The notes beneath the pieces were generated by a model. It ran no database searches. It was not told where the DNA came from and was given only the letters and a program-made list of their open reading frames with translations. Below are positions 1-64,000 of a stretch of 64,000 nucleotides of DNA, in pieces. How positions within the stretch are numbered: position 1 is the stretch's first letter; each line of letters begins with the position of its first letter. The stretch spans positions 24,242,001-24,306,000 of the forward strand of contig CM069157.1 of assembly GCA_035221665.1 (NCBI GenBank), in the 5' to 3' direction. The stretch comes from Okamejei kenojei. Lineage: Eukaryota. Both the position numbers and the translations under genes were made by a program.

Positions 1-190
1 GCTCTCATGGACATTTTTCAACATGTTGAAAAATCTTCACGAGTCTTCCCGTGCTTACCTGCCATTAGCGAGTCTTCCCGAGTACCTGCCGTTAGCGTTA
101 CAAGCCGCTAAGAGACGTCCCCGAGCTCTGATGTACCTGCTATGTTCATTCTCCGTGCTTACCACAAGTTTGATTTTTTTTTAAACTCAG
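1..190. mobile_element. Fragment of a PIF/Harbinger-type non-autonomous element, related to the right subterminal region of 9680-12049
   Basis: Shares ttcccgagtacctgccgttagcg and a tttttcaacatgttgaaaaa-type palindrome with 11860-12000. Confidence 0.6.
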
Positions 191-196
191 ATTTCA

Positions 197-990
197 AACG
201 GTTAGGATGTTATGATGCAGCTCTATAGGACTTTGGTTAGACCACATTTGGAGTATTACGTACAGTTCTGATCACCCCATTACAGGAAAGATGTGGAGGC
301 TTTGGAGAAGGTGCAGAGGAGAATGCTCCCTAGATTAGAAGGTTTCAGCAAAAGGGAGAGGTTGAGTAGACCTGGATTGTTTTCTTTGGAAGATGCGAGG
401 TAGAGGGGAGATGTGATAGAAGTATGTAAAATGATCAGTGGCATCTGTAGATAGGGAAAACAGGTAAAACCATTTTTCCAGGTTGGAAATGTCCAACACA
501 AGACAGTATAGCTACTGTATAAGGTGAGAGGGGGGAAAGTTGAATGCAGCTGTGTGGGGCAAGTTTTTTTTACACAGACAGAAGTGGAGGCCTGGAATGC
601 ATTGCCAAGTGTGGTGGCGGAGGCAGATACAATGGCTGCATATATTTAGATAGGCACATGGTTGTGCAGGATCTAGTGGGATGTAGATCATGTATAGGCA
701 GATCAGTTAAACTTGGTATTATGTAGGAAGTAACTGCAGACGCTGGTTTAAACCGAAGATGGACACAAAACGCTGGAGCAACTCAGCGGGTCAGGCAGCA
801 TCTCTGGAGAGAAGGAATGGGTGACTTCCAGAGTCTGAGGAAAGCTCTCGACCTGAAGCAGCACCCATTCCTTCTCTCTAGAGATGCTGCCTGTCCCACT
901 GAGTTACTCCAGCTTTTTGTGTCAAACTTGGTATTATGTTTGATACAAACATTGTGGGCCTATTCCTGTGGTGTACTGTTCCACATTCTA
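197..990 (+). mobile_element. CR1/HER1 LINE 3' fragment, interrupted at 725-923
   Basis: Decayed peptide DVMMQLYRTLVRPHLEYxVQFxSPHYRKDVEALEKVQR, typical of the CR1 ORF2 C-terminus, followed by a CR1-type 3' tail. Confidence 0.85.
725..923. mobile_element. Penelope-derived short element in inverted two-arm form, with 16-bp TSD
   Basis: aaacttggtattatgt at 709-724 and 924-939; arms at about 763-826 and 864-923 are reverse complements. Confidence 0.8.
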
Positions 991-1207
991 TGCTCTCTCA
1001 GTTTACTGTGTTTAATAATTACACGTCCTTTTTTATATTGTACTGAAATTATGCAAATAAATGTTGACTGGAAATATCTCTGATTATGATACATGAGTGG
1101 GAACTTTGAATAAATAGTCAAAGGTTCTCAAGGCACATAATTGAAGTCCCTGTTATTCCTTACTCTTTCCTCTTGCACCTCGAGTCAAACAGATTCTGTG
1201 CAGGCAG

Positions 1208-1298
1208 CCTGAAGAGGGTCTCGACCCGAAACGTTGCCTATTCCTTCTCTCCATAGATGCTGCCTCCCCGCTGAGTTTCTCCAGCATTTTTGTCTACC
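1208..1298 (+). mobile_element. Penelope-derived short element with hammerhead-like core
   Basis: ctgaagagggtctcgacccgaaacgttgcc...gctgagtttctccagcatttttgtctacc; same family as 22849, 28784, 49712 and 53735. Confidence 0.8.
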
Positions 1299-1740
1299 TA
1301 TGCAGGAAGGCCACCCTCTCCCTCTAGCATTACAATGTTTTCCTCAATCAATGCTGGCAAACTCACTCATTTTCTTATTTCCACTTACTATCCCAAACAT
1401 TTTGAATCCAATATTGGTAGTCCAGTCCTGTCCAGGTTTGTGCCACATTTCGTTTATGTGCCCTATAGATCACCAACCTGGTGTTCTGTGCATTCACCCA
1501 TTTCCGCTGTAACGTGGTCCTGTAAAACTGGACTCTTGTCTATCTCTACTTGTTTACATTATTTCTCCTTTCTAGTTTCTTAATCACATTCTTCTGCCAA
1601 ATTTACCATGAGAAAACATTCCTTTGAGGATGCTTATCGAAAATCTGTTGAGGCCAACTTCCCCAGAACTGCACTTAATACAATCCCATGCAGTGACCAA
1701 TTCTGTAAACTACTCAAGGATAATACTGAGGATTATTATA

Positions 1741-1769
1741 TCTATAATAACGGGCCCCACTTGGTCTAG
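1741..1769 (+). mobile_element. Possible 29-bp mini-Helitron (termini only)
   Basis: A|TCTATAATAACGGGCCCCACTTGGTCTAG|T: 5' TC, 3' CTAG, inserted between A and T. Confidence 0.4.
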
Positions 1770-3826
1770 TATACATATATAATTTACTACAGCTCATTTT
1801 ACTTTGTACATCATATTTTGTCCCACAGCAATTATAATTTTATAAAGATTGAGCCACCTGGTCATCTCCATATAGGCTACCGGTCATTAAATTATTATAT
1901 TTAAAGAATGCTTTTTGATTCGACTGTTACTCATCATATACCTAACACTTATATTGCAAATGTAACATGCTTCCACTGAAGTGTTAATTTGTGCATTTAG
2001 AACAGCACATAACAAAGTTTCATAAACAACTTCAGTATGAATTATTATTGTTTGGAAAGTCGCCAAGTAGAGCCGCTAATTCTATTTGTAAATATGAACT
2101 GCGCACTACTCCATATTGACCACAAATGAACAAACTATTTAAAAAAAAATAACTACTTCATTTATCTTGAGTAAAATCCGTGAAGTCTAGGCACCATTAA
2201 TTGTCCAAGGTTAGTGTGCAGAGGAAACCGTTTCAGGAACTGAAATTTCCGCATGCAAAGAATAACCCATCATAAAAAAAACCTGCTATCAATTATTTCA
2301 TTTTGAAAGAGCATTCCAAGTATTGTGCAGTTTTGTGAAATTATTTTGCATTCTAATAGATTTGTTCAAAATCAATCTTACTTGGCATGATGCACCAATA
2401 AACAATTAGATTTATTGTTCGTAATCCGGAACCTGATAAATCAAAGAAAAAACTTTACATTTTTCCTTTTAATTTCAGATGAGTTTTATATTCCCCCTGC
2501 TATCTTTCCTTTACTGGAAATGTTCCAATTTGTTTTTTGAAATAACTCCAAATGTGCACGAAAATCTTCAATATCCTTGCAGTTATGCTTATGAAGTGTT
2601 CAATATTCTTGCAGCTTTGCCTGTGAAGTGTTCAACTTCAACTTCCCTGAGACTGTGCTTGCATTTCAAGTACCTTTTTGCATTTCACGCCAATGCCTTC
2701 TATTTACTTATTCTTTACCAGCTCTGTTTCTCTGCACACATTATATATTTAATAGAGTTTACAACAACTGAGGCACCACAGGTCACTTGAGCCTATGCAT
2801 GACAACAAACCAGTTATGTATCATGTGTCCCATGCTGAGAGTCATTATTCAGGAAAGGTTTCCCAGCATAAAAACTAAACAGGACACAGAGATGTTAAGC
2901 AAGAAGAAAGAACAACATTCAGAATGACAGAAAATAAATCAAAGGGTAAAAAATGGAAAGACTAAGAAAGTAATTTACAACGTGTTAGTTACATATGTCC
3001 TGCATTTACAGACCATTATTCCAAATCAATGTGAAGGATAGCTGCACTATTCAGTTTAGCAAACTTGACAAATTAAGCTGTTTTTGCCAAAATGTTGCAG
3101 CACTGACTAAAAGTACCAGTTAAATGAATGATTGTTACTAACCACATGATTATATTCTAAAATTATGTCAATTTGTACACGTGACAATAAATGACCTTTG
3201 AAACCTTTGAAAACCAAACTTAAAATGTATTCCATTCCATCGAATGTCGGACATCCTTGAATGTCGGACATTTATTCCATTTAGGAGCATCATATAACTA
3301 TTTCTAAAGCAGCATTGCCATATTCGAAGAATATTAAAATAATATTCCTTCCACACACTTCCATTTTCGGAAGGGTAGCTTTGGTTGTGCACAACGTTAC
3401 AGTTCGTGAGGGGAGAGAATCGTGTTTGGAACACGTCCAATTGCAGCAACAGGCCTTACCTGTTTGTTTTAGCCCACAGTATTACAGCCAAACTATTTTA
3501 TCTGGCAAGGAAACTTCTCACATGCATCAATATATTAGCTTATGCAAAATGTATAAAATTCAATCCACAAAGATTTGTAAAGTGTCAACATGTTCATTCA
3601 TCTGCCTCAACATCTGCTGAAGGTTAGAATTGTTAGGATTGGGGTGAGTTTTGGATGAATAACTCAACAGCTCAATTTAAAGTGCCTGACTGTCTCATTT
3701 CTGCCTAGGGAGTTGGATTAAAATCATCCAACCCATTATATGTTATGACTATAAGGTGAAAACAAGTATTTTTGTTCAAGATAGAAATCAGTGATAACAA
3801 TAATCAGATCACATTATATTCTTTAT

Positions 3827-3917
3827 TCTGAAGAAAGGTCTCGACCCGAAAAGTCACCAATTCCTTCACCTCCAGAGATGCTGCCTGTCGCACTTAATCA
3901 CTCCAGCATTTTGTGTT
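3827..3917 (+). mobile_element. Penelope-derived short element
   Basis: tctgaagaaaggtctcgacccgaaaagtcacc...gatgctgcctgtc...ctccagcattttgtgt. Confidence 0.75.
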
Positions 3918-6074
3918 TGTATTATTTTCTGGACCTGGAGTACTTAATCAGAATGCATGTACATGCACTGTATATATCAAATGTTTATTTAAGAGGATAA
4001 GGTTAAATATCTAAATTAAATCAGTCACTGATTGTAGATGAAGCAAAGATAAAATAATTGAAGTGTGAAAAAAATGATCTGGCCTTTTTTTAATCAGCTG
4101 AGCATTCGTAAACTACATTTTCATATTTGTTTACGAAATGAAGCCCAATCAGGTGACAGGACTGTGCAAGGAACCTAAATTACTTGACCACAGTAAATAA
4201 TATACCAATTTGGGATTTGGGGTTATAATGTGGATTTTGTGCAAAGTGCGTGCATAGAAAGTCTGACCAGATGCACTAATGACCTCTGCTGCTGGACACA
4301 GGCCGTGGACATAAAGTATTTAAGCACTGGCATAGGGGTACCATCTGCTAAAAAATATATAATTTTGGAAGAAACACTGAAATTAGTGGAATTTCTTAAC
4401 CTCCTACCAACAACTCTGCCTACCACAAAGTCTGTACTGAAATTAATTTGCTAGGTACTATTCTACAAATGGCTCTGTGTGTTAAAAAAAACTTTCCTTG
4501 CACATCTCCTTTAAACTTAGCTCCTCTCATCTTTAAGCTATGTCCTCTAGTATTAGATTTTTCAGGGAAAATTGGCCATTTTCAGGGAGTTATGCCATTT
4601 GGCGCCAAGATTCCTCTGTACATTTATTGTATATTTTCCTCTTATGTTGACCTCACAGAGTGCAGCACCTCTCACTTGCTCGGATTAAACTCCATTTTCC
4701 ATTTCGCCAACCATTTCTGTTGCAAACCGCGACATTGTCCTTTAAGATATTAAAATCAAAGCTCTGCTTGGCCAATCAAGTCATTATTCAAGTTCTTATT
4801 CCATAAAACTGGTCTGTAATTAAATGGGTTAAATTAAACCGAATGAAATCAGGAATTTTGTATTTCTCCGATTTGACGAGATGAGCAAATAATTTATTGA
4901 GCTGAAGCTGTGATTGCAAGTGTCAGCAGAAATACCTATTTCTAGCTGATTCCTCTGCAGTTCCACTAAAAGTTACATCACTGGTTAGAAAACCACTAAG
5001 AATAAACAGACCAAGCACCTTGTTAGAGATGGAAAGTAAACCCGTGTCAGAATTGACCATGTTTTCAAACAATACACACAGACCTGGTTGCCATATTATG
5101 AAAAATATGTCAAGGCACCAGCAAGGGTCCAAAGATTTAAGAGAATGATACCTGACATTGAAGATATACAGATCAGGAAAGCATGAACAGACAGAGTCTC
5201 AATTCCCCTGAGGAAAGAAGGCTGAGGGGTGAATTTATAAAAGTCTTATAATTAAGAAAGGATTTTGATATAGTTGATGCAAAGAGAGTATTACCACGTC
5301 AGGCTCTAAATAAAGGTTTTGGAATTCAGAAGAAAATTCTTTGTCCAACGACTGGTGAGAATGGGGATTTTGCAATCATAGGATGGGTCAATATCATTAG
5401 GGAAGGTTTCTACAACATATGTAGGAGAATAAATCAGAGAATTAGGCTAACGTGATGAGGATAGATGAGAGGCGGTTTAAATGGAGCATAAATATTTGCT
5501 TGGGCTAAATCGTTTCTATACCATACCTGTACAGAACTGTAGTCAGATACTTGCAGCTAGAACTAAACAATGATCAAACAGTTGACCAATTTATATCCAA
5601 AAGCAATGTGCAGAATTCAACGTCCTGCTCAACTTTTAAAGAAGTTGTTAAGCCATAATGGAAATGCTAAAGTGTTGTTTATGCAAACACCAGCTATCCT
5701 CTGGATCCCTGCTATGAGACTGTGCCACTGAAGTAACAAGTCATCATATAAACAGCAAGATCACTCCATGATGGGATGCAAGCAGATGCCTCCACATGGC
5801 ACATCCCGGGTACTGCTGACGACAGAAACTGTACCACAGTGACTGACTGATGTAGCCAATTCTGCAACCACCGACCGTCAACCATCACTGACCGACCGGA
5901 ATGACGTGATATAGAAGATGGCTGGACATGAGGAAGAAGACTCCAGGATATCTAACTCTGTGCTCAACTAGCATTTGCAAATGTAAATATTGTGGAAAGA
6001 TTCAATAAGAACTTTTAAACTGGTAATAAAATCAAACTTTTCTCAAACAAAGCATTTTTGGTGAGATAAACGTT

Positions 6075-6240
6075 TGGTGTACTTGCACTAAACGTTATTC
6101 CCTTACCATGTATCTATACTGTAAATGGATCAATTGTAATCATGTATTGTCTTTTTGCTGACTGGTTAGCATGCGACAAAAGCTTTTCACTGTACTTCGG
6201 TACAAATGACAATAAACTAAACTGACTAACTAACTAACTA
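6075..6240 (+). mobile_element. Rex1/Babar-type LINE 3' UTR with short-repeat tail
   Basis: gactggttagcatgcgacaaaagcttttcactgtac...tgacaataaactaaact; homologous to the 3' end of the Rex/Babar copy at 34746 and to 12400-12505. Confidence 0.65.
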
Positions 6241-6756
6241 ATTAATGCATAGGTATCAACCATTCCTGCATTAGGCAACAGGATGGAGAGGATACGATCA
6301 GAAAGTGAAGGTTGCATCAATCAAATTGTCAATATTGTGTTTGTTGCATTACAAGAAGGGGTTTGGGTGGAATGGAGAAGGATGGTGGCAGTGGAGGGGC
6401 GTCAACCTGCAAAGAGAAATTTGTGAGTTATTATTGTGGCGAGTGGTGTCTAAAATCCTCCGGTGTTAAAGGATAACATATATTTAGAGTTCATAGATAA
6501 CTTACACTGAAATGGCAAGCAGATTTGACCACATGTTGAGTGAGAGGGAAAGGGGGATAGGGGAAGAGGAGGAAGGGGGGAGGAGAACTTACTGTTAAAG
6601 GTTAAAATGATATGTACAGAATACATAAATTAAAGCATAGCAGTTTGTAATATTGTGCAGCATTGTATCCCACATTATTTGTACTGTTTGCATTTGTGGT
6701 ACTTAGTTGAGATTTAAAACAGTTCCAACATTGAGTACTTTGTGAGTCTTATAGTC

Positions 6757-6952
6757 TTAGGCGACTTTTTAGGCGACTGCAGGAGACTACGCGGTCGCCA
6801 CATGGTCGCCACATATTCGCAGGCGGTTGCCGGGGAGTCGCCTTCATGGTCGTGAGGAGTTCCCACATTCTGGGAACTAGTTGGGGCCTCATTATGGTTG
6901 AATAATTAGCGGCAACCAGAATGAAGCCGCCATGGAGAGTAGCGAGAATTCT
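6757..6952. mobile_element. Harbinger MITE fragment, same family as 31510-32185
   Basis: ttaggcgactttttagg...gccgccatggagagtagcgagaattct is shared with the 31510 and 54095 copies; TIRs are lost. Confidence 0.8.
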
Positions 6953-7549
6953 GCTATTGAAAGGTACATGACCACAGGGGGGTGTAATGGGCTCCTACCG
7001 CACCCATACACATATAGTTGCATGACTACCCTCCACCAGATGTCATCCACAAGAACTTTCACAGTATGTGGGAAGGCTTCCTGAATAATCCTTCTGTCTG
7101 AATGCCTGCGCCCTCCACAAATGAGAGCTGCAGTCACTGGTGTTTGCATCAACACCTCAAGGCAAATTCTAATTATGTCAATCAGTAATTAAGACCAAAG
7201 TTTGCAAGCTTAACCCAGACTTTGAAAATGACAGCATGCATGAATTCAACACCTGCTTTCATCCAGTCTCCCTGCAAGTCCTCGAGTGTTTTAGCAATGT
7301 AAACAGCATTAGGCTGCCATGGACAGATTCAGTCTAGTTATTTCACCCAAAACCATGCAATTTATCATTCACTGATAAATTAAACATGCATCAGCAAAAC
7401 AAAACTCACAACGTGATCCATCATAACATGATGGTTGGCAAAAAAAGCATCAAAGCTGGTTGAGTGTCTACAGTTACATTTTTCAAAAAGCTCCACTCTT
7501 ATTAGGTCTATTTTTCGCTTCTTTTATTTAAATGTAATTGATGAAGTCT

Positions 7550-8785
7550 CATGTTTTTCCCTACTTACAGAAAGTTAGTCACAGATTACTGAAGGTCTGA
7601 GATTCCCTCATCAAAGATGTGTATGATCAGCTTGTAGATTCATTAGTTAAACTGCTCACCGTTGAGTTTAAGAAGACAGTGGAGATACCGACACCAAGAC
7701 CAAGTTGTTTTGTGTCTGAGATATGGCGTTTTTGGCTTCTTACCACTCATTCTAGTCCTGCTGTGGGATGGACTAGAGTGAGCTCATGTCAAAGGCAGAA
7801 TAATGTTCGAGGAGGAATTCAAAGTGATCCTTTCGGCGGGTGTTGACTGCCTTTCTGTTCTTGCTAAATTCATTCTGAGTGGATGGACTCTTGGATATCT
7901 AGGCTGTTGAGAGCCAGGTCATGGAATAAGAATCTTGCCAATGATCGAGCTGTTTGCCATCCTGCTTTCTTCCCATCTGCTAGCTGCTCTTTAGATCATG
8001 GCTTATTTTGGACTTTGCCTTCTGGAGCCTGTAGAGTGATCTCTCTTCCTTTAAGAAATGGTGGAACTACCATTGTAGGCGCACTTTCTATTTGCAGTTG
8101 ACAAGCTTCTCAAACTCCTGGTCATTTGTATCAAAGTTTTTCAAGGTGGACAAGCCTAGAGAATTTTCACAGGTGCCAATTATGGTGAAACTCGGAGAAA
8201 TGTATTTATTGTGGCTGTCTTGGCCTTCAGTCGGCTGGGAGTCCTCATGTTGTATATGAGGTGCTGTCTGAGAAAAGCTGCCTTTGTGGATCTTTGAAAG
8301 CTTTGACGTTGACCTTCTCCTGACAATGTTTGTATCAACACTGGCTTTTTGAGGCTACATTGATGGAGATAACAGAGTAATCAGTTCAGTGCTCATCCAT
8401 TCCGGCAACAGTCTGGGTGCAGTGGATATCTTTATGGATTCTGGTTCAGATAGTGATATAATCTAACAGATTCCAATACCTGGACCAAGGTTATGGAGAC
8501 AACACCTCTAGTGTAACAGGGAACTGGTTACAGGATCCTGCTCTCAGCATTTTGTGAAGGATTCATACACGAGTAAGCCTTCCAGTCGTTCCTTGCAAAT
8601 CCTGCCATGCCAAAAAGTTTGGGTCTTTTCCCAAACTAGTGTTGAAAATGCCCAGGAGAATCAGTTGCTGCAGACCATCTTTGAGTAGAGGCCCTCTTTA
8701 ATGTTGATTGTAGCTTCCTGGTTTGGGGAGTATCTGATGACTATGACCCATTGTTTTCATGTCAGAATGAGCTACATTCAAACAT
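7550..8785 (-). mobile_element. Old RTE (BovB-like) LINE: endonuclease and linker region, inverted relative to the adjoining RT part
   Basis: Decayed minus-strand motifs resembling VISAYAPT..KEGFY (~8750-8690), QLILLGxFN (~8665), WxLLDY (~8475) and GIPAExLK...KG.KSD (~7690-7550). Confidence 0.6.
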
Positions 8786-8789
8786 ATTG

Positions 8790-9165
8790 ATTACTGAGGG
8801 GTCTCCCTGATGTCTGCGACAGGGAATGCCATTGCCAGGGTCCCCTGCAGTGCCTCCCAAAAGTGGCCAAAGAGTATTCCCACATTCAAAGCGTGGACTT
8901 TATTGGATCTTGCACAATGGACCTTGGACCTTGCACAATGGACAAGATCTTTACCTTTTTACAATCCCAGCAGAAACATAGGGAGCAGCACCGGCCACCA
9001 TTTATGTCCTTTGTGACCTCCATCAAAAGGCAATTACTGTGCTTTTTGCATTTGCTTGCTTCATCATGCCAAGCAAACCATGATACAAACCAATGTGTCC
9101 ATGACAGACATTCGCACTGAAATACATTTTGCTACAGAGCTGCACCTCATCTCCAACAACCTCGA
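8790..9165 (+). mobile_element. Old RTE LINE: start of the reverse transcriptase region
   Basis: Y*GVSLMSATGNAIARV and QQKHREQHRPPFMSFV (ORFs 8810 and 8863) correspond to the RTE motifs NYRGISLLS and QEKCREQ..LYMAFVD. Confidence 0.75.
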
Positions 9166-9177
9166 GTGAATCTCATT

Positions 9178-9390
9178 GAGTGCTGTCTGCATGGTGTTTG
9201 TATGTTCTCCCTGCAATCATGTGAGTTTTTTAGGTGCTCCAGTTTCCCCCACATCCCAAAGACATGCAGATTTATAGGTTAATTGGCTTCTGTGAATTGT
9301 CAGTGTATAGGAAATAACTAGTGAATGGGTGATGACTGGTCGGCACAGATTCGGTAGACCGACCAGCCTGTTTTCACATTCCATCTCTAT
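9178..9390 (+). mobile_element. HE1-like V-SINE, 5' truncated
   Basis: V-domain-like gtgagttttttaggtgctccagtttcccccacatcccaaagac plus SINE 3' tail. Confidence 0.8.
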
Positions 9391-10079
9391 TCTGGAAAAA
9401 ATGTTCAAACTGCATATTGCAACACTCTACAACCAAGTAGACCCTAATCTCAGTCGTCAAGTCATGACATACGGATGCTGGGTCCATCATGGGCACTGAC
9501 CTCCCACCATTGAAGGGATCAACAGGAAGTGGTGCATAAAGAAGGCCACTCATATCATCAAAGGCCAACACTACCCTCTCATTTCCCTGCTACCATTAGA
9601 AAAAAGGTACAAGAGCCTGAGAACCATTACTTCCAGGTTCAAGAACAGCTTCGTCCCATCAACAATAGCACAACCCTAATGGCCCTGTCTCACTGTGCGA
9701 GTTGACCCACGAGGTACCCCGAGTGACAGACTCGTGGTTGTGTACGAGACTTCAAGTTTATGATCAATTTTGTAACCGAGTTCCCACGGGTATGTCATTG
9801 CTGCGATGCTCCAACTTCCTCTCCCGAGTTACCAAGTTCCTCTCCCGTTACTCTTGAGCCAACTGTGAATGAAGGTATGTTTTAATAAAGCAACAATGTT
9901 AACATACATCTCCATCCTGTGGCTTTGAGTTATTTCAGCGCGGCGGCATCTATTGATATGACCTACAATGGGAAAATGCGCATCCTCCAGTAACCAATAA
10001 CGTGGTAAGTGCATTTCTTGTTGTTTTATGTTTTTAAATACTTTTTTGCAATGGATCTCTATTTTAAATAATTTTTAAA

Positions 10080-10131
10080 AAGGAAGCAGCTCGGGTGACT
10101 GACATTGAGCGACCGCCGGGACCCGACAGCA

Positions 10132-10204
<73 letters not shown>

Positions 10205-11190
10205 AGATACACACAGACAGCAGGACTGGCCGCCACTTCCGAGGAAGGAAGCAGCTCGGGTGACTGACATTGAGCGGCCGNNNNNNNNNNNNNNNNNNNN
10301 NNNNNNNNNNNNNNNNNNNNNNNNNNNNNNNNNNNNNNNNNNNNNNNNNNNNNNNNNNNNNNNNNNNNNNNNNNNNNNNNNNNNNNNNNNNNNNNNNNNN
10401 NNNNNNNNNNNNNNNNNNNNNNNNNNNNNNNNNNCACTTCCGAGGAAGGAAGCAGCTCGGGTGACTGACATTGAGCGGCCGNNNNNNNNNNNNNNNNNNN
10501 NNNNNNNNNNNNNNNNNNNNNNNNNNNNNNNNNNNNNNNNNNNNNNNNNNNNNNNNNNNNNNNNNNNNNNNNNNNNNNNNNNNNNNNNNNNNNNNNNNNN
10601 NNNNNNNNNNNNNNNNNNNNNNNCACTTCAGAGGAAGGAAGCAGCTCGGGTGACTTTGAGCGGCCGNNNNNNNNNNNNNNNNNNNNNNNNNNNNNNNNNN
10701 NNNNNNNNNNNNNNNNNNNNNNNNNNNNNNNNNNNNNNNNNNNNNNNNNNNNNNNNNNNNNNNNNNNNNNNNNNNNNNNNNNNNNNNNNNNNNNNNNNNN
10801 NNNNNNNNNNNCACCACTTCAGAGGAAGGAAGCAGCTCGGGTGACTGATTTTGAGCGGNNNNNNNNNNNNNNNNNNNNNNNNNNNNNNNNNNNNNNNNNN
10901 NNNNNNNNNNNNNNNNNNNNNNNNNNNNNNNNNNNNNNNNNNNNNNNNNNNNNNNNNNNNNNNNNNNNNNNNNNNNNNNNNNNNNNNCACTTCAGAGGAA
11001 GGAAGCAGCTCGGGTGACTAAATTTGAGCGGCCGNNNNNNNNNNNNNNNNNNNNNNNNNNNNNNNNNNNNNNNNNNNNNNNNNNNNNNNNNNNNNNNNNN
11101 NNNNNNNNNNNNNNNNNNNNNNNNNNNNNNNNNNNNNNNNNNNNNNNNNNNNNNNNNNNNNNNNNNNNNNNNNNNNNNNNNNNNNNNNNN
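10080..11190. repeat. Interspaced direct-repeat array: six copies of a ~47-bp unit; five intervals unresolved (N)
   Basis: Unit cacttc(c/a)gaggaaggaagcagctcgggtgactgacattgagcggccg at 10080 (partial), 10234, 10435, 10624, 10815 and 10988. N runs of 154, 142, 145, 129 and 156 nt. Confidence 0.95.
10133..10200 (+). repeat. (AC)34 microsatellite in the first array interval
   Basis: Read directly; flanked on both sides by gacagcag. Confidence 0.95.
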
Positions 11191-12091
11191 GGGACCCTTC
11201 TTCAGACAATCCAATGTCCCATAATATATTCTTTAAATATTAAGTTTTCTGTTGAAAGTGTGGTGCCGTGGTTACGGGTTGTCGGAAGGAAGATGATGAG
11301 GTCTGGTACAAGTTGACTTTGTTTTCAGTAATCAGGCCTCCGTGTTGGCCGATGTCTGGTTGATCGAGCGCTCATACAGTTGCGAGCGAGCGAGGTCAAT
11401 ATATAGGAGCAAGGAACGCGAAGCCTCTGAGGGTTCATTGTTCCCCTGGTTTGGATTGCTCCCAGGAGAGCGGGCACAAAGAAAAAATTTAGGCATTTTT
11501 TCTGTGGAAGGGGGGAGGGCAGTAGAAAATCGAAAGCATTGTAACAGCAGCACTCTCCCCCACACGAAACACAGCGCAGCGTAAACAATTAAACAGCTTC
11601 ACTTTTAAAAGCAAAGACACACGTTAAATTACATGGCCCCAAGAAATCGCCTCTCAATTGCTTCGGGGTTGGAATTGAAATATATATAATATATATAATA
11701 TGTATATACATATTATACTACTTTGGTTCAGTCCCTTTTCAGATTATAAAAAAGTTCCCACGATAGACTCACGAGACACTAAGGTAAACGCACGGGCCAT
11801 TACGTTACTGCAACAAGTTTAAATGTTTCCTTTTTTAACTTGAACAGTTAATTTGACTCGTGGAAAAAATCAAACATGTTTGATTTTTTTCACGAGTTAA
11901 CAAGTTTCCCGAGTACCTGCCGTTAGCGCCACGAGTGGACAAGTTGAACGCGCGAGTTCCGACGTTGCCGCTACGTTCATCGTACGTGACCACCACGAGT
12001 GAAAACTCGGGGTCACTCGTGGGCCAACTCGCACTGTGAGACAGGGGTTTAAGTATAACCCTACCTCAGCACTGAAGCTGGTAACCTGGTT

Positions 12092-12340
12092 AGAAACATC
12101 GAAACATAGAAAATAGGTGCAGGAGTAGACCATACAGCCCTTCGAACCAGCACTGCCTTTCAATATGATCATGGCTGATCATCCAAAATCAGTACCCCGT
12201 TCCTGCTTTTTCCCCAAATCCCTTGATTCCGTTAGCCCTAAGAGCTAAATCTCATTCTCTCTTGAAAACATCCAGTGAATTGGCCCCACTGCCTTCTGTG
12301 GCAGATAATTCCACAGATTCACAACTCTCTGGGTGAAAAG
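12092..12340 (-). mobile_element. CR1/HER1 LINE 3' end
   Basis: FTQRVVNLWNYLPQKAV (ORF 12245..12535) and a short tandem-repeat tail (gaaacat on the plus strand). Confidence 0.85.
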
Positions 12341-12689
12341 GAGATTATGATTCACTTCAGGAAGCGAAGCCTGGCATACATTGATGGCGCCAAAGTGGGG
12401 CAGCTTGTTTGTAATCATATATAGTCTTTTCATTGACTGGATAGCATGCAAAAAAAAACTTTTCACAGTGCCTTGGTACACGTGACAATAATAAACTAAA
12501 TAAATGAAGGTTGCATTCCATTCTTCAGCTTGCAATATTATGGTCTGGTTACCTAATGTAACTGATAATTTGTAGTTTTATTGTTTATTATATATTTATT
12601 TATTGTGCTGTTGTGTTATGCCTGAGAAGCTACAGCATGTAAGTATTCAATGTTCTGGTTTTAGTGCATATAGCAAATAAACAGTCTTG

Positions 12690-13420
12690 AGTCTCTGTTG
12701 ACTTTTGAGGCTTGAATTTGTTCACATTTGGTGGCCAAGCTTCATGTCAACATGAACTCATTCACAAAAGCACAAGACCAAATGAACTTAACACTCAACA
12801 TCCATAAGACAAAGTCCTTCCAACTTTACCAACTGACAATGTGAACCATTACCCATATTTTGGAAAACGCCTCTCAAAAAAGGAAACATTGATGATGAAA
12901 TCCATTATTACTATTAATGTATCAGTGCGGCATTTTGCCAACAGAAGAAAATTGTTACTCGAGATTGAGAGTTCAAAATTGGCATATAACACATGGTGTA
13001 CTGAAGAGCAGTGATTCCTGCCATTCTAAACTCTCCTGAGCCTTCTATTACCACAAGCTCCTCAAGGCATTGAAACATTACCAACAATGCTGTAACTCAA
13101 ACCCACTGGTAGGATAAGGAAACCATTATCAGCATCCTCTCTCAGTCAACATCCCCTGATCTAAGGTTCCAATTACAGTCTTTCAGTTCCGTTGGAGGAT
13201 CCACATTGTCTGCATTGCCTGAGATAAGACTCCGGAAACATACTCTCTATTTCAAATTCTGTCTCTGGAGAAGTCACCAGGTTGAAAGAGGAAAAGACTC
13301 GAGGATATTCTCAGAGCTACCTTGAAAAATATATAACAGCCTCCATCAATTCTGTGACTCCATGGAACATGCCAGCTTAAAGTGGAGGAGGAGTATTGGA
13401 ATCTGGTTCGGAGAAGTTCA
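12690..13420 (+). mobile_element. Old RTE LINE: RT C-terminus, probable continuation of 8790-9165
   Basis: Decayed motifs LTLNIHKTKV, IDDEI, LKALKHYQQC, LRWxxHIV, RLxKxxLY and RKRLEDILRATLKK. Confidence 0.75.
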
Positions 13421-14967
13421 AGTCTGTATGTGGGGAGTGATAATAAAGTATCAATCGGAGCCGGAATGAAGGCAAGTTATCTGCCAGGCACTGCTGAAGA
13501 AAAAGACTACGTTCCCCTCTCTGTCCATTATTAAGAGTGCCATTTGGACAATTAGAACAATAACAATCAAGGACAATTGTATAAAGAATGAGGGGTGGAT
13601 GATGTGAGAGTGAGCTACAATGAAGATTTTCATTAAAATACCAACAACGATATAAGCACGCACTTCAGAAAACGATATCACGTCAATCTCAATGTTTTCC
13701 TTTTAAATATAGAATAGAAAATCTTCAGCACTCTGCTTTCCTCACTCAAAATCTAGCCACAGGAGTGTTGGAAGGTGATTTAATGATGATAACCAAATAT
13801 TTAACTTTGCTTATTATCATGATACCTACTATGAATGTAAAGCACTTTCAGCTAGCACCAGAAATCAATAACTAAAGACTTGCTAATGTGTTTTAAATAT
13901 TTTCAAATATATTTTTTGATTTATTTTGAAGCTTTGAAGTATACAGATTGTACGTGTTTATAAATCATATTAAAGAGTCAGTATGAAAATCAACAGATTA
14001 TTTTTTTTTAATTCAATTGATTCAATGCATTTTGCACCTCAATTTGCATTTTTTGTTTGAAACTCAGAATGTGTTGTTCTACAAATTCATTTCTGGAGTG
14101 ATACATGAAAGTGAAGCCAAAAATGGACAAGTATTGCAGTCATGGCAAACTAAATTGCTTTTCTATTCACAGAGTAAATGATATTCACAGCAAATTCATT
14201 AACAGTTAGGGCCCCATATGTCCTTTCCTAATCAGAACCACTGCAGCAATATAGGCCTAGCTGTTTCATTATGCAAACAAAATGACTGTCTCCAGAGTGA
14301 AATGCATTAATGCGTTAAAGGCCGTTTCCCATTCACTTTAAGTCACTTGTGAAATTTGCTTTTGGTTTTTGGAGTGAGTCACCCTTGTGCTTCTTGTTAC
14401 TGAGTTCAGTCACTCCCTGTACCACCTTCCCTTTAGAGGACTGTAAGGGGACTTGGACTACATTACCTGGATATGCCGGCTATTGGGCATTCCCACGACA
14501 GTGTGATCACGATGTTATACAATTGTCAGGTGAGTATTTTCTCTGCTTTCCTCCTTGAGTACACCAGTTCCTCCACACTGATCCCCATCCCTCCATTGCT
14601 ACTTATTCAATCTTCTGTAACTCCATTGATTGAAAAATCTTGATTCACAGTTCCTCCCAGGTCAAACTGCAATTGGCAGATTGCCATCCACTTAGCCCTC
14701 AGCTATAAGTGAGATATTTAGTTTATCTATCATAATACAATAGAAATGATAGATAAAAGAAAATCGAATTCAGGCCATTTCTGCAAAAAAAAATCTGTTC
14801 AACCAGAATGGTCTGTTGGATGTTGATTGGATAGTCGGATGGGAGATATTGAGAGATCAGGGGCATTAGGGTCTGAGACTCTGATGATCACAAGGTTGAC
14901 CTATGATAATCACATCTCATGTGCCACTGACTCAGAAATCATTCTAGGGTATCTAGGGTATATTCAG

Positions 14968-15260
14968 CACAGTGGCGCAGTGGTAGTGTTGCTGCCTTAC
15001 CCAGGTTCGATCCTGACTATGGGTGCTGTCTGTATGAAGTTTGTACATTCTCCCTTTGACCGTGTTGCTTTTCTCTGGGTGCTCGGTTTCCTCCTACACT
15101 CTGAAGATGTACAGATTTGTAGGTTAATCAGTTTTGGTAAAAAATTGCAATTTGTCTATAGTGTGTTGGACAGTGCTGGTGTACGGGATGATCGCTGGTC
15201 GGTGCGGACTCGATGGGCTGAAGGGCTGATTTCCACACTGTATCTCTAAAGTCTAAAGTC
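14968..15260 (+). mobile_element. HE1-like V-SINE
   Basis: A box gtggcgcagtgg, B box ggttcgatcc, V domain gtgctcggtttcctcctacac, ctaaagt tail. Confidence 0.9.
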
Positions 15261-16761
15261 ATACCAGAGTGACATGGTGGTTCATGCTGTGAAGCCCGGC
15301 TGAATTTTTAGACTGTTGCAGATTGCAAGAAATGGTTATTTTTTACTTGAAAACAGACATCAGATGGAATTTAAACATGGAATACGTGGAGTGAAGTTCT
15401 CAAGGAAGAATACAATGAGAATGGATGTGAGATGCTGAAACTCTGAACCAAATACAGACATTTCTGGAGAAAGCTGGTCAGGCAGTATTTATGGAAAAAG
15501 AAACAAGAATTTCACATCCCAGGCCCTTTGTTTGAACAAAATATTAACAGTATCTCTATTTCCCAAGATGTTGCTTGACCTGCTGAATGCTTCCAGCAGG
15601 TTTTTGAGAAAGGTGGCCTCTTGATTCATGAGCGTGGTGAGAGCTCTAATAGCACTCTTACCACTGGCTTATCCAAGTTCGATCCTGACTGTCTGTATGA
15701 AGTTTGTACATTCTCCCAATGACCGTGTGGCTTTTCTCTGCAACACCTACTGCAATGCCCATTGCTGGATAATCCATGTACTACTGCAGACCTTGCACTT
15801 AACACTCAAATAGCGCAACGATGTGTATAGCAGTGGCGAGCCACTATATAGCATGAGGACACGAAAGAAGAAGAAGCATGGTGAGATTTACAAAATAGGA
15901 TGGGAGGAAGTGCCTGTGACTAAGGATGTTGGTATTGACTCGATGGGCCAAATGACACAGCAATGATGCACAGTTTTTTTTTTAACTACTTTCAAATATC
16001 ACACTCAAAAGGGATGTAAGTACACATTTGTGAAAGGGATAAGTGATTTTCTGTGTGTTCTGCTAAATATTACAAGCGTGATCACTTCACAACAGCCGAA
16101 GCCCATCAACAAAAGTGTTCCTGAATAATGAGTTAGGGAACTTGTTACTTTTTAAATGCCTAGATTTTCTTTGAGACTGAATGAACAGTACCAATAAAAA
16201 ATCATACAGCTTCATTTCACAAGCAAATCAAAAGAGCTCCCAATTTAACCGCATGATCATGGCAATCTACTATTTATTTCATAGAATCAATTTTGTCCAT
16301 AGAATTTTGCAAATGCATCTCTAATGGCTGCTCAGATATATAAAGCCTGATATGACTACAGATTACCTTCCTTATTATTCACAAGATGGGCAATAAGAGG
16401 TGCTGTAAATATAACTGGAATGTCCCAAGAAATAATGTATCATTATTAGTTATACAGTAGGCAAAATAAGTGGGCTCAGTTCCAGGTTCCAATTCTAACC
16501 ACAGTCACACCTCATTGTAATTACATTCACACGTATGACCACAACAAAATCTATAATTACAGTAAAGGTCTCAATTCAGAATAACAGATAATAATCAATT
16601 AAAACTGTTGAATTTCAAGCAGTATTGAGTATACAACATAAAAAGAATGCTCATCCAATTCCCAGTATCAATGAAAGAAACTTCAATGTTATGGTACTTG
16701 ATACTCATTAGTCAGTGGGCGACTTAACTTTTCAATTGTTATTCCTTCAAGAAACCACCAA

Positions 16762-17073
16762 GGTGGCACAGTACCACAGTGGCAAAGCTGCTGCCTCACA
16801 ATGCGAGAGACCCGGGTTTGATCCTTATAACGGGTGCTGTCCATGCAGAATTTGTACATTCTCCGTGGGTTTTCTGCAGGGCTCCAGTTTCCTCCCACAC
16901 TCCAGAGACGGACAGGTTTGTAGGTTAATTTGCTTCAGTAAATCACCCCGAGCATGTATCTCCTAGTGTGTAGGATGAAAAAGTGGAATAACATCAAACT
17001 AATGTACATTTGATCGATGTTCGCCTTGGGCCAAAGCGCTCGTGTCCACACTGTATCACCAAACCAAAATAAA
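16762..17073 (+). mobile_element. HE1-like V-SINE
   Basis: tRNA-like head, ccgtgggttttctgcagggctccagtttcctcccacactcc, and tail. Confidence 0.9.
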
Positions 17074-18362
17074 TCTCAGAGTGTATACATCAGTTCTATT
17101 GTTTCATACTTTCTCCAGAGCTTCTCACTGTCTCAATTGTGCCTCTCTAATCTTATATTTTTCTCTTTGGTAGAAGTCATCGCAGCATGTTCCTAATCCA
17201 AGAGTTGGAAGGAGAACAAAGATGGGATAAGAAATTAGATTTGGAGGAAGCAGATTGTGAGGTTTGTGGAAGATGTATGCAATTACAAAGACAAGGTGAC
17301 AGTGAATCTCTTGTGTTGCTCTGAAAGCCTTTATGACAGGTTAAATAAATCAGCAAGTTCATCGCCTTCCATCAAACAAACAGGCCAAAATGGCACAATC
17401 AAAGTAGGGTTTATGTCAATTAAATTGTCAAGAATGAGTAGGGTTAAGATTAAATTGACCAGCTTCATAGAGCTGTCGACAGGACTGATCCCCTGCATAC
17501 ATAGGAACCCACCATGCTGAGGGATCATCGGGGTGAGTTATGTTTAAAACTATCTTGAGTCAAATAAAACTGTTCATATGAGAAACAGCAAAACTTAAAT
17601 GGCAGCCTGCAAGGAAAGTGCACACAAGAGTAATTACTGTACAGGACTCCTTCAAATGATGCCAGGGAGAGTTGCATTCAGAGTCGTTGAACTATATGTG
17701 GGTTGAGGTTAAAAATTAAACTTTTTATGGTGTTAAAGAGTCCAGAGATTATAGAAGTGTATAATATTTGGAAATATTTATAACAAATAATATTTGGTTG
17801 TATTTATATCAAATATTTATATCAAATAATATTTGGAGCGCCACCGTCATGGCTGACTTAGTTGCTGCCTTACAGCAAAATGCAGAACCAGAGACTTGGG
17901 TTCGATCCCGACTACGTGTGCTATCCCACCTGGATGGGCTACAGTCATACTCAGTAGATAACTTGCCTTTTTATTTTATCACTGCAGTTTTGGAATTGGT
18001 CATCAAAATGTATTGCAGGAACTGGTCAAATATGCAGATCTATTCTCCAATTTAAAAAAAAAGTAAAACCAAGAAGGTAGTCTTTCAAAATAACAAAATA
18101 AACAGAATTATAATGGTCAGGGTATTAATCTATACCAGAAGTAATCCTTTATGTTTGACAAACCCCAAATGACAACTCGGAAATGTATTGTTAATGTCCA
18201 CAATTGAAAAGTCTTGAAACAATTTTTTTTTGTTGTCTTTTTATTACTCTCACAACAAGTATTCTGGAAATCAAACCATGAATGGAAACCAAAATGCAAA
18301 AGTGAGCAGATGTTGGAAAACTGAAACAAAGACAAAAAGTCCAAGACACTCAAACAACACAC

Positions 18363-18650
18363 GGGGCGACATGGTGGCACAGTGGTGGAGTTGCTGCCTT
18401 AGAGTGCTTTCAGCGCCGGAGGCCCTGGTTCGATTCCGGCTACGAGTGCTAGCTGTACGGAGTTTGTACATTCTCCCCGTGACCGCGTGGGTTTTCTCCG
18501 AGATCGGTTTCCTCCCACACTCCAAAGCCGTACAGGTTTGTAGGTGAATTGACCCTCGAGTGTGTAGGATATTGTTCATGTACGGGGATCGCTGGTTGGT
18601 GCGGACTCAGTGGGCTGTTTCTGCGCTGTATCTCTAAGCTAAACTAAACA
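18363..18650 (+). mobile_element. HE1-like V-SINE, CpG-rich and relatively young
   Basis: ggtggcacagtggtgg, ggttcgattcc, gcgtgggttttctccg...ggtttcctcccacactcc, ctaaa tail. Confidence 0.9.
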
Positions 18651-19429
18651 TGTGGACGGTGGATTAACTAATGTTTTAAATGGTTTCCCTTTTCCTCTAA
18701 AAATATGAAAACAGAAACCGTAGTGACATCCCACAGTCCCACTAATATGAAATCCCAACATTTGCTGGAATATCCCCATCAGTAAGGAGCAAGGAATCCA
18801 TTTATCAATTCTCACTTCTCTTAGCTTCACAATATTCGAGCAAGTATTTAGCACAAAATCCAAATTCTTTCAAGCTGGACAGTAGCCACTGTGGAGATGT
18901 GGCAAGTCGGCATTTGACAAACTGCCCAGTTCCTCCAACAGTAAACAAGCTATTTGACTGTGCATTGAACAAACAATGCCAGATAACTGCATTGCTGGCA
19001 AGGATCCAAACACATATCACTTTTTGTTTCCATAGACTGATTATCTCTATCCCCCACAATGCATGGTGTATATAATATATTTTCTTGCATTGTGCTATGT
19101 TCTGAAAAGGGAACATCATAATCAGCAGAATGATTCCTTGGCAATACAGTACTAAAGTAGTAATATAACAAAGGCAGCTGGTATTATCTTTTTAACTTCA
19201 GTGCTGAAACTCTGGAAGTCGTCCAAAGATGGGGAAAGGCAGAGGATGAGACTTCTAAAAATGCAAAAGGCAAACAGTTACGCAATTCTATGAAATAATT
19301 CACATGGAAATGTATTTTGCTCCGGACAATGCTAGTTTTTGTAAAAGCACACCTGAATAGTTTGGTGGTATAAATCCACCCAGGAAGCAAAAGGAATGAA
19401 AGAGAACGTGAAGTTATGTGATGGTATAA

Positions 19430-19660
19430 TGTGAAGGTTTGTCCTCCAGAACCTGCCGCTTTCTTAGCCAAGCTGTTCCAGTACAACTACAACACTGGTA
19501 TCTACCCGGCGATCTGGAAAATTGCCCGGTTATGCACTGTCCACAAGAAGCGGGACAGACCCAACCTTGCCAGTTACGGCCCCATTAGGCAACTCTCGAT
19601 CATCAGCAAAGTGATAGAAGAGATAATCGACAATGCTCTCAAGCAGCACTTTTGAATTAG
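19430..19660 (+). mobile_element. CR1-clade LINE ORF2 fragment
   Basis: ORF 19431: LAKLFQYNYNTGIYPAIWKIARLCTVHKK...SYGPI..LSIISKVIE. Confidence 0.85.
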
Positions 19661-19664
19661 CAAA

Positions 19665-20335
19665 AAACTGATTGGCAGACCTCAATCAGAGCAAATCAGT
19701 AGCAACATCTCCTCCAAACTGACGATCAATACAAGTGCACCACAATTGTGCGTGTTTAGACCCTTGCTCTATTCTCTTTACACCCATGGCTAAGTACAGG
19801 ACAAATGCTATCTATAACTATGAGACACTGTTATTGGCTTAATTATAGCTGATGAAGAATCACTGTACAGGAGTGAGACAGAACACCTGGTTGAGTGATG
19901 CCACAGCCCAGCACATAGATGTAATCATGAAGAAGGCGTGCCAGCACCTCTGCTTCCTTCAAAGTTCAAAGAAATTCAGCATGCGACCGCATACTCAAAC
20001 ACACTTCTGCAGATGCACTGTGGAAAGCATCTTGGCTTGCTGCATCATGGCCTGATATGGCAATTCCAATGCACCGGAAAACAAAAGGATGCAGAGAGTG
20101 GGGGACACAGCAGCCCAGACTATTACAAGTTGAGCCCTCCCCACCATCTGAAGCATCCATGTGAGGTGCTGCTTCAAGAAGATGGCATCTATCATGAAGG
20201 ATCTCCACCATCCAATCCACACCCTCTTCTCACTGCTACCATTGGGCAAGGGGGGTTGGGGGGAGACGGAAGTACCACACTAACAAGTTCAGGAACAACT
20301 ACTTTCCTGCAACCTTAACTGAGCTGCTCAACCCT
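19665..20335 (+). mobile_element. Rex1/Babar LINE, decayed RT and C-terminus
   Basis: HIDVIMKKACQHLCFL...FCRCTVESILACCIMA (ORF 19852), preceded by a decayed NTGAPQ-like motif. Confidence 0.8.
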
Positions 20336-20349
20336 TATCAGGTGAATAT

Positions 20350-20770
20350 ATTTGTAGGACCTGAGGGAATGGATTCTTGGACATTGTGGGAGGCTAGGGA
20401 AATATTACTGGGGCACTGGCAGATATCATCATCTTTGCATCATCTTTAGCCACAGAACAAAATATTGGAAGACTTCAGGGTGGCTAATGTTATATATTTA
20501 TTTAAGAAAGGGTGCAAGGATAGGCCAATAAGTCTCACATCAGTGGAGGGTAAGTTATTGGATCGGATTCTGAAGGTCAGAATTTACGAGCATTTGGATA
20601 GGCTAGAGTTGATTAGCGATAGTCAGCAAAGGTTCATGCATGAGAAATTCTGAATCACCAAGCTTTTTGATGAGGTTACCTGGAGGATTGATGAGGGCAT
20701 GCCAGTGCACATTGCCTTTGTGGACTTTGCCAAGGTCCTGCATGGTAAGAGAGCCCAGAAGGTAACATCA
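20350..20770 (+). mobile_element. CR1 LINE ORF2 fragment
   Basis: ORF 20465: EDFRVANVIYLFKKGCKDRPISLTSVEGKLLDRILK...SDSQQRF. Confidence 0.85.
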
Positions 20771-21812
20771 CATACCATGAAAGCATCTTACTAATCCATA
20801 ATGAATGTGACAATATTCAGCAAATGCACAAATATATAAAGCATGAAATTAGGTTACAAATGTTAACGGGGACCACATACTGACTTGTGAGTTATCTTAT
20901 TAGGATCTAGAGTCATACAGCATGGAAACAGGATCTTTGGCCCAACTTGCCCACTTCGACCAATTTGCCCCACCAACACTCCTAACCAAATCCAATAAAC
21001 CTTGATTTTTTTCACACATTTGAAAGAGAATATTTTAATTTTTAATTGAATGCCTTCACGCATAAGGACCAAACAAAAATAGCACTTCTTAAATAATGAA
21101 CAATTAAAAACAAATTGGGAAGATCAGAGACTGTTAACATTTGACTTCTGCAGAATGTCTTTAAGTCACTTTGAGGAAACCCTACATTTCCTTAACAACA
21201 TCTGCACTCACCATGAGAACCTTGAATGTTATTTTTTACCGACAGTTTGAAAAATTATCTTTGTAATAACATAAATCCCACAGATGTATAAAATAATGTA
21301 ACCTTAAATAACTGGATATTATCAACTGCATTATATTTCATAATAGTATCTGGTTAACTATCAGCAGAGACCAAATGCAATTATTACCTGGTAATCTGAT
21401 GAGGTATTGACATTGTATTTACATTTACCTTATATATTATTCTGTTCATACTACATATTTGGTGCATTTCATTAATTTTAAGACTAATGTATCTTGTAGG
21501 AACAAACAAAGAATAAAAAAGCACATTAATTGTATTAACCTCAGATAAAATTCAGAGACCCTTATATCGTGGAGACAGGCCCTTCAGCCCATCTTGCCCT
21601 CATCGGAACTACTTTATCTCCTTTTGCTGAATCAGAAAAGCTGTCTATTTAATTTTCATGTGTCATAACTGAATCATAATTTTTTATCCATTCTCTGTCT
21701 TAAGAAGATCTATTGGAAAAATAACTTCTCAATGCTAGTTTTCATCTATGACACACCTACATACACCATGACACACCATCACACCTGCAGTGTCTCATTC
21801 AAGTGGTAATAC

Positions 21813-22284
21813 AGGGGGGGAACAGTGACACAGCTGGTAGACCTGCTGCTTCATAGCACCGGAGACCTAGTTTTGATCCCAACGTCGAGTGCTGTGTTTG
21901 CGCATTCCCCCCATGACCATGCGGATTTCCTTCAGGTGTCTGGTTTCCTTCCACATCCTAAAGGCATATGGCTTGTAGGTTAATTGGCCTCTGGAAATTG
22001 ACTCTAGTGTGTCGGGAGTGTCATAGAGTGTGGAAACAAGCTCTTTGGCCCAACTTACCCACACCGACCAACTTGTCCCATCTACACTGGTCCAACCTGC
22101 TTGTGTTTGGCCTATATTTGTCTAATCCTATCCTATCCATGTACCTGTCTAAATGTTTCATAAACATTGCGATAGTACCCAAGTGGATGAGAAAGTGGGA
22201 TAATGTAGAACCCGTGTGAATGTGTAATCTATGATCGGCTTGGACTCGATGGGCCGAAGAGATGCTATATATCTAAACTCTAAA
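21813..22284 (+). mobile_element. HE1-like SINE interrupted by an antisense CR1 3' fragment (~22020-22180)
   Basis: SINE head and V domain at 21813-22020; tail resumes near 22182. The insert resembles 44695-44850. Confidence 0.8.
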
Positions 22285-22848
22285 ACGTCTGGACTTTTTG
22301 TTTTCTGGAAACATATTCACCTCAAGATCAAGATTCTTCATACAGCTACAGTTCATTCATTTTTTTACATTGGGTTAAAAATTATGACACTCCATGGCTT
22401 TCTTTTCACTTGCAGCCCAGGCTTCTTACAAACAAATGATGGACCTCAACAATGAAAAAATACCTCAATTTACTGGAAGGGTCTAGGTGAAACTGAAAGA
22501 TCCCAAAGAACCCACAAAGACCAAATATGCAATGATCCTGCTAATAATAATGGCAGAGTCTTGTTTCATTTGTTAGCTGTGTTTCCTGCTTGCCACCTGA
22601 TGGCTCGAGCCTGTAAGGCTGGGATGTCTGGTAAAAAGAACACCAAGATGCCCAGTTGCATGGCACTGGGGCATGTCCATTGTTATCTTTAAATCATAAC
22701 CAGCCTCCATCCCAAAATTATGCATTAACCGTTCTTACTCAAGCTCTTTCCTAAGATTGTGTGCTAAATATTACTTGCCATAGCTTTCTCCAGAACCATC
22801 CAAAATCCTATCCTGACCCTCACATCAACAGCAATTAAGCCCTAATCA

Positions 22849-22934
22849 AGGGTCTCGACCCGAAACGTCGCCTATCTCCTTCGCTCCTTAGATGCTGCTG
22901 CACCCGCTGAGTTTCTCCAGCTTTTTGTGTACCC
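22849..22934 (+). mobile_element. Penelope-derived 86-bp insert with 13-bp TSD
   Basis: taagccctaatca at 22836-22848 and 22935-22947. Confidence 0.9.
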
Positions 22935-23100
22935 TAAGCCCTAATCATTGATGTTTTTGGATCAATTTAGCTCAAAGGAGTACATCAAAAATTTCAGAAA
23001 AAAATAATTTCTGAAGTTAGAGTCGCTCCCTTACAGCACCAGGGACCCAAGATCGATCATGACTACGGCTGCTGTCTATACTGAATTTGTACATTCTCCC

Positions 23101-23278
23101 TCTGTGGAATTCTCTGCCTCAGAGGGCGGTGGAGGCTGGTTCTCTGGATACTTTTAAGAGGGAGCTAGGTAGGGCTCTTAAAGATAGCGGAGTCAGGGGA
23201 TATGGGGAGAAGGCAGGAACGGGGTACTGATTGGGGATGATCAGCCATGATCACATTGAATGGCAGTGCCGGCTTGAA
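23101..23278 (+). mobile_element. CR1/HER1 3' fragment abutting a SINE 5' half (23020-23100)
   Basis: LWNSLPQRAVEAGSLDTFKRELGRAL followed by gatcagccatgatcacattgaatgg. Confidence 0.85.
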
Positions 23279-24627
23279 TATACAAATGTAAAGTCTTAAC
23301 TATTTGTTTCCAAATACAATATATTGCTACAATATAGCTGTAAGTACTTGATCCAAGGCACCCTGCCCTTGCCACTACCCAGAATACAAGAATGGGAGGA
23401 CATAAGCTCTGGCAGGTCAATTGCAATGCAGTGAATGAGGTTGGCTAACACAATTCAGATTAGGAATCAAAGCAGGACAATCAATGCTATTACCTGCAAG
23501 TTCCCTCTCTAAGTCACACACCATCACGACTTGGAGATTTATCACATTTTGCTTTTCATCATCAGTAGCACTAAATACTTAAACTTCCTTCCAGGGATTT
23601 ACGTCTCATGAGCAATCAGGACTGTGTAATACATCCTGACCTTGCCAGCCACAGTTCCTCCTACTCATGAATAAGATGGCTTGTCTCAATGATACGGTCA
23701 TAAACCCAGCAATGCATTTATTCCCCCAAATCATGTGGAGTTGGCCATATACTTTTATGCTTTGTTTTAATGGTTAAAGATTACATATTACATCGTCAGT
23801 ACTTACCCATGTTATCCGTTTAAGATGTGCTCGTTGTTTGATCAAATTACTTTCTTGTGAATTATATACAGTGATCTTGAGACTGGTTGTAGCTATTGAA
23901 AACCCCTTGTCTTTCACAAGTGAAATTAGTAGAACACAAATGATTTCAGGTGGGTTTATGGTCATTTTTGAACACCTTTCCTATGCACAATTCCCCATCC
24001 TTAGCTGTGGGCTTTGATCATTGACTAAGCCTATCTCAGTTAAACTTAATATCTCTGCAGAAAAAAACAGAATTATTGTCTTAACCCATTCTTTTAGCAA
24101 CATTAGCAACAATAAGATTTGTTGCATTTTATTATCACTTTAACAATTGAAATGGGAGATTCTAAAATTGTGGCTGCAGTAAATAAAAACACATTGTAAT
24201 GTTTTTTCAGAGATAAAATCTATGTATACAAAGTGAACAGTTGATGTAGTGTTATTGAGTTTTTTTCACAGTCAATCTCATTTTCAACTTCATTTATTCA
24301 AAACATTTAAATAATATGCAATTATACATTGATTTAATATTTGGAACTGCAACACACTTATATTGAATATAATTTGAAAAAGATTGCTGATAAATGTAAG
24401 TAGATTTTCTAATGAGGTCTGCTGAAACATTTTATTTTGACAAATGAATATATAGGATTGTATGTAATTAAAGGCAAATAATAGGTATTGCAGTTTAATC
24501 TCATTATTAAGAAGCATATTTGCAGCAGAGGAGATCATTTTGCTTGGAATTACATGGAAGAAATAGCACAGATCTGAAGAGATTTTTCTGGTGGTATATC
24601 ATCCAAAACATGCAATCATAGCAGATT

Positions 24628-24937
24628 TTGTTTAGAGATACAGCATGGGAACAGGCCCTTCGGCTGATCAGGTCCACGCCAAACATTCATCACCCGTACA
24701 CACTAGTTATCTCATTACACACTAGGGGGCAATTTACAGAGACCAATTAACCTACAAACTAGCATTTGGGCTGTGGGAGGAAACTAGAGTATCAGGAGGA
24801 AACCCACGCTGCAAGAGGGAGAATGTGCAAACTTCATACTGAAGTTTGCACAATCTTCAAACTTCAAGATCAGGATTGAACCCGAATCTCTGGCACAGTG
24901 AGACAGCAGCTCCACCTGTGTGCCACTGTGCCGGCCT
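24628..24937 (-). mobile_element. HE1-like V-SINE
   Basis: Reverse-complement head, V domain and tail; sits head-to-head with the next copy. Confidence 0.85.
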
Positions 24938-24977
24938 GTTTCGATTGAAGAGTGACTCAATCAAATTTCACCTTCCA

Positions 24978-25288
24978 AGGGTGTCAAAGAGGCAGTGATA
25001 AAGTTGCTGCTTTACAGTACCAGGGACCTGGGTTCGATCCTGACTACGGGTGCTGTCTGTACAGAGTTTGTACGTTCTCCCCGTGACCTACGTGGGATTT
25101 CTCCAGGTTCTCCGGTATCCTCCCACACTCCAAAAACATACAGGTTGTTTGGTTAATTGGCTTGGTATAATTGTATATTGTCCCTATTGTTTGTAGGATA
25201 GTGTAAGTGTGCGGTGTTCGCTGGTCGGCGCAGACTCGGTGGGCCGAAGGGCCTGTTTCCGCGCTGTGTCTCTAAACTAAGCTAAGCT
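24978..25288 (+). mobile_element. HE1-like V-SINE
   Basis: gggttcgatcctgactacgggtgctgtctgtac...gggccgaagggcctgtttccgcgctg...ctaaactaag. Confidence 0.9.
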
Positions 25289-26205
25289 ACTTTGGTCCGA
25301 AGCTCTACTTGACTCGTCAAGTGCATGTCTAAGTACTACTAAGGTAATTTCTATCCCCACCACCTTTTCAGGGAATGATTGTCAGACTCCCAGCGCACAT
25401 TGATTTCACAAAAATCCTCATCTCCCCTGTAAACCTTTCAGCAATTACTGCAAAACAATGGACCTTACTTTCTGAGCCCTCTGCCAAGAGGAACATCCTT
25501 CATAATTTTGCACATCTCGACTCAGTCTCTTCTCAGTCTCCACTATTCAGAAGAAAACAATCCAGTTTAACTAACTCAAGATAGTTAAACAACCTCCCCT
25601 ATGAAAGTCCAGTGGTGACAGATTCCAGTGACAAAACACACACATTAGTCATTACTCTTTGAGTTCTGTCACTGAAGCAGTTTTGCATTAATTTTCCCAC
25701 CCTCCTTTTATTACTTTTACTTTTTTGATCATCCTAATTTGTCGGACTTTGTCAAAAGTCGCATTAAATTCCTGCCAACTCCATAAAAATGGATTAATAT
25801 ATCCTTCCTACTCTTTCCTCCATAATAATTTCAATTGTTAGTTAGAATATGAATATGCAAGATTTAAAAGACTTATCAACTCCACCAATTTTCTTTACTG
25901 GAGCATGTTTGCACTGAAACCCTTGAATTTCATTGTTAAATTAATTTGAGTTATTCAAATAAACTGTTTCCAGCCAAGCTTTGTTATGTTATTTCTCAAT
26001 CTATCACCTTGGCCTCATCTCAGTTTAGTACCAATGCTCTTATTTTAATTTGGTCCTTTTCCATAACAATGCTCAGTGATACTGAATTACAGTGTTACTT
26101 AAAGTACACTCCATTGATTTCATTCCACCTGACCAGCCTCATTCACATAAATAATTGCTGCTTTTCCTTCCCGATTTTGGCCTGCTACAGGCTGGTTAAA
26201 ATAAT

Positions 26206-26462
26206 GTTTAAGGAAGACCTGCAGATGCTGGGAAAATCGAAGGTAGACACAAAGTGCTGGAGAAATTCAGCGGGTGAGGCAGCATCTATGGAGAGAAGGA
26301 ATTGGCAACGTTTTGGGTCAAGACCCTTCTTCAGACTGATGTCAGGGGAGGGGGTAAGACAAAGAGAGAAAGTGGGACCAGTGGGAGAACTGGGAATTGG
26401 GTGGGGGGATGAAGACAGGGAGCAAGGGCTACGTTCAGTTAGATTAATAAGGGCTACCTGAA
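26206..26462 (-). mobile_element. Penelope-derived element with 11-bp TSD
   Basis: gttaaaataat at 26195-26205 and 26463-26473; contains the reverse-complemented hammerhead-like core. Confidence 0.8.
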
Positions 26463-28435
26463 GTTAAAATAATTATCACCTTGTGAACTGAAACAAACTA
26501 TGGGTCAGTTACCTTTACTCCTCCGGCCATAAAATACCAAGGGAGAGATTATGCAGATTACGGTGAATAAAACTTTTGTTAGACCACATATTCAACTATT
26601 ACATTCAGTTCTGGGCACCACACTGAATGGATATTAACAGGGATTCTACATCTATTCATGACAACTAGGGCAGTGAGGGCAGAAACATTTTAGCGCATGT
26701 GCCACCCCGACTGACTGAATTGGCATCCATTTGAAGTTAAAATAGTAAAAGTGAACAGTTTGCTCGGCGAGTCACAGCACGATTGGCGTTCATTTTCATC
26801 TTTGCTAATTTTCTTCAATTTACTTTGTAAAAACCGTCACTAGAGGGGAGAAGAAACAAACAAGCCCCACAATTAATGCAGCACTTGCCTGAAAAGATAT
26901 TACCATTACCAATAGTAAAGCTATAAAGCTGGTTACATGTGTATACATTTAAACGACTGCCAGTGTTGATAATATAAAACTAGTCTATGTTCAAAAAGAA
27001 TAGGTGGGAAGAGATGAAAGCAAAGATTGGAAACACATTGCATTACCATGCAGAGTTTCAGCGATGAATACCAGCATTGCCAGGGAAACAAAGAGATTGT
27101 CTCTGCCACCTCATCAGAAGAGAGGGGGGAAAAAACTTTACAAGCGACACACACACGCAGATGTTTGATGAAATATCAGTCTAATGCTGTTAACTTAAGA
27201 AATATCTGGGGATTTTGTCTAAAATGACTGACTGACTACAACAATCTCAGACTTTATTATGCTATAATTCAAGTTGATTTACAGGAACTCACTGGGGCTA
27301 TGAGTTATTTAGCACTTGTGTCTCTATTTATCATCTGCTTTTCACACTATTAGGTAACTTTACATGAATTTGTCTTGATTAGATTTTTTCCAAATCTAAG
27401 CTATGATATTGTAACCAGTTAATAATCTTGGTAATTGCATGTCCTTCCTGATTTGACAAAATTGAGTTAATTTAATTAATACCTTGTTTGTATTCTTGTT
27501 GGTAACTTTGAATTTACATTAGTTCACGGTAGGAACATTTCACAAAACAAGTATTGTATCACTTAGCCCGAGCAACCTGTTTAATGTTTAAAAGATTGCT
27601 GACGAATATAAAACTATGCAAAACAGTCTATTCAATATTTCCATTAACAGTGAATAAGAATACCAAATTACACTTATAAATTCTAGGAATTCTGCTTCAA
27701 GCTGCTAATAATCTGTCAATTACATTTAACCAGATTAATTTTTGTGCAATGAAACTGGCTAATTACAAATGACGGTAGAATAACCTCTGGGGAAGAGTGA
27801 TCTTAATACGAAAACCTCCATATGAAACTCTGAAGGTTGTCATACTAAGAACTAAGTCATACTAAGAACTAAGAGTATTAAACTGAACCACCAACAATTT
27901 ATGTTAATATTAAGAAATAATTACTGTGTTAGATGAGGAAATTCAAAGATATGATGACAGATATCCAATGATACACATTTAAAGAAAGAATGCATACCCA
28001 TCAATGGATATATATTCCTTACTAGAAATTGTCACTAAATAAGACAGTGTTCCAATCAATTCACGTTAGAGAATTTGTGAAAACACACAGGACATTAACA
28101 CGTTGCCATAATGACAAGCAAGTCACGAGATTGGAAAGATTTTGGAAATGAATAAAGCATTACCAAGCAAGAGAATACAGAATAAAATATTAAAACATGC
28201 CAAAACAGATCAAAGGAACTGCTTTGTATATAAAAAGGAACATTAACAAAAAGTGCAAATATTGTTTGGATTATGGAAATATCAAATACTTTATATCCAT
28301 CTCCACACAGAGCTAACCTAACCTTGAAGAGGTACCAATGTTACTTCTACAATGTTGCTAGAACAACATCTAATCAATGTTATTAGATTTTGCTACAACA
28401 TAATAAATGATCAACAAAACTACATTCAGTTGATA

Positions 28436-28503
28436 GCACCCGCTGAGTTTCTCCAGCTTTTTGTGTACCCTCGATTCTCCAGCATCTGCAGTTCCTTCTT
28501 TAA
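28436..28503 (+). mobile_element. Penelope-derived 68-bp insert with 15-bp TSD (one mismatch)
   Basis: tacattcag(t/a)tgata at 28421-28435 and 28504-28518. Confidence 0.85.
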
Positions 28504-28783
28504 TACATTCAGATGATATGTGGTTTTGGGGGGGTGGGGAGAGGGAACGTTACAGGAAAATAGTGCTCCCTTACCTCTGATCCAGTATAAAATGAGTTGA
28601 AGAGCCAGCTAAATGGTCTGCAAAGAAGTCATTGTGTGCAAATGATGGTAAACGTGATCATTGACGAGGGAGATGGAGTGCCCTTCAAGCAGGCTATTTG
28701 GCTTAGATGTCATTGATTGCATTACGTACTCTGAGACTGAAGTCATCCCACAAAGCAGTGATTATCTCACCATGCTTGTGTAG

Positions 28784-28922
28784 TAGGGTTTGAAGAAGAA
28801 GAAGGCTTTCGGCCCAAAACCTTGCCTATTTCCTTCGCTCCATAGATGCTACCTCACCCGCTGAGTTTCTCCAGCATTTTTGTCTACATTCAATTTTCCC
28901 GCATCTGCAGTTCCTTCTTAAA
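28784..28922 (+). mobile_element. Penelope-derived insert with 13-bp TSD
   Basis: catgcttgtgtag at 28771-28783 and 28923-28935. Confidence 0.9.
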
Positions 28923-29203
28923 CATGCTTGTGTAGATGCTGTCTTGTAATTGGGGCAAGTGTCTGAGGAAGCAGGGAGTGAGTCAGAATATCTGGCTTTG
29001 GTCCCTAACTATTTTCAATAAAATAGTTGGCATGAATATATTTCTGGTGGATGGTGACCCCCGGAATATCGATTGTGGTCTATTTGCTAACAGTAAATAT
29101 CAGCTGTAGGTGGTAAAATACCTTTTGGGGAACAGCTTTTCTAGAATCAGAGTCATGAGCATGGAAATGGGCCATTTGGCCTATTACGTCCAAACTGACC
29201 AGT

Positions 29204-29653
29204 CATGGGCCGTGGAACCAGGGGGTGGGGGGGGGGGTGGACTGGGGGGGCTGCAGCCCAGCCACTTTTTTGACTAGACATGTTTCAGTGTCTCCGGCTT
29301 TTGATGAGGCACTGCTGTGCTCAGACCAACCTGGTCGTGGTTATTGGAGAGCCGGGGCGGAGGGAGGGATGGAAGCAGAAGCAGCGCCGGGAGCGAGTGT
29401 TTGCAGGGCTGGCGAGCTGCTCGCTGCAGCTCTGCCCATGGAGTAGCATTAGTGCCGAAGGCAAGGAGGAATCGTTGCGCCGTTGTCGTGAGAGTCTCTG
29501 CGCCAAATTTGCCCTGGTGACAGTGCAACCAACAGCAGACCCCCTCCCACACCCCCCCCGCTCGTTCGCTCCGCTCCTTCGCTGGGTATCCCTGAGGCCG
29601 GTGATCAGTGATCACTCAGCCTCTCCCACTTTCAAACACGCTCCACGGCCGCT
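29204..29653. mobile_element. GC-rich hAT-like MITE inserted into an antisense SINE tail
   Basis: Left end catgggccgtggaacc, right end gctccacggccgct (imperfect TIR); ccagt on both flanks. Confidence 0.65.
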
Positions 29654-30094
29654 CCAGTGGGTACCTTTTCATATTAATCCAATCTTCAGCATTTTATTCA
29701 GAACTTTCTGTGCCCTGGTGATTCAAGTGCTCATCTTGACACATCTTAAATGTTTTTGTATGTCACTTGTGTAAGAAATCCAAGGAGGAATGCAATGCCC
29801 GAAGCCAAGAGGAGGACATAAATGGTCAAGAAAGTGTCACATTAAAAAACATGAATGTGGTACAAAATTTTCCTTTTTATCAGCAAATATATAGAGTAGA
29901 ATAGTTTAAGAATATTCGAACAAGACATTAGACGGAAACATAAATTACAAGTCGGCAATTTCAGCACACAATTAATTAAGGAATTAATATGTTGGCACTA
30001 ATTTCAAAGAGATTTGATGTATAAGAGTAAAGAAGCCTCCCATAATATCCAGGCTTTCAGTGAGAGCAGAACTATAACACAATGTTCAGTTTTA

Positions 30095-30464
30095 TGGGCC
30101 TATCCCACTTAGGCGATTTTTCAGCTGACTACCGGTGACTGTCAAATGCCCGGTCAGCAAAGGCGATTAACTAAAACTACCTACGACTACCTTGACTATC
30201 TACAACTACATGGTAACTCCACTACAACTGCACCTATGACCACAGGATTATCGATTATCTCCATGGCGACCAATTTTAGGTGGCAGAAGAATTTTCAACG
30301 TGTTGAAAAATCTGCGGCGACCATACTGAGGCCGTGACTAGGTCCCAGAATGTGGGAACTCCTCGCGACCATGAAGGAGACTCACCAGAGGCCATCAGCG
30401 ACCATGTTGCGTGCACAGATTCTTCTGAACTCGCCTAAAAGGTCACCAAAGTGGAACAGGCCCA
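30095..30464. mobile_element. PIF/Harbinger MITE, 370 bp, TTA TSD, inserted in a CR1 remnant
   Basis: tta|tgggcctatcccactt ... aagtggaacaggccca|tta. Confidence 0.9.
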
Positions 30465-31509
30465 TTAGATCCCTTACCCAGATAAAGACACATTTGACTA
30501 TGAAAGGTTTGAAAAGGTTTACTCGATATTAAATTAGATTGAAAAGAATGGACCTCTATTGTCTTGGCTATGGAATACTTGGCTATGGAATACACTGAAC
30601 TTTTGGACTGTAAGATTGTTGGGCACTTAAGTTACCAAGCAACAAAGAAAATGGGCAGCCAACTAAATAAATGCTAGGAGGCTGACCATCAACCTAGTGA
30701 AAGGTAGAGAAGGCTTAATGAGTGTAATGGATTGCATATTGTTTTTTTCTATATTTTTTGTTGATGTTGGTGAGAAGTCAACATGGATAGCGAGCACATC
30801 TGCACCCATTGAGAGCTCAGCACAACAGTAGTGTAATGAGAGTTCACAGGCAAGAATTAAAGAAGTAACTAGACACTTGTTCGTGTTGATATACATTGTA
30901 AATGATAACACTGAACTAACTCTTGGGCAATGGGACCCCGCATATTTGGGTTAATTTCTATAAAATGATAGTCCTTAGAATATTCAATTTTTATTTATTT
31001 TTCCTTGTATATTATCATCTTTCATTTACTCTTTAAATTTCCAAGGATTCATACAGGAATTGTGTGGTATATACACTGGCAACAACAATGATAGTGACGA
31101 TACATAATCAATGAATGAGCATAAAGAGCAGATATTCAGACCACAAATATAGGTGAGCAGAGTTGGACAAGTCACCAAAAGGGATAACAGTAATCAGAAT
31201 GGTGAATGGTAAGTTGGCCTTGATAACAAGGATATTGAATTCAATAATTATGAAGCTGATGCTTCAGATGCACAGTCTTAAACATTAAAAAGAATATGTG
31301 GCTGGCAAGCATGTTCACTAAAAAGATACTGTGCGTTAAGGCTAATTTACAAGAATACTTTCCATTAAAATAATTATTTCCCCTTGAATTTAGAAGGTGA
31401 AGAATCTACAGCAAGAGAACATAATATTAAATTTAGTACTAGTTCTTTTTACATTGAAATCAGAATTGTTTTTTTAATTAAATACTAAATATCGAGAAAT
31501 CTAAACTAA

Positions 31510-32185
31510 TGGGCCTGTCCCACTTAGGCGACTTTTTAGGGGAGTGCAGTGACTATGCGGTCGCCACATGTTCTCCACATGTTCGCCTTCATGGTCGTGA
31601 GGAGTTCCCGCATTCAGGGAACTAGTCGCGGCCTCATTCTGGTCGCCGCAGGTTTTTCAACGTGTTGAAAAATTAGCAGCAACCAGAATGATGCCGCCAT
31701 GGAGAGTAGCGAGAATTCTCGTGCCATAGATGAGTCGCCAGGAGGTCCTAGTGGGTTGCCAGGAGGTCGAAGGTTCACATAGGTTTTCGTCGGTGCTGAC
31801 CGGTGAATTTCATTGGCCCATTGGGAGAAAAAAACGAAAGCAGTAATTTTCCGAACCAAGGATAACCGACCGGTAAGGTCTCCACTCCTTCTCCACCTTT
31901 TTCCCCCCTCCCTCTCCCCCCCTCTTTTAAAGGACTTATGTGACTCTTCCCGTATACTGTGCTTTCACTGTCTTAATTACAGCACCAACCTTCCAGTTCA
32001 TCGTAGTGTGTGTCTATATCACATTGGCTTTGCACCGTGTGGATTTCACTCAGACAGCGCTCCCTTCGCTTGCCCTGTCCCCCACCTGCATAACGGGCTG
32101 GTGAAGGAAGCGATGTGTGTGTGTGTTCCACTCTGACAGGCGCCGTTCCAGTGGCATGAAAAATCGCCTAAGTGGGACAGGCCCA
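31510..32185. mobile_element. PIF/Harbinger MITE, 676 bp, TWA target
   Basis: taa|tgggcctgtcccacttaggcga ... tcgcctaagtgggacaggccca|tta; perfect 22-bp TIR. Confidence 0.92.
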
Positions 32186-34344
32186 TTATTCTCCCAAAAG
32201 GCAGAACATAGGTCCATTGACATTGGCATTTGCATGAACGACATACTAATCATCCATGTCCAATTAAATGCTGTAGCAGGAGCAATGGGCGAAATAGCTA
32301 GTATCTAATTTCAGTTATGTGCATGATAATTTACACATCGTTTGTGACAATAATGGGCACAAACATAAACTAAGTGGCGTTGCACTGCATAAAATCTAGG
32401 AAGAAGAAGAAATCATGAGGAAAAAGAGACATTGACAAAGAGCAACAGTGAATATAAAGTATTGAAATCTGCCTGCAAATCCAATAAAAATGGACAGATA
32501 TTGACATCAAAACAAACTTGATAGATAAAATTCACATTGTACACTGGAAATGCTTGTAGTTTCTCATGGAAACCAGCACTAAATACCACAACAGTAGATA
32601 TAATATTGGTGTTCAATATACACTCCTTGGCAAAAATAATTCTGCAAACTATGATTGGATATTATGATTAAAAAATGTTACTTTGCAAATGAACCCAAAT
32701 TTTATGTATATATAAACATAGTAAGTAATTTTCACAAGCAACAGATGGCCCTTCTACATGTTCACTGTGAAATTCAATTAAACTATTTTTATCTCAAAAT
32801 TAATATATCACTTCAAAACAACTGATCTTTGTAATTAAAATAAACATTTGGAGCTCTGTCCTGATATATTGAAAAGTCAACATTCTCATTAAACATTTCA
32901 CATGAAACAAATGAGCAGAAAGTAGATTTTGGTGCAATTATTGAACAGATGTGATACTTCAAATTTCTTTAGAAATGTCTGTGGTATATTTCTGCCAGTA
33001 TGATTATATTCTGAAATCTAATATATTGGTTGCATAACATTCCATTTTTACTATATTTAATATCCTCCATATATAACAAGGGGAAAGTTACTGAGTATGA
33101 AGTTACCAAGTCATTGAACATTACGTCTGAAAAGGAAATTGAAGGGGAAATAACACCACCAGAGGTTGAGGAAGCGAGTGTGACAGCAATAAATAAAGCC
33201 TCAAGGGAGATGGCACAGCAAAATGTATTCAGCTTACAGATTATTAAATCAATAGTTACAGAGATAGTCCAAAGGAAGTTTATGGAGGGATTAGTAAACT
33301 GAAATGTAGAGTCCATTCTATGAAGAATATACCAACAAAACAGAGTTGAAGATGAGCTGGAGAATCAACATGCTTTGAAGAAATGAATCTTTCTTGCAGC
33401 CACACCACTATGTAGCTTTGTAATACACATAAGCAGGCGGTTTAATAGAGGGATACAGACTATGTGCAGATAAATGTTGAGTTAAATTGGCATTATGGTT
33501 GGCACAGACGTGTGGGGCCAACGGACATGCTCTTGTGCTGTACCGTTCTACATTGACTTTATCATTCACTGGCTTCCATATTCTTACTGCTATTTCATGA
33601 GTTCATGACCATTAACAATTCATTCATTTAAATAATTAAAACTATAAAAGATTCTACTTCTGCCATACTTTCTTTCAGGTCACTGCATATCCACTGAGTC
33701 ATTAAGGTTTACAGCACAGAACCTGGGACCTCAGGTCCTTCAATTCTGGCACACTCCTTAAAATTGTGCAGTTTGTTTATTGTACCCTTTTTTGTTCGTC
33801 CGAAGAAAGTGAATCATTTTGTCTGTCAAATTTCATTTGCTACTCGTCTGTCTGTTTCCACTGTTCACTGGAACTTCCTCTCTCATTATAACACTAGTGA
33901 CTAGTGTTACATCTACAAACGTTGGCCTTGTGCCCTGTACATATTATTAATACCATGATTTCAATTTTGCATATAAGCTAAAGATATAATAATACCCATA
34001 CTTTTGTAAATGCCCATACAAATAAAATCAATTGCATTCCAATAGTCTACTCCTATATTGCTGCAACAAAAAAAATGGGTTTGTGCAAACAAAATTTACT
34101 TTCAATAAATCTGTACAAGGTTTCATTTATTCTCTCATTTCTTTCTAAGCACAGATTTCTGTACCAGATTAATGCCTCTAAAAGCTACCCACATTAACCC
34201 AATTGGCCAATGCTGTAATTTCCATCCCTTCTTTTTTTGAACAGATTTAGACACAAGAAACAGTTTATGCTCGAATCTTGAGGAAAAACAGAAGAGCTGA
34301 AGAAACAACGGTTCAAGGAACATCTGTGATGATAATAGACAGAC

Positions 34345-34578
34345 TACGTTTTGGCTTGGAACCCTTCTTCAAACTGATTGAAGTCGAGCTGAGAAAACTG
34401 GGAAAGTAGAGGGGGGGGGGGTGAGACAATGCCTGGTAAGTGATAGGTGGATACAAGTGATGGTGGTTTGACACAGATGGGTGGAGACAACTGCCTGAGA
34501 TGAAAAGGAGCCAAAAAGGTATCGGATAAGGAGTGAAGAAATATAAAGCCAGAGGGATGGATATGGGTGTAAGGGGGT

Positions 34579-34612
<34 letters not shown>

Positions 34613-34745
34613 TAGGAATGAGGGTAATAAAAAGGAAATGGGGGATATGAGTAAGGGAACATATGAAGGGGGAGAAAGGAGCAGGTTGTGGGAGAAATGT
34701 GTACCTTTGGGACAGGGTGGGAGGTATTATCTGAAATTGGAATGG
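34345..34745 (-). mobile_element. Penelope-like element 3' region; continues at 36465-36700 beyond the Rex/Babar insertion
   Basis: acgttttggcttggaacccttcttcaaactga (reverse core), purine-rich body, ending ttatctgaaattgg where the GIY-YIG ORF would end. Confidence 0.7.
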
Positions 34746-36455
34746 GTTTAGTTTAGTTTAGTTTATTATTGTCATATGTACATAGTTACAGTGGAAAGCT
34801 TATGTTTGCATGCTATCCAGTCAAAAAAATTCTACTATATACAGTACGAATACAATGAAGCTGTCCACCGTGTACAGATACATGATAAAGGGTACCACGT
34901 TAAATGCAAGATAAAGTCTGATAAAGTCTGATTAAAGATAGTTCAAACATCTCCAATGAATTAAATAGGAGGTAGGGACCCCTCTAGCTGATGAAAGGAC
35001 TGTTCATTTGCTTGATTACAGCTGGGAATAAATTGTCCCTGAACCTAGAAGCATGCATTTTTAAACTTCTGTGCCTCTTGCCTGATGGAATCGGGGGAAA
35101 GAGAGAGTGACCAGGGTGAGACTGGTTCTTGATAATGCGGGAGGCCTTGTCAAGGCAGTGTAGATGGAATCATTGAAGGGAGGTTGGTTTGCATGAAGGG
35201 CTGGGCTTCAGTCCACAACTTCCTGTAAGTTCTTGATGTCTTGGATGGAACTGTTTGCAAATCAGGCTGTGATGCATCCTAATAAAATGCTTTCTACGGC
35301 ATATCTGTAGAGGTTGGTGAGGGTTGTTGGGGACATGCCAACTTCCTCAGCATTCGAAGGAAGTAGAGGCGTTGGTGTCATTTCTTTGCCATAGCTTTGA
35401 CGTGGCTGGTCCAGGACAAATTGCTGGTGATACTTATTCCTCAAAACTTGACACTTTCGACCATCTCTACTTTGGCGCAATCAACATATGTTTCACTTCA
35501 TGAAATCCATTTACCTGGTCTTGCTTACATTGAGAGGTTCTTGTCTCGCCACCCTACTATGACGTTCTCAATCTAATCAGTCTCATCATTATTTGATATC
35601 CAGCCCACTACTGTGGTATCTTCTGCAAACGTGTAAATTGAGTTGCATTGGAATTTGGCTGTGCAGTCATGAGTGTATGAGGAGTAAAGAAGGGGACTGA
35701 GAATGCATCCTTGTGGGGCACCAGTGTTGAGGATTATCGCAGAGGATGACCTGTCATCTAACCTCACTGATAGCAGTGTGTTGGTCAAGAAGTCGAGGAT
35801 ACAGTTGTGTAGGCATCTGACTTAGGTGTTATTCCTCTCCAAGAGTTCCAGGGATGAGTGTAGGGCCAGGGAGGTGCCATCAGCCATAGATCTGTTGTGG
35901 TGGTACGTGAACTGCAGTGGTTCACGGCTGCTTGGTAGGCTGTAGTTAATATAAGTCTCTTCATGAGGTGGATTTCAAGGCTACTAGATGGTAATCTTTA
36001 AGGCATACAATCGTACTTTCCTTCGACACTGTGGTCTTCTTGAAACAGAGTAGGAAAAGATTAAAGATGTCTGTGAATTCTCCTACTAGTTGGTTTGTGC
36101 AGTGTCTAAGGACGTGACCAGGGATTCCATCCAGACCAATTGTTTTCCATGGGTTTACCCTCAAGAAGGCCACTCTAACTTCTGCAACAGTGACCAAGGG
36201 AAAAGGCACACTTGAGTCTGATGGGGTGGATGTCATCAGGAAGGGCTGCACTATCACCAGTTATGTTGCTCAACTTAGCTTTGCAGCCATTTATAGTATT
36301 CAGGACCTGTCCACCATGGACGGATGTCCGAGTGACTATATACTGGGACCCAAGTCTGTCCATATATTGTCTCTGCATTCCTGATGGCTTTGCAAAGATC
36401 GTAGCGAGATTTCCTGTACCATTGTTTGACTTGTATGCCGCAGTCTTTGGAGAAT
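34746..36455 (-). mobile_element. Rex1/Babar LINE, ~1.7 kb, 5' truncated and decayed
   Basis: LNTGAPQGCILSPLLYSSYTHDC...FAEDTTVVGWISNNDET (ORF 35573); GLDGIPGHVLRHCTNQL..FTDIFNL (ORF 35961); LTNLYRYAVESILLGCITA (ORF 35262); (ctaaa)n tail. Confidence 0.9.
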
Positions 36456-36464
36456 TTAATAAAA

Positions 36465-36700
36465 AATACCATTGGGTTGTAAAGTGGAATATGAGGTGTG
36501 TTCTTTCAGGTTCATGTAGCCTCACTGTGCAATAGAGGAGGCCATGGACAGGTCAGTATGAGAATGGGAAGAGGAGTTAACATGTTTTGCAACAGGGAGA
36601 TTCAGCAGACTTTGGTAGACACAGCATGTTGTATTTGAAATGGTCGCTGAATGTACACTTGGCCGATCCAATGTAATATAGTCCACATCAGGGAAACTTA
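36465..36700 (-). mobile_element. Penelope GIY-YIG endonuclease remnant
   Basis: LPVAKHVNSSSHSHTDLS (ORF 36522) and EPERTHLIF (ORF 36175). Confidence 0.8.
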
Positions 36701-36704
36701 TTTT

Positions 36705-37330
36705 CAGTCTCTCCGCAACTTTTGTTTGCTCATCCCTTCCTTCCCAACCTGCTCCCTTCCCAGGTACATTCCCTTGCAACTGTAGGAGATAGCACACTGT
36801 CACACCTTTCTATTGAAAGCACTCCCTCCACAACTCATTGGTTCGCTCATCCCTTCCTACCCAATTCACCCTCTTGCCAGGTGTGTTCTCCTGCAACTGC
36901 CAGAGGTGTAACAAACCTGTCATTACACTTACTTTCTCACAACCCAACAATCCTTCCAGATGTGACAGAAGTTCGCATGCGCCTCTTCTGACCTCATGTG
37001 ATGCATTCAGCGCTCCTGATGTAGCCTCTTTTACATTGCTGAGATCCAATGTAGATTAAACAATTGATGAACATTGGTGGCCTGTCCACCTAGGCCTGCT
37101 GGATCTCTTGGATGCTAACCATTTTAACGCCCCCATTCCCATACTAACCTTTCAGTCCTTGGCCTCCTCCATTGCCAGAGTGAGGCCACTCACAAACTGG
37201 AGGGACAGCACCTCATGTTCTGCTTGGGTAGCTTACAACCCAATGGTATAAACTTTGAATTCTTCTAATAAATGTAATATCCAATGCCCCCCCCCCCCCC
37301 CCCCCACCCCCCATTCTGGTGCACACTTGT
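36705..37330 (+). mobile_element. Penelope GIY-YIG endonuclease remnant, opposite orientation to 36465-36700
   Basis: PGVFSCNCQRCN, then SHTNLSVLGLLHCQSEATHKLEGQHLMFCLGSLQPNGINFEF; about 70 bp is duplicated (36722 and 36840). Confidence 0.85.
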
Positions 37331-37984
37331 TTCTCCTATGCCCCTCTCCTCCACCACCCCAGTCACTGGCCTTTTTCCTCGTATGTTCTTCTCCTAGTTC
37401 TGTATCCCAATTCCCCATTTATTTTCCCTCCCCTCTTCCTCTGCATTTTATAATTTCCAATTTTGCTACTGCTGTCCCCTTTATAATAATATTGGAAGCA
37501 CTGTCTTTGTTGGAGTATTCACAGGCAACCTTTTCACTTTGTAACTCAGGGATGCCTCCATCACTTTGTTGGCTTCCAATCCCCCTCACCTTCATTCAGT
37601 CTTTCCTGATCACTTTAATGCTTTGTACTATTTCTGGCTTATTTCTTTATTGCCCATTGATCCAATCTCATGCATTCCCTTTGTCCCTTTTATTATCTCC
37701 TCCATTCTTCCGCTGTACTTATTGTATTCAGTTTAGTTATCTGCTGAATTATGCATCTGACATTCACCATAAATTTGTTTTCACTGTTTCTGTTTAAGGT
37801 TTAAATATTTAGTCATCCAGAATTCTTTAGACTCCATTTCATTTTCTCCTTGTATAATGCATCCAGTCAGTTCCTATTCAATTCATCTTTGGCAGCTTAC
37901 ATTTTTTCCCAAAAAAATGAATTAACCATTGGTTAATTGGATTCAATCCATCTGATCCCCACAGAACTCAGTGACATTTTGCAA

Positions 37985-38150
37985 CAAGGAACTGCATATG
38001 CTGATTTACAAAAAGTAACAATGTGATTCACTTTGGAGTAACTCAGCAGGTCAGGCAACATCTCTGGAGAACATAGACAGGTGACGTTTCGGGTTGGCAC
38101 CCTTCTTCAGATTGATTGTGGTGGGGGTGGGGAGAAGGAAGTTAGAGGTG
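37985..38150 (-). mobile_element. Penelope-derived short element
   Basis: ggagtaactcagcaggtcaggcaacatct...gtgacgtttcgggttggcacccttcttcagattga. Confidence 0.8.
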
Positions 38151-39049
38151 ACGGAAATGTAAGTGAATGTGGTGTCGGAAGCTTCCAAAGCAATAGTTGA
38201 TTTAGTATTTAGCAATAGTATTTAAAAGACACTTGGACTGATTATTGATTGGAAATGTTTAGAGGGATATCAGCAAATGTGGGTTAATGGGACCTCTTGT
38301 TCAAATTCCATGCACTAACTTCCTGCTTTGCAAAAAAAAAAAATCCCATTTTCCATAGACCTCCCTACACTTGCAATTATTCTAAAATAAGCTGTTCAAT
38401 ATTCTATCTGTAGTCCAACCAATAACTTGTACAGATTTAGTTTCATTTCATAGCCGTTCTGTGCAATATCGGTATTAATAACAGCTAGGTGTTATCAAGT
38501 TGTTCTCCCAATTTCAAAGATTTGTGTGTCTGAACTCCTGTCTCTCTGCTCGGCCACAATGTTGGCATTGTGTAATTTAATTTATATTTCCTGTCCTCAT
38601 TCTTTCCACCAAAATACATCACTTCACATTTTAACCTCATTAAATCTTAACTGACATAGGTAAGATCAATCTTCAGATCTGGCTGCAGCTCAAAGTTGCA
38701 GCTTGCTGCAGTTAATCACATCCTTAATTGTGCCCTATCCCCATCAAGTGCCTTTGAAAATGCACACACACAACATCCTTGAAATTTCTTCCATTGTCAT
38801 GTTCTAGAATGTGCCCCAGACTTTAATTAAATTTGTCTGACATTACTTATCATTATAAATCACATGCTAAAGTAAGCCCTGAATATGTTTTTAGGTGAAT
38901 ATTAATTTTGTTCAATATTACAACAAGAAGCTGAACGACTGGCTATCAGTCTCTTTTAATGCCAGGTTGGTTTATCTTTTCTCCCCTTTCCTCTGTTGAT
39001 GAGTCGCGTTGGCAACTGCCCATCCATTGAGATAACTTTAATGCAAGAA

Positions 39050-39397
39050 TATCATAAGGTCATAAGAAATAGGAGCAGAATTAGGCCATTTGGCCCATTA
39101 AGTCTTCTCCACCATTGAATCATGGCTGACCTATCTCTCCCTCCTAACCCCATTCTCCTGCCTTCTCCCCATAACCCCTATCACCCATACTAATGAAGAA
39201 TCTATCTATCTCTGCTTTAAAAATATCCATTGACTTGGCCTCCACAGCCTTCTATGGCAAAGAATTCCACAGATTCACCACCCTCTGACTAAAGAAATCC
39301 CTTCCTAAAGGAACGTCCTTTAAATCCGAGGCTATGACCTCTAGTCCTAAACTCTCCCACTAGTGGAAACAACCTCTCCACATCCACTCTATCCAAG
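39050..39397 (-). mobile_element. CR1/HER1 LINE 3' end
   Basis: Minus strand: FPLVGEFRTRGHSL...FFSQRVVNLWNSLP; short tandem-repeat tail. Confidence 0.9.
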
Positions 39398-40619
39398 AAT
39401 GAGGACTTGAAATATCTCTGAACAAAATGAGACCACTTCAAGCCCAAAAATAAGATTTGCCTATTTCACAATGTGTAATATTAAAAGTGAATGTCTTTAT
39501 TTATGATAAATGTTCAAAGATAAATCAAATTTTATAATCAGCATACTGCATGCAATTTTCCCTTTAAAAATCTTAACAACGTCTCATAAAATATCACTGC
39601 CAAAAGTTACACTTTGATTGCCTGATACAAAACAAACTCAATTAACAGCTATAGTGAGAGGAAATCATTAGAGATCGTTGTAATTGTCCAATAATTTTGA
39701 TTCTGTTGAACTACTTTAATTAGAATCATATGGCCATAGTGATAAAGCACAGAAACAGGCACTTTGGCACAACTCATCCATGCCGACCAAAATGCCCCAT
39801 TTAGACTAGCTCCATTGACTTGAATTTGGCTCATAGCTCTGCAAACCTTTCCTATCCATATACCTATCCAGCTGTCTTTTACATGTTGTAATTGTACCTA
39901 CCTCAACTACTTCTTCTGCCAGGTCTGCATTGCCTGGGTCCAGTGTGTCATTTGCATGTTATGACATTACAAGCTTGCTGCCCCTTCACTGACATTTCAT
40001 CAATGGTCCTTTTTACCAATGATACATTTCCAATCTCAGATTCTGCCAATTAAATCCAATAAGAATATTCTGAGATTGGTTAAAATGTGACAAGGGGCAT
40101 TCAATAATCATAATTTAATAAATGTATTTTGAGGAGGTGATCAATGAAGGTAGGGTAGTGAATGTTGTATACATGACATCCTAGCATGACATCTGAATAA
40201 ATCTGTTGTGCACTACTCCCATGGAAATCCTTTCCTTTCCAGCAACTTTTGATGATGTTTCAATTCTTTAATTTCTCATCAACAATGCTGGTTAAAAATG
40301 TAAACTGCAAATGCATTGATTAAATTATTTTGCTTTTCATAAGTCCGCCTTGAATTTGCACAAACATTCCAATCTTCTGAGTGCCAATTAGTACCCACAC
40401 TGATAATAGATCACAGTGTTTCTCAACACAAATATCAAATTAACTTGTCTGAAATCTGTACAGACATAGATAGGGCAAAGGAGGAATAAAATATGATGAA
40501 GAGATTTTTCAAATTCTTGGTGCATTTGAATACACTTGATATATTTGACTGTCAATTAATTAGCACAGCTTTAAAATCAGCATGCTCATCAAAATCAAAT
40601 CATTACTTTTTAATATCAA

Positions 40620-41358
40620 AATCACAATCACAATAATACTTTATTAGCTAAGTATGTTTTGCAACATATGAGGAATTTCATTTGCCAAGTCAGTCATACA
40701 AATAAAAAAGCAACAAAACACACAAAATACATTTTAACATAAACATCCACCACAGTGACTCCTCCACATTCCTCACTGCGATGGAAGGCGGGGAAAAAAA
40801 ATTCAAATCTCTTCTCTTCTTTGTGCTCCCGCAGTCGGGGGCCTCGAGCCCTCTGTTAACGGGACGATCTTGAATCCCGTAGCTGGCGGGGTTTGGGCCC
40901 ACCACATTGGGGGGGATCAGCTATTTCATTGGGGGGACGTCAGCTCCCCCACGCCAGCGATCGGACCCTGCGTCAGGGCTGATCGAAGCTCTGCATCATT
41001 GGAGCTCCCGACTAACCACTCGATGTAAAGTCTGCAGGCCGTGGTTGGATCCCAGAAAAGGGATCGACTCCGATTTTAAGTCCGCGCCTCGCGGTGGGGC
41101 TCAAATTCAGTCCGAGGAGGCCTCCTGCTCCATGGATGTAGGTCGCAGAGTGACCGGAGATACGATCGGGAAAAAAATCGCATCTCCGGCAAGGTAAGAA
41201 ACTGAAATAAAGTTTCTCTCGACCCCCTCCCCCTTCCCCCACATAAAACAAACCGGGGAACATTTACATATACTTTCAAACGGACTAAAAAATGTTTTAA
41301 AGACGAAAAAACAGACAGACTGTTGGCGGGGCTACAAATCGTGCGGCACCCCTGGTGG
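40620..41358 (-). mobile_element. ~740-bp CpG-rich non-coding retroposon with LINE-like 3' UTR and (attgtg)n tail
   Basis: Minus-strand 3' end aataaagtattattgtgattgtgatt; CpG-rich body; 5' end ccaccaggggtgccgcac; no RT similarity in its ORFs. Confidence 0.6.
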
Positions 41359-43002
41359 ATGAGTAATAAAGTAAACAAAGGGAAAACGTCACATCATACC
41401 AGTCACATCTGGAAGGATTAGCAACTACGTCTGTATAATGATTTCCAACTCCACTCAATTGTAGCCCTACTCATGCCCAGTTGTTGAAACAGTAACAGAG
41501 AATACCACTTCTGCACAGTCTACTCCTACTTGGCAGCTTTTACAGCTGTAACATCTAATAATAAATCAAAAAGATAAGCCAAACTGAAATATGCATAAAT
41601 ATGTTACTTTTGGATCTTTTGTATTTTAAAGTATTTATTGTTCATTGACAAAAACACGTTATAAATTGTTTTTAGTTGCTGATGAAATTGCAAACTTAAG
41701 TACACATTTATATCAATGATACAAGCAGAGCTAACCCACTCCATTGGAACTCTAGGCTGATTCTTACTAAATTTGTCTCTAGCTGTTTCTGCACCAACTT
41801 TATTGCAAACCTGGAATGTTCTCAGTTTCAGTTCATTATCTAGAGTGACATCACAAAATATCTATTTGCTATTGAATTCCCCTGCTAAGTCGTGATTAAT
41901 CTTGATTATCAGATGTCTGATGAGTCAACTATGCACCTGGCAGTGTAAAGCAATGCACATTTGTTATCAAGTGATGGCAGTCACACATCTAGCAACATAT
42001 GGCTGGTGTGCAGTTCAAATCTCAGTAACTCTTGCTGCATCAGAAAACCAGTGTCATTTTCTTTCAAATAATCCATTTATTCATTCATTACCATTTGTCA
42101 CACTGAATTAATTTCTAATTAAAGAAACAGTATAATGTAAACTCATACTTGTTTTTACTTGTGCAAATACATAACATTATGATTCAGTTCACCATACAAT
42201 ATCAAGGCACTCACTGCAGACATACCAGTACAGCTTCCTGCATTGATTACATTCATGGTTTCTTGCTCTTATCACTTCCTTTTGCCCCTTATTGTGTAGG
42301 CTGAATTGAAAAAGTGAAAATAATATTCATTGAAATTGTGGAAAAGACTCAGGAGGATGAATTTTCACTTTTTCTTTCATCTCTCAGCAATTCTAAGCAA
42401 TAGTTCTTATTGTATTTTCATTACCATGTGTGAGAATGTGATACTAATGTGCATCACACAGGCACATGAGAGAAATGTATAAGTTCTTGCAACTTGTAAT
42501 AAGTGTTTACAACTTGTGTCTAATTCTAGATGATCATGCAACTTCTTCCAACCAGCCAATGGCGACTACATTATCTGAGCAAATACAAATTTCAAAACAA
42601 TATTTTCATGAGAATGTTACCCAAGCCTCCCTGAGGCTAAAAACATTTTTTTTCTGTTAATATATTGGTGTCTAGTTGTGCTCATTTTTTTAGTGTAGGT
42701 TCTTTTTTTGTCAGCATCCAAAAATGAATAGGGTGCAGTATAATTTTCAAAACATAGCATACTCCTATCTTTATATTAGTGATTAATATAAATTAGCAAT
42801 AATCTTCCTCGAAGAAGACCTATTTTCAAAATTCAACAAATAAATCTCCAAGATGCCTTTCCTAATCTCGAGTTTGATGAATAGTAGGCCTTCATTTTAG
42901 CATAATGTCTCATAAACAATGTTTTGAGTACGCATTAGCGTTTTCTTTGCAGGAACACAATACACAAGAACACAGGAAGGTATTTCCAACAAGAAACAGT
43001 TA

Positions 43003-43143
<141 letters not shown>

Positions 43144-44694
43144 TCAGCAATGTTAAACTCATTGAGTGTTAAATTGGAGTGATTCATCGTTAAAATAAAA
43201 CTACATTATAAAGGCAAAGAGATGGAACAGAAGGTCAAATTGGCCTCATTAGAACTGCACACTCATCTTAATTCACCTGGATTTTGCCTGGTTGGTGCTC
43301 TCCTGGTGTGGGATGTGGATCAAAGGAAACTATTCACTAAAATTCCAACTTGGTGTTTGTGTGGATCTGCCCTTTGTGAGGTTCTGAATGCTATCACCTT
43401 TCAAGCCCCGGAAGATACCAACAAGACCAAAGTCATTAATCGGGCTAAGAAATCTGACTGAACAATTATGATACAGTAAACCGAAAGTTGAAAGGCATTT
43501 ATTTTTTAACAACCATTCTAAACAACTTTAGACGACCAAGAAAAAGATTGAGATTGACATATGGATCATGATAGAAGATGAAATATCAAACTTTCTCAAA
43601 AAAAAATCAATAAAATCCATGCAGTTGGATCTGATTTCTCTGAGGAAAGAAATCCCATACATTTATATTTGTTTTTTTTCTTTCAATGACAGAAGGATTA
43701 TTAAGCAATAATTCTGATTGTGTATATGATTAACATCATATTTCATTCAACAAGGTAAAACATTTACAGATTTCTATAGATGATAAAAATTGTAATCCCT
43801 CCGCAATTCACTGGTTCTGTTTTGATTTGTTGACCAAAACATCAGTGCATCTCTGATAACCAGTCATGGATTACTACTGGTAAATATGCATCTTTACACC
43901 AGAGCTTTGTTAGCTTTCCTCCCTATGCTGGTTTGCTTCCAAGGGTTAATTATTAAATTCCTTATAAATACTAGTCTATTATTGGACTGACTTAATATTT
44001 CTAAGAAATACAGCCTGCACAATAGTTCTCCCAACAAAATGTAGCTGGGATTTCTTGTCCATGTAAATTGGAAGCACAAGTAGGTTTGCAGCTTACCACC
44101 CAATTTACCAGCACAAACCCAATTTGACTGCTTATGTTGCAAAAATTACTTGTTTTATATAAAAATGCATTCACCAGATGTGAGCATCACAGGAAATGCC
44201 AGCATTTATTGTCTATCATCAAGTGGAGTCATATACAGATCAGAGCAGCCAAGGACAGCAGACGACCTTCTCCGACAAACATCATTCAACCAGATGGAAT
44301 TTTGCAACAACAGCTTAATGATTATTGTTACAAGCAAATTCCATTTTTTAATGTAATCACTTTAATTTTAATTCCCCATCTACTGTGCTGAGATCTGAAT
44401 GAAACATGAAATCAATGATTCAGAGCTCCAGCCTAGTAATCCAGAAACTCACTCAGCATTGTGCGGGTGATTATTAATTGGACCAGCTCCACCAACATGG
44501 TGCAAGGTTGAAATCAAGGCCCACTGTTCTGCTGCTCACTTGATGCATTCAAAAACAATATATTTATAAACGATGATTAATGTAGCAATGTTTGCCAAAG
44601 TGATGCATAAAGATATAATCAAAGAGCTTGATATGAGAAACAGTGATAGCATAATTCCTGATGGTTGGAGAACAGGACTAAGTGAACGTGCAAA

Positions 44695-45770
44695 GGACAA
44701 GATACAGCACGGAACAGGTCCTTTGGCCCAGCTTGCCCATGCCTACCAAGGTGCCCCATCTACACGGGTCCCACCTGCTTGCATTTGACCCATAAGCCTC
44801 TAAACCTCTCCTATCCATGTACCTGTCCAAATGCCTTTTAAATATTGTTATAGTTTCTGCCTCAACTACATCCTCTGGCAACTCATTATCCATACCCACC
44901 ATCCTGTGTGAAAAAAAAAACAACTTTTATACTCAAATTGATGAAGACCAATATGCCGAAAGCCTTATTATCTACCAGTTAAGACCATCTTATCCACCTG
45001 TGACACCACTGTCGAGGAACTGTGTACCTGCACTCCTAGATCCCTCTGCTCTACGTCACTCCCCATGTCCCTGCCATTTACTGTGAAAACCCTGCACTAA
45101 CATATCTTCCCAAAAAGCAGCTACTCACATTTAACTGTATTAAACTCCATTATCCATTCTTCTGCCCACTTGACCAACTGATCAAGATCCTGCTGTAATC
45201 TTTGGTAACCATCTTCACTAACTACACTACCACTCACTTTGGCATAATCTGCAAACTTACTAATCATGCCTTTTACAGTCTCATCCAAATTGTTGATTTA
45301 AACACAAACAGAATTGGCCCCAGCACAGAACCCTGAGGCAGACCCATAGTCCCATGTAAAAAAACAGTGCTGACTATCCCTAATCAGCCCCTATCCATTT
45401 AAATGCACGTATATCCTACCCCTCAGAATACTCTCTAGTAAAAGAATGACATTTTGAAGAATTGCCTGTAAATTTCTCCGCCTCACTTTTATCCGATTTC
45501 TTCTAGTTCCAGATTCTGCTTTTAAGGGGGGAAGGGGGGGGGGGGGGGCACTTGGATTGTATTTGCATTCTATGCTCCCATAGTAGTTTTATAAACCTCT
45601 ATAAGGTCACTCCTCAGCCTCTTCCGCCCAAGTGAAAATTAAACCAGCCTATCCAATCACTCGTTACACCTGCATTCTTCTACTTCAGGCAACTCCTGGT
45701 GAATAATTCTGCACTTTCTCTTTTAGTATCAAATCCTTTCTGAGGTGTGAACACCAGACTACCAACTTTT
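44695..45770 (-). mobile_element. Cluster of CR1/HER1 LINE fragments
   Basis: FFSHRMVGMDNELPEDVVEAETITIFKRHLDRYM (ORF 44678); ISKFADxAK motif at ~45240-45265; LRSDLIEVYK near 45600. Confidence 0.85.
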
Positions 45771-46184
45771 GAAGCCTTCTGACGCAGATCAGAGTGTGGC
45801 GATTGAGGCAAAGAAAATAAGAAATAAATGCAGGATGAGGCAATTGTCACCTTTGTCTTTCAATGAGATAATGGACCAGCTCAACTTGCCAATTAATCCA
45901 CAACCTTGATTGCCTGAATATCCAAATACCTAATCTTCTCTGCTTTGAATACATTCTATGATTGAGTCTCCACATTACCCTTGGGGGAAAAAAATCCCAA
46001 ACCTTACTATTTTGGGTGAATAAATTGTTTTACATCCTGTTTTAAGATTGTGATGCTTGGTTCTGGACAACCCAGCCAGGGAAAACATCAATTTGTCTTG
46101 TACCAAGTAAAGGCCTTCACAATTTTCAAAGTTCCAATGAGATCACCTTTTATTCTCCCAAACGCAAAATAATACTGGAATTAT

Positions 46185-46463
46185 AGTGCACATTCGCGCA
46201 GCAGTAGAGTAGCTGACTTACAGCGCCAGAGACCCAGGTTCAATCCTGACTACAGGTGCTGTCTCTACTGAGTTTGTACGTTCTCTCTGTGACCATAGGG
46301 TTTCGTGGGTTTCTCCACTTTCCTACCACATTCCATGACTTTCAGGTTTATAGATTGATTGGCCTCTATAAATTGTCCCTAGTGTGTAGGATAGGTGATC
46401 GTTGGTCAGTGCAGGCTTAGTGGGCCGATAGGGCCGTTTCCATTCTGTATCACTAAACTAAAC
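46185..46463 (+). mobile_element. HE1-like V-SINE
   Basis: cagcgccagagacccaggttcaatcctgactac...ctaaactaaac. Confidence 0.9.
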
Positions 46464-47299
46464 ACCATTTCTCATAAGCCAAATCTACTACCTTGGAATG
46501 AAGGTAAAGTATGACATTTTGCACATTTTCGAATCAGATCGCGTAGACAGAATTTCTTAGATAAAAATGAAAAAATGCATCATATAATGTTTTGCTACAG
46601 TATATGAATGACGGAATGTGGAGTGAGTATGAAACTTAAATTGTGGTACTTCTAGTCCCTGTTGCCTTATGTCCAGTTGGTTTTATGTCAGTATTATTTT
46701 AATGTCATTTATAGTTTTCTATTTTTCTGGGTGTGTACATTAACTGAAATCAAGCCTTAACTGTTTCGTATAATTTCAGGATTCATGAAAGAAATTGCAG
46801 TAAATGGAATTTAACCAACTATGATGGCTGACGTGAAGACTAGTAGGGCCTGATAAAAAAATTAGCTTTCCAAATATAATTATTTCAGTGATGGCATGTA
46901 CATTTGTAACTCAAAATTACTACATACAATTCATCATTCATGACAAATTAGTTTTTCCATTTGAGTACTTCTCACATATGAATTGCACTATAAATTCTCT
47001 TCTTGTTTAAGGATCTAAGGTAAGAAATTATTTTGCATTTTCATAAGCTATTTGATTTGCACTCTTTGCAGTGTTGCAATGTATATGCCTGATAGTGTAA
47101 GCTGGTATGAAGGATAAATATTCAGCCGTACTGCACTTAATGTCAGGAATTGGAAGAACACCATTTTCTGTTTAGGCAATTTACAGCCCAACAGCATGAA
47201 CATTGAATTCTACAATTTCAAATAATAATACCCACCCGTCTCTTTTTCCCCTGCCCCCCAACCTCAGTATGAATACCTTTCTGCCATTAACTTGCACCT

Positions 47300-48098
47300 C
47301 CCTAATCACTCTGATCCTTTCGCCTCTTCCACTTCTCCAGCTGTTCCTGGGGCGACCTCTTTTCCTTTTTCCTTGGGGGTTCCATTGCAGGGCTTGCTGG
47401 ATGATGTTTGTGGCTGGTTTCCTGAGGGTGTGTCCAATCTAACTCCATTTTCGCCTTCGAATTTGTAAAGGTTGCGGAAACGAGGTGAGAGGTGATGGGT
47501 TCCCATGTCGTTAGAGCTTTTCTAACGTCCTTCGTCATCATGATGGTCACACCCTCTGTATGCTTCGCTCCCACCTCTTCCTGTCCGGAGAGGATAATGG
47601 ACTGCCCGCTAACCAATTTGATCTCCGCTGACTGTGTCCATCTTGTTTCAGCCAAGCCCAGGACTAAGATATTGTAGCGCACCATTTTGTTGGCAATTGT
47701 GGCAGACTTGCCAGTCTGGAACATGGTTCGGATGTTCCATGTCCCCACAAGGATGGATTTCTTTGGCGTCAGAAGGCGTGTCAGCTTCCCAGCGCCCTTG
47801 CGGGTTTGGCTGGGAAGTGTCATGTTCCCATCGCTGGGGCACCTTCTTCAACCAAGTGTGTAATTTGGTTTTCATTCGTCAATGTTTCTGTAACTCACAC
47901 TTTTTTCCAGGTTGTGGTAGTTAACCCCACGCCCAACCCCCAACCTGGAGGATCAGGGACTGCTTCGTCTGCCTCCTCACCTGGTTTGGTTGAACCTGCC
48001 AGGGATCTGAAACCCCATCTGGCATAGCTCTCAGGATCACTGGAGTACACAAACCTCTCCTCCACACCAAGGTTGCAGTCCAGGAGGGGGCAGAAGTT
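47300..48098 (-). mobile_element. Internally deleted RTE-clade LINE: 5' UTR and endonuclease N-terminus joined to the ORF C-terminus
   Basis: ORF 47302..47823 has VGTWNIRTMFQTGK...RYNILVLGLAETRW (APE endonuclease). After ~47467 another frame reads [16 protein letters not shown]...[19 protein letters not shown]. 5' UTR carries gagctatgcc and cctccaggttgggggttgggcgtggggttaac. Confidence 0.9.
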
Positions 48099-48944
48099 AT
48101 TGCAGTACAATAATTTAACAATCACTAGTTACTCTCAGTGTAATGGCGTTCAGGAAGATTAAGCATTGTTTAAATAGATGTATCTAAATCTTTGAACAGT
48201 CATAATTAATGTTGAGCAACATAACAAGGGAGAAAGTAAATTGTGAAGTCCCACTTATTTTTTAAATTGTAAATATTCCAGAGATCACAATGAACAACTT
48301 TAAATTAAAAGTCATAATTTCCAGAACTTGATTTAAAAATTCTACCTAAATTGCAATGTTATGGCCAACTCTATGCACTTTTTTTATGCGTTCTCCCTTC
48401 TCGGCTGTCTTTTATGCATTCTCCCTCCATCACCAAGTGTTTTAACCCAACTGTCCGCACTACAATTTGCCTGTGATAAACTTCAAGGTCAAACTCATGT
48501 CAGATGAGAGATAAAATGTAACTCCACAGAGTCCAGAAACATTTTTTCATCATTGGCCTCCAAAATCAGTTCACCGGTTAGTTGTCTATAATTTGTTTTT
48601 TCTAAACCAATTTTGAAAATGTTTTTGCTAACTTCTTACAATTCATTTGCTTGCACCTTAATTAAAGCTTGATTGTATCTGCAACAGGAATTGCTTCATA
48701 CATTTGGGAAACGTTGAAATTATTTCTAAATAATCCAGGCTTTATTGCACTATAATTCAGCTTTTCAAAACAAATGTGATTTTAATGGTCCTTTGTTAAT
48801 GTATTCCTGGTAAAAAAGTTGTAATATTATCCAAATGTGGCACCTTATAAGTTGTGATACTCAATTTTCCCCATATTTTTGGTGAATGCAATTTTGAAAA
48901 TAGAGAAGCCAACACTAAATGTTGTGTGACTGGAACTGTACTTG

Positions 48945-49272
48945 GTTTAGTTTAGAGATAGTTCTACTTAGTTTAGTTCAGACCCTACAGGGTCTACAGC
49001 CCACTGAGTTCACGCTGACTATCTGCTTACATTAGTATATGACGCTAGTTCCGTGTGATCCTACTTTCGGATCCACTCCCTACAAACTAAGGGCAATTTA
49101 CAGAGGATAATTAACCTACAAACTTGAACTGCTATCGCATGTGCAAGGAAACTGGAGCAACCAGAGAAAACCAATGCAAACTTCATACGGACAGCAGCCG
49201 AGGTCAGGATCGAACCCGGATCTCTGGTGCTGTGCAGCAGAAGCTCTACCAGTTGTGCCATGGTGCTGCCAC
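48945..49272 (-). mobile_element. HE1-like V-SINE
   Basis: Reverse-complement head (ggatcgaacccgg, B box) and tttag tail. Confidence 0.85.
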
Positions 49273-49711
49273 TGTACTTGTAGTGGTTTCAGATTCCACA
49301 AAGTAGTGCAAAGTACAGGTAGCATCTGTGCAGGGAATGGAGAGGCAACGTTTTGGGCCGGAGCCCTTCTTCAGACTGAAGTGTACTGACCAGAATAATC
49401 GCCTATCCATATCCTCGACTTTGTGTTTCACTCCACTTTTTGCGCATCAATTTCCACTTAAGCATGTTTCTTGAAAGAAACATGGAATTTTCATTCTTTT
49501 AGTATTGCCCTAGGAAAGCAGCAACTACTTCTAAAATTAATTAAGAAAAAGCAATAAGGCCTTTGAGAGCGTAAAATTTAGATTCAGAGGATACTGTCCA
49601 ATTACACGAAGAGAGACGTGAATTTTGAAGCTTTGAAAACTAAAACGTTTTCCCTTTCAGCAGACTAGGCCTTAATCAAGCTGTCCACGGTGTACAGATC
49701 CAGGATAAAGG

Positions 49712-49937
49712 ACTTGAACATTGAATTTTCTCAATTCTGTTAACCCTTGCTGTCTCCTCCCCTTCCCACCTCTCCCTCAGCCCTCGGGCTCCTCCTCCTT
49801 TTTCCTTTCTTCTCCCCTTGCCCCCTCCCCCCCACCTCCCATCAGTCTGAAGAAAGGTTTCGGCCCGAAACGTTGCCTCTCTCCTTCGCTCCTTAGATGC
49901 TGCTGCACCCGCTGAGTTTCTCCAGCCTTTTGTGTAC
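49712..49937 (+). mobile_element. Penelope-derived insert with 12-bp TSD
   Basis: ccaggataaagg at 49700-49711 and 49938-49949; begins with the GIY-YIG ORF end (LNIEFSQF). Confidence 0.9.
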
Positions 49938-50459
49938 CCAGGATAAAGGGAATCCTTTGTCACATTCCAGAATGTTCAGAATTCCAGATAGTTTACCAGA
50001 AGCTGTCTGGATTAGAGGATTTCACCGGCTGGGAGAGGTTGTATAGACTTAGATTGTTTCCTCTGGAATGTCAGAGGATCAGTGGACAAAATAGTTCCGT
50101 ATTGCATGAAAATACAAAAACAATATGAAACAATCAAATCAGTGAAAAACTATGGATGATCAGTACCACAGATTTCTTTTAAGATCCTACAATGACTCGG
50201 AAATCCAATCCCAAGATCACAAACTAACCCACAGAAGGTACAGAAATAAAACCTTCAATAGTTGCAATGTTTACACGAGAAAAGTTCTAAAAAAAATGTC
50301 AAAACTGAAAAGTGAGCAGGTGGTTAAGGAAGCAAAGGTGGTGCAAAGCAAAGACTGGTGTCATGAATTATATTGGTACCTTGAATAATATTGAGGCACA
50401 AGATGAGGGTGGGAATAGAGATTGATTATTGAGAAACTCCAGAAATAGGGGCATAAAAA

Positions 50460-51320
50460 AGTTGATGGTGAAGACAGATTGTCTCAACTTTCTACAATTT
50501 ATATAAATGACTTGGATAAAGGCACAGAAGGCAGGGTTGCCAAATTTGTTTATGATCCAAAAGAAAGGTAGGAAAGTAATTTGTGAAGAGGAGACAAGGG
50601 GACTACAGAAGGATTATAGGTTATGTGAGTGGGCAAGAAAAAGTAAAAAGTAAAAGCATATTGTCTATATGATGAGAACATGCAGAAATTGGACAGATTT
50701 GGGTGGAGGAGTGCTTACGTAAAGGAAGGCTCATCCACAGGTACACAGCCATTACAGAAACTAACAGAATATTATTCTTAGTTGCCAAGGAAATGAACAT
50801 TAAAATAGAGAAGTGCTTGAGTTGCATAGGGCATTGGCAAATACATATCTGGAGTACTGGGGAAACTATTTGCGTCCCTAAGAAAGGATATGAATGTGCT
50901 GGAAGCAGTTCAGAGAAATTCACTAATACCAGCGATAGACAGATATTCTGATGCAAAAAGACTGGACAAGCCAGGCATCGGGTTTAGAAGACTGAAAAAG
51001 TGCTTGATTGCAAGATCCTGAGTGATTTTGACACAATGGATGTGAGGAGGATATTTTCACTTGGGAGAATCTAAAATTAAATACAGGCCACCCATTTAAG
51101 ACAGAAACAACAGTTTCTTGAAAGAAGGTTGTGTCTTTTAAGCTCTCTTGAAGGATGGTCAAGACAAACTCATTAAATGTTTAAAGCAGCAGCTGAAAGA
51201 TTCCTGAGTGGTGAGGATGAAAGATTATTGTGGGAAGAATGTGAATACAATCAGTTTGGCCATAATTTTATTAAACGGGGTGGCAGGTGTTAAGGGCTAA
51301 ATGGCCTACCCTATTCTTAG
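50460..51320 (+). mobile_element. Old CR1 LINE RT and 3' fragment
   Basis: IYINDLDKGTEGRVAKFVYDPK, then HLEYW and LEAVQRNF-like motifs. Confidence 0.75.
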
Positions 51321-51823
51321 TAAGTATAATTGCATGTAATGTTATATAGAATGTAATGGCTTTGCTTTTATATATCCTCTGCAATTGCTCAGAATGATAT
51401 TTCACAATGCGATTAACGTCCATACATATACAGCTGACGTAACAACATACTTGTTCTGCATTCTTAACAGCAAATAAAAACCATGGCAGGCAAAGCATAC
51501 ACGTACTCCAAAATATGGAGGAATATTGAAAGCTCCAATATTGAAAAGTTTTGTCACGGTCTATTAATGTAACACCATGTAGCAGTGTAGCAGCAGGCAC
51601 AGAATCACATCAATTATTTCCTTATGCCTGAGCTCCTGACCTCCATCAGATTAGATGTGTGTATATCAACACATGCAATTTGCCTTATTTCTTTCTGCAT
51701 TTGATCAGTTTGGACATTAGCTCTCAAAGTTGGATATCGATTGTCTACAGTAAAAAGTAGACTTAGGAAGAAAGCAGTACTAAACAACAAGTAAACTGGA
51801 CCAAATGTTCTCTTTAATTTTTG

Positions 51824-52130
51824 AGGCATGGTGGCACAGTGGCACAGCAGTAGAATTGCTATCTTACCGCGCAGAGACCAGGGTTTGATATTGACTTTGG
51901 GTGCCATCTATTCGAAGTTTGTATGTTCTTTCTGTTACAGCATGGGTTTTCCCCGGCTGTTCCAGTCTCCACCCACACTCTAAAGACATAGGTTTGTAGG
52001 TTAATTTGGCTTTGGTAAGAATGTTAATTGCCGTTGGTGTGTAGGATGGTGCTAGTGTACGGGGATCGCTGGTCGGTGTGGATTCAGCGGACCGAAGGGC
52101 TTGTTTCTGCAAAGTATCTCCAAACTAAAT
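51824..52130 (+). mobile_element. HE1-like V-SINE
   Basis: ggcatggtggcacagtgg...gcatgggttttccccggctgttccagtctccacccacactc...aaactaaa. Confidence 0.9.
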
Positions 52131-52238
52131 GGAGGTACATTTCCCAAATAATGAACATTTAAAAAAAACGGCTTATATCACAAATACTTTGCACACTGCT
52201 CTCGAAGTGGCATTGAAAAACCGCGATGCGGAGTCTTA

Positions 52239-52823
52239 AGGCCCTGTCCCACTTAGACGATTATTTTGGCGACTACAGGCAACTAGGGTGTCGCCACATG
52301 GTTGCGGGTGACGCCTGTATGGTCATGAGTAGTTTCCTCAAGTCGCCTAAAGAGTCGTAACGTTTTTCTGGTCGCCGCTGGATTTTGAAATGTTCAAATC
52401 TGTTCGGCGACTGTGGGCATGACGTAGTTTGTCTTCTCCTGTCGTAGGTGCTGTCGTAGGTTGTCGCCAGGATGACGCAAGTTGTCACCAGATGACGTTG
52501 GTTGTCGCCGGGTGCTGACTTCGGTGAATTCCATTGACGACTACCTACGCTGATTGAATTATCTTCAGTTGTCACCGACAGGGTTTGTTGCTTGTTGTAG
52601 CTTGTCGCGGGTTGACTTTGGTTCTCATAGGTTGTTGCCTGTGTGGTCGTAGGTTGTCATAGGTGTGGTCGTCCTAATAGGTCGCCGGTTGTCAGTAGCT
52701 TGACGTCGACTAGGTGGTAGATTGTCGTAGACATTATCGTAGCGGAGTCCAATCGCCGCTTTTTCGGCGACCTGCTACGACTGTGACAGTCGCCAAAAAA
52801 ATCCCCTACGTGGGACAGGCCCT
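52239..52823. mobile_element. PIF/Harbinger MITE, 585 bp, TTA TSD, with internal gtcgtaggtt-type repeats
   Basis: tta|aggccctgtcccactta ... tacgtgggacaggccct|tta. Confidence 0.9.
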
Positions 52824-53734
52824 TTATACTGCTGATGAACTAGCTTTATTAAAACAGAACTTAAAACAATGGCAGTGTTAATTCTAGTGCCGTGTGAGTC
52901 TGGAGGTTGGAGCATCTATGCAAAAAAAATGTATATCCTAGATTTGCTAATAAAATAAAAAATTATTGAAAAGATTTTGTTTCATAATTGCAAAAATGAC
53001 TATGTAATCACCAAGCCACTGATGTAAAGCAGTCCAATTATTAACCACAGGAAATGCATCAGTTCCAAAACAAATGAACAAAAATAAAACATAGCCAAAG
53101 AATAATATTCTATATTTCAATTCTGAACAATAAACTATGTGATTTGCATAAATTGTTAATTTCTTAGCCCTCCAGTATATTGCTTCCTCAATGTTACGGT
53201 TTATGTATTAGATCAGATGATCATGTTTCAACTTTTTCACTGTCACTTTATGCTGACAAAATGATGTTTCTTTTTGAAATATTGAAACCTCAGATTAATC
53301 GGTGAACACAACTTAGGTTTTATTAGCGAGGGAAAAAAACTTAATCGCATTTAATAATCACCAGCCACTGATGAAAAATAATTTTCTCATTGTTGATTCA
53401 TGATATTCTAGTTTTATGACAGGCAAACATTTCCCTTGCATCACAATCTATATATTTGATCACTGATGCCTGAAATAGGTGTCACCTTTGAAACATTTAC
53501 TTGTATTAAATCTAGCACATGAATAAGCTCAATACATGATCTCCAACAGGAACAAAAGCATTAGTTTTAACGGAGATTCACCTACAAAAATAATTTTAAA
53601 CCAACATGACCCCCATTAAATTCATACAGCAATTAGTCAACGGGAGAAGACAGATTTCTTTAAAAAGGTATATTTGTATTGATTGTTCAGTGACAGGCAT
53701 ATGGTGGAAATTAAGAATTTCAGTGTGTTAAGAA

Positions 53735-54082
53735 CATAGCACACTCCCATTCCGAATTGGACCTTTCTGTCCTGGGCCTCCTCCATGGCCAGAATTAGTC
53801 CCACTGCAAATTGGAGGAGCAGCACCTCATATTTCGCTTGGGCACTTTACACCCCAGCGGTATGAACATTGACCTCCAATTTCAGGTAGTAGTTGCTTTC
53901 TCCCTCCTTCCCCTCCCCTTCTCAGCTCTCCCACGGCCCACAGTCTCTGCCTCTTCCTTTCTTTTTCCCGCCCCTCCACCCCACATCAGTCTGAAGAAGG
54001 GTCTTGACCCGAAACGTCACCTATTGCTTCGCTCCATAGATGCTGCCTCACCCGCTGAGTTTCTCCAGCATTTTTGTCTACC
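53735..54082 (+). mobile_element. Penelope 3' fragment: GIY-YIG C-terminus plus hammerhead-like core
   Basis: LSVLGLLHGQN..HCKLEEQHLIFRLGTLHPSGMNID; ctgaagaagggtcttgacccgaaacgtc at 53991-54018; ttcagtgtgt at 53719-53728 and 54083-54092. Confidence 0.9.
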
Positions 54083-54094
54083 TTCAGTGTGTAA

Positions 54095-54664
54095 TGGGCC
54101 ACCTGGGTGACTTTTTAGGCAACTGCAGGAGACATTGTAGTCACCACATGTTTGCGGGTGGTTGCCGGGGAGTCGCCTTCATGGTCGTGAGGAGTTCCCA
54201 CATTTTGGGATCTAGTCGCAGATTCATTATTGTCGCCGAGAATTTTTCGACATCTGGAAAAAGTAGTGGCGACTAGAATGAAGTCGCCATGGAGATTAGC
54301 GAGAATTCTTGAGCCGTAGGTGGGTGGCAAGGTGGTCCTAGTGGGTTGCCAGGAGGTTGAAGGTTCTCGAAGGTTCTCATAGGTTGGAGCCAGTGCTGAC
54401 CAGTGAATTTCATTGGCTCATTGGGGGAAAAAAAAAGGTAAGCAGTACTTTTCAGAACCAATGAACCGACCAGTAATGTTAAATGTCCGCCGAGCTTCAC
54501 GGCCGTGTGTCTCTGGCTTCTTAAAAGTTCTTTCCACTCCTTCTGCCCCCCCCTCCTCTTTTAATGGACTTACCGTACACTGTGCTAGCCGTCTTAATTA
54601 CAGCGCCAACCTTCCTGTTCATCGCGGTGTGTGTGGAATTTTTTAGACTGCACTCCCCTGCTTG

Positions 54665-54697
<33 letters not shown>

Positions 54698-54715
54698 CCA
54701 TTCTGACATGGTGCG
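54095..54715. mobile_element. PIF/Harbinger MITE, same family as 31510; right TIR lost; contains (TG)n
   Basis: Collinear with 31510-32140; starts taa|tgggcc; TG microsatellite at ~54666-54696. Confidence 0.85.
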
Positions 54716-56378
54716 CACTATACATTAAGACACTTTGGGATAAAAGTATCTTCGACAATTTTAAATAAGAACAGACATTATTGGAAAAAAAAACCCACAG
54801 ATCAAGCAACAACTGTGGGCAGAGAATGAAAGCTAACATTTTGGTTTTTCAACTGAAAGATCACTCTGTTCTCCATCTCAGGGTCATTTGCATGACTCTG
54901 GAAGTTGCTGCTGAAACATATTGGTGGACGTCTCCGATTCCTCTTCCTCCGAGGTTCAGTGTTCGGAGGAAAAGTCATCAAACTAAAATGTTGACCATTT
55001 CCTCAAATATTCCAACACTTTCTGCTTTATTTCTACTTTTATCTTCCTATCTTTTCTTTGATTTCTCTATCTCCATATATAATCGATGGTCTTGTGACTA
55101 ACATGTAACTAACATTTCATTTCTCTTTACAACACTTTCTGTCACTTTGTCGATTGTAAAGTCATTCTTGCATGTCAATGCAAATTTCACATCAATAGTT
55201 CCTCAGTTGCTATCATTCCCCATGTAATTTTGGAGCTGTGCTGGAACCTACCTGTGATTTGTCTTCTTGGAATATGGAGAACAATTCATTCTTACTAACC
55301 CAGTAAAATCCCCTTTTCCCTCTGGTGCATTAAAGATTGTGTTAGTTCATTTTCCTATTCTTGTCCCCAATTAGAAAATAATGATGCTGCTGTGATAATC
55401 GCCTTGAAATGTTGATTTATTTTCTCTCTCCTCAAACATTCCAATATTTTCTGCTTTTATTTCAGATCCAGTTTCAATGGAGCTCCTCTACCTTCACATC
55501 ATGACCAATATCCACCAGTTCATGGCTTCTCTTAATTCCATGACCTGACTTTCCCCTTTTTTAACTTCTCCATCTGTGTTACATTTGTTCTAACAGCATC
55601 TTTTATATCACAACTTCTCTTAGATTGTTGCCTAATTCCTTGACTGATGAGTCTACTCGAATATGAATGCAAGGCTCATATGTTCTACTCCCTATATATC
55701 TGTTGCCATGCATTCCCATAAACATGATCCCATCAAACACATTTCCTTTTCTCTTCAAGATTTGTGAAGGACTGTTCACACCTTGACAACCTGGTTGATT
55801 CTTCCTTCTACAAAGATATTCTCCTTCACATGGCATCCTGCTGAGTAACTGTAGCAGATACTAAATTTGCCTTTTCAACACATCCCCTTATTGACTCTTC
55901 CAACTTACCAGAGTGCAAAAGACTCTTTCCAAGTGAAAATTTGCCCTGATTATTTTATTCCAATTAGAATTGATTCATTGTACATAGAGGTATTCTTTAA
56001 AAAGAAAACCAAACAGATGATGCTATCATTTTGTAGAAAGGGTCTGTTGAGCCTTCAGGCATAACTCCAAACTTACTAAAACTATGTTGCTTTAATCCAT
56101 TGTTCCATTTGGAATCTGACCTCTCCATTCTCAGTCTCCTATATTTGGAGAAGATACTGTAGTTTTTCCATCCTTTACTACTCAAACTGACACTCTTTTC
56201 AATGTCCATCAGCCCTGCACTGCAAGAGTCAGCTGTGGTACAAATTCTAATTCACTGGCTGACAGTGTCATAAATAAATATCCTGCTTCAAATAATGTTT
56301 CTGTCTGCTATTTACAGTCTCTGGACCCTTGTTTTAATTCTTCACTTTCTCAGCTCTTTTAACTTTGCACAATGGCCC

Positions 56379-56465
56379 TTTTGATATTTAGCACCAGCCT
56401 TTCTTGCTATTTAAGACATTTTGATATTTAGCACCAGCCTTTCTTGCTATTTAAGACATTTTGAT
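56379..56465 (+). repeat. Perfect 40-bp tandem duplication
   Basis: ttgatatttagcaccagcctttcttgctatttaagacatt at 56381-56420 and 56421-56460. Confidence 0.95.
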
Positions 56466-59074
56466 CTTTCCTTCCCATGCCCCTTTCACTATACATCAAA
56501 ATATAATTGTTTGTCTTTTTTTCAGTCTGATGGAAGGACATTAATCTATGCCTCACTCCCAAGCTTAATATTTCCATTATTTTCCATTTTATTTCTGATT
56601 TCTGGCATCAACTGTATTTTGCATAATAGAAATCCTGGAAAGATCAACAGTAATTTCTTTGTGATAATAACTTTTTTTTTAACTGAATTAATGTTGAGAG
56701 GCTGCTCTCTCGCTCTGGCGAGCCAGTGAACATACTTTCAGAATAAGGAGATTAGTGATTTAACCCCAAAAATAAATTCCTTCAGTGAAAGAATTTAGCA
56801 CATTTAGAATTAACTGTTACAGAGAATACCTGATGGGTAGTTTCTGACTTCATTCAAGAAATAAACCAGTAGTAAGCAGTTGCCAAAAATGATCAAGTAC
56901 ACATGAGAACATTGAGATGGTGTCAAAGAAAGGGTTAGGCATTTCTACAATGAAGTGAGGCTGGAAGTTGGGAAGAAGCAAGTAAAGTTAGGTATACATC
57001 TACACAAAGAGAAAAGGTGCAAAAATACAAAAAGGAAGCAAACAAAATTAAATATATGGTTGACTTTATCTTTTTTTCCCCAAAGTAGTATTACTGTGTT
57101 ATTTGTGCTGTGCTACATTTTGTATTCAGGTTTAGGCATCAAGCTTCAGGAAGAATGTGGATCTTAGACCATGAACAAGGTGCTCACCATTTAGCCCCTG
57201 AACTTGTTTGTCATTTACTTAGATCATGACAGACATTTGACCTATCAATACCAGTCCCTTCCCTTTAACTCTCTATAACACTGGTTTACAAATCTATTAA
57301 TCCAGGCCTAATAATGAACAATTGGCCAACCATCAATTGTCATTTATAGAAAAGAGTTCAACATTTCTTCAACCCTCATCCTCCTTTACTCCTCATCTCA
57401 TAATTTCTACTAAATACAACCCCTAGTTTGTGTAATCATGCCTGATAATTTAAGCCGTGAAGTCTACCTCTCATTTGGTATATCTAGCTAGTAAAATCTA
57501 AAATGCCCTTTTAAATTTAATATATTTTCAGTGCATTTTGCTGCTGTACCATGACTTATGCCTCCAAGTACTCCGCTGCAGATAAAAACTCGCATTCTAT
57601 CAGCCTTTTTGATAATAATGTGCACCTATCCACAAGATTTTAACTATCTACATATTATCACAACTCACTTCAGATTCCCATGCTTTTAACTAATTCTACC
57701 TATTCTGCACATTTCACGCCCAAAATAGCGAACCTCACATTTATCTGTATTGAGAAGCATTAGTTTTACAGATTTTTCGTATCTGTTATAATGTATTGTC
57801 TCCATCTCTTCTGTCTATAAGTGCTTATGACACCACTTCACTTGGTGTCATCAACTAACTTAGAACTGCTTTTCCACCTCATCATTTAAATCCATGGTTT
57901 GCAACCTTCATGGCTATCTTGGGCATTCCATGTAATAACATACAAAGTCTTTTTTTAAACTTATTTTTACTTTTTGTCAACTTTCTAATTTACCAATATA
58001 TTATTGCAATTCAAAGCCCCCCCCCCTCTTAATCTCTGGTGTCCCTTGCACAGCCTGAGAGAGTCATCTATCAACAAATGAGCTTAGAAATTGGATTACA
58101 ATAAATATTTTTCTTTTATGTGTAAAAATGCAGAGGTGGTTTTGCACCCGTTTTAAAGAGTTTGTTCCATTGAGGCATTGAAGACACTCCCCAATCAGAA
58201 AACTAATTTCTTGTTAATTACTTTCCCAAATTAAATTGGAGCACAAGATTGTGACTCGTGCTTCAAAATAAACTTACACCTCAACAAGGAGCAGGTCACA
58301 TTCAAAGTGATGATCTATATGTGATTTGAGATGTGCCTCCAGGATAAGATGTTGAAAATAATCCACAGTACTTCTGTATGCGTTGCAGACAGTTCTCGCG
58401 AGTGAGAGTGGATGTTATAAACTGATAACAGCAGTTCATAGATCTCTCCATATATGAACAAGATGCAGCCTCTGATCACTGGGTCTTGGGATCACTCCTG
58501 ACTACAGGAAGCAGTCAGACCATGCTCAGGTTCCAGTCCAAGGACAGCCAGGATACCCCTTTAAAGACTGCAGCCCACCCTATTTCTTTATTTATCCCCA
58601 CTCTTCAAAGTCAAGAACCACTTCTTCAGATTTAGAAAAGTATACATTTGAGAAAGGGAAACCAGGAATTATGAATCCGTTTGTTTAATAACCTGTTGTT
58701 GAAAAATTCCCATCGTATCGAATGAAACATAGTGCGAAAAAAAACCTTTAAAAATGTAGTTCATCTGGAAAATACAGCCTGCGGCCATCTTGAAGAGATG
58801 TAATAGGGCTGACTCATTTCCCCTTTGGTCCTTGCATGTATGCTTTTGCTGATACAAGCTGAGCAAGAAGCAATGTGTGTAAAATGAGCAGATGGGTTTT
58901 TAAAAGCAGCAACCATATTAGTGGTGACACAAGGAACTAAAGCTGCTGGAAGCTGTGTAGAAGAGAAAGGGCTGAAGTAATTCAGCAGATCAAGTAGCAT
59001 CTAAATGGAGGACATGGACAGGGTGTCGATACCATTCTTCATGTCTTCTTAAAGCATTGATCCCCTCCAAACTC

Positions 59075-59325
59075 TTTTTAGACTTTAGAGGTACAACAAG
59101 GATGCAGGCTCGTTAGCCCATTGCGTTCGCGTTGGCCATCGATCACCCCGTATACCAACACTATACTGCACACGAGGGATGATGTACAATTTTACCAAAG
59201 CCAATTAACCTACAACCTGTCTTTGGAGTGTGGGAGTAAACCAGAGCATCCAGAGAAAACTCACGCAGTCACGGGGAGAATGTACAAACCCCGGGTCTCT
59301 GGTGTTGTAAGGCAGTAGCTCTACC
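59075..59325 (-). mobile_element. HE1-like V-SINE
   Basis: ttggagtgtgggagtaaaccagagcatccagagaaaactcacgcagtcacggggaga (reverse V domain). Confidence 0.85.
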
Positions 59326-60425
59326 AATATTTTTTACAGGTAGATTTTGATTTGATTGTGCTCTGCCCAGTGACCTTTTATTGCCCGAAGGATGAAGGTA
59401 ATCCAGTTTCTGGGAAATAGTGAACAGGTCATGAAGAACCAAACACATTCTACCCCTTAGAGGAACTGCCATGACCCATTACTCTGTCAACTGTGGCTCT
59501 GCCAAATTCTCAGCCCGAATCCATGAGCATAAACTAGCAGGTTCTCATTTAAGATTTGAATCTAGAGAACATTAGAAGAGGATAATAAGAGTATGATTAA
59601 CTTCCAGCAAACCACAATATGGTAAACATTTGTTTTTGGAGTTTTGTCTTTCTTTAACATCTCAATATACTTTATTAGTGTTATTTTACTTATCTCAGTT
59701 TAGCTTTCTGTTTTTGGAAGAGGCTTGGTTAAAGGTGGGGTTGCTAACTTTCTCTACTCGTAATGCTACGCTAAAGTAATCATTCTACTTGATTACTTCC
59801 TAACACTTACAAGACCACCAGTTACCATTGTTAAAATAGCTCCCGAAAATCCCAAAATCCTACTTTCTATTTAATATATGGTTTTGATTGAGATTTCCAA
59901 GAAGACACAAACTTTGATTTTAAAAAGATATGCTGTTTTTCTGTTAAGTTTTACTGCAAATCTGTTTTTCTTTTATGGATTGTGTGTCAGGAATCATTAG
60001 CATCTTTTACATTCTCTGTTAACTATGCCATGACAAATGTCATCTGGACTGGGTGCAGATAAATGTGTCACTTTTCCAAGTTTCAAACCAAGTGCAAATT
60101 GTAAACACTGTTGACAAGATGGTCTGATTGTCAGCAGCTGCGTCAAATCAAAAGACGTGAAGAATTATTGGATTATTAATTTTTCAGAATGTGGGTATAT
60201 TGTCAAGGCCAGTATTTATTGTCTACCCTTGAATGCTCCTTGAGAAGGTGGGCTGCTGCAATTATTTTAGATAATTTCCCCCCGCAGTTCCAGGACATGT
60301 CCAAAAATGAATAAAAGGGTTTATATTTCCAAGTGAGGAGGATGGGCAACTTAGAGGGGAACCTGCAGAAGGTGGTGTTTCCATGTAGCTGCTGCCATTG
60401 GCTTTCCTGGTCTGGGATATGCTCT

Positions 60426-60459
<34 letters not shown>

Positions 60460-60879
60460 CGAGGGGGGGGCGGGGGGGGGGGCTAGGTGAATAACTGCAG
60501 TGCATTTTGGTGAAGACACACAATGAAGTCACAGTGCATGTTTGGTGAATGGAATGAAAGTTTGTGCAGGATGTCAATGATGCCATCCCTTGTTCTGAAT
60601 ACTGCCAAGTGCATTGGGAGTTGAGGATACGCTGCTCTCATCCAGGCAAGTGGACAGCATCCCAGCACATATCTGACAATGTGTTTGTCGGATGGTGAAA
60701 AGTAATTGAAGGGCAAAGGTTATTCGCAACACTAAATTCAACTCCTGTCTTCTTCGTGTAGAATTACAAATGTTGGTATACAAAATTAATACACTTGATA
60801 CCATTTTGCAGAAAATATATTCATATTTAAATGTAGATCCGGAGTTATCCAGTGTTGCTGATAATGTCATGTCACTCTG

Positions 60880-61165
60880 AGTCAATTAGTACTCTATAAC
60901 CACCCAGCTTCCAACATTCCAAGGAAGAAAGTCCGAGCATGCCCAATCTTTCCCTGTAGCTCAGGCCCTCGAGTCCCAGGTATATCCTCGTAATTTTTCT
61001 CTGACCTCTTTCCAGCTTAATGACATCCCTTCCATGACCAAAACAGAACACATATGCAAATGCTTGTCTGACGTCTTGTACAACTGAACCTAATACCCCA
61101 AATTCTGCACACAATACCTTGATTGATGAAGGTCATCATACCATAAGCCTCCCTTACAACCCAAC
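60880..61165 (-). mobile_element. CR1 LINE fragment
   Basis: GRDVIKLERGQRKITRIYLGLEGLSYRERLGMLGLSSLE (ORF 60872). Confidence 0.85.
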
Positions 61166-62269
61166 CTACCTGCCCAACAAATAGACTTTCCTGCTGTTGG
61201 GATAAATATCTGCAGGTTTAATTAATTGCAAACAAGTTGAAAACTTTTTACACATGCATCTCAGAAGCATAATTAACAAGATAAATAACGCAAACATTTA
61301 CAAGAATGAACTAAGTAACATTTGAATTTTTTTTTCGTTTGTGCAGGATCACAAATTTAGGAAATATCTGATGGGCGTGTACTTGAATAAGTGGAATGTC
61401 CTAGAGACCTAGAGGGAAACATTATCTATCAACATGAATGATGCTGTCTGAAATGATGTGACATTGTCAGTGGAGAAATGTTCACAAAGTTGAAATTGAT
61501 TGATTTGTCCATAGTGTATATTAAATGGCAGCTTTGTCTAGAAGTAGCGTATTATTTGATTTGACAGTTGTTGATAGAATTGCTAATAGTGTAAAAAAAT
61601 GTCAATCGTGTGAAAATCTATGCAAAATATTATTGGCAAGATGTCATTTAAGTTAATGCAAGATGAACACATCTCATTCATTGGAAAATGTGGCAACTCT
61701 TTTAAAAATGAAAATATCTATATTTTCAATTTTTACTATCTTTCAGAGCTATAATTTTGCAGCACAAGTTGATTTAATTACCGTAAGTAAATGTTATTTG
61801 CAGAATACTCTGCATTTTCTTGTGATGAGAAAGTAATTACTCAAGGAAATTAAATCAGTGAAAATAAACCTTCATCCTGATGTCATTCTAAAGGTACTTT
61901 GGCACATATTACCAAAGTTCTTGGAATATGGAGACAAGGTTACACACATTGCATATTTTTAAACAAAATGTTTGACTCAGATTTATTTGAGTATTTTTGT
62001 TATAGCTGGATCTCAAAAACCAAGCTGTCATCATTTTAACACGCAATTAAAATTTCAAAGCATGCTTCAACTTTAATGCCCTGCCACCATAATACTTTAC
62101 AATCTGATGTAACACGAGTTAACACTTGCATGTCCAGGTTAAATTTCACACTGTTCTCCTACACCAAACACAAAGAAAATGGTTCCTGACAGAAGCTGCA
62201 TTAGAAGCTCCAAGCCGTTATGACTTTGCTATGCTGATGACTGGCAAGGGCAAGGGCATCAGGCTGCAT

Positions 62270-63060
62270 AAGGTGGCACAGCTGTTCAGCGAGTAGAGTT
62301 GCTTTCTATCCTCTCCAGCAATCCAGGTTCAATGCTGACCTCCAATGATACCTGTGTTTGGGGTCGGCCTGACCATGGGCGGAAATCTTGGGGGGACGGG
62401 GGGAGGGACACGTTCCCCCCCCCACCCCCCATGCTTTGAGAGGTGGGGGGGCAATCTCCCTCCATGTTTTGTAATCCGGACTTTATCAGACGCTTTCTAA
62501 GGGCTGAATCAGCCTGATGCGGCTTAAATCAAACTGCTGCATCGAGGCGATCGAGGCAATGACTCCAACTCTCCTGCTTTCGGCGGGAGATCGCCCGCTG
62601 AAAGGCCATTTTTGCAAAATCTCCCGCTCTCCCGCTTGCGGGATTTCAAGCGGGAGAGCGAGAAATTTCGCAAAATCTCAAGCGGGAGAGCGGGAGATTT
62701 TGCAAAAATGGCCTTTCAGCGGGCGATCTCCCGCCGAAAGCGGGAGAGTTTGGAGTCACTGTCGAGGCTCCCGATATTGAAGCCCCCGCCGGCCGATGAA
62801 GAACCCAGCGAACGGGCCGATTCAAGGCCCACGATTTGGGGCAGGCGAAGCTGCTGTTACTGGAATTCGGAGTCGGTCACCAACCAGGTCAGCTGCCTGG
62901 GCCTGACCGTGTGGGTTTCGTCCAGGGGCTCCGGTTTCTACCTACATAGTGACTGTGGGGAGGTTGGTAGGTAAATTGGCCACTTTGAAAAGCCTCTAGT
63001 TTGTAGCCAAGTGGTAGATCCTGATGGGGGATGGGGTGAGGAGCAGTGAAAGGAGTGTGG
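62270..63060 (+). mobile_element. V-SINE split by a hAT-like insert (62374-62899)
   Basis: Head with caggttcaatgc at 62270-62373; V domain resumes tgaccgtgtgggtttcgtccaggggctccggtttc at ~62904; ggcctgac at 62366-62373 and 62900-62907. Confidence 0.75.
62557..62761. mobile_element. 205-bp palindromic MITE with ~80-bp inverted arms and apparent 6-bp TSD
   Basis: tcgagg|caatgactccaactctcc...ggagagtttggagtcactg|tcgagg; arms at 62557-62638 and 62679-62761. Confidence 0.85.
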
Positions 63061-64000
63061 AGAGAGTACGATCGCACTGAGTGTTAGTATAAAATTGGTG
63101 AGCTGAAATGGCTTCCTTATAAGTTGTAAGGAAATAAACAGAAATAAAAGGTTAACATGGAGATGTGGGAAAATGTTAGAGTGGACACAATGACCTTTTC
63201 TGCACCCTGCGCAGCTGCCTGTCCTGATCAGATCGTGTGCTTCAAGTGGCCTTATGCCACTGTAAAATGCGGGAAGATCAGTGATGCAGAACATACAGTA
63301 TGCAACCCTGATGTGCATGTAATACGAAGAGGCTGCAGTCAGGGATGGATCATCTAATGATGAGGTTTGAAATATCCTGAACATTGAAAACTGAAGCAGG
63401 CAGATGCCATGTGCAAGGTATCGATGTCAGAATGGAAACACTATAATTGACAAGTCATTCCCAATCTCAGCATGAGTGTTCACAAATGTCAAATGGTGCA
63501 TTGAACAGCTACAATTTATGCTGGTATGGGAGGAATTAAGCAGTGCATGACTTGAGACATTATTATGTACGTGACTGACACTGGGAAAACATCAGATCCC
63601 CTAAGGTAAATTGTGCAGAGAAAAGTCCAGGCTAATTTCTCATTCGGGATGATTTCACCCACAAAATATTGACAATATAACCAGAGTTAAAAGGCTTTAT
63701 TGTACAATTTATGGCGCTACTGGACCCAACTTCATACCCTAAAGCCAGTTAATGTTTGGCAGAGGAAGAAGATTGATTGAGGCAGGGGACTGAAGAAAGA
63801 TTCCTGACTGTTGTCCGTTAAGTCAAACTCTAAAAATAACTAATAATTGGGCTAATTAGATGAACAAGTTTTAATTTAAAACATTCTCTCAAACAATATA
63901 AAATTATCTTCTGTTATCTTTTACAGCAGTGCATTTCTATTTATATATTTAATTGCATGCTTGAGTACATCTCTGTATCTGCCATCTAATTGGGTTTCTT

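Follow-up and report, generated by a model that had tools for sequence, protein, structure and literature searches.

The repeat array at 10080-11190 of the 64,000-nt stretch of Okamejei kenojei DNA analysed here (the window) is almost certainly a compound minisatellite carried by a non-autonomous PIF/Harbinger element, with a repeat unit that matches part of a hAT-type transposon. The first-pass annotation of this sequence had offered as its simplest reading a compound minisatellite lying in a DNA transposon, each of its units holding a variable microsatellite, and the intervals in paralogous copies together with the ends of the element support it. The other reading offered there, a CRISPR-like array with distinct captured spacers, fails on the same intervals. 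Most likely, the array has no function beyond being carried.

The array and its carrier element

The six repeats reported for the window are real. The 21-nt core occurs at 10080, 10245, 10446, 10635, 10826 and 10999 with zero mismatches, and no further copy was found elsewhere in the window at up to four mismatches. The measured spacings (165, 201, 189, 191 and 173 bp) agree with the period of 165-201 bp given at first. The repeat length of about 47 bp does not hold for copy 1, which is truncated to 36 nt. The 47-mer is indeed visible, but it is the middle of a longer conserved segment of 87 nt (donor positions 694-780, described below), so its apparent edges are the points where masking starts. 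The sequence variants listed for the copies are all present. Their interpretation as a drift along the array needs correction, however, because four of the five full-length units in the window are forms that recur in other copies of the element (the last form is absent from 63 scored units), and the variants are thus mostly inherited unit types. The N runs between the repeats have the lengths reported (154, 142, 145, 129 and 156 nt). They are imposed masks, so their sizes and edges are uninformative on biology, and the inequality and the stops at repeat edges, which had been remarked on as unlike ordinary scaffold gaps, are no evidence. Two repeat families of the window, D1 and D2, were discarded as artefacts of the N and CA runs.

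The carrier of the array is a 2,370-bp element (9680-12049) with TAA on both sides (Table 1). Its 42-nt inverted arms (9683-9724 and 12005-12046) are 90% complementary, and its right end holds a 48-nt palindrome (11853-11900). Over its first 313 nt, the element shares 91-98% identity (median 95.5%) with 35 other copies, and the genome contains 2,260 exact matches to a 28-nt pattern from the left end.

Table 1. Features of the array and of its carrier element, in window coordinates.
Feature	Positions	Strand	Evidence or remark
Left target-site duplication, TAA	9677..9679	+	Sequence; same triplet at 12050-12052
Harbinger left end with terminal inverted repeat	9680..9859	+	82% to L096 positions 1-192
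Segment common to array-bearing copies	9860..9992	+	No match to autonomous or hAT references
Start of putatively captured hAT piece (donor 393-442)	9993..10042	+	90% over 50 nt; piece internally deleted here
Unit 1, 5'-truncated (donor 727-780)	10080..10133	+	94% over 54 nt to hAT donor
(AC)34 with short GA/AC tail, variable part of unit	10133..10219	+	TRF 43.5 copies, 94%; exact run 10133-10200
Unit 2, visible conserved part (donor 694-762)	10212..10280	+	94% over 69 nt
Unit 3, visible part	10435..10481	+	96% to donor 716-762
Unit 4, visible part, 4-nt deletion form	10624..10666	+	Commonest form elsewhere (25 of 63 units scored)
Unit 5, visible part	10812..10858	+	95% to donor 715-757
Unit 6, visible part	10988..11034	+	91% to donor 716-762; variant in 0 of 63 other units
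Non-coding cargo of one sub-family	11191..11763	+	92-99% in other copies; no match to autonomous element
Harbinger right end with terminal inverted repeat	11764..12049	+	86% to L096 positions 5605-5880
Right target-site duplication, TAA	12050..12052	+	Sequence

A 25-nt core of the repeat has 4,196 exact, dispersed matches in the genome against none for its reversed control, which places the array far beyond chance. The first 100 matches listed, in clusters of one to five, correspond to 56 loci within the first 66 Mb of one contig, all of them N-free and each sampled through an exact 25-mer match. Extrapolation from these 56 loci gives roughly 2,300 array loci genome-wide. Both Harbinger ends were present in 34 of the 56 loci (elements of 1.6-3.3 kb), one end fell within the fetched range in 12, and 10 were without Harbinger ends. 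A 3-bp duplication is exact in 18 of the 34 complete copies and matches at two of three positions in nine; of the seven others, two are out of register because of a 1-nt deletion. The left triplet is TAA or TTA in 25 of the 34. Eighteen exact duplications looks low for copies that are about 4% diverged. Alternative duplication lengths (none, 2 bp or 4 bp), judged by eye, gave a poorer fit than 3 bp. Three of the 34 complete copies (L013, L055 and L068) carry flanking duplications of 10-12 bp in place of 3 bp, and both these and the duplications with one mismatched base may reflect repair at insertion.

These dispersed copies bear on whether the array could be a regulatory VNTR of the host specific to this locus, or an artefact of assembly, either of which we consider very improbable. 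Long CA tracts are error-prone, and scattered assembly indels are seen, such as the frameshifts of L135 relative to its duplicate L095. Nevertheless, the same array stands at many loci with different flanks and target duplications of their own, unit number and variants differ between loci, and contigs from public runs that carry two different organism labels also contain the unit.

Elsewhere in the window, positions 40-169 show a diverged likeness to the right subterminal region of the element (71% over 107 nt) and probably represent one end of a related element, at the window edge. A 181-aa frame at 47302-47847 (minus strand), which by eye we take to resemble the N-terminus of a LINE endonuclease, had no Pfam match at E 0.01.

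Intervals between the repeats and the CRISPR-like reading

The arrays at 34 of the 56 loci are multi-unit (at least two units) and yielded 82 intervals. All but one of these consist of a common 5' flank, a CA/GA/TA dinucleotide tract and a common 3' flank; the 82nd, in L016, keeps the tract and the 3' flank and has lost part of the 5' flank. Interval lengths in the paralogues range from 63 to 269 nt (median 137), which brackets the 129-156 nt of the masks. The (AC)34 run described for the readable interval of the window is exact, and with dinucleotide runs collapsed this interval is identical to interval 1 in three of 16 short-left copies (a class defined below), the rest having the same pattern. 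Copies that share the cargo junction of the window end without exception (19 of 19) in the flank and a CA tract of 128-446 nt, where the last mask of the window measures 156 nt. By analogy with these paralogues, the masked intervals of the window are predicted to be of the same microsatellite kind.

The homology of 81 of the 82 paralogue intervals, which differ only in their CA/GA tract, means that the intervals are not spacers. Alignment of the intervals to one another had been named beforehand as a refutation of the spacer proposal, and the DNA half of that outcome is what the paralogous copies display. It is therefore scarcely conceivable that the array is a CRISPR-like memory, in which constant repeats would separate distinct captured sequences that guide silencing or cutting. 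A conserved GC-rich repeat, a spacing of 165-201 nt and hidden intervals do give the look of one, although the resemblance is in appearance only, and this Harbinger family does take up foreign DNA in other parts of the element. Such capture would account for the repeat unit itself and for the neighbouring cargo, but not for the intervals.

CRISPR arrays are recognised by unique spacers, a near-constant short spacer length, cas genes and unit-length processed RNAs. Here the intervals, including the readable one of the window, are one homologous microsatellite-bearing sequence, their length varies (63-269 nt in paralogues, 118-156 nt in the window), and the unit variants are shared between copies and not polar. 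The genome-wide search for cas genes was a profile search for Cas1 (PF01867), which gave no match in this genome and matched 7 of 14 control genomes. The earlier statement that the window contains no nuclease gene also holds for the frames covered, as none of the 12 N-free frames of at least 130 aa had a Pfam match at E 0.01; the remaining seven window frames cross the array.

Probable donor of the unit and growth of the array

Among the 10 loci that lack Harbinger ends, eight are copies of another element, 1.45-1.65 kb long with short inverted ends. A perfect 8-bp duplication was found in seven of the eight donor elements with both ends, and from this duplication and the CAG...CTG ends we assume the donor to be hAT-type. 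Exact matches to its left end number 1,560 across the genome. The element contains an imperfect fold-back of about 480 bp (69-77% self-identity) whose left arm holds the unit once, flanked by 24-nt direct repeats that are identical at 22 of 24 positions and offset by 74 nt in the reference copy (L040). Six of the eight donors have lost part of the second direct repeat. In L039, L040, L044 and L062 the sequence around the core includes, besides this fold-back of the hAT-type donor, a fragment that to our eye resembles the 3' tail of a retroposon; an Rfam scan of one donor locus (L062) gave no hit that reached the gathering score.

In every one of the 34 complete Harbinger copies, the unit aligns with donor 694-780. 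Long-left copies have donor 393-780 uninterrupted, ending in the second direct repeat, and each extra unit corresponds to donor 694-780. Short-left copies, among them that of the window, share a common deletion that clips unit 1. The CA tract is present in all nine single-unit Harbinger copies versus none of the eight donors. Donor copies also diverge more (median identity 92.7% among them). From copy structure (a single unit, an intact fold-back and this greater divergence), rather than from a rooted test, we infer that the transfer went from hAT to Harbinger. On this basis the likely course is capture of the unit from the hAT-type element, followed by fusion with a CA tract and later by duplication.

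Homologous units stand head to tail in varying number, from one to six in the 34 complete copies, with seven in L129 and L133. Short-left copies have 2-6 units versus 1-4 in long-left copies (Mann-Whitney p = 1.5e-4, for copies that are related and not independent). In a tree of concatenated ends (37 rows, all kept), short-left copies lie inside the long-left ones, within a branch supported at 100/97, and the label needs two changes. The intermediates among the copies thus suggest an order of capture, CA tract, duplication and deletion.

A mechanism that would account for these structures begins with a non-autonomous Harbinger element copying about 390 bp of a hAT element by template switching, with an end point inside the second direct repeat, where the copied piece would be fused with a CA tract. 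Because each end of the unit has the short repeat and CA-like sequence, misaligned repair or slippage could then produce one to seven units; duplication by slippage, by unequal exchange or by gap repair would presumably be indistinguishable here. The CA/GA tracts would slip independently and thereby give rise to the unequal spacing. Lastly, transposition in trans would carry the array to roughly two thousand loci. With donor, capture point, seed repeats and intermediates in one genome, this is a traceable case of the birth and spread of a minisatellite, and the arrays, which number in the thousands and are dispersed and variable in length, could be used as markers.

The point at which array-bearing and array-less copies diverge resembles a splice donor (AG/GTA) in both (9866-9882 in the window and about 1490-1510 in L141-L148). 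This could be template-switch microhomology or a captured exon-intron border.

Autonomous partners, module exchange and known systems

Searching the genome for DDE_Tnp_4 gave 155 matches from 150 candidates scored. Of 20 matches fetched with wide flanks, six have Harbinger ends (L095, L096, L097, L102, L106 and L112). L096 is 5,880 bp long, has a TTA duplication and encodes a 443-aa transposase frame; a frame on its opposite strand has a partial MADF match (positions 1-31 of 84, 21.7 bits against a cut-off of 22, E 2.6e-4). The transposase frame of L095 matches DDE_Tnp_4 (E 1.9e-33) and HTH_Tnp_4 (E 0.0025), and its opposite-strand frame has a weak MADF match (15.7 bits); the presumed second MADF exon alone gave no Pfam match. 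As set out in the accessible text of PMC4482050, PIF/Harbinger is defined by a TWA duplication, a DDE and HTH transposase and a Myb/SANT (MADF) protein. Within PHIS, it is the TWA duplication that would assign the present family to PIF/Harbinger rather than to NuwaII or Pangu. The window copy retains about 180 nt of the left end and about 285 nt of the right end (82% and 86% identical to L096, respectively) and no coding part, so it would need transposase in trans. No description of this Harbinger family was found in the literature searched, and it may be catalogued in Repbase or Dfam.

Copies differ in the cargo that follows the array. The 573-nt cargo of the window had 1,258 candidate matches, the best 40 of which were the window itself and 39 copies at 98-99%. 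A second cargo is common to an array-less sister sub-family (1,076 candidates; all 12 fetched loci are copies of the element), and a third is the autonomous coding core. No parent locus of a cargo was found among the best 40 matches in each of the two cargo searches. The idea that the variable right halves are captured host genes can be partly rejected, since one class is the coding core of the family itself and another occurs in the array-less sister sub-family. The array also identifies a Harbinger family that is young and high in copy number and in which non-autonomous members exchange modules, the coding core among them. Separately, L132, L134 and L140 are mosaics of the reciprocal type, in which an autonomous left end (98-100% to L096) is followed by the cargo and the right end of the non-autonomous copies.

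The coding core is found fused to the array in L095, which, read with the overlapping L115 (C30), gives an element of 7,477 bp flanked on each side by TAA. It consists of a non-autonomous left end, four units, autonomous positions 916-5570 (96.5%), the second cargo and a non-autonomous right end. Where the autonomous element has positions 192-915, its native upstream region, L095 has the array, which stops 88 nt short of the transposase ATG. The frame is 441 aa long, with 425 positions identical to the L096 protein. The array-to-core junction pattern has 38 genome matches at up to one mismatch, and an array with a long core was found at four insertion sites (C30, C23, C9 and C42), but a full-length transposase frame occurs only in L095. 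L135, whose flanks are those of L095, is thus a duplicate of it and has a frameshifted transposase. In the tree of concatenated ends, a design that may mask differing histories of the two ends, those of L095 group within the non-autonomous copies (100/99) and well away from L096, which supports a late recapture of the core. Array-bearing non-autonomous ends are also joined to the autonomous two-gene core in L136, L116 and L133.

It is a bold and rather improbable extension of this that the array-bearing lineage regained autonomy, with a two-gene core recaptured whole from its autonomous relative, the minisatellite as transposase promoter in place of the native upstream sequence, and unit number tuning transposition. 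More generally, we think it doubtful that the array, a passenger by origin, would now be cis-regulatory, either as a promoter or enhancer of the transposase in fused copies or by offering additional binding sites that would promote mobilisation. The 88-nt distance in L095 and the 38 junction matches would suit such a role, as would the composition of the unit (65% GC with five CpG in 74 nt, in a window of 40% GC) and the larger number of units in the younger-looking short-left copies. Most junction copies examined are, however, deletion derivatives without a complete transposase, the full-length frame occurs at one of the four sites with a long core, and array-less sister sub-families are also high-copy (9 of 12 loci; 1,076 candidates). 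A comparison of L095:4900-5720 with public runs listed 24, all contigs and none with half of the words; one is recorded as RNA (share 0.05). Across the four runs compared (one probably DNA, two of unstated kind; repeats at 5555-5624 skipped), no listed piece bridges the array-to-core junction. If fused copies were expressed from the array, a dependent element would have turned autonomous again with a repeat as its promoter; a search with one wording in part of the literature found no report of a non-autonomous DNA transposon made autonomous by capture.

One run under another organism label contains 314 nt of the L095 transposase region (5219-5532) with one difference, plus unit sequence. A close relative, the same species under a different label and a recent transfer would each explain this match.

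Compared with known systems, the array shares with CRISPR arrays the superficial layout of a short conserved repeat at regular spacing; it differs in its intervals, which are homologous simple repeats of 63-269 nt and not unique spacers, and in the lack of a Cas1 match in the genome. The carrier resembles PIF/Harbinger transposons and their non-autonomous derivatives, as these are presented in the available portions of PMC4482050 and PMC13668399, in its TWA duplication, terminal inverted repeats and DDE and HTH partner, to which a candidate MADF frame can be added. Unlike simple internal-deletion derivatives, the copies here are mosaics of 1.6-3.3 kb with swapped cargo, and the non-autonomous ends are just 82-86% or so identical to the autonomous copies found.

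In animals, elements that acquire foreign DNA by template switching and are amplified afterwards are known, and the multicopy Pack-TIRs and the models of gap-filling and FoSTeST treated in the accessible text of PMC8277862 are similar in this respect. That paper has four multicopy cases in its reference genomes, and its main text does not contain the word 'Harbinger'. Unlike the Pack-TIRs in that text, the cargo identified here is transposon DNA (the hAT piece, SINE-like repeats and the family's own coding core), and no host-gene parent was found. That tandem repeats arise in, and are dispersed by, non-autonomous TIR elements is likewise already known, as reviewed in PMC9659126. Xstir in Xmix (Xenopus laevis), miDNA4 (X. 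tropicalis) and the lepidopteran MITE (GTCY)n are, as described there, like the present array in being tandem repeats born in and spread by such an element, with variable unit number. Unlike these, the present array has a PIF/Harbinger carrier, a unit that likely came from another superfamily (hAT-type) and a microsatellite in each unit.
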